Both the position numbers and the translations under genes were made by a program. DNA of 48,938 nt from an uncultured Enterobacteriaceae bacterium (GTDB lineage Bacteria; Desulfobacterota; Binatia; Bin18), in contig CAZXFE010000003.1 in NCBI GenBank assembly GCA_964639795.1, forward strand, positions 1 to 48,938. Direction: 5' to 3'. The notes under the pieces were generated by a model. That model did no database searches. It saw nothing but the letters and a program-made list of their open reading frames with translations, and was not told the DNA's origin. Below, piece after piece: positions 1 through 48,938 of this stretch (the first letter of the stretch is position 1; every line of letters starts with the position of its first letter).

Positions 1-361
1 GTAAGTAAGCAGAATGAAAGGATATTAAAAGAGTGATATAAGTCGAAAGGGCTTGAACCAGACTCCGTTACATTTTTCTTCGTAATGACCATTTTGCTGA
101 CGCTCGTCGAAGAGCAATTGTCGATCTTGAACTCTTGGACAGAGGGAGGTGATCTCCTTGCAAAAGGAATTCATCCTTGCGGGTATTCCCGATGCCGACG
201 TGGATGCAGTTGTTGAAGATTTCAAAAGCGAAAGGGTGATGGTGATAAAAGAGCGCCAAGCCGATGAGTCGTGGACGATTCGGGTGGCTCGTTAAGAAAT
301 TCTCATGAGTTGCTGGTAACGTCTCTATTCTTCAGCAGTTGAAGGGAGAGCTGATGTCAGC

Positions 362-1498
362 TTAAAACACCTGTTTCAACGCGCCAAGCAATTCCTTCAA
401 ATTTTCACACCCCAATACTGCATCACACATCGGCCTATAGAGGCTCATCACGCTATCGCCAGTATCCCAACGTTCTCTTGGCTCAGGGTTAAGCCAAATA
501 AGTTGCTTGGCATTGTCGCGGATCTGAGACAACAGGTCCGGGCGAGGAGGGCGGCGGTTGTTGCGGGCGTCGCCTAAGATAAGGACTATTGTATCACGCG
601 CTAAAGCACGCTTGCCTTCGGTCTGCCAAAAGTTCTGGAGCACCTGACCAAAGTCTGAACGCGCGTAAAGATCAAGATCGTCATGAGGGACAACATATCC
701 TTGTTCAAAGGACACTTCGCACAGGCGGTCTACATAAGCAAAGGTTCGCTCGTGCCGGAAGTAGTCGCTTGCTGGGGCAAGTAAAGCGAGCAGAAAGTCG
801 CTTACAGTTGAGACCGATCCGGATAGGTCACACAGCGCAACGAGGGCGGGTTTACCCGGCCGACGGCCACGCATGCGTAGATCAACCAGAGCACCGCCAT
901 GAGAAATAGACGCGCGAATAGTCCGCCGAAAGTCGAGCCGTCCACGCTTGGTACGACGCTGGCGGCGGCTGAGATGGCCTCGAAAACGGCGAGACAGGTC
1001 CTCAACCAACTCTTTTGCTTCCTCAACATCGCGAGAGTCGAATAGGTTGAGTGATTTGTGTAAAAGCACCTTTCGTTTGGCGAGCCGAGCTTTTTCCTGT
1101 TTCTGTTCCTTCTTCTGGTCGGACTTGGATTCTTGAGGTTGTACAGACTGAGGCGAGAAAGGCTTCTTTTCGGATTCATCTTGCGGACGCTCACTTGGTC
1201 GAGCGTGCTCGCGCTGGGGTGTCTTTGTTGTGCGCTGACCTATTCCCTCGCCAGAGTGTGGCAGTGGCTTTTTCTTGTCCTTTCTTGTGGGCCCGGCAAA
1301 GAAGCGCTCAAAGACTTCATCAAAGGCGAAACGATCCTCTTCCTCCTTCACGACGCAGGTTGCCAACGCTTCACGCAGGACCTCCCGCTCAATTCCGGTT
1401 GCTGCAATCGCTTGTACGGCATCCGTGCTTTCGCTCAATGAGATACGAATGCCCACGGTGCGGAGTTCGTTGATGAAATTAAGAGTAGTAGAGCGCAT
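362..1498 (-). CDS. VWA domain-containing CoxE-like protein
   Basis: 378-aa ORF with ATG at 1498. It has an N-terminal helical region, a long Lys/Glu/Gln-rich low-complexity linker, and a C-terminal VWA-like domain with MIDAS-type CDLSGSVS (D-x-S-x-S). Confidence 0.75.
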   Translation of the reverse strand: MRSTTLNFINELRTVGIRISLSESTDAVQAIAATGIEREVLREALATCVVKEEEDRFAFDEVFERFFAGPTRKDKKKPLPHSGEGIGQRTTKTPQREHARPSERPQDESEKKPFSPQSVQPQESKSDQKKEQKQEKARLAKRKVLLHKSLNLFDSRDVEEAKELVEDLSRRFRGHLSRRQRRTKRGRLDFRRTIRASISHGGALVDLRMRGRRPGKPALVALCDLSGSVSTVSDFLLALLAPASDYFRHERTFAYVDRLCEVSFEQGYVVPHDDLDLYARSDFGQVLQNFWQTEGKRALARDTIVLILGDARNNRRPPRPDLLSQIRDNAKQLIWLNPEPRERWDTGDSVMSLYRPMCDAVLGCENLKELLGALKQVF

Positions 1499-1571
1499 GA
1501 AGACAAGGACTGGGTGCTAGGGGTTGGCGGATGGGAAGCCGGTGGAGTTTTTCTTAGCGCTAATCCCTCTT

Positions 1572-2348
1572 CTAAATCTGCGGCTTTCTCTCATCACGAT
1601 AGATGCGCATGGCCTCTGCAAAATCCTTCTCCTCCAGCGCAGCCGAACGGGCGCGAGAGATCTCTGCCGGCCAGGCGTCTTGTTCAAGTGTCCCTGAGCG
1701 ATGGAGTAAATGTTTCGCGACTACCGCCGCTTTGCCGCCAACTTTGAGGCAACGCTCGACCAGCTGCTGAGTTTCTTCTTGCAAATTTTCTGTTTCGACA
1801 ACCTTAGTTAGCAGACCCCAGTGCTCGGCTTGAGACGCATCAAAACGTTCGCCCAAGATGAGAATCTCTTTTGCCTTGGCCAGACCAATAAGCTGCGCCA
1901 GCCGATAACTCTGGCTGGTATCGGGTGGTGAGCCATACAACACCTGAGGGAGGGAGAAAAAGGCGGTATTGGCCGCAATCCGAAAATCGCAGGCAAGGAC
2001 TAACTCACACCCCGCTCCAAGGCAAGCTCCGTGAATAGACGCAATCGTTAGCGCATTAAGCTGTTCAAGCATATCCAAGGCGCGTTGCCACGGAGCCCAG
2101 GCAGTGTGGATTGCTTCGTTCGTAGAAGGACGCTGGGCGGCAGCCTTGAGGTCCATGCCGGCACAAAAAGCTCGCCCTTCACCTTTGAGGACAACAACCT
2201 GAAGCACTCCGTCGGCGCATAATGTCTGACACGCCTCTTCGAGGTCCGCGATGAGTTGGTCGTTGACTGCGTTGAGCGATGCTGAACGATCCAGGGTCAG
2301 AAAGGCAACGTTGTCTGTTTTCTCAATATACAGGCTATCCCATTCCAT
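1572..2348 (-). CDS. enoyl-CoA hydratase/isomerase (crotonase) family protein
   Basis: I trimmed the ORF-track frame to the ATG at 2348 (MEWDSLYIEKTDNVAFLTLDR), which follows a GGAG. Crotonase signatures are present: AFLTLDRSASLNAVN and LKGEGRAFCAGMDLK. Confidence 0.85.
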   Translation of the reverse strand: MEWDSLYIEKTDNVAFLTLDRSASLNAVNDQLIADLEEACQTLCADGVLQVVVLKGEGRAFCAGMDLKAAAQRPSTNEAIHTAWAPWQRALDMLEQLNALTIASIHGACLGAGCELVLACDFRIAANTAFFSLPQVLYGSPPDTSQSYRLAQLIGLAKAKEILILGERFDASQAEHWGLLTKVVETENLQEETQQLVERCLKVGGKAAVVAKHLLHRSGTLEQDAWPAEISRARSAALEEKDFAEAMRIYRDERKPQI

Positions 2349-2494
2349 GTTCGTCTCCCCATTGGTGCGAATGATGCACTCATGGTCGGGCTGAATACAT
2401 GCGGCTTCTCTTTCCTCCGTAGCATAAACAAACTGCCCTGACTTTGACACCAGCTTCAGATATATAGATCCACTAAGGAGTGAGAACCGCAAAC

Positions 2495-3487
2495 ATGGCA
2501 AGATACATACTGGAGCAACTGCTCGAGAGAATGTCAGCCGGCGATATGGCTGCGCTGGCCCGCTTGATGACTCTTGTTGAACGAGAAGGGGATGTGGTTG
2601 GACGTATTCTAGAGGCTATAGGCTCACAGCAGGGCCGGGCGTTTACCATCGGGGTTACCGGACCACCAGGAGCGGGAAAATCGAGCTTAGCCGATGGATT
2701 AACCACCCTTATGCGAAAAGCAGGGAAAAGCGTTGGGATTGTAGCCATAGATCCTTCCAGCCCGTTTTCGGGTGGAGCCCTGCTTGGTGATCGGATTCGG
2801 ATGAGCAAGCATTATCTGGATAAAGGCGTCTTCATCCGGAGTATGGCCACACGCGGCAGTCATGGCGGACTGGCGCGGGCGACCAAGGACGTTATTAAGC
2901 TGTTCGATGCGGCTGGCTATGACTACATTATGGTTGAAACCGTCGGTGTTGGGCAGACCGAGCTGGATGTCATGGGCACGACCGACACTGTACTCGTAAC
3001 GCTCGTGCCTGAGGCGGGCGACGGCGTGCAAGTCATGAAAGCTGGCCTGATGGAGATCGCGGATATCTTTGCTGTCAATAAGGCCGACCGTGACGGCTCT
3101 CAGCGCATGATGACTGAGCTGAGTCTCATGCTGGAGCTGAAATACAGCAGTAAACCGGCAGCTGAGACAACGAACTCACAATGGAAGATTCCTGTTCTTG
3201 CCACCCAAGCTATTAATGGAACGGGTTTGCCTGAGCTGTTTCAATCCATCCTGGATCATCATCAGTCGTCGCGCGAATTCGGCGAGCTTGAGCGTCGTCG
3301 GGCAGCGCGTCGACGCGAGGAGTTGATCTCGCGGGTTGAATATGAAGTACGTAAACGTTTGATTGCCAAGGCGCAGACTGACCCTGAGCTCTCCCGGTTC
3401 TTTGATGAAGTCGGGGCCGGTAAGCTTGATCCCCATTCTGCGTCAAATAAAATTTTGGAAAGCTCCGTCCTCAGAGATGGGGTCTAG
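2495..3487 (+). CDS. meaB: MeaB/ArgK-type G3E GTPase (methylmalonyl-CoA mutase-associated chaperone family)
   Basis: P-loop GVTGPPGAGKSS, switch VETVGVGQ and NKAD are present. I prefer the ATG at 2495 because the GTG at 2480 abuts the AAGGAG Shine-Dalgarno sequence. Confidence 0.85.
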   Translation: MARYILEQLLERMSAGDMAALARLMTLVEREGDVVGRILEAIGSQQGRAFTIGVTGPPGAGKSSLADGLTTLMRKAGKSVGIVAIDPSSPFSGGALLGDRIRMSKHYLDKGVFIRSMATRGSHGGLARATKDVIKLFDAAGYDYIMVETVGVGQTELDVMGTTDTVLVTLVPEAGDGVQVMKAGLMEIADIFAVNKADRDGSQRMMTELSLMLELKYSSKPAAETTNSQWKIPVLATQAINGTGLPELFQSILDHHQSSREFGELERRRAARRREELISRVEYEVRKRLIAKAQTDPELSRFFDEVGAGKLDPHSASNKILESSVLRDGV

Positions 3488-3527
3488 CGGAGCGAAAAAG
3501 CGAGGACGCAAAAAAAAGGAGGGCATT

Positions 3528-4622
3528 ATGAAAGCCGCAGTATTGTACGAACTGGATACTCCGCTCAAAGTTGAAGATGTTGATCTTGATGGGCCAAAGT
3601 CGAGAGAAGTGCGGGTCAAGATTGCTGCGAATGGCGTGTGTCATAGTGACTATTCGGTCGTTCACGGGGTCCTCCGCTCTCGACTGCCGGTCGTGCTTGG
3701 GCATGAAGGCGCTGGCATAGTTGAGGAGATTGGTCCGGACGTGGATTTGGTCAAACCGGGTGACCATGTCGTGCTGTCGTTCGCTCCATACTGTGGTCAT
3801 TGCTATTACTGCGCAATTGGGCGACCCGTGCTGTGCGTGAATATGCGGCTGACGATGGGGAAAGGGACGCTGCTCGACGGCACGTGTAGGCTTAAGAAAG
3901 ACGGCAAAGAAATTCACCACATGGCAGGGTTGTCGAGTTTCGCCCAATACGCCGTCGTGCCTGAGGTCTCCTGCATCAAAATTCCGGATGACGTTCCTCT
4001 CGATAAGGCCTGTCTGGTGGGCTGTGGTGTGATGACTGGGGTTGGTGCCGCGATTAACACGGCCAAGGTTGAACCAGGCAGTAGTACGGTTGTCATCGGC
4101 TGCGGGGGTGTGGGCCTGAACGTGATCCAGGGCTGTGCCTTGGCCGGAGCAGGAACGATCATCGCTGTGGATCTGATGGACAATAAGCTCGAGTATGCCA
4201 AAGAGTTTGGCGCGACCCATACCATCAACCCGAGTCGCGAGGAAGTAGTGAAAGTCGTCCGCAGCCTGACTGAGAAGCGGGGTGCCGATTATGCCTTTGA
4301 GGTCATCGGCTTGGGGAAAACGATTGAGCAGGCGTATGCCTGCTCCCGTCAAGGTGGCACCACCATCGTGGTCGGTGCGCCATCGCGGGAAGATACGGTG
4401 ACGATTCCTGCTTCGAGTCTACTTACCGAAAAGATCATCAAAGGGTCTGTGTACGGATCTTGCCGCCCTCAGGTTGATATACCACGACTGGTCCAGCTGT
4501 ATATGAACAAAAAACTCAAGATAGACGAACTCGTCACCCGGACCTATGCACTCGACGAAGTCAACGACGCACTGACCGCCTTGGAGAAAGGTGAAGTCGC
4601 CCGGAGTGTGGTGGTTATGTAA
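3528..4622 (+). CDS. zinc-dependent alcohol dehydrogenase (MDR family)
   Basis: The ATG at 3528 follows AAGGAGGG. Motifs include GVCHSD, GHEGAGIV, a structural-Zn Cys cluster (CGHCYYC) and the Rossmann motif GCGGVGLN. Confidence 0.85.
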   Translation: MKAAVLYELDTPLKVEDVDLDGPKSREVRVKIAANGVCHSDYSVVHGVLRSRLPVVLGHEGAGIVEEIGPDVDLVKPGDHVVLSFAPYCGHCYYCAIGRPVLCVNMRLTMGKGTLLDGTCRLKKDGKEIHHMAGLSSFAQYAVVPEVSCIKIPDDVPLDKACLVGCGVMTGVGAAINTAKVEPGSSTVVIGCGGVGLNVIQGCALAGAGTIIAVDLMDNKLEYAKEFGATHTINPSREEVVKVVRSLTEKRGADYAFEVIGLGKTIEQAYACSRQGGTTIVVGAPSREDTVTIPASSLLTEKIIKGSVYGSCRPQVDIPRLVQLYMNKKLKIDELVTRTYALDEVNDALTALEKGEVARSVVVM

Positions 4623-4751
4623 AGCCGGCCGGGGGAAAATATTACACCATCGAAACCGTCTCCGAAGCCATTTCATTTGTACAGTCAATGTTATCGAGGT
4701 AGGTTCAACCCAGCAAAGCGTACGGTTGTCGACCAAAAAGGGAGGTGTCGC

Positions 4752-6194
4752 ATGCCCGTCCAGAAATTCGAACCGATGTCCAAGGACTTCGCAACCTTTG
4801 ACTGTGACGCCCATGTCACTGAGCCGCCTTGGATATGGGAGCGGGCCAAGGACTGGCTGACTAAGGATGAACTCGAAGCCTTGAAGACTACTATGTGGTT
4901 TGACGCTGAGACCGAGCAGCTCATTGTCAACGGCCATGCTGGTGCAGGTCTCGGCTCTCAGCGGATCGGCGGGACGCCCGGCCTGGTGAATATTCTCTCC
5001 CTGGCTGGGCCGGGTCTCAAGCATAACATCCAACGCGCCCTCAACGTCCGTAACCTCAACCCTAAAACCGCCATTTCCCAGGAGCAGGCGAACTATTTGG
5101 ACCACAAGGGCTCTTACGAGCCCCAGGCCCGCCTGCGCGACATGGACACCCAGGGTATAGATCAAGTCATGATCATCCCCACTGATATCGATACCTATCC
5201 GTGGCTGCGGAACGCGGTAGGTGCTAGGGCCATGTGTAAGGCCTACAACGAATGGGCGTATGACTACTGTCAGGCAGACCCCAAACGGATTTTCTTCGCG
5301 GCTCTGCTGCCCATGCAAGATCCTGTCTTCGCCACCCAAGAACTGTATCGTGTCGCGGCTAAGGGCTGCCGCGTGGGCCTTGTCCGTCCGATCGACGCGA
5401 TGGGCAACTATCCGATTCAGCCTAAGTATGAGCCGCTGTGGCAGGCCATGGAGGAGACAGGCGTCATCTATGGCATGCACCCTTTCCCGGCGTTCGGTGC
5501 GCTCAAGCCTCCCGGTTACACGGCACAGTACTCCAGTGCGGAACTGGTGGCCCGGACAGTGAGTACTGCAGGCATGCCGCACCAATTCCTCACCAATGTC
5601 CAAAACTTCCAGGCTGAAGCGGCCCTGTGGGTGGCGCTGGTGTTGATGTCGGGTTTCTTCGAGAAATATCCAAAGCTCAACGCCGCCGTTTTTGAGGCCT
5701 CCTCGACCTGGCTGAGTTTTCTGTTGGATGAGTGTGACAAGATCTACAAGCTGTACCGGAACGAACGTCAGCTCCCCTCGTTAAAACGTTTGCCGAGCGA
5801 GACCTTCTTCGAGCACTGTCTCACCGGCTTTGAAGGTGATGAGGCCCCGCCGTCGCGCTTGCCTAAGTTCTACGGAGACATCCTCGCCTGGTCTTCAGAT
5901 GTCTATCACCACGACGGTGACGATGTGTGGCGCGCCATTGAGACTATGCGCCAAAACGCGCTACCAGAGTCCTATCAGACTAAGTTCCTCGGCGAGAACG
6001 CGCGCAAACTGTATCATATCGAGACCCCTGACAAGTTCATCCGCGAGCGGGTAACTGAGATTGAGCGGCCGGACTGGTGGCCCACGGATAAAGAGATTGA
6101 ACGGGCGCTTGAGCCGGAGGCTTCCGTCGTCCGCACCTACGGTGAAGGCGGTCACCGCGTGAATGGCCACGCACTCGGGCGAGACAGGGTATGA
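4752..6194 (+). CDS. amidohydrolase-2 family protein (ACMSD/LigW-like metal-dependent hydrolase/decarboxylase superfamily)
   Basis: The ATG at 4752 follows GGGAGG. The N-terminus reads FDCDAHVTEP and the C-terminal region reads WSSDVYHHDGDD. It is a paralog of the next gene. Confidence 0.75.
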   Translation: MPVQKFEPMSKDFATFDCDAHVTEPPWIWERAKDWLTKDELEALKTTMWFDAETEQLIVNGHAGAGLGSQRIGGTPGLVNILSLAGPGLKHNIQRALNVRNLNPKTAISQEQANYLDHKGSYEPQARLRDMDTQGIDQVMIIPTDIDTYPWLRNAVGARAMCKAYNEWAYDYCQADPKRIFFAALLPMQDPVFATQELYRVAAKGCRVGLVRPIDAMGNYPIQPKYEPLWQAMEETGVIYGMHPFPAFGALKPPGYTAQYSSAELVARTVSTAGMPHQFLTNVQNFQAEAALWVALVLMSGFFEKYPKLNAAVFEASSTWLSFLLDECDKIYKLYRNERQLPSLKRLPSETFFEHCLTGFEGDEAPPSRLPKFYGDILAWSSDVYHHDGDDVWRAIETMRQNALPESYQTKFLGENARKLYHIETPDKFIRERVTEIERPDWWPTDKEIERALEPEASVVRTYGEGGHRVNGHALGRDRV

Positions 6195-7486
6195 CGGCCA
6201 CAAAGCACTTCGCGGTCTTTGATACGGACACCCACGTGGTCGAGCCGCACGAGGTTTGGGACGTGTATTTGGAGCCGGAATACCGCACGCTGGGTAGAAC
6301 AGCGCTGTGGCGGGAAGATGGGAAGTTCGGCTCCTACCTCAAGGTCAACGGCAAAATGTTCCGGGACACGATGAATACCAATATCCCCCGGCACGCCATA
6401 TGGAGGCCAGGCATGTCCTGGGATCAGGTTGGTGAATTGGACCCGAATACGCCCCATGCGATGAATGCGGGTGCTTCCGACCCGCAAGCCCGGCTGCGGG
6501 ATATGGATGCTATGGGGGTAGATCTCGCCTTCCTGTACCCCACCTGGTTTGCTGAAGGTTTTCATCTGATCGAAGACCCGGATGTAGCCTATGCTCTCGC
6601 CCGCGCCTACAACAACTGGATGGTCGATTTCTGTCAGGCGGACCCGGCGCGGTTGGTGGCCGCCGCAATGATACCGCTACAGCATATGGATTATGCCCTG
6701 GAAGAGTTGCGTAGGATCTCTAAGATCGCGTGCTTCCGTGGTGCTTTTCTGCGGCCTATGTTTATCGAAGGACGCTACTTCACCCACCCCTATTACGACC
6801 CGCTGTGGGCTGGGCTGGAGAGCTTGGACGTGGCAGCTGTTGTGCATCCCACGCCGGGATTGTGGAACCAGGAATGGACCTCTCACGGACCATTCATGGA
6901 GAAAATAAAGGGTCGGCTCAATCAACACGCGCTCGTCAGTGATGCTGGCGGTGGTCCTACTGCTGGCGGTGGTAATGGCACTTCAAATTTTTCCTTCTTT
7001 GCCTCACCACCGGTAGGCCACCCGATAGCACCGATCCTGTCCAACTGGTTGGACAATCACATGTTCGTGGCCTCCACGTTAATCGGCTTTACTGTAATGC
7101 AACGCTATCCACACATGAAGGTCGTAGTGGCACATGGAAAGGCGTCGTGGATGGAGGAGGTGTTGGAGAAGATGGAGGCTTCCATACGGACCATTCCACT
7201 CCTGAACTACTACCCGGTGCGGACGGATGTGGAAGAGATGTGGGCAGAAGGCCGCATAATGCTGGGATTTGACGCTGAGGAGCGGATGATCCAGCAGCTA
7301 CCAGACGACTTTGCGGAAAAGATCGTCTGGGGCTCGCGCTATCCGCACCACGACACTACCAGCGCCTGGGACGCGATCGAAACCCTCACTCAAGCGGATG
7401 TGGCTGAACCGACGATCGCCCGTATGTTGGGTGGGAATGCGGCTGAGCAGTTTGGCGTGGAACTGGTGCAGAAGATCGGTGCCTAA
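6191..7486 (+). CDS. amidohydrolase-2 family protein, paralog
   Basis: It forms an ATGA overlap with the upstream stop (6191-6194). The N-terminus reads FDTDTHVVEP and a later segment reads WGSRYPHHDTTS. It shares blocks such as DPQARLRDMD and FCQADP with the upstream paralog. Confidence 0.75.
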   Translation: MTATKHFAVFDTDTHVVEPHEVWDVYLEPEYRTLGRTALWREDGKFGSYLKVNGKMFRDTMNTNIPRHAIWRPGMSWDQVGELDPNTPHAMNAGASDPQARLRDMDAMGVDLAFLYPTWFAEGFHLIEDPDVAYALARAYNNWMVDFCQADPARLVAAAMIPLQHMDYALEELRRISKIACFRGAFLRPMFIEGRYFTHPYYDPLWAGLESLDVAAVVHPTPGLWNQEWTSHGPFMEKIKGRLNQHALVSDAGGGPTAGGGNGTSNFSFFASPPVGHPIAPILSNWLDNHMFVASTLIGFTVMQRYPHMKVVVAHGKASWMEEVLEKMEASIRTIPLLNYYPVRTDVEEMWAEGRIMLGFDAEERMIQQLPDDFAEKIVWGSRYPHHDTTSAWDAIETLTQADVAEPTIARMLGGNAAEQFGVELVQKIGA

Positions 7487-7507
7487 AAATTAAAAAAAGG
7501 CAAGCGG

Positions 7508-8437
7508 TCAGCCGCGTGGATGGTATTTGCGGTGCACCTCACGCAGACGTTCACTCGTCAGGTGGGTGTAAATTTGTGTGGTAGCAATATCAACGTGGCC
7601 GAGCATGGATTGTACGGCCCGCAGGTCGGCTCCCCCTTCTAGAAGATGGGTCGCAAACGCATGTCGCAAGGCATGCGGATTGAGCGATACTCCTTCGGGA
7701 CTTTGTTTGGCGCAATGTTTGATAATGAGCCAGAAAGCCTGACGGGTGAGTGGTTTTCCTGACCGAGTCAGGAAAAAGTAGGAGCTTGAGCGGTCTTTGA
7801 GAAGTATGGGCCGTATGGTAGCCAAGTAGTGCTGGAGTTGTGCGAGTGCACAAGAGCCGACTGGAACAACGCGTTCTCTATCGCCTTTGCCACGCACGCG
7901 GACAAACCCGGCCTCCAAGTTAACTTGAGACATTTCGAGTCGGACCAGCTCGGAGACGCGTAGACCAGTGGCATACAGAACCTCAAGCATGGTTTGGTTT
8001 CGCATGCCCAACGGCGTATTGGCATCCGGGACCTTAATAAGGGCTCCAACTTGTTCCTGGGATGGAACTTTTGGTAGAGGCCGGCCATACTTCGGCAGAT
8101 GGAGCAAAGCGGTCGGGTTTTTGCCAGGTAGTTCGTTTTCTCGTTGCAGGAAACGGTACAATCCTCTGAGAGCGGACAAGACGCGGGCCTGAGTACGCGT
8201 GGAAATCCCGTGTTCACGGAGGGTGCTGAGAAAGCCGACCAAATGGCGAGAACCCGCTTCTCTTAGGCCGAAGACTTTCTGTGCAGACAAGTAGTGGCAG
8301 AAGCGGTGCAAATCGCGGCTATAGATATCCACCGTGCGAGGCGTAAGCCCCTTTTCCACTGTCAAATAAGATAGAAAAGCATCAAGGAGGGTCTCACTCT
8401 GGTAGGCACCCTGGTTTGAGGCAGCCGTGTGGATCAT
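7508..8437 (-). CDS. xerD: site-specific tyrosine recombinase XerD/XerC
   Basis: The N-terminal SAM-like domain reads LSYLTVEKGLTPRTVDIYSRDL. The C-terminal catalytic region reads HALRHAFATHLLEGGADLRAVQSMLGHVDIATTQIYTHL (R-H-R-Y). Assigning it to XerD rather than XerC is tentative. Confidence 0.8.
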   Translation of the reverse strand: MIHTAASNQGAYQSETLLDAFLSYLTVEKGLTPRTVDIYSRDLHRFCHYLSAQKVFGLREAGSRHLVGFLSTLREHGISTRTQARVLSALRGLYRFLQRENELPGKNPTALLHLPKYGRPLPKVPSQEQVGALIKVPDANTPLGMRNQTMLEVLYATGLRVSELVRLEMSQVNLEAGFVRVRGKGDRERVVPVGSCALAQLQHYLATIRPILLKDRSSSYFFLTRSGKPLTRQAFWLIIKHCAKQSPEGVSLNPHALRHAFATHLLEGGADLRAVQSMLGHVDIATTQIYTHLTSERLREVHRKYHPRG

Positions 8438-11151
8438 GTGCCCGCCTCATCACTGACCAGACGGCTGCGCAGTGCTTCAGTTAAACGCTTAGGGTCTTCG
8501 ACTTTTGCTCCTGTCACATCGGTAACATAGAAGACATCAAGGACCTGGTCGACGTTGGTCGTTATTTTCGCCAGATGAATGACCAGCCCGAGCTGGAAGA
8601 GCGCATAGGTCACACCGAATAATAATCCCGTTCGGTCCGGAGCGGTGATATCGACTAGGGTATACGTGGAAGAAGTTGTGTTGTCTATCGTTATCTCTGT
8701 CCGCAGATGAGGCCGCAGACGCTTGAGAAACGCGGGCGGGCGGGCCGCTTTCAGCAGTTCTTCAACCGTACGTTCGCCACGTAAAACATCTCCGAGCCGT
8801 GAGTAGCATCGGGCCCACGTGTCTTGTGACAGCATGACGTCTTGACGATCGAGGTGAGAGAGACGGAAGACGTCGAGTGCAATCCCTTGCCGACTTGTTG
8901 TGATCCGTGCTCCCGCGACACTCAGCCCACTGACAGCGAGGACCCCTGCAAGCATGGCGAATAGCCCTGGCCGATCACGGGTGACAAGGGCGAGTTCGCT
9001 ATATTCCTGCTCTGGAAAGTGATTCAGACCTACGCGGTAAGGGTCTGCAAGGACCTCAGGCCCTGTTTGTGAGAAGCGGCTAATGAGCTGAAAGTGCCCC
9101 GGGACTGATTCTTCCGGAGTCGTCAAGAAATAGCTATCCGGCATAGCGGTCAAGAAGCCGTTTACCTGTTCGGAAGCCACTTCCGCGCCCAAGGTGTTTC
9201 TCAGTCGCTCTTTACGGCGTTGTACGCGTGCGTCTTGCTCTTCCTCAACGAGCTCACCAGTTTCTAATCGCTCAAGAGTGCGCAGATAGAGTTCACTCAG
9301 TAAGCCGCCTTTCCAACTATTCCACACTTTTGGGCCGACGGCTTTCATGTCGGCAAAGGTGAGCAGGTAGAGTCTCTTTAAGCAGCCTGGATTCTCTACT
9401 GTACGGGCAAATTCAGCAATCAACGTGTCGTCGGAAAGGTCGCGCCTTTGGGCGATGTGGGACATAAAGAGGTGCTGGCGTACGAGGACTTCCCACTCGT
9501 GTGCGTCGTCTCGAGGTAGCTGCCAGCGGGTCGCCGCAGTTTCCACCATTTCCGCACTCCGAGCGGCGTGTTCGACCCCATACCCTTTGCCCACATCGTG
9601 GAAGAGCATGGACAGGAATAAGAGATCGACACGGTCTATTTCGCGCATGACTTGGGTGAGGAGTGGCATGTCTTCTTTGTAGGCACCGTTCCGTAACCGT
9701 TCGAGTTCAGTAACGCCGTGTAGGGTGTGCTCGTCAATCGCGTAAATATGGTACAGATCACGTTGGGTGCGCCAGCGTAAATGCCCAAACTCCGGCAAGA
9801 GCCATTCAAGAACACGTGCTTCGTGCATCTCTCGTATGGTTGGCGCGACCCGTTGCTTCCACGCGAGAATAGCGAAGAAGGCGTCTCGCAGCGCGGGCTG
9901 ACTGGCCGTGTCTGGAGGGATCCGGGTCAGCGCAGTGCGGACGGCTTGCTTGGTTTCTCGCGTACATTGCACCCCGTGGCGTTGGGCGTCATGAAAGATG
10001 GTGACAACATTAAGCGGCTCCTGCGTGAGGATCTCGGTTTTGGTGATATGCAAGGTGTTCTCAACAATCCGTACCCCGTCCCGAATGTCACGACCTCGCG
10101 GACGACCCAAGAAGCTAAAGAGTTGGGCTGTGGTCAAACAGCGCTCAAACATTAATTGCGCGAAATCATAAACAGTTGTGGCGTGCCGATAGTAGGTGCG
10201 CATAAAGCCTGTGGCGTCTGTGAATCCCAGTGTCGAGGCAAGCTGATCTTGGTGTTCGAACGTGAGCTGATCTTGTTCTGTACGGACGAGAAGGTGAAGG
10301 CCATTACGGACCCGCCACAAGAAATCCTGAGCAGTTTCTACTTCCTCAAGCGTCGATTCTGGGACGATGCCTTTGGGGACGAGCTCTCTGAGGTTTTGGA
10401 GTTTGAACTTTACTTTGGCTAGCCACCAGGCGGTATGCAGGTCGCGTAGGCCTCCACAGCCCTCTTTTAGGTTTGGTTCGAGAAGATACAGGGATGCTCC
10501 CTGGCATTGGTGACGTGTCTGACTTTCTTGGGCTTTGGCCTGAAAAAACTGCTCGGTCCGTTTCCCCATAAGCTCTCGGCTTATTGCTGACTGAAACTCC
10601 TGAGCCAAGGACTCCTCGCCACACAAGTAGCGACTGTCGAGCAGTGCCGTCTTGATTTCTAAATCTTTAGCGGCGAGCCGGAGACATTCACGCATATTCC
10701 GAACGGCATGCCCGACTGTCCAGCCTGCGTCCATAAGGCTGTAATAAATGGTCTCCCAAACGGTCTCGGCATACGGAGTAATTTTCCAATGGTAGAGAAA
10801 TAATAAATCGATATCTGAATGAGGGCTCAGCTCCCTTCGACCGTATCCCCCTAGAGCAAAGACACTGCAGCGTTGGCTTAGGCTGGGATAGCGACGCGCG
10901 TAGAGACGCGTCGCGGCCATGAAGACGTAGGCCACAAGCTGGTCGATGAGAGCTGTATGGAGCTGAACAACCGTCCAGCCACTGCTGCCGTCTGCATGGT
11001 GTTGATCCAGAATCTCGTAGATGCGCGTGCGGTAAGTCTTTGCAAGCTGATTCAGATCCCAATTCGGATCTGTCTCAACATCAGGGTCTGCTGACGGCAG
11101 GGGTGGGAGGTCAATCGGGAGCTGGTCAGACTGCAACGCCGGGCTATTCAT
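8434..11151 (-). CDS. glnD: [protein-PII] uridylyltransferase / uridylyl-removing enzyme
   Basis: This 905-aa protein has a nucleotidyltransferase motif (GGYGRRELSPHSDIDLLF), an HD domain (LFHDVGKG) and two ACT-like C-terminal repeats. Confidence 0.88.
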   Translation of the reverse strand: MNSPALQSDQLPIDLPPLPSADPDVETDPNWDLNQLAKTYRTRIYEILDQHHADGSSGWTVVQLHTALIDQLVAYVFMAATRLYARRYPSLSQRCSVFALGGYGRRELSPHSDIDLLFLYHWKITPYAETVWETIYYSLMDAGWTVGHAVRNMRECLRLAAKDLEIKTALLDSRYLCGEESLAQEFQSAISRELMGKRTEQFFQAKAQESQTRHQCQGASLYLLEPNLKEGCGGLRDLHTAWWLAKVKFKLQNLRELVPKGIVPESTLEEVETAQDFLWRVRNGLHLLVRTEQDQLTFEHQDQLASTLGFTDATGFMRTYYRHATTVYDFAQLMFERCLTTAQLFSFLGRPRGRDIRDGVRIVENTLHITKTEILTQEPLNVVTIFHDAQRHGVQCTRETKQAVRTALTRIPPDTASQPALRDAFFAILAWKQRVAPTIREMHEARVLEWLLPEFGHLRWRTQRDLYHIYAIDEHTLHGVTELERLRNGAYKEDMPLLTQVMREIDRVDLLFLSMLFHDVGKGYGVEHAARSAEMVETAATRWQLPRDDAHEWEVLVRQHLFMSHIAQRRDLSDDTLIAEFARTVENPGCLKRLYLLTFADMKAVGPKVWNSWKGGLLSELYLRTLERLETGELVEEEQDARVQRRKERLRNTLGAEVASEQVNGFLTAMPDSYFLTTPEESVPGHFQLISRFSQTGPEVLADPYRVGLNHFPEQEYSELALVTRDRPGLFAMLAGVLAVSGLSVAGARITTSRQGIALDVFRLSHLDRQDVMLSQDTWARCYSRLGDVLRGERTVEELLKAARPPAFLKRLRPHLRTEITIDNTTSSTYTLVDITAPDRTGLLFGVTYALFQLGLVIHLAKITTNVDQVLDVFYVTDVTGAKVEDPKRLTEALRSRLVSDEAGT

Positions 11152-11166
11152 GTAACACTACTTTTC

Positions 11167-12327
11167 TTAGAGTCCTTTGGTGTGTTGCTCTTCGCGAATA
11201 AAGCGGGCAATACCTTGAAAGAGTCCTTCTGCGATGGCTTCTCGGTAGACGGAGGAGCGCAGCAGCTTGCCCTGCAGCCGGTGGGTAAGGAACGATACTT
11301 CAACTAATACGCACGGCATATGTGCTCCGACCAACACGTAGAACGGCCCCTTCTTCACACCGAGGTTGCGGACGCGAGAGTGTCGTTTTGACACCTGGGT
11401 TATCATAGATGTTTGCAGGGCGTGCGCAAGCAAAAGCGACTCTTCGGCTTTTCCATTTTGAATCAGGTCGCTCAGGATATAAGATAGCTCGCTTTGCTTG
11501 TGTTCGGCCGGCTGTACATTCCGAAGGCCGTTCTCCAGGCTTGCGAGGCGAACAGTCGCGCGATCATTCGTGTTGTTGAGATAATAGGTTTCTACGCCTT
11601 GGGCCTGAGGGTTCTTGCTGGCATTGGCGTGGATAGAGAGAAAAAGATCTGCTCTCGCAGCATTGGCGCGGGCCGTCCGATCTGGAAGAGGAATAAATGT
11701 GTCTCTCTCCCGCGTATAGACGACCTCGACAGGGAGACGAGAGGCAAGCTTCTTGCCCAGCCGCTTACTGATGGCCAGTACGACTGTTTTTTCCTTGAGG
11801 CCACCAATTCCGATTGCACCCGGGTCACGGCCACCATGCCCAGGATCGATCATGATACGGTAGCGGGCATGGGGAGGCTTCTGTTCCAGGGAAACCGCTT
11901 TCCCACTCTTGCCTTTGACATCAATAATGAGACGATAGGGCGAGTAGAGAGGAAAGGCGGTGTAACTCTCAATCTGCTCAAGGTCGAGGACAACGCGGGC
12001 GGCTGTTAGGGAGAATTGGCCGGTCCGAATGCGTTTTAAGAGACCATCATGGATGGGGATGGGTGCGGAGGTGCTGGGCCCAATTCGAGCCGGGGAGAAG
12101 TCGATGACGATGCGAGGCGGACGATCGTGGGCGCTGTCTTCTGCGACGGTGAAGTGATTATAGTCCGCCTTAGCCGAGAGTGCGATAATCACCCGAGTAT
12201 AATCGGGGACAGATATATGCCGGATTTCTTCGAGAATGGGTGGGGCCGGGGAAAGCGCAGAAGCAGCTTCCGCCAGACATAGCAGCAGAAAACCGCTCAG
12301 TCCCCAACGCAACGCCCCACCACCCAT
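11167..12327 (-). CDS. N-acetylmuramoyl-L-alanine amidase (AmiC-like, with AMIN-type N-domain)
   Basis: A signal peptide (LLLCLAEAASALS) is followed by an N-terminal beta-rich domain and an amidase_3 core (IMIDPGHGGRDPGA ... LFLSIHANA). Confidence 0.85.
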   Translation of the reverse strand: MGGGALRWGLSGFLLLCLAEAASALSPAPPILEEIRHISVPDYTRVIIALSAKADYNHFTVAEDSAHDRPPRIVIDFSPARIGPSTSAPIPIHDGLLKRIRTGQFSLTAARVVLDLEQIESYTAFPLYSPYRLIIDVKGKSGKAVSLEQKPPHARYRIMIDPGHGGRDPGAIGIGGLKEKTVVLAISKRLGKKLASRLPVEVVYTRERDTFIPLPDRTARANAARADLFLSIHANASKNPQAQGVETYYLNNTNDRATVRLASLENGLRNVQPAEHKQSELSYILSDLIQNGKAEESLLLAHALQTSMITQVSKRHSRVRNLGVKKGPFYVLVGAHMPCVLVEVSFLTHRLQGKLLRSSVYREAIAEGLFQGIARFIREEQHTKGL

Positions 12328-12336
12328 GGGTAGAGT

Positions 12337-13608
12337 CTATGTCCCAAATTCCCAGGATGCAAGATAGCGCCGCTGCTCCGGAGTGAGTCGATCAATCTGG
12401 ATATTCATACTTGCAAGCTTGAGGGTCGAAACCTGGTCTTCGATTTCTTTAGGTACATTATAGACTTGCGGGGTCAATCGCTTCTGCTCGACAGCCCAGC
12501 GTACGCTTAGGGCTTGGGTGGCAAAGCTCATATCCATAACCGCTGGGGGATGCCCCTCTGCTGCGGCAAGATTGACGAGCCGACCTTCGGCAATCACATA
12601 CAGACAGCGCCCATTGGCAAGGTGATAGCCGTCCGTATTTTTCCGGACATTTTTCTCGAATTTTTTGGCCATTTTTTTCAAGGCCTTGACATCGATCTCA
12701 ACGTCGAAATGTCCAGCGTTGCACAGGATGGCACCATCTTGCATGCGCAGGAAATGCTCTTTGCGCATTACGCCGGTATCGCCGGTCACTGAAATAAAGA
12801 GTTCGCCTGCGCGTGCGGCTTCCCGCATCGGCATCACCTGGAAGCCATCCATAGCGGCTTCCAGCCCACGGATGGGATCGACTTCTGTCACGATGACCTG
12901 TGAGCCAAGGCCCCGGGCGCGGCTCGCCACTCCTTTGCCACACCAGCCATAACCACAGACGACAACCACCATACCAGACAAAAGAATATTCGTTGCACGC
13001 AGAATGCCATCAAGGGTCGATTGCCCGGTCCCGTAACGATTATCAAACAGATGCTTGGTCGTTGCGTCATTCACTGCAATGACGGGGAACTTGAGGACGC
13101 CGTCTTTTTCCATAGCCCGTAGCCGGATCACCCCGGTGGTTGTTTCTTCAGTACTGGCACACATCCTATCAATGCGGTCTGCATACATCTTATCGGTATG
13201 CAGCATAGAGACGAGGTCCGCTCCGTCATCCAGGGTCAGGGTTGGTTTATGGGCCAGGGCTTGATGCAGATGCTTATAGTAGGTTTTGTTGTTTTCCCCG
13301 CAGATAGCAAAGGTTGGAATCCCTTCGTATTTGACGAGCCCCGCCGCAACATCATCCTGGGTCGTGAGTGGATTTGACGCGCACAACACGACCTCAGCTC
13401 CACCGGCCTTAAGCGTCCGCATAAGATTCGCCGTTTCTGCTGTCACATGCAGACAGGCGGCTATGCGTATCCCCTTGAGCGGTTGTGAACGGACAAAAGT
13501 CTCCCGGATGCGCCGTAAGGCCAGCATGTGTTGCTCTGCCCATTCAATTCGTTTTTTTCCCTCCTTGGCTAGGCTGGAATCTTTGACATCACCTCGACGT
13601 TTACTCAT
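12337..13608 (-). CDS. ahcY: adenosylhomocysteinase
   Basis: The 423-aa product has the typical SAHH sequence, including NAD-site [22 protein letters not shown] and [10 protein letters not shown] at the C-terminus. Confidence 0.95.
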
Positions 13609-13641
13609 ATTTCCTCTTTATCTCTGTAGTAGTGGCCGCCT

Positions 13642-14823
13642 CTATGCAGCAGTAGTGGCCGCACGCTTGAGCGTGTTCACGCGATCAAGCCGCTCCCAGG
13701 GAAACAGGCCGTTTTCGGCTGGACGGCCAAAGTGGCCGTACGCGGCTGTGGCCTGATAAATGGGACGCTTCAGGTCGAACGTTTGAATAATAGCGGACGG
13801 GTGTAGATCGAATTCCTTTCGAACGATTTCTGCCATACGCTCTTCAGGCAGCACGCCTGTTCCGAAAGTATCGACATAGACGCCGACCGGGTCCGCGACC
13901 CCAATCGCATAGGCGATCTGGACCTCACAGCGTTTGGCTAACTCTGCGGCAACAAGGTTCTTGGCGATATAGCGCGCCATATAGGCCGCTGACCGATCAA
14001 CTTTGCTCGGATCTTTGCCCGAAAAGGCGCCGCCTCCATGCCGACCGGAGCCACCATACGTGTCGACTATAATCTTCCGCCCAGTCAACCCGCAGTCTGC
14101 GTACGGACCGCCGTTTACAAAACGCCCGGTTGGATTGACCAGAAACGCGGTCTTTCTATCCAGGAACTCCGGCGGAATAATCCGTTTGATGACTTCTTCA
14201 ATGACGGCTTCTTTAATCGTTTCATGAGCAGCATCAGGATCATGCTGGGTTGAGATCAGTACAGTATCTGCGCGAACGGGCTTTCCATCCCGGTATTCCA
14301 CCGTGACCTGTGATTTGCTATCCGGTCTGAGAAAGGGCAGTTCCCCCCTTTTTCGTATCGCAGCAAGCTCTTGGACAAGCCGGTGAGCCGTATAAATGGG
14401 GAAAGGCATATACTCTTTGGTTTCGTCACAAGCGAAACCAAACATCATGCCCTGATCGCCTGCACCTTGCTCTTTGAAAAGTCCTTCTCCCGCAGTCACG
14501 CCCTGCGAGATATCTGGAGACTGCCGGTCAAGAGCGGTGAGGACAGCGCAGGTGTTCGCATCAAAACCAAGGGTAGAGTCGGTAAAGCCGATGTCGCGGA
14601 CGACCTGCCGGGCGACGTCCATATAACTAATCTGCGCACGTGTAGTAATTTCTCCGGCAATGACCACCATGCCGGTTTTAACCAGTGTTTCGCACGCCAC
14701 TCGGCTATCTGGGTCTTGCTCTATCAGCGCGTCGAGGATGCCGTCAGAAATCTGGTCGCACATTTTGTCCGGGTGGCCTTCTGACACTGACTCGGATGTG
14801 AATAAATATTCTTTCGCTGCCAT
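13642..14823 (-). CDS. metK: S-adenosylmethionine synthetase
   Basis: Diagnostic motifs are present: [24 protein letters not shown] and [19 protein letters not shown]. Confidence 0.96.
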
Positions 14824-14974
14824 AATCTCATCTCCTTGGAACGCCGCTGCTCGTGCCTTTCATAGCAGGGCGCATCTAATAGAATCCCTTTCTGAGCGTC
14901 AAGGGGTGGAAAACTCTGACTATGGTAGGATCAGTTGGAACAGTTCTGTAGTACGGTGCCGCAAGGCCGGAGTG

Positions 14975-15256
14975 TTATTCCTCGTAAAAGCGATGTTCTA
15001 CAACGGCCGTCAGGGCCGCGAGGGCTGCCTTCGCATCGATTCCGTTGATCTGCACCTCGAGAAGACTGCCTTGCGGGGCTCCGAGTGTCAAGAGATCGAG
15101 AACGCTACGACCGTTTGCGGTACGTCCCGCATACCGGACGCTGATCTCAACCTGGAGACCTTTCAACGCCTTGACAAATTCTGCTGCTGCACGCGTATGT
15201 AGACCGAGCGTATTGAGAAGGGTCAGCCGCGTCTGAACGTGATTTACGGAGGGCAT
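14975..15256 (-). CDS. HPr-family phosphocarrier protein (NPr-like, PTS-Ntr context)
   Basis: I trimmed the frame to the ATG at 15256 (93 aa). The active-site His lies in LGLHTRAAAEF and a regulatory Ser region reads GRSVLDLLTLGA. The gene follows rapZ, as npr/ptsO does in proteobacteria. Confidence 0.85.
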   Translation of the reverse strand: MPSVNHVQTRLTLLNTLGLHTRAAAEFVKALKGLQVEISVRYAGRTANGRSVLDLLTLGAPQGSLLEVQINGIDAKAALAALTAVVEHRFYEE

Positions 15257-15270
15257 TATGAAAGAGTAGT

Positions 15271-16128
15271 TTAGCGCTGTAGATCGCGGTGGTGGACGCG
15301 GACGGTATAGTCCCACGTCCGGATATGCTTGCCCAATTCTTCTGCAATGGCGACTGAGCGATGCTGCCCGCCGGTACACCCGATCGCGAGTGTGAGATAA
15401 CTTTTCCCCTCCCTCTTGTGTAGGGGCAGCGTCGACTCGAGTAAGGCGTCCGTATGGTGAAGGAATGCGGTCGTTTCAGCTCGGCTTAGGATAAACTCCG
15501 CAACTGCGCTATCAGTTCCGGTTTGATTCCGAAGCGCTTCGATGAAGAATGGATTGGGCAGAAAGCGAACATCCAGCATCATGTCGGCATCAATTGGGAC
15601 ACCATATTTATACCCAAAGGATTGGACCGTAATGCGCAAGGTCATTTGCGGGTTGGTCTGTTGCTCAAGATACTGATGCAGGACCTCCCGGAGTTCATGA
15701 ACCGTATACGCTGAAGTATCAAGTATCTGATCTGCCCAGTCCCGGAGTCCGGCGAGTCGTTCACGTTCGGTTCGAATGCCCTGAACGACCCCGCCCTTTC
15801 CTGCAGCTGGATGCGGGCGTCGTGTTTCACTGAAGCGGCGTACAAGTACGTCCTCAGCTGCTTCGAAATAGAGGATTGCAACATGATGACCCCTCGTCCG
15901 CAGCCCATCGAGGACAGCGGGGTATTCATGCAGGGAAACACGTTCACGCAGATCAATGCAGAGCGCTACGCGCCCAATAGGTTCCTTGGTATTTTCGCTG
16001 AGTTCGAGAAAACGCGGTATGAGCGTAACGGGTAGGTTATCTATACAGTAGAACCCGAGGTCCTCAAGCACATGGATCGCTGTACTCTTTCCTGAGCCCG
16101 ATAAACCTGTAATAATCACAACCTGCAT
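15271..16128 (-). CDS. rapZ: RNase adapter / nucleotide-binding protein RapZ
   Basis: The product starts MQVVIITGLSGSGKST (Walker A) and has C-terminal GCTGGQHRSV. An alternative GTG at 16161 overlaps the ptsN stop. Confidence 0.88.
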   Translation of the reverse strand: MQVVIITGLSGSGKSTAIHVLEDLGFYCIDNLPVTLIPRFLELSENTKEPIGRVALCIDLRERVSLHEYPAVLDGLRTRGHHVAILYFEAAEDVLVRRFSETRRPHPAAGKGGVVQGIRTERERLAGLRDWADQILDTSAYTVHELREVLHQYLEQQTNPQMTLRITVQSFGYKYGVPIDADMMLDVRFLPNPFFIEALRNQTGTDSAVAEFILSRAETTAFLHHTDALLESTLPLHKREGKSYLTLAIGCTGGQHRSVAIAEELGKHIRTWDYTVRVHHRDLQR

Positions 16129-16160
16129 AGCTGCACCGTCGCTGTGGGTGCCGTCCTGCA

Positions 16161-16622
16161 CTACAGATTGCCATCTTCCTCAGCAATCATCCGGTGTAAA
16201 TCGGCTGGGCTACCGCCTTGGAGTAAACGTCCCCGAAAAGCGTTATCTTTTAATAAACGAGAGACCCGGGCAAGGGCTTTCAAATGTACACCCGCAGAAT
16301 CTTCGGGGGCAACAAGTAAAAAGAAAAGCTTTGTGAGTGCGCCATCAAGGGATTCGCAATCAACGCCGTGGGCGCTCAGACCAAAGACGGCAACCACCTC
16401 TTTGAGGCCGGACAATTTTCCGTGCGGGATAGCAATCCCTTCGCCGATCGCCGTCGTGCCGAGACGCTCACGATCAAGAAGAACGGAGACGAGCTGATCA
16501 GCATGAACATCTGGGTAATGGTGGGCGAGATGTTCGGCAAGCTCACGTATGACGTCCGTCTTTGTCGTGCCTTGGAGTTGGGGAAGAATGAGTTCTTGTG
16601 TAAGGATATCAACGACACGCAT
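16161..16622 (-). CDS. ptsN: PTS IIA-like nitrogen regulatory protein PtsN
   Basis: I trimmed the frame to the ATG at 16622 (MRVVDILT). The EIIA-2 fold carries the phospho-His motif GEGIAIPHGK. The longer ORF-track frame would overlap the rpoN 3' end. Confidence 0.85.
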   Translation of the reverse strand: MRVVDILTQELILPQLQGTTKTDVIRELAEHLAHHYPDVHADQLVSVLLDRERLGTTAIGEGIAIPHGKLSGLKEVVAVFGLSAHGVDCESLDGALTKLFFLLVAPEDSAGVHLKALARVSRLLKDNAFRGRLLQGGSPADLHRMIAEEDGNL

Positions 16623-16644
16623 AGCAGGATTCCTTGTCCACGGA

Positions 16645-18093
16645 TTAACAGGCGTACTTCCGTTTTGCCGATGGGAGGATTTTGAGATTCTCTCGATATT
16701 TGGCCACAGTTCTGCGGGCAATCTTGACATTACTCCGTGCGAGGGTCCGAACGATCTCTTCGTCACTGAGCGGTTTTTGGGTGTCCTCTGTGCTGATGAG
16801 TTCCTGAATCTGGGCTTTGACGCTTTCGGCTGACACATCTTGGCCATGCTGGCCTTTGAGTCCGGTCGTAAAGAATTTTTTCAGTGCGTAGACGCCACGC
16901 GGGGTCGCAATATATTTCCCTGAAATCGCCCGACTGACCGTTGACTCATGCGTGCCGATATCATGGGCAACATCGCGCAGGACGAGGGGCCGCATGTGCG
17001 AGATTCCGTATGTGAGAAAGTCTTCCTGGAATTTAACCAGACTTTCCGTAACCATAAGCAGGGTTCGTTGACGTTGATGAATACTCTTAATGAGCCACGC
17101 CGCAGCACGCAGTTTCTCTTGGACATAATCTTTTGCTTCGCCGCCCTGGGTGAGAAGACGGCGGTAGGTGTTGCTCACCTTGAGACGGGGCAAGCCTTCC
17201 TCGTTCAGCGTAACAACATAGTCGTCCCCTAACTTATGGACGTAGACATCCGGGGTAACATAGCGAATATCTCCATCTCCATAATTACGCCCCGGCTTGG
17301 GTTCAAGCGAGGTGATGAGCTTAACCGCATGCTGGAGTTCTTCCTCTGGGACATTCAACTCTTTTGCCAGACGCTCGAATCGGCGTCCTTCGAGTGCGGG
17401 CAGATGGTGTTGGACGATGGTTGTAGTGAGAAGGATCAAGGACTCTTCGACTACATCTTCTTCTCGTTGTGGTGGGTTGAGTTGCAAGAGGAGACATTCT
17501 TGGAGATCACGTGCGCCGACTCCAGCAGGGTCACAAGATTGGATAATGCGTAAGACACGTTCAACAACCCCTGGACTGACTGCGGCGCTTTCTGCTAGCT
17601 CGTCGGTACTCGCTTGAAAATACCCGTCAACGTCGAGATTTCCAAGAATTAAAGAGGCAATATGTTCTCCCGTTTCCGTGAGATCCCGAAAACGAAGCTG
17701 CCAGGTGAGGTGTTCCACTAAGGACTCTGTCCTTGGGAAGCGATCCTCTGGGGCGTTTTGGCGTTCATCGTCAGCATCCTCGTCCCCGGTTGGGGGCAGT
17801 GAGGGCATCTCATTATTATTATTATAGCTACTTAAGTACGTTTGCCAGTCAATCTCTCCTTTGTCGTCTTTTTGCTCAGTTTGTTTTGGCTCTTCGCCGT
17901 TTGCTCGGCCGTCGTCAAAAATCGGTTCGTCTTCGTTGACGCGTTCGACGACTGGATTCTCTGCCAGCTCTTCATCAATCAAGGTATCGAGCTCTCCACG
18001 CGGCAGTTGGAGAATTCTTATGGCCTGCCGCAACTGTGGCGTCATGACCAGTTTCTGTGTCAACTTCTGTGTTAGCCTGAGTTCTAAAGCCAT
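16645..18093 (-). CDS. rpoN: RNA polymerase sigma-54 factor
   Basis: The Gln/Leu-rich N-terminus reads LRLTQKLTQKLVMTPQLRQAIRILQ. An acidic region II follows, and the RpoN box ARRTVAKYRE is present. Confidence 0.96.
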   Translation of the reverse strand: MALELRLTQKLTQKLVMTPQLRQAIRILQLPRGELDTLIDEELAENPVVERVNEDEPIFDDGRANGEEPKQTEQKDDKGEIDWQTYLSSYNNNNEMPSLPPTGDEDADDERQNAPEDRFPRTESLVEHLTWQLRFRDLTETGEHIASLILGNLDVDGYFQASTDELAESAAVSPGVVERVLRIIQSCDPAGVGARDLQECLLLQLNPPQREEDVVEESLILLTTTIVQHHLPALEGRRFERLAKELNVPEEELQHAVKLITSLEPKPGRNYGDGDIRYVTPDVYVHKLGDDYVVTLNEEGLPRLKVSNTYRRLLTQGGEAKDYVQEKLRAAAWLIKSIHQRQRTLLMVTESLVKFQEDFLTYGISHMRPLVLRDVAHDIGTHESTVSRAISGKYIATPRGVYALKKFFTTGLKGQHGQDVSAESVKAQIQELISTEDTQKPLSDEEIVRTLARSNVKIARRTVAKYRENLKILPSAKRKYAC

Positions 18094-18120
18094 AGGACTT
18101 CGACCCTATTACTAGAGTTA

Positions 18121-18852
18121 CTAGAGGCGAAAGCGTTCTCCCAAGTACACTTTTCGGGTCCGACTACTTTCTGTGAGTTCCTGTGGTGTCCCTTCCTCAA
18201 AGACGCTGCCGTCACTCAAAATATACGCACGATCGCAGATACTCAGCGTCTCCCGGACATTATGGTCGGTGAGGAGGATGCCGATGCCCTGATTGCGCAG
18301 TTGTGTGATAATGTCTTGGATATCGACAACCGAGATCGGGTCGATGCCGGCAAATGGCTCATCGAGCAGCATAAATGCCGGTAACATGACGAGCGCGCGA
18401 GAAATCTCGACCCGGCGCCGCTCTCCACCAGAAAGCGAGTCTGCACGGTTCGCAGCAAGATGACTAATGCGCAGATCGGCAAGCAACTGGGTCAACCGCT
18501 CCTGGCGTTGTGGCCGCGTCAGGGCTGTAGTCTCCAGAATAGCCATAATGTTCTCTGCAACCGTCAACTTGCGGAATACCGATGGTTCTTGAGGCAGATA
18601 GGTGACCCCTTTGCGTGCCCGTTTATGCATGGGCAGAGTAGTAATGTCCTCATCATTATAATGGACGTCTCCTCGGTCAGGCCGGATAATACCGACAATG
18701 ATGGAAAAGGTTGTCGTTTTTCCAGCGCCGTTTGGGCCGAGTAGCCCGACCACTTCGCCACCCTTGACACGGATGCTGACATCACGCAGCACCGGTCGTT
18801 TTCCATATGTTTTCCACAAGCCTGCTGCTTGGAGGACTGGAGTATCACTCAC
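18121..18852 (-). CDS. lptB: LPS export ABC transporter ATP-binding protein
   Basis: GTG start. Motifs are Walker A GPNGAGKTT, signature LSGGERRR and Walker B MLLDEPFAG. The gene sits between lptA and rpoN. Confidence 0.95.
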   Translation of the reverse strand: MSDTPVLQAAGLWKTYGKRPVLRDVSIRVKGGEVVGLLGPNGAGKTTTFSIIVGIIRPDRGDVHYNDEDITTLPMHKRARKGVTYLPQEPSVFRKLTVAENIMAILETTALTRPQRQERLTQLLADLRISHLAANRADSLSGGERRRVEISRALVMLPAFMLLDEPFAGIDPISVVDIQDIITQLRNQGIGILLTDHNVRETLSICDRAYILSDGSVFEEGTPQELTESSRTRKVYLGERFRL

Positions 18853-18882
18853 CGAAACGCTCTTTCTTTTTGGTCAGTCTGC

Positions 18883-19470
18883 CTATTCCGGAATGAGGAC
18901 CATGTGTGCTTGTCGTTCGCCCTTACCACCCTGAACCACACTCCGTTTCTCGTCGAGAAAAATTCTGACAACCTCACCCGTTATACGGTTGGTTCCTTCT
19001 TGGAGGATGGCTTTGCCGCTGAGCGTCACGGTCCGTTTGGTTTCGCTAAACACGGCCTTTCGACTTGTCGCTCTACGCTCCCCCGAAGTAATTTCAACAT
19101 GACCTTCGGCAATGATCTGCTTGATCTGTTGGCGCGTTGTTGTTGAGGACGCCGGTGTCGGTACGACGTCTTCCCACGTGACGGTTAGCACGTCGCTTTT
19201 CAATGTCATATCGCCTTGCACGACCACCACGTTCCCGCGGAACTGGGTCCGCTTTTCCTCGTGGAAGTACTCGAAGCCGTGCGAACGGATGTCAATCGGG
19301 TCTTTCCGCGACGTAAGTGAGAACGAATCAGCGAATGTTGCTGTCGGACTCGAAGCGAGTCGAGTCTCTTGTTGGGCGTTTGTTTGTTCTGCGGCAAGAG
19401 GTGGCACGGAGAGCCCGAGGGTCAAGGCAGTGATCGTTGTCCAGACCCTCCACCGAGTCCAGAGAAGCAT
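18883..19470 (-). CDS. lptA: LPS transport periplasmic protein LptA (OstA-like)
   Basis: A signal peptide is followed by an OstA-type repeated beta pattern (FRGNVVVVQGDMTLKSD, LSGKAILQEGTN). The start overlaps the lptC stop (TAATG). Confidence 0.8.
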   Translation of the reverse strand: MLLWTRWRVWTTITALTLGLSVPPLAAEQTNAQQETRLASSPTATFADSFSLTSRKDPIDIRSHGFEYFHEEKRTQFRGNVVVVQGDMTLKSDVLTVTWEDVVPTPASSTTTRQQIKQIIAEGHVEITSGERRATSRKAVFSETKRTVTLSGKAILQEGTNRITGEVVRIFLDEKRSVVQGGKGERQAHMVLIPE

Positions 19471-20060
19471 TATCCGACCTCCTGGGTGACCGTGGTCTGA
19501 ACTTCTGCCTTGAGGGTTAGCTGTTTCGTATCGATAGCAACTGTGTACCCTCGTCCTTCAATCGTAAATGCTTGTCCAACAATATAGATCAACCCTGAAG
19601 AGGAAATCGTGTTCTTTTGGCGATCATAGATCGCCTTTTCTGTTGTAAAGACAATATCACTCATCGTCATTTCGACATCGCCCCTGAGTTCTATGGCGCG
19701 TAAGTCTTGTGAGCTGCCGTCAAGGTGGATGGTCCCCTCCTGACAACGCAGGGCAACGGCCTCTCCATCATCCAAATAGAGAGACACCTCGGGTGTCTCG
19801 ATGATGATTTCATTTTTGTCTGGGAAGTAGCGGGCTTGGCGTGCCACAATCTCCCACACTTTTTCCCCGTCCTGCATCTTTACCCGTCGAAACTCGGTCA
19901 TTCTCTGGACAGTGTCTTCTTCCGTCGACTCTGCTGCTAGCTGGTCGATAAGCCGTGCAGTGTCCGGCTGTTTTCCGACCTGAGAGCCCAGGTAGCCGAG
20001 CGTTGTCAGGAGCGCGAGTATCGTCAGGCCGAGAAGGAAGCGAATTTGGTTACGGTTCAT
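19470..20060 (-). CDS. lptC: LPS export system protein LptC
   Basis: An N-terminal membrane anchor (IRFLLGLTILALLTTLGYL) is followed by an LptC-like beta domain, and the gene sits immediately upstream of lptA. I prefer the ATG at 20060 over the GTG at 20084. Confidence 0.72.
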   Translation of the reverse strand: MNRNQIRFLLGLTILALLTTLGYLGSQVGKQPDTARLIDQLAAESTEEDTVQRMTEFRRVKMQDGEKVWEIVARQARYFPDKNEIIIETPEVSLYLDDGEAVALRCQEGTIHLDGSSQDLRAIELRGDVEMTMSDIVFTTEKAIYDRQKNTISSSGLIYIVGQAFTIEGRGYTVAIDTKQLTLKAEVQTTVTQEVG

Positions 20061-20150
20061 AGCGGGACCCCAACACCAGGACACAACGTATCACCTCTCT
20101 AGAACCTGCGCAAAGAAGGTGGACAAAAAGCTGACACAAGGAGGGAAGGG

Positions 20151-23442
<3,292 letters not shown>

Positions 23443-23520
23443 GCTTGGGTGACCTCATGACCCCTCTAGTGAAGCTACCGGGCCATCGGGAGCCTACTAT
23501 ACGTGAGAACCCCGAGAGCG

Positions 23521-24258
23521 TCAAACCAAGCAGGTTGAATTTGCGGAATCCTCTGTACCGACACTCCGACACACCGGGCGGAGTGGACACTTGGGACAAT
23601 GAGGCGTGCGTGCGGTACAGATTGTTGCCCCAATATCCATAATGGCCTGGTTGAAGAGGTGCGCTTGCCCTGGCGGAGTAACCTGACGGGCAACTGTCCA
23701 CAGAAAACGTGGCGTTCGTTGGTGTGGGCCGAGTGTAAAAAACCGTCGCAGGACACGTGCTGCATTGGTATCAAGAATTGCGGCATCCTTATGGAAGGCG
23801 AAACTCGATACTGCCCCTGCAGTATAAGGACCGATTCCCGGTAGTTTTGTGAGTTCTTCTGCTTTGCGCGGAAACTTGCCCTTGTATTGGGTGACGATTT
23901 GTTGTGTCGTACGTTGGAGGTTGCGCGCCCGGGCATAGTAGCCTAATCCTTTCCAGGCCTTGCGCACTTGGGATTCGTCTGCCTTGGCGAGTTCCTCTGC
24001 AGTGGGATATTTTTGTAAGAATTTCTCGTAGTACCGCAGAGCCCGTTGGACCTGGGTTTGCTGCAGCATGACCTCAGAAACGAGAATCGAGTATGGGTCA
24101 CGCGTGCGGCGCCAGGGCAGATCTCGTCCATGCCGCTTGTACCAGGCAATAAGTCGGCGCTGGAGGGCACGGATCGTCGCCGGGTGAGCAATCCGTGGAC
24201 TGCTCATCTTCTTTTTGCGCTTTTCACGCTGTTGGGAGCGCGGTAGAGCTTTTGGCAT
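23521..24258 (-). CDS. HhH-GPD DNA glycosylase, MutY-like catalytic domain only
   Basis: It has WYKRHGRDLPWR, VSEVMLQQTQV, the helix-hairpin-helix LPGIGPYTAGAV, and an Fe-S cluster loop C-x6-C-x2-C-x5-C (CTARTPHCPKCPLRPVC). The 245-aa product has no room for the MutY C-terminal NUDIX-like domain. Confidence 0.8.
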   Translation of the reverse strand: MPKALPRSQQREKRKKKMSSPRIAHPATIRALQRRLIAWYKRHGRDLPWRRTRDPYSILVSEVMLQQTQVQRALRYYEKFLQKYPTAEELAKADESQVRKAWKGLGYYARARNLQRTTQQIVTQYKGKFPRKAEELTKLPGIGPYTAGAVSSFAFHKDAAILDTNAARVLRRFFTLGPHQRTPRFLWTVARQVTPPGQAHLFNQAIMDIGATICTARTPHCPKCPLRPVCRSVGTEDSANSTCLV

Positions 24259-24370
24259 TGTCGGCTCTTGTGGCAGAAACAGAGAGAATAGGAAAGGGGG
24301 TGTTCTCCTTGACTCAAACCCTGAGAGTTATTAAGGTGTCGGCGCGTCGCGTGCAGGAGGAAACGCAGTC

Positions 24371-24655
24371 ATGGAAAAACAGGAAAACTTAGAGAAAATG
24401 ATTGCCAAGATTCTTCACCGTCACTGCGAATTTGGTTGGGCGCATTATTATATCCCGAGTGAGAAATTCCCTCATTTGGTCGATGAGTTGCTGCAGGTAT
24501 TGCAACCGGTCGAAGAAGCAGGTGAAGACGAACTCGTCAGATTTTTCCTGGGTATGAGGCGCTATACCTCTGAGCAAGAGCGCGTAGGCCAACTGCTTGC
24601 CGACTTCCGGGTGCTCAGACGGGCCGGTGCCTCGTCATCGAAGGACGTGCCTTGA
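24371..24655 (+). CDS. hypothetical protein (94 aa)
   Basis: The ATG is preceded by GCAGGAGGAAAC. The gene is co-oriented with the first GT39 gene, which starts 24 nt after its stop codon. I recognised no family. Confidence 0.5.
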   Translation: MEKQENLEKMIAKILHRHCEFGWAHYYIPSEKFPHLVDELLQVLQPVEEAGEDELVRFFLGMRRYTSEQERVGQLLADFRVLRRAGASSSKDVP

Positions 24656-24679
24656 GGCGCGCCCTTCTCGAGATGCTGC

Positions 24680-26593
24680 ATGAATGAACCGCAGCGGACC
24701 CGGCAGATCGTTGTCGGCCTCCTCTTTCTTTGCTGTCTACTCTACTTTTTGGATCTCGGACGTATTCCTTTCTACAACTACGAAGAATCGAAAGAAGCTT
24801 TGATTGTCTGGGAGATGGTGAACGGCGGGGGCTGGATTCTGCCCTTGCGCAATGGGACCGAACTACCGCTCAAACCACCTCTTTTTCACTGGATAGGTGC
24901 ATTTTTCTCTCTCGTCGTCGGGCAGGTGAATGAATTTTGGGTGCGATTTCCATCAGCCTTATTCGCCACGGCGACCGTGCTCTCTACGTTCTTCTTTGGG
25001 CGCGCCGTATGGAATTGGCGGATCGGCCTGCTGGCCGCATTGATTTTGACCACATCTCCGGAGTGGGTACGCTGGTCGATCTACGCCCGGAGCGATATCG
25101 TCTTGCTTTTCTTCCTCACTGCTTCCCTGTTTCTCTTCTTTCGCGTGTTTCAAGAACGCGCTGCGCAACATCGCACCCTTGTCCTCTTTTACTGCAGCGT
25201 CGGTTTGGCAGCTTTGGCAAAAGGACCGCTTGGCCTTCTTCTACCGAGTGTGGTCGTTGGTGCCTTTCTGTGGCTGACAAGAGAATTGGCCTTTCTTCGC
25301 CGTATGCGTCTTGGAGAAGGGGTAGTGATCACGGGCAGTATTGCGGCCTCGTGGTATCTGCTTGCGTTCATGCAGGGCGGGGGTGAGTTTTTCCAACGCC
25401 AAATCCTTGATGAGAATATTTTTCGATTTTTCTCTAGCGAGCAAGGCGGCCCCAGCCGGGAGCATCCTTTCTTGTACTACTTGCCAACGCTGTGTGTCGG
25501 CATGTTGCCGTGGAGTTTGTTTTTTCCCGCTGTGGGGATTTTTCTGTATCGGGCACGAGACGAATGGCGGGATAAGAAGCGTCTATATTTATTAGTCTGG
25601 ATCGGGATAGAGCTGCTCTTCTTTTCTCTCGCTTCCGGCAAACGCAGCAATTATATTCTACCAGTGTATCCGGCGCTGGCTTTGCTCCTTGGCCTGTGGT
25701 GGCAGGAGTTGACCGAGGGCTCTCGGGCAGTATCCCCATTGATTAAGCGCGTTGCGCGGGGCTGTGCGTTGGCCCTGTGTGGCGTTGGGGTGCTGGTTCT
25801 CCTTTTCTTGATTGCCCACGGAATAGGATTTGACTTGGATCATCTGGTCTTGCCTTTCCTCCATCCTAGAGATCAGGCCAATTTGCCCTTGATCGCGAAC
25901 AGCCTACGGAGTCAATTTGGCGTGGTTTCTATCTGGATCGTTTTGCTCCTGTTTGCGACCGGTTGGTATGTTTGGGGATTCAAGCGTGATCAATGGATGT
26001 CTGTCTTTGCCGCACTCACGGTTTCGATCTCTGCGTCGCTGTATTTCACAAATGCCCTTTTTCACCCTCTGATTGCCCAGGAGCGGACGTATAAACCCTT
26101 TATGCTCGGCGTTCGCTCAACCGTGAAAGATGCGCCCCTGTATTTTTACCAAGATGCGTCTGACTATGGGGCCATTTTCTATGCGGGTAGACATATTGCC
26201 GGCTATCCGCAAGCGCAACTGTCTGAGGAAGATGTGAACAACGTTGATTCGCCGCTCTATTTTTTGGTACGCGAAAAAGACTGGCCAGACCTGGCCGAAA
26301 CCCATCCGCACCTAGAACGACTTGTCACGAGTGAAGGGAAAGGCCCGGATAAGAAACATCGGCTCGTTCTGGCTGCCTTACTCTCTCAGCGAAACACCGG
26401 GCAGAACGATAAAATGGAGCAAAGGGCGGAGCAGAGTGAGACTGACGAGAGTCCTCTGCCTGAGTCTGAGCAAGCACAGCCACAGGGATTTGGGCAGCTT
26501 GAGCAAGACGGGGAAACTCCTCCGAATGACGTTGCGGATGATCCCGCAGATGATCCTGACTCGAAAACAAGTGAAGGCATGGACGAAAGCTGA
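24680..26593 (+). CDS. GT39/ArnT-like (PMT_2-type) integral-membrane glycosyltransferase with acidic C-terminal tail
   Basis: This 637-aa polytopic protein has an ArnT/PMT-like N-terminal loop (ESKEALIVWEMVNGGGWILPLRNGTELPLKPPLFHW) and LAKGPLGLLLP. Its last 69 residues are strongly acidic. Confidence 0.8.
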   Translation: MNEPQRTRQIVVGLLFLCCLLYFLDLGRIPFYNYEESKEALIVWEMVNGGGWILPLRNGTELPLKPPLFHWIGAFFSLVVGQVNEFWVRFPSALFATATVLSTFFFGRAVWNWRIGLLAALILTTSPEWVRWSIYARSDIVLLFFLTASLFLFFRVFQERAAQHRTLVLFYCSVGLAALAKGPLGLLLPSVVVGAFLWLTRELAFLRRMRLGEGVVITGSIAASWYLLAFMQGGGEFFQRQILDENIFRFFSSEQGGPSREHPFLYYLPTLCVGMLPWSLFFPAVGIFLYRARDEWRDKKRLYLLVWIGIELLFFSLASGKRSNYILPVYPALALLLGLWWQELTEGSRAVSPLIKRVARGCALALCGVGVLVLLFLIAHGIGFDLDHLVLPFLHPRDQANLPLIANSLRSQFGVVSIWIVLLLFATGWYVWGFKRDQWMSVFAALTVSISASLYFTNALFHPLIAQERTYKPFMLGVRSTVKDAPLYFYQDASDYGAIFYAGRHIAGYPQAQLSEEDVNNVDSPLYFLVREKDWPDLAETHPHLERLVTSEGKGPDKKHRLVLAALLSQRNTGQNDKMEQRAEQSETDESPLPESEQAQPQGFGQLEQDGETPPNDVADDPADDPDSKTSEGMDES

Positions 26594-26703
26594 AGGGGAG
26601 CCCAGCCCGCGCTGCTTCATTGGAGAGCATTGACATCGTCATCAAGTGGGCAAGTACGTTGGCTGGAAAGTGGACTGGTCAGTTGGCCGTCGAGTAAACT
26701 GTT

Positions 26704-28449
26704 TTGCAACAACGCGCATTCTTCTCTGTATTTCTTCTCGTTCTTTTTTGCATCCTGGTGTATGTATGGGGACTGGGAGATGTTCCCTTTTACACAAAAG
26801 GTCAGCCGCGTGAAGCCACGGTTATTTGGGAGATCTACTATAACGGTGAGTGGATTTTACCCCTACGCAACGGGCATCTTATTCCCTCGAAACCGCCTCT
26901 CTTTCACTGGTTAGGTACACTGATTTCTCTTGGCTTCGGCCAGCTCAGTGAGCTGACCACTCGTCTTCCCTCTGCACTCTTGGCTCTGCTGGGCGTTCTC
27001 CTGACGTATCGGATCGGCGTTGTGCTTTGGGGTGTGGAAGCCGGGCTGTTTGCCGGCCTGACGCTTGCCACTAGTTTCGAATGGGTTCGCGCAGCAACAA
27101 CGGCTCGGGTCGACATGACTCTGACCGTCTTCATGGTGGCCGCCTTTTTCTCCTTTTGGTCTCTGTATCGGAAAGAAGTGGTGAGTTGGGCCGCAGCGTC
27201 GGGATTTTTCTGCCTACTTGGTCTGGCGACATTGGCAAAGGGCCCGATCGGAGTGTTGCTGCCGGGATTGACGATAGGGGTTTTTCTCTGCCTGCGACGC
27301 GATGTACGCTTTCTGCGCCATTTGCACCTTATATCCGGCGGACTGCTCTTCGTCGTTGTCGCCGGTTCCTGGTACGCTCTGGCACTCTGGCAGGGTGGTG
27401 AGGAGTTTTTTGCCAAGCAGATTATGAAAGAAAATGTGCTGCGGTTTGTTTCCAGCGGCTCAGCTGGAACTGGGCATTCACATTCTTTTTACTATTTCAT
27501 TCCGAATCTGTTTCTGGGTATGGCTCCCTGGAGTTTTTTCTTTCCTGCGCTCATTTATTTTCTGTATCAGAGTCGGCAGCGTTGGGCTGAGAGGAATTTT
27601 ACGTATCTGATTGTGTGGATTGCGACGGTTTTCCTCTTCTATTCTGTTTCAAGCAGTAAGCGTTCTGTCTATATTTTGCCTATCTATCCGGCGATTGCCC
27701 TGTTGCTCGGCGCATGGTGGCAAGACCTCCGTCAAGGAGAAATCGACCTACCACGTGGTTTTCGCCAATTTATCCAGGTTTCGGGCCATGGGTGCCTCGG
27801 AGTTGCTGGGCTCGCTATACTCGGTGTTATCGCGCAAGCTGCGGGGTTTGATCCGCTTGGTATCATTCGACCGTTTCTTCATCCGAAAGATCAGAGTAAT
27901 CTTCCGCTTTTTACCGGAATCGTAGCCGATTATCCCGTAGCATTTGGCCTGTGGTTCTTGGGTGCGGGTGGCGCGATGATCTTACTCAGCTGGGGACTTC
28001 GCCGGCAGGTCTGGGAGCGGGTCTTTGGTGCCCTTGTAGTATTCACTACGAGTATTTTTCTGCTTATTAACCACGTCATTCAGCCCACTATCGCTGCGGC
28101 CCGGACCTTTCGGCCCTTTATGGGTCGTGTTGTTGAGCAGGCTGGTGAACAGCGATTATTTTTCTATCGGAGTTTTGATAGCGGAGCGTTGTACTATGCC
28201 GACCGGCGTATTCCCTTTTATCTGCCGCGGGGAACCCCAAAGACACGGTATTTCATTCTGGTGTGGGAAGAAGAATGGGAACGGCTCAAAACAGTCGGAC
28301 TGGGAGAACCGCTCCGCCTTGTTGATACCAGCGAAGGCACGGGTCCGAAGGGCAACCACCGTCTGCTTCTGGTCGAGGTTCCACCGTACGTGGAACTGCC
28401 GCCGTGGGGTGACGAGGCGAACGGGTTGATAAATAAAGATGCGATGTAG
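26704..28449 (+). CDS. GT39/ArnT-like (PMT_2-type) integral-membrane glycosyltransferase, tandem paralog
   Basis: TTG start. The sequence is colinear with the upstream gene (PREATVIWEIYYNGEWILPLRNGHLIPSKPPLFHW, LAKGPIGVLLP, SSKRSVYILPIYPA). Confidence 0.8.
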   Translation: MQQRAFFSVFLLVLFCILVYVWGLGDVPFYTKGQPREATVIWEIYYNGEWILPLRNGHLIPSKPPLFHWLGTLISLGFGQLSELTTRLPSALLALLGVLLTYRIGVVLWGVEAGLFAGLTLATSFEWVRAATTARVDMTLTVFMVAAFFSFWSLYRKEVVSWAAASGFFCLLGLATLAKGPIGVLLPGLTIGVFLCLRRDVRFLRHLHLISGGLLFVVVAGSWYALALWQGGEEFFAKQIMKENVLRFVSSGSAGTGHSHSFYYFIPNLFLGMAPWSFFFPALIYFLYQSRQRWAERNFTYLIVWIATVFLFYSVSSSKRSVYILPIYPAIALLLGAWWQDLRQGEIDLPRGFRQFIQVSGHGCLGVAGLAILGVIAQAAGFDPLGIIRPFLHPKDQSNLPLFTGIVADYPVAFGLWFLGAGGAMILLSWGLRRQVWERVFGALVVFTTSIFLLINHVIQPTIAAARTFRPFMGRVVEQAGEQRLFFYRSFDSGALYYADRRIPFYLPRGTPKTRYFILVWEEEWERLKTVGLGEPLRLVDTSEGTGPKGNHRLLLVEVPPYVELPPWGDEANGLINKDAM

Positions 28450-28484
28450 GGGGACTCCCCCTCGCTTGATGTTTAGTCCCACAA

Positions 28485-28510
28485 GTCGGGTTAGCAGAGC
28501 GTAACCCGAC
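28485..28510. repeat. REP-like perfect hairpin (9-bp stem)
   Basis: GTCGGGTTA (28485-28493) and TAACCCGAC (28502-28510) flank an 8-nt loop. The hairpin lies 36 nt downstream of the GT39-2 stop. Confidence 0.55.
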
Positions 28511-28859
28511 AGTGCGTGTGGCCCTGGACCTTCTTCTTCAAATAGCTTTGCTTACGGCTCCCGTCGATAGCGTGCTGCTTTCGTACAGCGCTAAATCCCA
28601 GTACTCTTCTACGCCCATTCCATAATTCTCGCTTAAGGTTTCGATCAAGGCAGTGCACTCTGGCAATTGCGAACACAGGGCCTGATTCCTCTCATTTGTT
28701 TCTAAAACGGTTTCACGAGGAAGTTCAATTCCCTGTTTCAGCGCCTTGAGGCTTTGTCGTACGGTTCCTGGGCGGACAGAGTTGCGACGCTGTCTTGATA
28801 GACAAGCGCCTGGCAGCGGACCAGTCCGTGGGCTACCTCTTCTTTTCTTATGATAGCTA

Positions 28860-29057
28860 TTATCTCCTCATCGCCTGGACGAGGGGGAGTTGTTCCTTCA
28901 GCCACTGTTGTTGCTTGCGCTCGATTTCTGGTGGCAGGGTTAGGGTGTCTTTCTGCATGGGGACGAGGAGGACTCCACGACGTCGCGGCTGCGCCAAGAG
29001 TACACTGCTGCTGATCAAGATAGTTACTACAATAGTCAGAGGTAATAGTTTGTGCAT
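28860..29057 (-). CDS. possible small signal-anchored protein (65 aa)
   Basis: An internal ATG of the 99-aa ORF gives MHKLLPLTIVVTILISSSVLLAQPRRRG..., which is a hydrophobic N-terminus followed by a charged tail. I found no family match and no clear Shine-Dalgarno sequence. Confidence 0.3.
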   Translation of the reverse strand: MHKLLPLTIVVTILISSSVLLAQPRRRGVLLVPMQKDTLTLPPEIERKQQQWLKEQLPLVQAMRR

Positions 29058-29410
29058 TGATGCGTTGATACTACCCCAGGGACTTGTGGTTTCTCTGTGA
29101 GGGATGAAGCCGGCGTAAGGTGCGCTGTCAATGAGACGGTATCCACAAAGTTGCACCAACTGCTTCTTTTTACTTTTACACTCTCCGGAGACCAGGGCCC
29201 ATATCCAGGCGCCGTCACCTTCACGTCTTATGTCCCTGTCTGTTCAGTAGCGCAGAAGAGAATGTTCCTACTCACTCTTAACTCTTCGGTATAGCTCCCG
29301 TCGCATGTGAGGCTGCTCAGTCCTTGTCCTCTGGAAACTGCCTCTTCAACCTCAATGTCCTCCGCTTGCAGCAAACATTGGAAGCGGAGCAATCCCACTG
29401 ACGGCACAAC

Positions 29411-29437
29411 AAAAAAGGGCGGGTTCGAGACCCGCCC
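29411..29437 (-). terminator. intrinsic terminator of hppA
   Basis: The minus strand reads GGGCGGGT-CTCGA-ACCCGCCC followed by TTTTTT. This lies about 20 nt after the hppA stop. Confidence 0.8.
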
Positions 29438-29458
29438 CTGTAACGAACGTTGGTAAAG

Positions 29459-31513
29459 TTAGACCAACAGCGGTGCGATCACCAAGGCCACGATAGACAT
29501 CAGCTTAATCAGGATGTTCATCGAGGGACCTGAGGTATCTTTGAATGGATCGCCGACCGTGTCACCGACAACGGCAGCCTTGTGGGCTTCCGAGCCTTTG
29601 CCTTCACCTTCGATATCGCCCTTTTCAATGGATTTCTTAGCATTGTCCCAGACGCCGCCAGCATTGGCCATAAGAAGTGCAAGCAGGACTCCTGTCACAG
29701 TTGCACCGACCAGCATGCCACCCAGCGCGGCTGCGCCGAGTACCAAACCAACGAAGACCGGTGCGATAACAGCAGTCAGACCGGGAAGGATCATTTCTTT
29801 GAGCGCCGCAGTTGTGGAGATCTCCACACACCGGGCTGTATCAGGCTTTGCTCCTTCCTTGCCCTCAAGCAGGCCAGGGATTTCGCGGAACTGGCGCCGG
29901 ATTTCGTCCACCATTTGACCGGCAGCGCGTCCCACAGCCGTCATTGTCAGAGCACCAATGAAAAACGGCAGGATGCCTCCAAGGAACAGCCCAATCATCA
30001 CCACAGGATTCGTCACAATGATTTGCAGAGGTTCCATTCCAGCCGCCATTCGGGCTTGGTCAACGGTTTGGGTAAATGCTGCGAATAGGGCGAGTGCAGT
30101 GAGCGCAGCAGAACCAATGGCGAAACCCTTACCGATAGCCGCAGTTGTATTGCCCAACGCATCTAATCCATCAGTGATCTTGCGGACTTCAGGACCGAGT
30201 TTAGCCATTTCTGATATACCGCCGGCGTTGTCTGCAACCGGGCCGTAGGCATCCACGGTCATAGTGACGCCTACGGTAGCCAGCATGCCAACTCCGGCAA
30301 TTCCGATGCCATATATGCCGGCAAAGTGGTTGGCAACAAAGATGGCGAGACATATCGCGAGGACTGGCAGAGCACAGCTTTCCAAGCCGACCGCCATACC
30401 ATGGATGATAGTTGTGGCAGAACCGGTCTTGCAGGCCTCGGCGACTCGGAGCACTGGTGCGGCGGATGTATAATATTCCGTGATCAGACCAATCCCGATT
30501 CCCACGATGCAGCCGGACGTAACGGCCCAGAAGATTCCGGTAGCGACGGGGAAGACGAGAATAAGAATGAGAGCTGCCACAAGGAACACTCCAGCGGCAA
30601 TAAACGTTGAATACCGAAGCGCATTCTGCGGTCCTGAGTCTTTAAGAAGTTTCATTGAGAAGATGCCGAGAAAGGAAGCCAGGAGGCCGACGGCTGCCAT
30701 ACTCAGTGGCAGGGCCATTAAAGCGCTCCGCACCGCACCTTCTTCAGCGCCTTCACTTCCCAACCTTGTGAATGACGCGCCGTAGGCTGTGGCACCAATC
30801 GCGATCGTCGCGATAATCGATCCGACATAGGATTCAAAAATATCCGCGCCCATGCCAGCCACATCACCCACGTTGTCGCCCACGTTATCGGCGATGACGC
30901 CAGGGTTGCGCGGATCATCTTCGGGAATGCCAGCCTCAATCTTTCCGACCAAGTCACTTCCAACATCCGCAGCCTTGGTGTAAATGCCGCCGCCGACACG
31001 AGCAAACAGGGCGATAGAGCTGGCGCCCATGGCAAAACCGCTGATGTATTTTGAGGTCGCCGGATCGGAGTACAGGCCAAGCAGGGTACCCACGCCCAGC
31101 AAACCCAGGCTAGCGACTGCAAGGCCCATCACCGCGCCGCCATTGAAAGCGACTAGAAGAGCAGCGCCTTCGCCCTCCGCCATGGCTGCTTGTGAAGTGC
31201 GTACATTCGCCTTTGTGGCTGCCTGCATACCTAAATAGCCCGCCAACACGGAACAACTCGCGCCAGCGAGAAAGGCAACGCCTGTTTGAACCGCGACTTT
31301 CCAAACCAACAAGCCAAAGACGGCTAAGACAAAGATACTCAAGATTTGGTATTCACGTTTGAGGAAGGCCATGGCGCCTTCATAGATAGCATCAGCAATT
31401 TCTTGCATGCGTTCATTACCGGCAGGTTGGCTAGCTACATTCCTATAGATACTGAACGCGGCGGCGAGCCCGACAATGCCGAGAATCGCCGCGACGACGG
31501 AATTAACAAGCAT
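29459..31513 (-). CDS. hppA: membrane-bound proton/sodium-translocating pyrophosphatase
   Basis: The ATG at 31513 follows AAGGAGGGAAGG. Motifs include [34 protein letters not shown] and [12 protein letters not shown]. Confidence 0.95.
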
Positions 31514-32020
31514 TTTTCCTTCCCTCCTTGTACTGACGAATGTTGGATTTATGCCCACCACACGGTGAATAGACGCACGAGGGCGACACCCGTAACGGCA
31601 CGCGGGGAAGATAAACGCTTCTACGAGAAGAGTAAAGGCCCACGCATGTGGGAAACACGCATCAAGAGGGAGCCGGGCAGATCAGAAATGCTAATGAAAA
31701 ATAAAAAGTCCTACAGGTAAACTTCTTCTTCCTTAACCGGTTGGTCCGACTCAGATGACTAGCCGGGAGCCTGCATTGGTTCGTTGAGGGGGATAGGTTC
31801 GTGCGGGCTCGCTGGCCGGCCGGGTTGGTTAGGCAGATTTGGCAGATTCTGGTCAATAAATCATCCAGGCTGCCAAGTTTTCATTTCGTCGACTACGCCA
31901 CCTTAGCCACAGAGGAAAACCCGGCCGGTATGCAGTCCGGGCGATCGCATGGGCGCCAACCGGTGCGGTCAGAAAGAAAAAGACCAGAGTGAACGTCTCT
32001 TTGAGTCCAGATGGGAGCCC

Positions 32021-32194
32021 TCAGGCGCCCTTGCTGAACAATGCGGCCAAGACCATGTCGGCAACACCCAGGGTGGTACTCTTGGTGGTCGTGTCCGTAC
32101 GGGAGTAGACGTCCTTCAGTCGTAACCGGCCCAAGGCCCCCCTCAGCAAGAAGAATAGTCCAGCTAGTAAAAAGTCACTAATAAGCAGTTCCAT
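32021..32194 (-). pseudogene. truncated mrpG/mnhG-like fragment (57 codons)
   Basis: MELLISDFLLAGLFFLLRGALGRLRLKDVYSRTDTTTKSTTLGVADMVLAALF aligns with the N-terminal half of MnhG (…LGxIGxxRxPDxYxRLHAATKxxTLG…). The conserved His is Asp and the two C-terminal helices are missing. Confidence 0.6.
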
Positions 32195-32458
32195 CGAGCA
32201 CAGTTCCACCCAGCAGATATTTGGCCAAAGAGACAGTAGTGAGAAAAGACAGAAGGTTATGACTAAAGCGGTATCAACATACATTGCCTGTTTCGCCCAA
32301 ATCGCAAATACTACAATGGCGGCCACGATATTGTTGAGGATGTTGTCCAATGCAATAATCCGTTCTAGAAACGTGGGGCCGATGATTACGCGGTAGGCGC
32401 TGAGCGCAATACACACCGCAATTCCGAACAGAACAAATAAGGTAACCGAGTCGATCAT
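32178..32458 (-). pseudogene. mrpF/mnhF-like gene with internal frameshift
   Basis: The N-terminal part, AYRVIIGPTFLERIIALDNILNNIVA, matches the MnhF core (RVIxGPxxxDRxxALD). The expected C-terminus, LLSFLTTVSLAKYLLGG...*, is readable only in another frame after about 32255-32260. Confidence 0.6.
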
Positions 32459-32467
32459 TGGGCCATC

Positions 32468-32740
32468 TCAGGAGGTAGTGTTCAAAACTGTCGTTGGTGG
32501 ACAGCCTATTCCAATAAGCGCCAGGCTGAGGAGGAAGCCCATCTCCGGTAGCCATGCCCAGGCATATACCAGCTTCTCTCCGGCTTGGACCTCAGGCCAC
32601 AGGCTGAGGAGGATGAGGAATTGCAGTGCTGGAATCCATGCAGCCTGCTTTCGGAGTGAAGCATGTAAACGCTCCGGTACATGAATGATTGCGCATAAGA
32701 GCGGAATGAGAATCAGGCCAGTAAACAGCAACATAAACAC
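32468..32740 (-). pseudogene. N-terminal stub of an mrpD/nuoM-type antiporter subunit
   Basis: The 90-aa ORF has the typical N-terminus of the family (…AWAWLPEMGFLLSLALIGIG, compare …PWIPxxGIxxxLxxDGLS) and then stops. Full-length members are about 500 aa. Confidence 0.5.
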
Positions 32741-33166
32741 GATTTTTGGGAGGATAACTTGCTTTCCGTCTCGTAGGGTGGATCGTATTTATACGTTCTT
32801 GGCCGTTTTAGGGCTGAATTAATCCAGCTCATCTATAAGACTGATTCGGCACTAAGTGTGTAAAACTAAAAATCTCATACGGAATTTCGTGAGGAAAAAT
32901 GTTTTCAACGCTGACTACCCAATTGTCTCAGCACAAGAACGGTAGTCAGGTGGTCAGGGTGATGACCTTTCCTTCGGTAATGTAGAGAGCAAACGAGCAG
33001 GCAGAGAGATCAGTGGAATAATTCTTTGGCCAAACATGGCTCTTGTCGTTTCTGAAGCTGAATTGGGGGAGCTGCCCCAAAGTGAGAGCGCGGGAACACT
33101 GGTGTTACCAGAAGGAAATGCGCGGCTGATAGGAAAATAGGATGAACAGGGTAGCTGGGATTCGTT

Positions 33167-33979
33167 TTAATTATTATTTTCTCTTCTTGCCATCGTTCGT
33201 AGACGACCGTCAGGATCAACACGCGTTCGCAAAATATGAAGTTCTTCCTGTGTTGGGGCTGGGGTGGTTAGAATTTGGCGCGGGGTCTTGAGTGTAAAGC
33301 CGGTTTGGGCTTGCACTTGCTCTTCCGTCACTCCGGGGTGGAGTGAGTGTAAGCGCATATGTTTGTCTTCTTCGTCAAAATCCATGATACACAGTGGCGT
33401 GACGCAATATTTAGGTCCTCCGCCGGGAATATTTAACTTTTTACGGGCGTCCGCGCCACCACTGCCCCAGCCATAGGCGCTAATGTAATCGCAGCGCTCA
33501 ACCAGTAAGCGTGGGGTGTGGGAGTTGAGGACTATGTAATAGCGCCCGACGTGGGTGCTGAGCGTCGGGGTACCGACTGAACCAGGACCCCGAAAACGTA
33601 GCTTGGAATGTTCTGGTCCTATACCAATCAGGTTTGTATTGCCATGTGGATCAACCTGTACTCCACCAATAAAGAATACGCGTTTGTGCCAGTGCTTGAC
33701 GTTGTCAAAACGATGGCCGGTATCACTGAACGACTCTGCCCAACGCACGACCCGATTGTCCCAGCCAAAGGCAGGCATGGGCAGAGAGTGCATGTCGGCA
33801 ACATTCATCTGCGTTCCAAAAAAGATCAGCTCTATATTCGGGCCGTGCATGAGATGTGCTAAGCGCACTGCGGCCTCAACAATGGGCATAGCCACGCCGA
33901 CCATGAGATGTTCTCTGTCTTTCAAGTCACGGGAAAGAAAAACTGCCATCAGTTCTTGGGGAGAAAAATCGCTCGGCAT
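33167..33979 (-). CDS. CoA-transferase subunit B (glutaconate/3-oxoacid CoA-transferase family)
   Basis: This 270-aa protein immediately follows the subunit-A gene and has the beta-subunit-like N-terminus ELMAVFLSRDLKDREHLMVGVAMP. Confidence 0.75.
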   Translation of the reverse strand: MPSDFSPQELMAVFLSRDLKDREHLMVGVAMPIVEAAVRLAHLMHGPNIELIFFGTQMNVADMHSLPMPAFGWDNRVVRWAESFSDTGHRFDNVKHWHKRVFFIGGVQVDPHGNTNLIGIGPEHSKLRFRGPGSVGTPTLSTHVGRYYIVLNSHTPRLLVERCDYISAYGWGSGGADARKKLNIPGGGPKYCVTPLCIMDFDEEDKHMRLHSLHPGVTEEQVQAQTGFTLKTPRQILTTPAPTQEELHILRTRVDPDGRLRTMARRENNN

Positions 33980-34013
33980 AGTGTGTCCTTGAGACGCTGT
34001 CTCCCCTCCGCAA

Positions 34014-34895
34014 TTAATACTCGTGGAGCTCGAGCAGTCGTGAAATTCCGATCTGCTCCAGATAGTCGACGTGCGTTTCGGGCTCTCGACAGTATTGCGA
34101 GAGATAGGCGGTTAACGCGTCTGTGTTCCCGTTTGCGGCTGCGACTGAGGCATCCAGATAGCTTTTGAGATGAGCACTGTCCTGGACGTAATAACCACGG
34201 CTATAGAACGGATGCGCACCGTATGGGACACGCACAATCGCATCTGCGCCAGCAACCGTCGTTGCCCACGGATCTTTGCGGATTTCTTCGTTAGAGACCA
34301 CCTTCTCTACTTGGACGATAGTTCGATCCGCTGCGCGGTGCATGAACAGATCAATCCAGCCCGGTCCTCCCAAGTGTTGGACATTGCCATAAACATCAGA
34401 TATCGCGGCATGCAAAAGGGTGACATCCGGCTTGATGGGTGGTACGGCCAGCAGTGTTTCTCCGTTGATCGGGTCGGTGAAAACCTTGAGGTCCAGATTG
34501 ACCTCAGGCAATGAGGTGCCCACTCCGCCACGCCAGGGCACAAAGGGAAGCAATTGAGCTGCGGCCTGCAGACCGGCGGTCAGGATGCCTTCTTCGCATT
34601 CCCAAATTTCTATTTCTCCCTGTTCAGCCGCATGCCGAAACGCCGGTGCAACCGGAACGCCAAAGCCTCCACCCGCATAGTAGCTGACAACCTTTTTGAC
34701 ACAGCCGGCTGCGATCAGCATGTCGAGCGACATGCCGGCGTCAACAAGAGTGAGGTCTCTCACTCCGCGCCGGATAATCTGGCGTAGGAGCGTCATGGGA
34801 GGTGGAGAGCCCACGGCGATGGTCATGCCATCTTCGACCCAGCCAGAGGCCTCGACTTCATTAATAACCTGCGAGGTGCGTTGTCCTGCTTCCAC
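34014..34895 (-). CDS. CoA-transferase subunit A (glutaconate/3-oxoacid CoA-transferase family)
   Basis: GTG start. Family-typical segments are VEDGMTIAVGS and GGFGVP, and the gene is paired with a B subunit. Confidence 0.75.
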   Translation of the reverse strand: MEAGQRTSQVINEVEASGWVEDGMTIAVGSPPPMTLLRQIIRRGVRDLTLVDAGMSLDMLIAAGCVKKVVSYYAGGGFGVPVAPAFRHAAEQGEIEIWECEEGILTAGLQAAAQLLPFVPWRGGVGTSLPEVNLDLKVFTDPINGETLLAVPPIKPDVTLLHAAISDVYGNVQHLGGPGWIDLFMHRAADRTIVQVEKVVSNEEIRKDPWATTVAGADAIVRVPYGAHPFYSRGYYVQDSAHLKSYLDASVAAANGNTDALTAYLSQYCREPETHVDYLEQIGISRLLELHEY

Positions 34896-34962
34896 GTGTC
34901 ATCCCTATCTGGTGCAGAGAGAAAAGTAAAAGACGGCATGGTATCATATCCGAGCCTGGGGT

Positions 34963-35006
34963 ATTGTCCTGCTCAAGACCTTTTCAGGGATTTTGCGCAG
35001 GACAAT
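34963..35006. promoter_or_regulatory. perfect 10-bp inverted repeat in divergent intergenic region
   Basis: ATTGTCCTGC (34963-34972) and GCAGGACAAT (34997-35006) are separated by 24 nt. The repeat ends 5 nt upstream of the AGAGGAGGAGG Shine-Dalgarno sequence of the SDR gene. Confidence 0.45.
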
Positions 35007-35024
35007 GAAAGAGGAGGAGGCTCT

Positions 35025-35741
35025 ATGGCTCAGAATGATCCCGTTGCCGTTATTGCTGGAGTTGGCCAAGGTATTGGTGCACGTTTTGTTGAGACCTTTG
35101 CTCAGGAAGGCTACCGGGTTGTCGGTCTGGCTCGTAATCAACAGTCGCTCGATCACATTCAGACGGCGCTCGGTACTCTGGCCGGACGGTGTAAATTTTG
35201 GGAGGCTGACATTACCGACCAGGCCCAGGTCGACGCGGTCTTTGCCCGTGTCCGGGACGAACTAGGCCCCGTCCAGCTCCTGATTGCAAACGCCGGAGGA
35301 GGCGCAAAACGTGGCTCGTTCCTTGATCTTTCTGCACACCAGTTTGAGCGGAGTTTGCATGGACAGGCGGTTGGCCCATTCTTATGTGCCAAACAGGCCA
35401 TCCCTGACATGCTAGCCCATGGCGGGGGAACGGTGGTCTATATCGGGGCAACGAGTTCGGTCAAAGGCTATGCAAAATCTTCAGGCTTTGCGCCTGGGAA
35501 ATTTGCCCTACGTGCCTTGGCGCAATGTAACGCCCGCGAGTTCGGCCCGCAGGGAATACACGTTTTCCACGTGATTATCGATGGAGGTATTGACAGCATA
35601 CCGTTAGGCGAGTCTAGGGAAGTTAAAGCGGGAATGCTCGATGCGCGTGCTATTGCCCGTGTGGTTGCCCAGGCTGTTGCCCAGCCACGCGATACCTGGA
35701 TGCACGAGTTTGATATCCGACCGTCGCTGGAGAATTTTTAG
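35025..35741 (+). CDS. SDR-family oxidoreductase
   Basis: The ATG at 35025 follows AGAGGAGGAGG. It has the dinucleotide motif IAGVGQGIGA and the motif IANAGGG. Confidence 0.8.
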   Translation: MAQNDPVAVIAGVGQGIGARFVETFAQEGYRVVGLARNQQSLDHIQTALGTLAGRCKFWEADITDQAQVDAVFARVRDELGPVQLLIANAGGGAKRGSFLDLSAHQFERSLHGQAVGPFLCAKQAIPDMLAHGGGTVVYIGATSSVKGYAKSSGFAPGKFALRALAQCNAREFGPQGIHVFHVIIDGGIDSIPLGESREVKAGMLDARAIARVVAQAVAQPRDTWMHEFDIRPSLENF

Positions 35742-35763
35742 AGATAGGCCGACGGCGGCTGAG

Positions 35764-37065
35764 CTAGCTCAGAGTCCGCATCCCAATATAAATCGCGGTG
35801 AAGACAACTAAAAAGACGATGCCGGCATAGCCGAGCAGCTTCAGCCAACGCGGTGGATGCGCTTCGCGCGGCATATGCGAGCTGAAGACAAGACGGTGAT
35901 TCGCAATCGCAATGATCGGTGCCACCAGGAACGAGATAACCGTAGCCAGATCAACTAGCGCTGTAAAATTCGTCAGGAACTGAGTAATAATCAGGTAGCC
36001 ACCAATCGCACCAATAATAATCCACGCGTTATAGACCGTCCGCCTGTTCTGGCCGTTGGAAAACAATAGCGCCCAGGTACGGTCCATAGCTCTCGCGTAG
36101 CCATCGAAGAGTACGAGGGTCGTGCTAAACATGACTGAAAAGGCCGAAGAGGCAATAATAATATAGCTCCAGTCGCCCAGTGTGGTGGTGTAGAGCCGGA
36201 CGACCTCGTTCGTGAATTGGGTGCCGCTTTGATTGGAGAAGGAGTGGCCTGAGCCGTACATGATGAAGGCACCCAGGGTCATGAAGCACACGGCAAGAAT
36301 CGCAGTCATTACGTAAGAAATATTAAAATCCAGCAGCGTCTCTCGCATGGTGGGCTTGTATCGGGTCTGTTTGATGCGCTCGAGCGTCCACAGGCTATTC
36401 AGCGCTGAGAGATCTAGTGGGGCGGGCATCCAGCCCATGAGTGCAATCAGAAAGGCAAAGCCAGATATCGACCAGATTTCAGATGAGTAAAATGTGAGGG
36501 GAGCGATAGGGCCACGCAAGAGTGTCAGAACAAAAGCAGCGATGGTCGAGATAAACAGAACAGTGCAAATGACTTTGATTAGGCTGTCCAGGATACTATA
36601 CTTGCCAACCAGCAAAATACCGACACACACAACAGAGAGGAAGAGCGATGTAATGCTGGCGGGAATAGTCAGCGCGAGCAGATTGTTCAGCAGGCCCGCT
36701 GTGGTAAAGCTGACCGCCGCGATGATGATGAACATCGGGGTGACGGTGATGAACAGATATAAATACAGTGCCCATCTGCCGAATCGCCGATAGCCGTCAA
36801 TCAGGCTTTCCCCGGTGGCGTTGGCATAACGTGAGCCATATTCGAACGACGGGTATTTTAAGAGATTGGCAATCAGAATCGCCCACAGCAGCGCGTAGCC
36901 GTAAGTCGCGCCAGCCCGCGTCGACTGGACCAAATGCGAGACGCCGATAGCCGTGCTGGCAAAGAGCAAACCTGGACCGAGTGTTAGGAGAAAGCGAGCG
37001 AATTGGCCGTCGTTTTCTCGCGTTGCCGTTCTCTCTCTAGTAGAAGTCGCTTGTGTGTTTTCCAT
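35764..37065 (-). CDS. NRAMP-superfamily transporter, non-canonical metal-site motifs
   Basis: About 11 hydrophobic helices with NRAMP-like layout (GPGLLFASTAIG..., ...LMGWMPAP...). The TM1 DPGN motif is replaced by GVSH. I prefer the ATG at 37065. Confidence 0.7.
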   Translation of the reverse strand: MENTQATSTRERTATRENDGQFARFLLTLGPGLLFASTAIGVSHLVQSTRAGATYGYALLWAILIANLLKYPSFEYGSRYANATGESLIDGYRRFGRWALYLYLFITVTPMFIIIAAVSFTTAGLLNNLLALTIPASITSLFLSVVCVGILLVGKYSILDSLIKVICTVLFISTIAAFVLTLLRGPIAPLTFYSSEIWSISGFAFLIALMGWMPAPLDLSALNSLWTLERIKQTRYKPTMRETLLDFNISYVMTAILAVCFMTLGAFIMYGSGHSFSNQSGTQFTNEVVRLYTTTLGDWSYIIIASSAFSVMFSTTLVLFDGYARAMDRTWALLFSNGQNRRTVYNAWIIIGAIGGYLIITQFLTNFTALVDLATVISFLVAPIIAIANHRLVFSSHMPREAHPPRWLKLLGYAGIVFLVVFTAIYIGMRTLS

Positions 37066-37196
37066 AGAAAGCCTGATATAAAAATTCCTTGAGTTTTGGT
37101 TGCAGCAGAGAAACACGACTCTTTCTTGCCTGTCAAGGAAACGGGGAATATGAGTTGGCTCGCTTACTTAGCACGAGAGAGCAAAGAAAGCTGTTA

Positions 37197-38555
37197 ATGA
37201 TAGATCTGGCTGAAATCCTCCAGACCATCCCTGATTACCAAGAGTTCCTAACCCTAAAAGAACTGCATAATAGTTCCGTCGAGCTCGTCGCAGAGTTTCC
37301 AGAGGTCGCGCGACTCCAAAAGATAGGCGTGTCTACGGATGGACGTCCGATCGAACTGCTGACCATCGGACACGGCTCGCGTGCGGCCCTTTTTCTCGGG
37401 GTTCCGCATCCCAATGAACCCATTGGTACTCTCAGCTTGGAGTTCCTGAGCCGTGTGTTATGTGAGCGGCCCGATCTCAGAGAGCGGCTTGATTATACCT
37501 TTTTGATCGTCAAAGTGAGTGACCCGGATGGACTGGCGCTCAACGAAGGCTGGCTCAAAGGCACATTTTCTCCGCTTCAATATGCCCTTAACTATTATCG
37601 GTGTATGGCCCAAGAACAGGTGGAGTGGGGCTTTCCCATTGACTACAAGACACTGCACTTCTCCAACCCGCCGGCTGAAACACAGATCGTCATGCAGCTT
37701 ATGCAGAACTACCGTCCCGGCTTCTGCTACTCGCTGCATAATGCCAGCTTTTGTGGGGTGTATTTCTATGCCTCTCAGTGTTTTTCTCGACTCTTCACTC
37801 AGCTCCAGCAGCTTGTTGCCGACCAAGGCTTAGCGCTTCACCAAGGTGAACCAGAGGTGCCGTATATTCAAGCCTGGACTCAGGCTGTGTATCCGTTCTT
37901 CGGAGTGCAAGAAAGCTACGATTTTATGGCCCAGCATCTGGATCAAGATCCGGCGGCACTCATCGCGACCGGGACGAGTTCAGCCGACTATCTCATACAA
38001 CTAGTTCCAGAGGCATTGTCGCTTGTGTGTGAATTGCCCTATTTTACCGACCCTGCGCTGGAAAATACGAGACCGGCAGGCATCTCGCGTCGTGACGCCA
38101 TGGCTGAAGGGATGAATCGTATTGAAGAAACACTAGCGCTCATTGAGCGACATTTCTTTGCTCTCCGGTCCTTGGCTCTCAAGGATAGACTTCCTTCCTC
38201 GCGTCTCTTCCGATCTGTGTCCGATTATGTGCAACGAACGCCTAAGCGCCTGGTTGCGCAACGCAGACAGCTGGAAACATCGTCTGCCTATGAGGAAGAA
38301 GCGACTCATGCCCAGGCATTTGATGCCACAGTATGCCGCAGTTTGCATCCCACACTGTATCTGGGTGAAGTGTATCGTTTAGCGAAAGAGGCTGGGGAAG
38401 AGAGTAGGGCGGAGGAAATCCGTACACAGGTAGAGCTACGGATCAGACACCTAGAGGGCGAGAGTCATATTGAAGTCTTACCTCTCAAGAAGCTGGTTGC
38501 GGTTCAGGTGGGCAGTGGGCTGCTGGCCATGCTGACGGAAGCGTCGTGTGCATGA
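37197..38555 (+). CDS. M14-like zinc carboxypeptidase family protein (no signal peptide)
   Basis: ATG at 37197. The propeptide-less N-terminus reads GVSTDGRPIELLTIG, and the Zn ligand motifs are GVPHPNEPIG (HxxE) with a later YSLHNA. Confidence 0.65.
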   Translation: MIDLAEILQTIPDYQEFLTLKELHNSSVELVAEFPEVARLQKIGVSTDGRPIELLTIGHGSRAALFLGVPHPNEPIGTLSLEFLSRVLCERPDLRERLDYTFLIVKVSDPDGLALNEGWLKGTFSPLQYALNYYRCMAQEQVEWGFPIDYKTLHFSNPPAETQIVMQLMQNYRPGFCYSLHNASFCGVYFYASQCFSRLFTQLQQLVADQGLALHQGEPEVPYIQAWTQAVYPFFGVQESYDFMAQHLDQDPAALIATGTSSADYLIQLVPEALSLVCELPYFTDPALENTRPAGISRRDAMAEGMNRIEETLALIERHFFALRSLALKDRLPSSRLFRSVSDYVQRTPKRLVAQRRQLETSSAYEEEATHAQAFDATVCRSLHPTLYLGEVYRLAKEAGEESRAEEIRTQVELRIRHLEGESHIEVLPLKKLVAVQVGSGLLAMLTEASCA

Positions 38556-38600
38556 CACCTCTAGAGCCACTAACTAAACTCCGTCTTGTCCAGTGGGCCT

Positions 38601-38662
38601 GGATACCTGCCTTCGCAGGTATGACTCAACAACGACTGTCATTCCCATGGAAGCGGGAATCC
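38601..38662. repeat. REP-type twin hairpin element (WIPAFAGMT / VIP..AGIQ type)
   Basis: Hairpin 1 is ATACCTGC-CTTC-GCAGGTAT (38603-38622). Hairpin 2 is ATTCCC-N8-GGGAAT (38641-38660). The plus strand would translate as WIPAFAGMT ... VIPMEAGIQ. Confidence 0.7.
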
Positions 38663-38745
38663 AGGCGGGTGGGGCCGGGGAGCTCACAACGTACTTGAAG
38701 TAGGTTTGTTAGGCGTCCTTAGGCATACTGAAAAAGGGGGAAGCG

Positions 38746-39876
38746 ATGGAAGCCGGGAATAACCAATATACGACTGGTATCCAGCAGGTGGAGGAAAGAC
38801 TGCTGGACTTTCTACGTACGATCGAAACACATCAGGAAAAGATGTTTGTTGCCCGGCTTGCCGAGCAGAACTCACAGTTGCAGGAGGATGTGGGTGAGTT
38901 GTTCGAGGGGCTGAAAACGGATCTTTCCGCGCTTGCTCCAACCGGAAGATTGCAAGACTTCCACGAAAAATTTACCAAAGCGATTGAGCATTGCGCCGAC
39001 TCCTATCGGTTCTTTTTGCTTTTCACCGGGCAAGAATCCGGCATGAATTTCTTGAAAGCTCGGCACGAACTCTGTCGAGGCAAACATCTCTTATACGAGT
39101 TGCGGGCTGAGCTTCCGACCCTGCAGGAATATTGGGTCCTGCCTGACGCTCTGCCTTCTCTTGTCGCTTTAGAAACGCAGATTCCAGGGCTGGAGGTCCC
39201 TGTGGGGATGATCCGCAAAGAGGGTGAAGACCAGCGATCAGCCTACTCGCTATACGTCCCCGAGAATTACACGCCGCAAAAACAGTGGCCTCTGATTGTC
39301 TGCCTGCACGGTGGATACAGCCGAGACGATGATTATATTTTGACCTGGATACGGGCGGCAAAAAGCAAGGGATATATGGTACTCTCGCCCAAATCGATGA
39401 GGGAAACGTGGTCGGCCATCCGCTTACCTGGTATTGCGCCTAATCCCGCGCTGGATCGTCGCTCTATACGGATGATGTTGGAGGAGGTCTGGGGGACTTA
39501 TGCGGTGGACCGTAGTCGGGTCTATCTAACGGGCTTCTCAGACGGAGGGATTTTTACTTACGTTTTAGGACTGGCCTATGCGGATCTGTTTGCGGGGATA
39601 GCGCCGGTGTCCGGCCGCATCCATCCGGCTGCTGATCACTTCGTCAGACGTGGTCAAGGCAAAGACTTGCCGATCTTAATCGTGCACGGTGGGCAGGATC
39701 CCATCTTTCCTATCGAGGTGACACGGCAGGTCAGAGACGTATTCGTAAAATTCGGCTACGACGTGACCTATCAGGAGTTGCGAGACTGGGGACACGCCTA
39801 TCCCTACTCCATCAATGAGACCATTGTGTTGCCCTGGTTTGATGGGCTTGGGGCAAAGTCCAAGTCGCCAGCTTAA
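38746..39876 (+). CDS. alpha/beta-hydrolase (carboxylesterase/PHB-depolymerase-like) with an uncharacterised ~170-aa N-terminal domain
   Basis: ATG follows AAGGGGGAAG. It has the segments LIVCLHGG, the nucleophile elbow GFSDGG, LIVHGGQDP and WGHAYP. I did not recognise the N-terminal helical domain. Confidence 0.7.
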   Translation: MEAGNNQYTTGIQQVEERLLDFLRTIETHQEKMFVARLAEQNSQLQEDVGELFEGLKTDLSALAPTGRLQDFHEKFTKAIEHCADSYRFFLLFTGQESGMNFLKARHELCRGKHLLYELRAELPTLQEYWVLPDALPSLVALETQIPGLEVPVGMIRKEGEDQRSAYSLYVPENYTPQKQWPLIVCLHGGYSRDDDYILTWIRAAKSKGYMVLSPKSMRETWSAIRLPGIAPNPALDRRSIRMMLEEVWGTYAVDRSRVYLTGFSDGGIFTYVLGLAYADLFAGIAPVSGRIHPAADHFVRRGQGKDLPILIVHGGQDPIFPIEVTRQVRDVFVKFGYDVTYQELRDWGHAYPYSINETIVLPWFDGLGAKSKSPA

Positions 39877-39919
39877 TACAGGGACATCCGCACACAGGCG
39901 GCGGCTTGTTCACCCTAAT

Positions 39920-40531
39920 ATGGGCCGGTATCGGTGGGGGATATGGGGAAAAATCCTTGGCCCGATCACGCGGCCATTCTGGTGGCAGTGGGTGTCGATA
40001 TGGTTTATCCCGTACTCGATACTGAGATGGGCCAAAGAGCGTCGAGACTCCGTGCGGAGGCCGCGTGGCTATCTCGTTATCGCCTCGTTCTTAGCCGCCT
40101 AAATCGCGATCTATTCCATCTTCGAGTCGATTCATGAACTACAGCTGAGTCGGGCCTTCTTTGAACGCAACGTATTTATGACGATGGTGTCCTCGGGCAA
40201 GAGCGGGTCATTCATAGCCACTATGTAGACGTTTGGGCCGTTCCAGAACCGAGCAGTCTCGTTCAAACCCGTTTTTCTCGCCCCATGGAGTTGGTTTGGA
40301 TCAGGCACGCCGAACAAAGATCTGCTGGCATTGTGGGCGCGGAACTACTTGGAGACCTGTACCACTGAGACGTGCGGGATAGAAGACAGAGACAACCCCG
40401 TCAATTCTGCCCGTATTGATTTGCGCCAGGCCAACCTGAGCGAGGCCAGACTGGCGGAAAAGCAAGTGAAAGAACTCGGGACGTACGAAGGCGGGAAGCT
40501 ACCGGACAACCTGAAGCATTTGGAGCACTAA
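39920..40531 (+). pseudogene. possible decayed pentapeptide-repeat protein gene (two in-frame stops)
   Basis: A single reading frame carries three coding-like segments, interrupted by TAA (40100-40102) and TAG (40226-40228). The C-terminus reads RIDLRQANLSEARLAEKQVKELGTYEGGKLPDNLKH, which is typical of pentapeptide-repeat protein tails. There is no Shine-Dalgarno sequence at 39920. Confidence 0.3.
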
Positions 40532-40640
40532 TTCGTGGAGCATGGTCGTTTGGTATTGGTGAGGGGGAGGCGGGGACGGAATATTGGGATGTCGTTGAAG
40601 GACGAGCGGACGTTTTTGCGCGCAAAGTTGATGACCTGTT

Positions 40641-41219
40641 CTAGCCCGCCCAACGAGAGAAGATATTAAACAGTCGCTGGCCGATAATGCCGATAATCGG
40701 CGGAAACAAAATGCTCGGCAGGAACCGGGCGGCTGTAAACGGCCAGCCCAGAAACGGAATTTCCCAGATCAATAACCGCGTTGGAGAAAGCAGGGTTTTG
40801 GCCGTAATAAAGGCCAGCAAGGGTCCCACGGCAACGCCTTGTTTGATCAACGAAGCGGCTATTGGGAATACGACATACGGTCCGCCCGGCATCACAAGTC
40901 CGATGAGCCAGCCAAGCAAGATCCCCTTTGTGCCGGACTGTTCGCCCATCCATTTAACCAAGACTTCACGCGGAAGCAGAACGTTGAAAAATCCGGCGAA
41001 ACAGAATCCGAGCAGTAATGGTAGCCAGACCTGTTGCAGTAGGCCAAAACCAGACTGAAGACCTTTGAGGGGCAGGTCGGGGCTTTTGATAAAGGCAATG
41101 GTGGCCAGCGCTAAAGTGAGGCCGCCTAGGATGAGAATGCCGGCATTCATGCGCTTCTTTCCTTTTTCTTGGTCTTTTCCGGGCGAGCCGCCGGCCATCT
41201 GTAGCTGCGCTTCACTCAT
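40641..41219 (-). CDS. small polytopic permease, translationally coupled to pqqE
   Basis: The ATG (41219-41217) overlaps the pqqE TGA (41218-41216). The 192-aa product has about 5 hydrophobic helices. The segment LIGLVMPGGPYVVFPIAASLIKQGVAVGPLLAF resembles one repeat of the 'predicted permease' (ArsP/DUF318-type) family. Confidence 0.75.
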   Translation of the reverse strand: MSEAQLQMAGGSPGKDQEKGKKRMNAGILILGGLTLALATIAFIKSPDLPLKGLQSGFGLLQQVWLPLLLGFCFAGFFNVLLPREVLVKWMGEQSGTKGILLGWLIGLVMPGGPYVVFPIAASLIKQGVAVGPLLAFITAKTLLSPTRLLIWEIPFLGWPFTAARFLPSILFPPIIGIIGQRLFNIFSRWAG

Positions 41220-42352
41220 GAGCGAGTGGTGCGAGTAAATTGAGTAGAGAGGCGCTGGCTAGTGCGCAGATCGCGGTAGACGAGATCGGTGTTTGCCTGC
41301 GGGGCTTCTTTGGCTGCTTTAAGCACGACGTCATGCAAAGGTGAGAGGCCGCACACTGGATCCGTTGCCGCTGCATCTCCCGTCAGCAGAAATGCCTGGC
41401 AACGACAGCCGCCAAAATCGACCGTTCGCCGCTCACAACTGCGGCATGGTTCCTGCATCCAATCCTCGCCACGATAGGCGTTCAGCGCAGGTGAGTCTTG
41501 CCAAATCTCGGTGAGGGATTTGTCTTTCACGCTCTCAAAGGTGAGGTGAGGAATCGCGTGTGCTGCATGACAGGGTAAGACTTCTCCTGTGGGCGTGATG
41601 ACCATATAACTGCGCGCCCAGCCGCCGGAACAGGCTTTGGGCTGATCGCCAAAGTAGTCGATTTTGACAAAGACGATCTCCATGCTGCCTTGGTAGCGTT
41701 TGCGTGCCTCCCGTGCGAACTGTTCCGCCCGGTCATACTGCTCACGCGCCGGCATGAGCGCCGCACGGTTTTTCAAGGCCCAGGCATAGTACTGGGTGTT
41801 GGCCAGCTCCAGTCTTTGTGCGCCAAGCTCGGCGGCTTGCGTAATGATCTCCGGCACTCGGTCAATATTCAGGCGATGCAGATTGATGTTAATCGTCAGC
41901 GGAAAGTCGAGCTTTCGTATCGAATCAGCAATAGCCAGTTTCTTGTCATACGACGGCATGCCGGCAATCGTATTCGCCGTGTTCCGGTCAGTATCTTGGA
42001 TACTCAACTGAATATGTTCGAGCCCGGCAGTCTTAAACTCTTTGAGCTGGGCTTCATCTAACAAGGTCCCGCCAGTAATCAAGTTCGTATACAGATCGCA
42101 CGTATGGGCCTGACGAATCAGGGGCAGAATGTCTTTACGCACCAGCGGCTCGCCGCCTGAAAAGTGGAGCTGAATCACACCGAGATCGGCGGCCTCGGTG
42201 AAAGTCTGACACCACTGCTCCGTACTAAGTTCATCCAGCATGGTATGGAATTCAATCGGGTTCGAACAATAGACGCACTTCAGCGGACAGCGGTAGGAGA
42301 GTTCGGCAACAACGGTATAGGGACGCGGCGGTCTCATCCGATGAGGTCTCAT
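41216..42352 (-). CDS. pqqE: PQQ biosynthesis radical-SAM protein PqqE
   Basis: The sequence VVAELSYRCPLKCVYCSNP contains C-x3-C-x2-C. A Cys-rich SPASM region lies at the C-terminus (CHAAH...CRSCERRTVDFGGCRCQ). The gene follows pqqD. Confidence 0.93.
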   Translation of the reverse strand: MRPHRMRPPRPYTVVAELSYRCPLKCVYCSNPIEFHTMLDELSTEQWCQTFTEAADLGVIQLHFSGGEPLVRKDILPLIRQAHTCDLYTNLITGGTLLDEAQLKEFKTAGLEHIQLSIQDTDRNTANTIAGMPSYDKKLAIADSIRKLDFPLTININLHRLNIDRVPEIITQAAELGAQRLELANTQYYAWALKNRAALMPAREQYDRAEQFAREARKRYQGSMEIVFVKIDYFGDQPKACSGGWARSYMVITPTGEVLPCHAAHAIPHLTFESVKDKSLTEIWQDSPALNAYRGEDWMQEPCRSCERRTVDFGGCRCQAFLLTGDAAATDPVCGLSPLHDVVLKAAKEAPQANTDLVYRDLRTSQRLSTQFTRTTRS

Positions 42353-42353
42353 T

Positions 42354-42668
42354 TTATGACTCAGACTCGATCTCCAGACCAGTCTCTAACAGACCACGGT
42401 TATGGATACGAGTGAGCAATTCGACGACATGTTCTACAATTTGCTCGCGCTTTGTCTCAGAGAATTTCTCAAGTAACGTATCAATGATGTCCGTTACGCT
42501 GCGGTCGCCATCACACAGCTTGAGCACTTCTGCTGCCGTTTGATTGAGCACGAGCGCGGCTTCTGGGAAGACCAGCATGTACTGGTTTTCCACCTTGTCC
42601 CAGCGCAAGCGGGCTTTTGAGGCCAATCGAGGTTGCCAAGAGTACAGTCTGTGTGGCCCGTCAGCCAT
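42354..42668 (-). CDS. pqqD: PQQ biosynthesis peptide chaperone PqqD
   Basis: The 104-aa product contains RLASKARLRWDKVENQYMLVFPEAALVLNQTAAEVLKLCDG and lies between pqqC and pqqE. Confidence 0.9.
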   Translation of the reverse strand: MADGPHRLYSWQPRLASKARLRWDKVENQYMLVFPEAALVLNQTAAEVLKLCDGDRSVTDIIDTLLEKFSETKREQIVEHVVELLTRIHNRGLLETGLEIESES

Positions 42669-42704
42669 TGTAGATGATCTTTCTCGTGTTGGCGAGAAAC
42701 TTTC

Positions 42705-43457
42705 CTATCCCTCCCAGAAGGGCGGTTTGAAGCCGGGACTGACATGGGCATAGTACACCGCGTCAAGCAGACTCCACAAAATATTACACTTCGTCCTGAG
42801 TGCGGCTATAGCCTGTTCTTGGTGCTCTCGGGTCGGACAGTTTTTAATGACATAATCCAGGCCATACTCAACATCACGTGGAGCTTGCTCGAGCCGGGCG
42901 CGAAAATATTCGAGACCTTGTTTTTCGACCCAGGGATAGTGCTCGTCAAAGGCGGGGAGTCGTCGAGCCATCAGCGCGGGTGCAAAAAGCTCGGTCAGTG
43001 AGGAGGCAATGGCTAACATTAAGGACTGGCTCTGCACAAGAGTGAGATAGGCATCAACCGCAAAGCGTACCCCTGGTAAAACATACCGAAAGCCAGTTAC
43101 ATCTTCACGTGGGAGTCCGGCTGATTCACCCAGCACTAGCCATTTATGAATCCCACCTGGATCGCTGCCACGGCCATCGTGATCAAGAATACGCTGTATC
43201 CATGCGCGCCGGACATCTGGATCGGTGATGCGGGCCATGATGGCCGCATCCTTTCTGGGGATCATAGACTGATAGTAGAAACGATTTTCAACCCAGGCTT
43301 GCAGCTGTCGCCTGCTCAGCTTGCCTGCATGCATCAATACATGAAAAGGGTGTTTGTCATGATACCCCTGTGCGCCTATGGCCCGGAGTCGTTGCGTAAA
43401 CTCCTCGGGGCTTAATACCTGATGTTCTGGATGTTCGGCTCTGTGTATTGTGCTCAC
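42705..43457 (-). CDS. pqqC: pyrroloquinoline-quinone synthase PqqC
   Basis: GTG start. PqqC-typical segments are [32 protein letters not shown] and SLTELFAP. Confidence 0.93.
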
Positions 43458-43460
43458 TGC

Positions 43461-44381
43461 TCACACCTCGAAGTCCATGCCATCGAACGCAACTTCCCAG
43501 CCGGCTTCTCCGACTGCATGACGTTGTGGGGAATCCTCAATGACCAGCGGATTGGTATTATTCAGGTGCGTATATATTTTTCGTACATTGCGGAGGTCGG
43601 CGAGTTTTTCCAAACTGCCGTCGGACCCACTGATCGGGACATGGCCCATCGAAAATGATGTCTTTTGAGCCAGTCCAACAACAATCATTTCCTCGTCAGT
43701 CCAGCACGTGCCATCGATGAAGAATACATCGCAGTCGCTGAGTCGAGCTTTGACCGTCTCATCCACCTGGCGTACTCCGGGCAGGTACACGAGTGAGCGT
43801 CCACTCTGTGCGTCAGTGAATCTATAGCCTAAGGACGCCTCGTTCCAATCGTCAACTTGACCCAGGAGATAGGCCGGCGCGCGGCCCGGCACAGTAAACG
43901 CTTGGTACCGTATACCGCTGGGTTTGTCATCAACGCCGATCAGGTCGTGCTGGCCGGACAGTGCGACCGTCTTCCAGGTGCAGCGGGGCGGACCACAAAC
44001 GGTTTGAAAGATCGAATTGCTTTCCATGATCCAGCCGTGAACCTGCTGAGTTGAGTACAGATATAGCGGCTGGGATTCTCTGAGGGTCAACAGCCCGGCG
44101 ATGTGATCTACTTCGGCATTGGTCAGCAGGACCGCCTGAATAGGCGTATGGCGTGGAACGTCTCGTGGAGCCAGACCGTCAAACGCTCCGATTTGTTGGC
44201 GAATGTCCGGGCCGGCATTGATGAGGTACCAGCGATCGTTATCGGCACTGATAGCGATTGCCGACTGAGCGCGCGGGCTGGCGTTGAGAGTCCCAGCACG
44301 CAGCCCGCGACAATGATTGCAGTTGCAGTTCCACTGGGGAAAGCCTCCCCCAGCTCCTGAGCCTAGTACGCGAACTCGCAC
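43461..44381 (-). CDS. pqqB: PQQ biosynthesis protein PqqB (MBL fold)
   Basis: The GTG start follows GAGGGG. The product begins RVRVLGSGAGGGFPQWNCNCNHC and contains the MBL-like segment LLTNAEVDHIAGL. Confidence 0.92.
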   Translation of the reverse strand: MRVRVLGSGAGGGFPQWNCNCNHCRGLRAGTLNASPRAQSAIAISADNDRWYLINAGPDIRQQIGAFDGLAPRDVPRHTPIQAVLLTNAEVDHIAGLLTLRESQPLYLYSTQQVHGWIMESNSIFQTVCGPPRCTWKTVALSGQHDLIGVDDKPSGIRYQAFTVPGRAPAYLLGQVDDWNEASLGYRFTDAQSGRSLVYLPGVRQVDETVKARLSDCDVFFIDGTCWTDEEMIVVGLAQKTSFSMGHVPISGSDGSLEKLADLRNVRKIYTHLNNTNPLVIEDSPQRHAVGEAGWEVAFDGMDFEV

Positions 44382-44416
44382 CCTATCGCCCCTCTTCCAA
44401 AAAACTCGGACGGTTG

Positions 44417-44457
44417 AAAAAAAAACGGGCTTCTCCCTGAAGATGGGGAAGCCCGTT
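44417..44457 (-). terminator. intrinsic terminator/attenuator hairpin between pqqA and pqqB
   Basis: The minus strand reads AACGGGCTTC-(14-nt loop with an internal CCC/GGG pairing)-GAAGCCCGTT and runs into a 9-T run whose first two T are the last two stem bases. It begins 23 nt after the pqqA stop. Confidence 0.75.
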
Positions 44458-44480
44458 CAAAGCAATCCTGTATAAAGAAA

Positions 44481-44558
44481 TTACTCGGAAACGAGAATAT
44501 ACATGCTGACTTCGGCGTCCATTCTCACTTCGGTAAATTCGGGTTTTTCCCACGTCAT
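44481..44558 (-). CDS. pqqA: PQQ precursor peptide PqqA (25 aa)
   Basis: This gene is not in the ORF track. On the minus strand, AAAAAGGAGGTAACTCATC is followed by ATG and the frame translates to MTWEKPEFTEVRMDAEVSMYILVSE. It carries the E-x-x-x-Y crosslink motif (EVSMY) and lies directly upstream of pqqB. Confidence 0.88.
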   Translation of the reverse strand: MTWEKPEFTEVRMDAEVSMYILVSE

Positions 44559-44852
44559 GATGAGTTACCTCCTTTTTGCTTCACGTACTTTACCCTACCA
44601 TAATACCCTTGTCTAGGTGCAAGTGGCCCAAAAAAGAAAGGTCGGCCGGCGCGGTACTGTTTTGTTGGTTCATAGTAAGCAGAGATTTGACTTTTTTGCA
44701 AGAAGCTAGGAAAATTTCTCAGCGTGAATTTGAGCGCAGCGCAACCTCCCAACTCAACGCCCAAGGAAGAGATTCTTCGTTTCGCTTCGAATGACAGAAC
44801 CGGGTGCCTATGGTTTATTTGGATAGCCACTAAGAACAGAGAGCAAAAGATA

Positions 44853-45203
44853 ATGAATATCCAAATTTTCGGTCTCAAAAAGTGTTCCGACTCTCGCAAA
44901 GCGCAGCGATTTTTTAAGGAGCGGCAGATCCGTTTCCAGTTCGTTAATCTGAGTCAAAAAGGCTTGTCAAAGGGGGAACTTCGGTCGTTAGCCGCGCGCA
45001 TCCCGCTCACGGAATTGATTGACCGTTCCGGACCTCGTTTTGTTGCGAAGGGGCTTACCCATGCCTCACTGAATGGGGGCAGGATCGAAACGCTGTTGCT
45101 GGAAGACCCACTGCTCGTTCGGACTCCGATAGTCCGTAACGGCAGAGAGGCCACCGTTGGGCATTGTCCCGGGATATGGAAGACGTGGCTGGAGAACGGA
45201 TAG
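44853..45203 (+). CDS. ArsC/Spx-family protein (YffB-like)
   Basis: I trimmed the frame to the ATG at 44853. The product begins MNIQIFGLKKCSDSRKAQRFFKERQIRFQFVNL, and PLLVRTPIV lies near the C-terminus. Confidence 0.8.
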   Translation: MNIQIFGLKKCSDSRKAQRFFKERQIRFQFVNLSQKGLSKGELRSLAARIPLTELIDRSGPRFVAKGLTHASLNGGRIETLLLEDPLLVRTPIVRNGREATVGHCPGIWKTWLENG

Positions 45204-45209
45204 GAAACG

Positions 45210-45980
45210 TTAGCCCAGTGGCTCAGGGGCGTGTGGGATTTCGTGCCACTGGTTGAGGTCATGGCCGTAAATAATCGTAGACCCCTGTTTATCTCGAAGA
45301 TCGCGTAAGGTGCCGAGCGAACGGTACATTTCGTCCTCGTTGACTGAAATAGACGGCAGCATGTTTTCATCCATATTTCGCTTAGTGTAACACGCATCTC
45401 CTGTCACCACGATGTCCGTACCTTTTGTGACCCGAATGCGCAAAGATTGGTGACCTGGGGTGTGTCCGTGGGTGGGGAAGAGGACCAGCGTGCCGTCGCC
45501 GAAAATATCCATTTCACCGTCCACAGGTTGGTAGGTAAGTGGATGGTCATAGTCTTTGGGGTCGAAGAACGATTTTTTCGCCAGCTTCGGATCTTTCGAC
45601 GCGTCTAATTCATTTTTCTGTACCAAGAAGGTTGACTTGGGAAAGAACTCGTTTCCGCCCGCGTGATCAAAGTGGAAGTGCGAGTTGATGACATAAGTAA
45701 CGTCGTCAGGGGTGAGCTTGAACTTGGCCAGCTGGCTGACAATCTCTTCGCCTGGCTTTGCGCGAGGGATAAAGGTCTTGGCGATGTCGCCCAAGCGACC
45801 GTTGGGGTCGTCCATACACTGACAGTGCACGCCCGTGTCAAAGACCACATTGCCCTTGGGATGGGTAATCAGATAGCTCGGTACCGGAATAATAATCTGT
45901 TCACCCTGCTCGTCTTGAGGAAAAAATATTCTGCCGTCGAACTCGAGAAATCCAACCGGCATGGAAAAGACCTGAAGCAT
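45210..45980 (-). CDS. MBL-fold hydrolase, N-acyl-homoserine-lactonase-like
   Basis: It has the HxHxDH motif (INSHFHFDHAGGN), a later HGHTPGH and the segment VTGDACY. Length and layout resemble AiiA-type lactonases. Confidence 0.7.
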   Translation of the reverse strand: MLQVFSMPVGFLEFDGRIFFPQDEQGEQIIIPVPSYLITHPKGNVVFDTGVHCQCMDDPNGRLGDIAKTFIPRAKPGEEIVSQLAKFKLTPDDVTYVINSHFHFDHAGGNEFFPKSTFLVQKNELDASKDPKLAKKSFFDPKDYDHPLTYQPVDGEMDIFGDGTLVLFPTHGHTPGHQSLRIRVTKGTDIVVTGDACYTKRNMDENMLPSISVNEDEMYRSLGTLRDLRDKQGSTIIYGHDLNQWHEIPHAPEPLG

Positions 45981-46027
45981 ACTTCCCTCCTCTATCCAAT
46001 TATCTCACTATCCAGTGGAGCAAGCAT

Positions 46028-46052
46028 AAAAAAAGCGAGTCTCACGACCCGC
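46028..46052 (-). terminator. intrinsic terminator of the RRM gene
   Basis: The minus-strand RNA reads GCGGGUC-GUGA-GACUCGC (7-bp stem with one G-U pair) followed by UUUUUUU. It begins 24 nt after the stop. Confidence 0.75.
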
Positions 46053-46076
46053 CTTTATCAACTATGGAATCGAGGC

Positions 46077-46484
46077 TTATAAGCTCCGCTTTCCACGACG
46101 AAGATTGCGACGACTGCCCTTTGGCTTTGCCCCGCCGCCCCTTGGTCCGCCTCTTGGACCGCCAGATGGTCGGTCCCTATCGCTAGAAAAATTTGAGGGG
46201 CGTCGCTGTGGACGGTCTTCTGCCTCGTTCACACGGATCGCTCTTCCTCCGAGTTCGTAGCCATCAAACCGTTCAACAGCTGCGGGAATAGATGCGGCGT
46301 CTGTGTATTCGACGAATGCGAATCCTCTTGGCCGACCGGTTTCACGATCGGTCGGGAGAAAGACTTCGACTAGCTCACCAATCTCAGAAAAAAGAGTGTT
46401 GAGCTCACTCTGCGTGGTGTCGTAGCTCAAGTTCCCAACAAAAACCTTAGTACCGATGATGACCTCCTCTTGGTCGATCCACAT
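46077..46484 (-). CDS. RRM-type RNA-binding protein with Arg/Gly-rich tail
   Basis: It has RNP2 (KVFVGNLSY) and RNP1 (RGFAFVEY), plus the C-terminal tail RPSGGPRGGPRGGGAKPKGSRR. The start codon is ambiguous, as described in the findings. Confidence 0.88.
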   Translation of the reverse strand: MWIDQEEVIIGTKVFVGNLSYDTTQSELNTLFSEIGELVEVFLPTDRETGRPRGFAFVEYTDAASIPAAVERFDGYELGGRAIRVNEAEDRPQRRPSNFSSDRDRPSGGPRGGPRGGGAKPKGSRRNLRRGKRSL

Positions 46485-46575
46485 CGGTTTGAGTCGACGT
46501 GGACTGAGTCCTACCTGTTACAGCCATATTGATATGCTATATATCTATGAGCCGAACTGGCGCAAAGAATTGTGC

Positions 46576-46604
46576 AGTATGGATCGAAACGGACAGAAAT
46601 GCAA
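46576..46604 (-). promoter_or_regulatory. putative sigma-70 promoter of the RRM gene
   Basis: The minus strand reads TTGCAT-N17-CATACT, about 90 nt upstream of the ATG. This is a hexamer match only. Confidence 0.3.
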
Positions 46605-46932
46605 CCCGGATAATGCACCGTCCTATTGAGAGAAGCAGCGCATTTTTCAATTGATACGGTAAATTCTATACGCATACTATGCTCTTTGTTCTTCCTATAG
46701 CCAAACAATCCAGGCGTTTAAGAAGGTCGCCATAGATATCGCGTCCAGCGTCCTGGGACTGGCTAGTCAAGCTTTTCTTCGTGATGGACGGCCTCGTCTA
46801 CTCAGAGGTGGATTGACGCAATAAAACCATTTATTTTGGTATCAAGGACTGGCCGGGATTCCTCCAGATTTTCGATGAAATGCTGGCGTAACCGTGCCCG
46901 CCGCGTTGCTAATGGTTCGTTTTCAATTGCAG

Positions 46933-47310
46933 TTATTCACGTCCCAACGAATAGCCCTTTTCGGTCAGGCCGAGTTGCAGATTACTAAATTCGGTGGCAG
47001 GCTGCCCATTTGTTCTAAGATATAGATGCAGGTCCCCCCCCTGATCGCACATATTGGTGATATCAGCCTGCACCGGAAAAGTGTTGACGCCTTCGTCACG
47101 CAGCATTTGGACCATATCGAATCTATCAACATACCTGTGGTTGAAATGCACGCCGACCGAAGCGGTACCGTTCAGCCCAGCCGAGAGGGCAAACGCCTGA
47201 CCTGGACTACTGTCCTTGCAGGCTCCGGTTCTGAGCACCGGCTTGCCAGTAACGCCGACCCGATGTTCTTCGTTGAATCGTAACTTCTCCGCATGGACTG
47301 AGAACGTCAT
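46933..47310 (-). CDS. hypothetical protein (125 aa), no recognised family
   Basis: A strong Shine-Dalgarno sequence precedes the start (TTAGGAGGACCTT-ATG). The predicted product looks beta-rich and soluble, and the gene is co-oriented with the HAD gene upstream. Confidence 0.6.
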   Translation of the reverse strand: MTFSVHAEKLRFNEEHRVGVTGKPVLRTGACKDSSPGQAFALSAGLNGTASVGVHFNHRYVDRFDMVQMLRDEGVNTFPVQADITNMCDQGGDLHLYLRTNGQPATEFSNLQLGLTEKGYSLGRE

Positions 47311-47400
47311 AAGGTCCTCCTAAAGATTGTGAGATGCGGAAAATGTAGGATGAGTTGGAGGAGAGCGAAAGGCACCAGTAAGAAGGGAGTGAGCGATCCT

Positions 47401-48066
47401 TCAGCATTTAGGCAGGACTCGGCACAAACCGAGGATGCAGTCTCGCAGGTTCTCTACCAACGCAACAATCTCATGCGCCCCAGCATCCCGAAGTTCGACC
47501 TGCGAACCAAAACCCCACAAAACACCAATTGATCCTAGTCCGTTTGCACCAGCGCCAAGAATATCGTGGGAACGATCACCGATCATGACTGCGTCTTTTG
47601 CTGAGATTTTTTCTTGCTCAAGGACGTAGCGAATAAGATCTGGTTTGGTGGCGCGTTCGCCGGACAGCGCTGAGCCGTACACGCGACGGAAATACTGATC
47701 CAGCTCGAAGTGCTGGACGATCTGATCGGCAAAGACTTGCGGTTTGGAAGTAACGACTAACACGTCGAAACCGTCGTTTTGTAGAGCTGCCAGGGTCTCA
47801 GGGATGTCCGGGTATACTTCATTCTCGAACAATCCCTCGTTGGCAAAGCGCTTACGATACAGTCGTACCCCTGCGGCAATTAACGCTCGATCAGCGGTCT
47901 CGAGAATTTTTCCAAAAGACTCAGGCAGTGGGGGACCGATGAACTGCTCTAATGCATCGCCATTCCACGCCGGACGCTGAAGGGCTTCCAGCGCATACTG
48001 AAAACAGCGCACGATGCCGAGCCGCGGATTGGTCAAGGTTCCATCAAGGTCAAAGAAGAGATGCAT
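47401..48066 (-). CDS. HAD-IA family hydrolase (phosphoglycolate phosphatase-like)
   Basis: Motif I is FFDLDGTL, a later segment reads VVTSKP and motif IV is IGDRSHD. The start overlaps the upstream stop (TGATG). Confidence 0.82.
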   Translation of the reverse strand: MHLFFDLDGTLTNPRLGIVRCFQYALEALQRPAWNGDALEQFIGPPLPESFGKILETADRALIAAGVRLYRKRFANEGLFENEVYPDIPETLAALQNDGFDVLVVTSKPQVFADQIVQHFELDQYFRRVYGSALSGERATKPDLIRYVLEQEKISAKDAVMIGDRSHDILGAGANGLGSIGVLWGFGSQVELRDAGAHEIVALVENLRDCILGLCRVLPKC

Positions 48067-48938
48067 CAGGACGATGCGTCTGTCGATGTAGACGCGCTCA
48101 AAGGAAACGCTCGCATGAAAGTCAAAAATGCGAGTGTAAAAAGTGCAAAGAAGCCTACCAGCATCCCTAATTCAATCCATCCCAGTGGCAGGGCGGGTTC
48201 ATGCCAGATTGAGGGCACGACCAGGATATAGCGTTCGAGCCACATGCCCACGACAACGATGAGACTCACCACAGCAAGAACAGCGGGTGTGCGTTTCACC
48301 CTTTGGAGAAGTAGGAGGGGGAAGGGAGTTAGGAAGGTGAGCAGGAGTACGACAAAACTCATATCCATCCACGGCTCTTCCTTCAGCCGGATCAGGAGAA
48401 AGCTGGTTTCCTCAGGCAGATTGCCATACCAAATCGGCAAGTACTGACACCAAAATAAATAGGTCCAGAGTATGCAAAAGCCAAAAATCAGTTTGCCAAG
48501 ATCATGCGCACGTTCAGGAGGAAAGAGTGCTGGCAGACCGAAAGACGAACGCGCAATAACGGCAATAACAGCCAGCGCTCCGAGCCCGGCGTAGAGATTG
48601 CCAATGCAGAAATAGGCCCCGAACAGCGTACTGAGCCAATGCGGCTCTAAGGACATGACCAAATCAAAAGCAATCAAGCTAAAAAGAATTGCATACAGAA
48701 AAATGAAAATGGGTGAGAGAACCGTGAGCATGCGTGTCCCGGTCTCTCTATCTTTTGCTTTTTCTTGAGAAGAGAGAGCTGTAATCAAAACGTGTAGCCA
48801 ACCAGACGCGCGCTGTGTTGCTAGACTGCCATGCGCCTGGAGTGAAGCGTAGAGCAAAGCCAGACCACAGCTGTACAGCACGCCCACGCTGAGCAGGTTG
48901 CGAAGAATGAGGAAGGGCTTATTCAGCCAGACCTGTTT
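48066..48938 (-). CDS. polytopic membrane protein, NrfD/ACIII ActF-like (5' end outside the window)
   Basis: The frame stays open to the window edge (…KQVWLNKPFLILRNLLSVGVLY…). It has multiple TM helices and the segment LEPHWLSTLFGAYFCIGNLYAG, which is reminiscent of ActC/ActF-type quinol-interacting subunits. The functional call is tentative. Confidence 0.6.
   Translation of the reverse strand, partial: KQVWLNKPFLILRNLLSVGVLYSCGLALLYASLQAHGSLATQRASGWLHVLITALSSQEKAKDRETGTRMLTVLSPIFIFLYAILFSLIAFDLVMSLEPHWLSTLFGAYFCIGNLYAGLGALAVIAVIARSSFGLPALFPPERAHDLGKLIFGFCILWTYLFWCQYLPIWYGNLPEETSFLLIRLKEEPWMDMSFVVLLLTFLTPFPLLLLQRVKRTPAVLAVVSLIVVVGMWLERYILVVPSIWHEPALPLGWIELGMLVGFFALFTLAFLTFMRAFPLSASTSTDASS

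Follow-up and report, generated by a model that had tools for sequence, protein, structure and literature searches.

A half-size ArsP_1-family permease gene overlapping pqqE in a Binatia genome, a candidate transporter gene for PQQ

The window, as the whole 48,938-nucleotide stretch of DNA analysed here will be called, carries on its minus strand a run of six genes, pqqA, pqqB, pqqC, pqqD, pqqE and a gene for a small permease, in which the gaps after pqqB measure 0-36 nt. The identities of four of these genes come from NCBIfam equivalog models scored against curated cut-offs: pqqB (43461-44381; TIGR02108, 374 bits against a cut-off of 245), pqqC (42705-43457; TIGR02111, 338 bits against 240), pqqD (42354-42668; TIGR03859, 75 bits against 46) and pqqE, which encodes a radical SAM/SPASM protein (41216-42352; TIGR02109, 512 bits against 381). 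The precursor peptide PqqA, MTWEKPEFTEVRMDAEVSMYILVSE, is encoded by a 25-codon ORF (44481-44558, minus strand) that contains an E-x3-Y motif and has a GGAGG Shine-Dalgarno sequence upstream. The permease gene (40641-41219, minus strand), an ORF called with an ATG start and a product of 192 aa, is the final gene of this tightly packed cluster.

The start of the permease gene lies within the end of pqqE. A previous reading of this DNA from the sequence alone had described an ATGA overlap between the 192-codon ORF and the pqqE stop, and the overlap is indeed seen on the minus strand at 41216-41219, where the permease ATG (41219-41217) and the pqqE TGA (41218-41216) share bases; the minus-strand read across the junction, ctcgctcATGAgtgaa, shows both codons. 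This arrangement suggests that translation of the permease is coupled to that of pqqE. An alternative internal start, Met24 (41148-41150, minus strand), is preceded by a weak AGGA-like Shine-Dalgarno sequence and is the start picked by gene callers in the closest relatives, whose products are given as 169-171 aa. The longer form is favoured because an in-frame basic cluster of the KGKK type upstream of Met24 is kept in most homologs, and because the overlap between the pqqE stop and the permease start is conserved across lineages. The ORF itself is not due to chance, since it has 212 homologs in a word-indexed search and 113 representative clusters at E<=1e-30 in an exhaustive search, with dN/dS values of 0.03-0.2 among relatives.

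Some features of the cluster bear on its transcription. Between pqqA and pqqB there is a stem-loop followed by a run of nine U residues (44414-44458, minus strand), which resembles a terminator or attenuator and which folds, as a 91-nt stretch of RNA, with -30.3 kcal/mol (z = -4.0); a metatranscriptome contig of a relative (43816-44627) reads through it. No terminator-like site was found between pqqE and the permease gene or directly after the permease gene, and inspection by eye revealed no sigma-54 promoter upstream of pqqA in the window. Metatranscriptome contigs from 95-99% relatives cover parts of pqqA-B, pqqC/D, pqqE and the permease gene; none of these low-coverage contigs spans 41216-41219, and the sequencing run whose contig covers the permease may contain DNA.

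The permease had been described as a half-size unit of the ArsP-like predicted permeases, and profile searches lead to the same assignment. It matches Pfam PF03773 (ArsP_1) with an E value of 2.1e-13 and 50.5 bits (cut-off 32.3), its sole Pfam match even at E<=10. The match covers positions 14-134 of the 294 in the profile, which is the N-terminal half only, and the 192-aa protein therefore departs from the full-length ArsP_1 architecture of about 290-350 aa with both profile halves. Likewise, the profile of the permease family aligns by hhalign to residues 66-195 of the 346 residues of Escherichia coli YraQ (97% probability, 32% identity). The half-size family is large and consists of stand-alone proteins with a median length of 170 aa. 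NCBIfam labels the nearest models as efflux transporters, and the permease falls below the cut-offs for SaoE (NF040736; 39 bits against 325) and for SO_0444 Cu/Zn efflux (NF033936; 32.4 bits against 300). The protein thus has no characterised equivalog among the NCBIfam models, and no confident match to a characterised but unrelated transporter family emerged that would undercut the earlier assignment.

A Kyte-Doolittle scan recovered five hydrophobic segments, in agreement with the five or so helices that had been predicted, and these appear as helices in an AlphaFold2 model with a mean pLDDT of 77 (helices at residues 26-45, 49-81, 84-92, 97-109, 114-126, 131-144, 146-157 and 159-191). The fold is without a solved representative in the PDB: a search of the PDB with the sequence profile returned nothing relevant, and a Foldseek search with the model gave no match at E<=0.001 (best TM-score 0.28). 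The alignments suggest that the core of the permease corresponds to the N-terminal repeat of full-length ArsP_1/YraQ permeases. As a test for an internal repeat, the family profile was aligned to the C-terminal half of YraQ; the alignment was collinear and not significant (E 0.21).

The layout of the protein can be sketched from the model and the conserved residues. A basic N-terminal tail, probably cytoplasmic, would be followed by two ordinary transmembrane helices and then by a core that appears to hold two broken helices, the first interrupted at a PGGPY motif and the second around S145-P146, near the invariant R148 and E153. The PGGPY motif (residues 111-115; codons at 40875-40889, minus strand) forms the break between two short helices, those at residues 97-109 and 114-126 in the model; P111, G112, G113 and P114 are invariant in 91 sequences, and the entire motif is invariant in the 31 sequences of alignment A1. 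Conserved charges embedded in the membrane are mostly basic (K141, R148 and R165), with E153 as the one acidic residue. Lys141 (40797-40799, minus strand), which lies within a hydrophobic helix, is a signature of the clade linked to pqq genes: the position is Lys in all 42 of the pqq-linked sequences and in all nine sequences from Methylomirabilis loci that lack pqq genes, and it is Trp in 97% of an unlinked sister subfamily.

Evidence that the permease belongs with the pqq genes comes from comparisons between genomes. Among 40 informative genome loci with a permease of at least 45% identity, 35 have pqqBCDE directly upstream on the same strand, so that the association with pqq genes foreseen in the sequence-only reading is found well beyond the window. 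The linked loci span at least four phylum-level lineages, which were taken from the submitters' record titles (Binatia, Methylomirabilota/Rokubacteria, Nitrospira and Myxococcota). A 4-nt NTGA overlap is present in 21 loci besides the window (in Binatia, Rokubacteria, Nitrospira and Myxococcota), and the adjacency to pqqE, the strand and usually the overlap persist while the flanking genes differ between lineages. Pairwise distances between permeases and between PqqE proteins correlate closely over the 40 loci (r = 0.94), arguing that the two genes are inherited together. A reverse survey starting from PqqE found the permease after pqqE in seven further metagenome loci, and in one more the permease gene lies divergently upstream of the pqq cluster. 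In the metagenome survey only about one in ten pqqE loci carries the permease, and most have no transporter at all. Taken as comparative genomics, the conserved adjacency and the usual overlap give good support to the earlier proposal that the permease gene is the sixth cistron of a pqqABCDE transcript. No description of this link was found in the literature or in curated models, and no paper was found that connects PQQ to the ArsP_1/YraQ permease family.

The sister subfamily (35-44% identity) never adjoins pqq genes, and its neighbours are varied. The absence of the link in this subfamily, together with the Trp in place of Lys141, is counted as evidence for the specificity of the pqq association. 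The neighbours of the unlinked genes were also considered as a guide to function and set aside, since they include an RNase J-like beta-CASP protein, MscS, TldD/PmbA and an M1 peptidase and show no common theme.

A protein of this size would presumably need a partner. There is no second ArsP_1-like ORF in the 49-kb window, and no partner half adjoins the permease genes of relatives; a conserved 172-aa ORF upstream of the permease gene in loci of the Aminicenantes type was considered for this role and is not a permease half. Dimerisation is supported by the existence of natural tandem fusions of two half-units, namely P0175 (domain matches at 30-179 and 197-318) and P0243; a single-sequence AlphaFold2 model of P0175, made as a stand-in for the dimer, had a pLDDT of 51, too low to be of use. 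The permease is thus likely to be a homodimer.

The setting in which such a permease would act is clear in outline. PQQ is a product of the cytoplasm that serves in the periplasm (PMC12124388), and the organism has a periplasm, since the window encodes LptA, LptB, LptC and enzymes of the KdsA and KdsB types. The sequence-only reading had stated that the step between the two compartments is not established, and this still holds, since the literature offers only a hypothesised exporter for the inner membrane, an ABC protein (PMC12124388; PMC7391723). The reading that we favour, with a confidence a little short of even, is that the permease works as a secondary transporter, in the form of a homodimer, and exports PQQ or one of the late intermediates in its synthesis. 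Expressed from the closing cistron of the pqqABCDE operon, the protein would reside in the inner membrane and would most likely pass PQQ, or an anionic intermediate from late in the pathway, out of the cytoplasm into the periplasm. PQQ is also released as a public good. Ribosomes that finish pqqE would re-initiate on the permease gene, tying synthesis of the permease to that of PqqE, and two copies of the permease would have to join to form a complete translocation pathway. The meeting point of the helix breaks would be the putative substrate site, with Arg148, Arg165 and the clade-specific Lys141 as possible ligands for the carboxylates of PQQ. More speculatively, the membrane potential or the proton-motive force may drive transport, with no ATPase partner. 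The export direction is likewise assumed by analogy with characterised family members, since ArsP is an efflux permease (PMC6205960) and the nearest NCBIfam models bear efflux names. A role in PQQ transport is a good hypothesis that makes the permease a candidate.

One set of loci counts against the export of self-made PQQ. One Methylomirabilis group shows a clean loss of pqqA-E at this locus, where the gene for an NtrC-type regulator and the permease gene are separated by 16-36 nt; relatives have the gene order histidine kinase, NtrC, pqqA-E, permease. The permease of the pqq-less group is intact and under purifying selection (dN/dS 0.08-0.2), and it retains all of the clade-signature residues except one (L70F). 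'Ca. M. oxyfera' is reported to lack PQQ biosynthesis (PMC6094997), and such an organism should have no need to export PQQ of its own making. The low share of pqqE loci that carry the permease also speaks against PQQ export as a general role, and so do the metals handled by characterised relatives and by some of the transporters that take the same position elsewhere.

The position after pqqE is also occupied by other transporters. Some pqq clusters that lack the permease have an unrelated transporter, mostly of an efflux type, right after pqqE: a DrrA-like ABC ATPase with an ABC-2 permease at six loci, an MntP-like protein at four and a DHA2 MFS protein at one. Several of these share a 4-nt overlap with pqqE, and related ABC and beta-propeller genes occupy the position in other lineages. 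The ABC systems score 212 bits to TIGR03864, the model for the Ped-type ATPase, which is below its cut-off, and they score better to DrrA-type exporters. ORFs after pqqE in high-GC metagenome loci (the L145, L097, L125 and L127 types) have no family matches, look spurious and were disregarded. From these observations comes a broader and slightly more tentative proposal, that the half-size ArsP_1-fold protein could be the first dedicated inner-membrane PQQ exporter and that the position after pqqE could be a general exporter slot, filled by unrelated transporters (half-ArsP_1, ABC-2, MntP-like or DHA2 MFS).

The same position can be read in another way, with the permease as a transporter for a metal ion (a lanthanide, calcium or another cation) that serves the function of quinoproteins or PQQ enzymes and does not carry PQQ itself. 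The only named relatives of the permease act on metals or metalloids (ArsP and, in NCBIfam, SO_0444 Cu/Zn efflux and SaoE), the MntP-like proteins found after pqqE are annotated as manganese efflux pumps, and an Nramp gene is syntenic near the permease gene in Binatia. The ABC systems in the same position resemble the Ped type, and PedA1A2BC of Pseudomonas putida mediates lanthanide uptake (PMC6839425); their matches nonetheless stay below the TIGR03864 cut-off and favour the DrrA-type exporters. In Methylobacterium extorquens, orf6 and orf7, which adjoin pqqE, matter only for lanthanide-dependent growth. Metal transport would also account for the permease being kept in the Methylomirabilis lineages without pqq genes at the locus, and 'Ca. 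M. oxyfera', which is reported to lack PQQ biosynthesis, nevertheless uses a methanol dehydrogenase of the XoxF type (PMC6094997). Other features speak against this role. The thiol motif of the metal(loid)-handling relatives is missing, with PGGPYVVFP at the position where YraQ has PGMMCTCC, and embedded charges that are basic apart from E153 are ill suited to a trivalent cation. Moreover, a gene so tightly coupled in translation to that of a biosynthetic enzyme more typically encodes a product exporter. On balance a metal substrate seems rather unlikely, although several lines of evidence point toward it.

The pqq-less loci are equally relevant to the suggestion that the permease imports PQQ or a PQQ precursor, or facilitates movement in both directions, for salvage or for sensing in the cytoplasm. 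Purifying selection and a nearly intact clade signature where pqqA-E have been lost are what an importer would predict, and the permease gene at these loci follows a sensor kinase and a sigma-54 activator at the short distance given above, as if co-expressed with them. The known PQQ enzymes are periplasmic, however, so that for imported PQQ passage through the outer membrane by way of PqqU is sufficient (PMC12124388). These organisms are not known to use PQQ in the cytoplasm, and the characterised family members are efflux systems. Import is accordingly judged improbable.

It is slightly less probable still that the permease has a function unrelated to PQQ and sits beside pqqE by synteny only. 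Most pqq clusters work without the permease, the gene persists without pqq genes in the one Methylomirabilis group, and the sister subfamily has no pqq link. Synteny alone would have to explain how at least four phylum-level lineages with differing flanks came to share the adjacency, the strand and usually the 4-nt overlap, why the genes are still linked in the locus where the permease gene lies divergently upstream, and why the pqq-linked clade is distinct from the unlinked one. Least probable of all, and quite doubtful, is the export of a by-product of PQQ synthesis (trimmed PqqA fragments or a reactive intermediate) or a protection of the producer: PQQ belongs to the ribosomally synthesised and post-translationally modified peptides, clusters for such products often end with an exporter, and the operon position and coupling of the permease gene would fit, but the peptidases of the cytoplasm can recycle PqqA fragments, which are no more than common amino acids or short peptides, and the keeping of the permease after pqq gene loss is left unexplained.

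A permease coupled to PqqE in several phyla provides a concrete and easily testable candidate for the inner-membrane step of PQQ transport, and PQQ production strains could benefit from it. If PQQ export is correct, the ArsP_1/UPF0718 family, which is large and structurally uncharacterised, would gain its first function other than metal(loid) transport, and a half-size branch, presumably of homodimers, would be defined within it. If the position after pqqE is indeed an exporter slot, it would give genomics a way into a stage of PQQ biogenesis that has long been missing, the passage from the cytoplasm into the periplasm. Should the substrate instead be a metal such as a lanthanide, the permease would represent a new transporter linked with quinoprotein metabolism, in uncultured phyla rich in methylotrophs.

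Among known systems of the family, ArsP, the methylarsenite/roxarsone(III) efflux permease of Campylobacter jejuni and the type member of PF03773, is related to the permease at the domain level. ArsP is a secondary inner-membrane permease that works without an ATPase, as the permease described here is proposed to be. They differ in that ArsP has the full length of about 315 aa and both profile halves while the permease has only positions 14-134 of 294, and in that ArsP is found in ars operons and the permease in a pqq operon. The cysteine motif of ArsP, which according to Chen et al. in 2015 is reportedly used for trivalent arsenicals, is replaced by PGGPYVVFP, and the permease lies outside ArsP proper. 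E. coli YraQ, a full-length and uncharacterised UPF0718 member, shares the layout of a helix break followed by a helix rich in small residues, but its 346 aa include a second, very divergent repeat, it has CTCC at the first helix break, and it has no pqq link. In its size and in the lack of a paralogous partner gene in the window or next to relatives, the permease resembles the half-size homodimers of the EmrE/Fluc type, and natural fusions of two units exist in its family.

Comparisons on the side of PQQ and quinoprotein metabolism lead to proteins of other families. Experimental support exists for just two PQQ transport proteins, PqqU, a TonB-dependent outer-membrane importer, and PqqT, a periplasmic PQQ-binding protein (PMC12124388). 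They share a role in PQQ trafficking with the candidate described here, but have unrelated folds, reside in the outer membrane and periplasm, and act in the direction of uptake; the permease shows no homology to TonB-dependent receptors or periplasmic binding proteins in Pfam at E<=10. META1p2359 of M. extorquens, a fused ABC exporter hypothesised to export PQQ (PMC7391723), would act at the same point, between cytoplasm and periplasm. It is an ATP-driven system encoded outside the pqq operon, and the case for it comes from a growth phenotype, whereas the case for the permease comes from gene linkage only. Finally, the PedA1A2BC system, or TIGR03864-03866 'PQQ-dependent catabolism-associated' ABC system, resembles the permease as a transporter genetically tied to PQQ and quinoprotein genes; it belongs to a different protein family, and what has been shown for it is lanthanide uptake, not PQQ transport (PMC6839425).

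The pqq genes of the window form a compact cluster on the minus strand that ends in a half-size permease ORF. The cluster opens with pqqA (44481-44558), which encodes a 25-residue peptide, MTWEKPEFTEVRMDAEVSMYILVSE, and continues with pqqB (43461-44381), pqqC (42705-43457), pqqD (42354-42668) and pqqE (41216-42352); these last four score above their NCBIfam equivalog cut-offs and are separated by gaps of 1-36 nt. The permease ORF (40641-41219, minus strand; 192 residues) overlaps the pqqE stop, and the junction tcATGAgtg bears out the sequence-only reading that the permease ATG and the pqqE TGA share an ATGA. The stretch between pqqE and the permease gene showed no terminator-like site, and neither did the sequence directly 3' of the latter. 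Between pqqA and pqqB, on the same strand, lies a strong stem-loop with a 14-bp GC-rich stem and a U9 tail (44414-44458; fold z = -4.0). Its form suggests an attenuator, by which pqqA would be transcribed in excess of pqqB-E and the permease; in a relative, a metatranscriptome contig (43816-44627) reads through it.

The remainder of the window is an ordinary diderm chromosome (lptA/B/C, rpoN, kdsA- and kdsB-type genes, pyrG, metK, ahcY) that also encodes an H+-pyrophosphatase and an Nramp transporter, and the ORFs scanned in the window included no quinoprotein gene. The nearest public contigs are labelled Candidatus Binatia (protein identity 96-97%), and the sequencing runs that hold the window sequence are hydrothermal-vent and seawater metagenomes. 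In several Binatia genomes the Nramp-family gene (35764-37116, minus strand) and a PHB-depolymerase-like esterase gene (38746-39876, plus strand) lie in synteny with the pqq-permease cluster. The 765 bp between esterase and permease (39877-40640) hold short ORFs and no convincing gene; this spacer is a variable spot amid synteny, measuring about 2 kb, 0.85 kb and 0.13 kb in the retrieved loci L001, L026 and L003. A cytoplasmic-looking M14 zinc carboxypeptidase gene (37197-38555, plus strand), separated from the permease by the esterase gene in the window, adjoins it in many Binatia-type pqq-permease loci and some others (L003-L012, L017, L019, L024, L044, L088, L089, L093), and is convergent wherever strand was recorded. 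No pqqF/G-type peptidase was found in the window, and the carboxypeptidase could be a candidate for trimming C-terminal residues of cross-linked PqqA.

A permease survey covering one genome per species gave 80 loci, and these were then searched with the window's Pqq proteins. At 45% identity or more to the permease there were 42, two of them lacking upstream DNA, and pqqB-C-D-E lies directly upstream on the same strand in 35 of the 40 informative loci, an outcome in line with the candidate role proposed from the sequence alone. Submitters label the 35 linked loci Binatia, Methylomirabilota, Rokuibacteriota, Nitrospira, Kofleriaceae/Polyangiaceae (Myxococcota) and "Deltaproteobacteria", a few of these labels being plainly wrong. 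Permease start and pqqE stop overlap by 4 nt (ATGA, GTGA or TTGA) in 21 loci and the window, and by 1 nt in one locus; elsewhere they abut (two loci) or are spaced by 12 nt (two) or 56-62 nt (four, all Methylomirabilis; a fifth, L022, has about 160 nt). One Methylomirabilota pqqE (L020, 8574-9671) carries an in-frame stop, for which assembly error, pseudogene or recoding are possible. The linkage is not plain synteny, because the genes flanking the clusters vary from lineage to lineage, and pairwise distances for permease and PqqE correlate at r = 0.94. Among homologs of 35-44% identity, none of 38 loci has adjacent pqq genes and the neighbours are varied. The two subfamilies differ at a few conserved positions, most strikingly at Lys141, present in all 42 pqq-linked sequences, where 97% of the unlinked ones have Trp.

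The converse survey, from a PqqE alignment, gave 80 pqqE loci from metagenomes, most of them at 49-57% identity to the window PqqE. The half-permease lies right behind pqqE in seven and divergently upstream of the cluster in one more; with so few carriers it is a lineage-restricted solution, yet transporter genes with unrelated folds recur at this site. Directly 3' of pqqE are a DrrA-like ABC ATPase plus ABC-2 permease on the same strand in six loci (L102, L109, L110, L116, L155, L160), an MntP-like six-helix protein in four (L118, L119, L135, L161) and a DHA2-type MFS efflux protein in one (L166), and in several of them the gene start again overlaps the pqqE stop by 4 nt. About two in three of the 80 loci lack a transporter there. 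These unrelated genes may represent non-orthologous displacement at a transporter position.

One Methylomirabilis group (L014-L016, L018, L025, L081-L084) has a sensor kinase, a sigma-54 activator and, 16-36 nt beyond the activator gene, the permease, with no pqq genes at the locus. Related contigs (L020, L029) share this kinase and activator, at 72-81% identity, followed by pqqA-E at exactly that point and then the permease, so it looks like pqqA-E was cleanly lost (gain being less likely) and the permease kept. The pqq-less copies are intact and retain the invariant motifs and the clade signature including Lys141, with one change, L70F; their dN/dS is 0.08-0.2, versus 0.03-0.07 in pqq-carrying relatives. 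'Ca. M. oxyfera' is reported to use PQQ methanol dehydrogenases without PQQ biosynthesis (PMC6094997). If the pqq-less genomes have no pqq genes elsewhere either, the permease must have some function independent of self-made PQQ.

The permease matches Pfam PF03773 ArsP_1 ("predicted permease") only at profile positions 14-134 of 294, and a 31-homolog profile aligns with residues 66-195 of E. coli YraQ (346 aa) at 97% probability, in keeping with the half-length ArsP/DUF318-like permease first proposed; alignment to the C-terminal half of YraQ is collinear and not significant. Scores against the closest NCBIfam models, SaoE and the SO_0444 Cu/Zn efflux transporter, fall far below both cut-offs. 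The AlphaFold2 model (pLDDT 77) has long helices at 26-45 and 49-81, a short helix at 84-92, two broken helices (97-109/114-126 and 131-144/146-157) and a long last helix (159-191), with the invariant PGGPY motif at the first break; no solved structure resembling it was found. The half-size family is large (113 clusters at 50% identity, E<=1e-30; median length 170 aa in the best 149), and public annotations say merely "permease", "YraQ (UPF0718)" or "hypothetical". The sequence-only reading also held that so short a protein must oligomerise, and this gains support from two observations. No second ArsP_1-like ORF occurs in the window, nor was a partner half found beside relatives' permease genes; and two database proteins, P0175 (318 aa) and P0243 (234 aa), are natural tandem fusions with two strong domain matches each (30-179 and 197-318 in P0175, joined by a single helix), the layout of the canonical full-length family. 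By this Rosetta-stone evidence two units make one transporter, and the 192-residue protein would most likely work as a homodimer.

The earlier statement that the route of PQQ to the periplasm is not established agrees with the literature, which offers candidates only (PMC12124388, PMC7391723). PQQ is made in the cytoplasm and moved to the periplasm with no transporter named, the transport step being referred only to a Gluconobacter candidate screen (PMC12124388). The essential M. extorquens ABC exporter META1p2359 is merely proposed as a PQQ exporter, and orf6 and orf7, which adjoin pqqE there, affect only lanthanide-dependent growth (PMC7391723). No paper linking PQQ to UPF0718, YraQ, PF03773 or DUF318 was found in the literature searched.

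Very probably the permease acts in membrane transport and has a functional tie to the PQQ/quinoprotein system. In the most economical specific model, favoured tentatively and at a little under an even chance, its synthesis would be coupled to that of PqqE and the homodimer would export PQQ or a late anionic intermediate. Four points favour this model: the gene's place in the operon with its translational coupling, efflux-type transporters occupying this site in other lineages, a family member, ArsP, that works as an efflux permease (PMC6205960), and basic residues, one clade-specific, in the membrane core. Confidence is held down by the Methylomirabilis copies without pqq genes at the locus and by the metal precedent among relatives and same-position transporters. 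Metal transport would draw on that precedent and gives the best account of the Methylomirabilis retention, but it fits the conserved residues worst and seems unlikely. Import or facilitated passage of PQQ is distinctly less probable, a function unrelated to PQQ slightly less so again, and export of a by-product of PQQ synthesis the least probable. The pqq-linked half-permease makes the open question of PQQ export directly testable.

At the first helix break the half-permease family has PGGPY, whereas YraQ has PGMMCTCC at the aligned position, so the family lacks the ArsP-type thiol pair. In ArsP, such a pair is reportedly linked to the handling of metal(loid)s. The ABC genes behind pqqE in other lineages resemble models of the Ped-type system, an ABC system of this type mediating lanthanide uptake (PMC6839425). 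A beta-propeller gene resembling TIGR03866 ("PQQ-dependent catabolism-associated") lies 3' of the half-permease at two metagenome loci (L095, L144) and ties it to the Ped-type gene set. The ArsP_1 fold family is already known; its half-size branch and the branch's conserved link with the PQQ operon have not previously been described.
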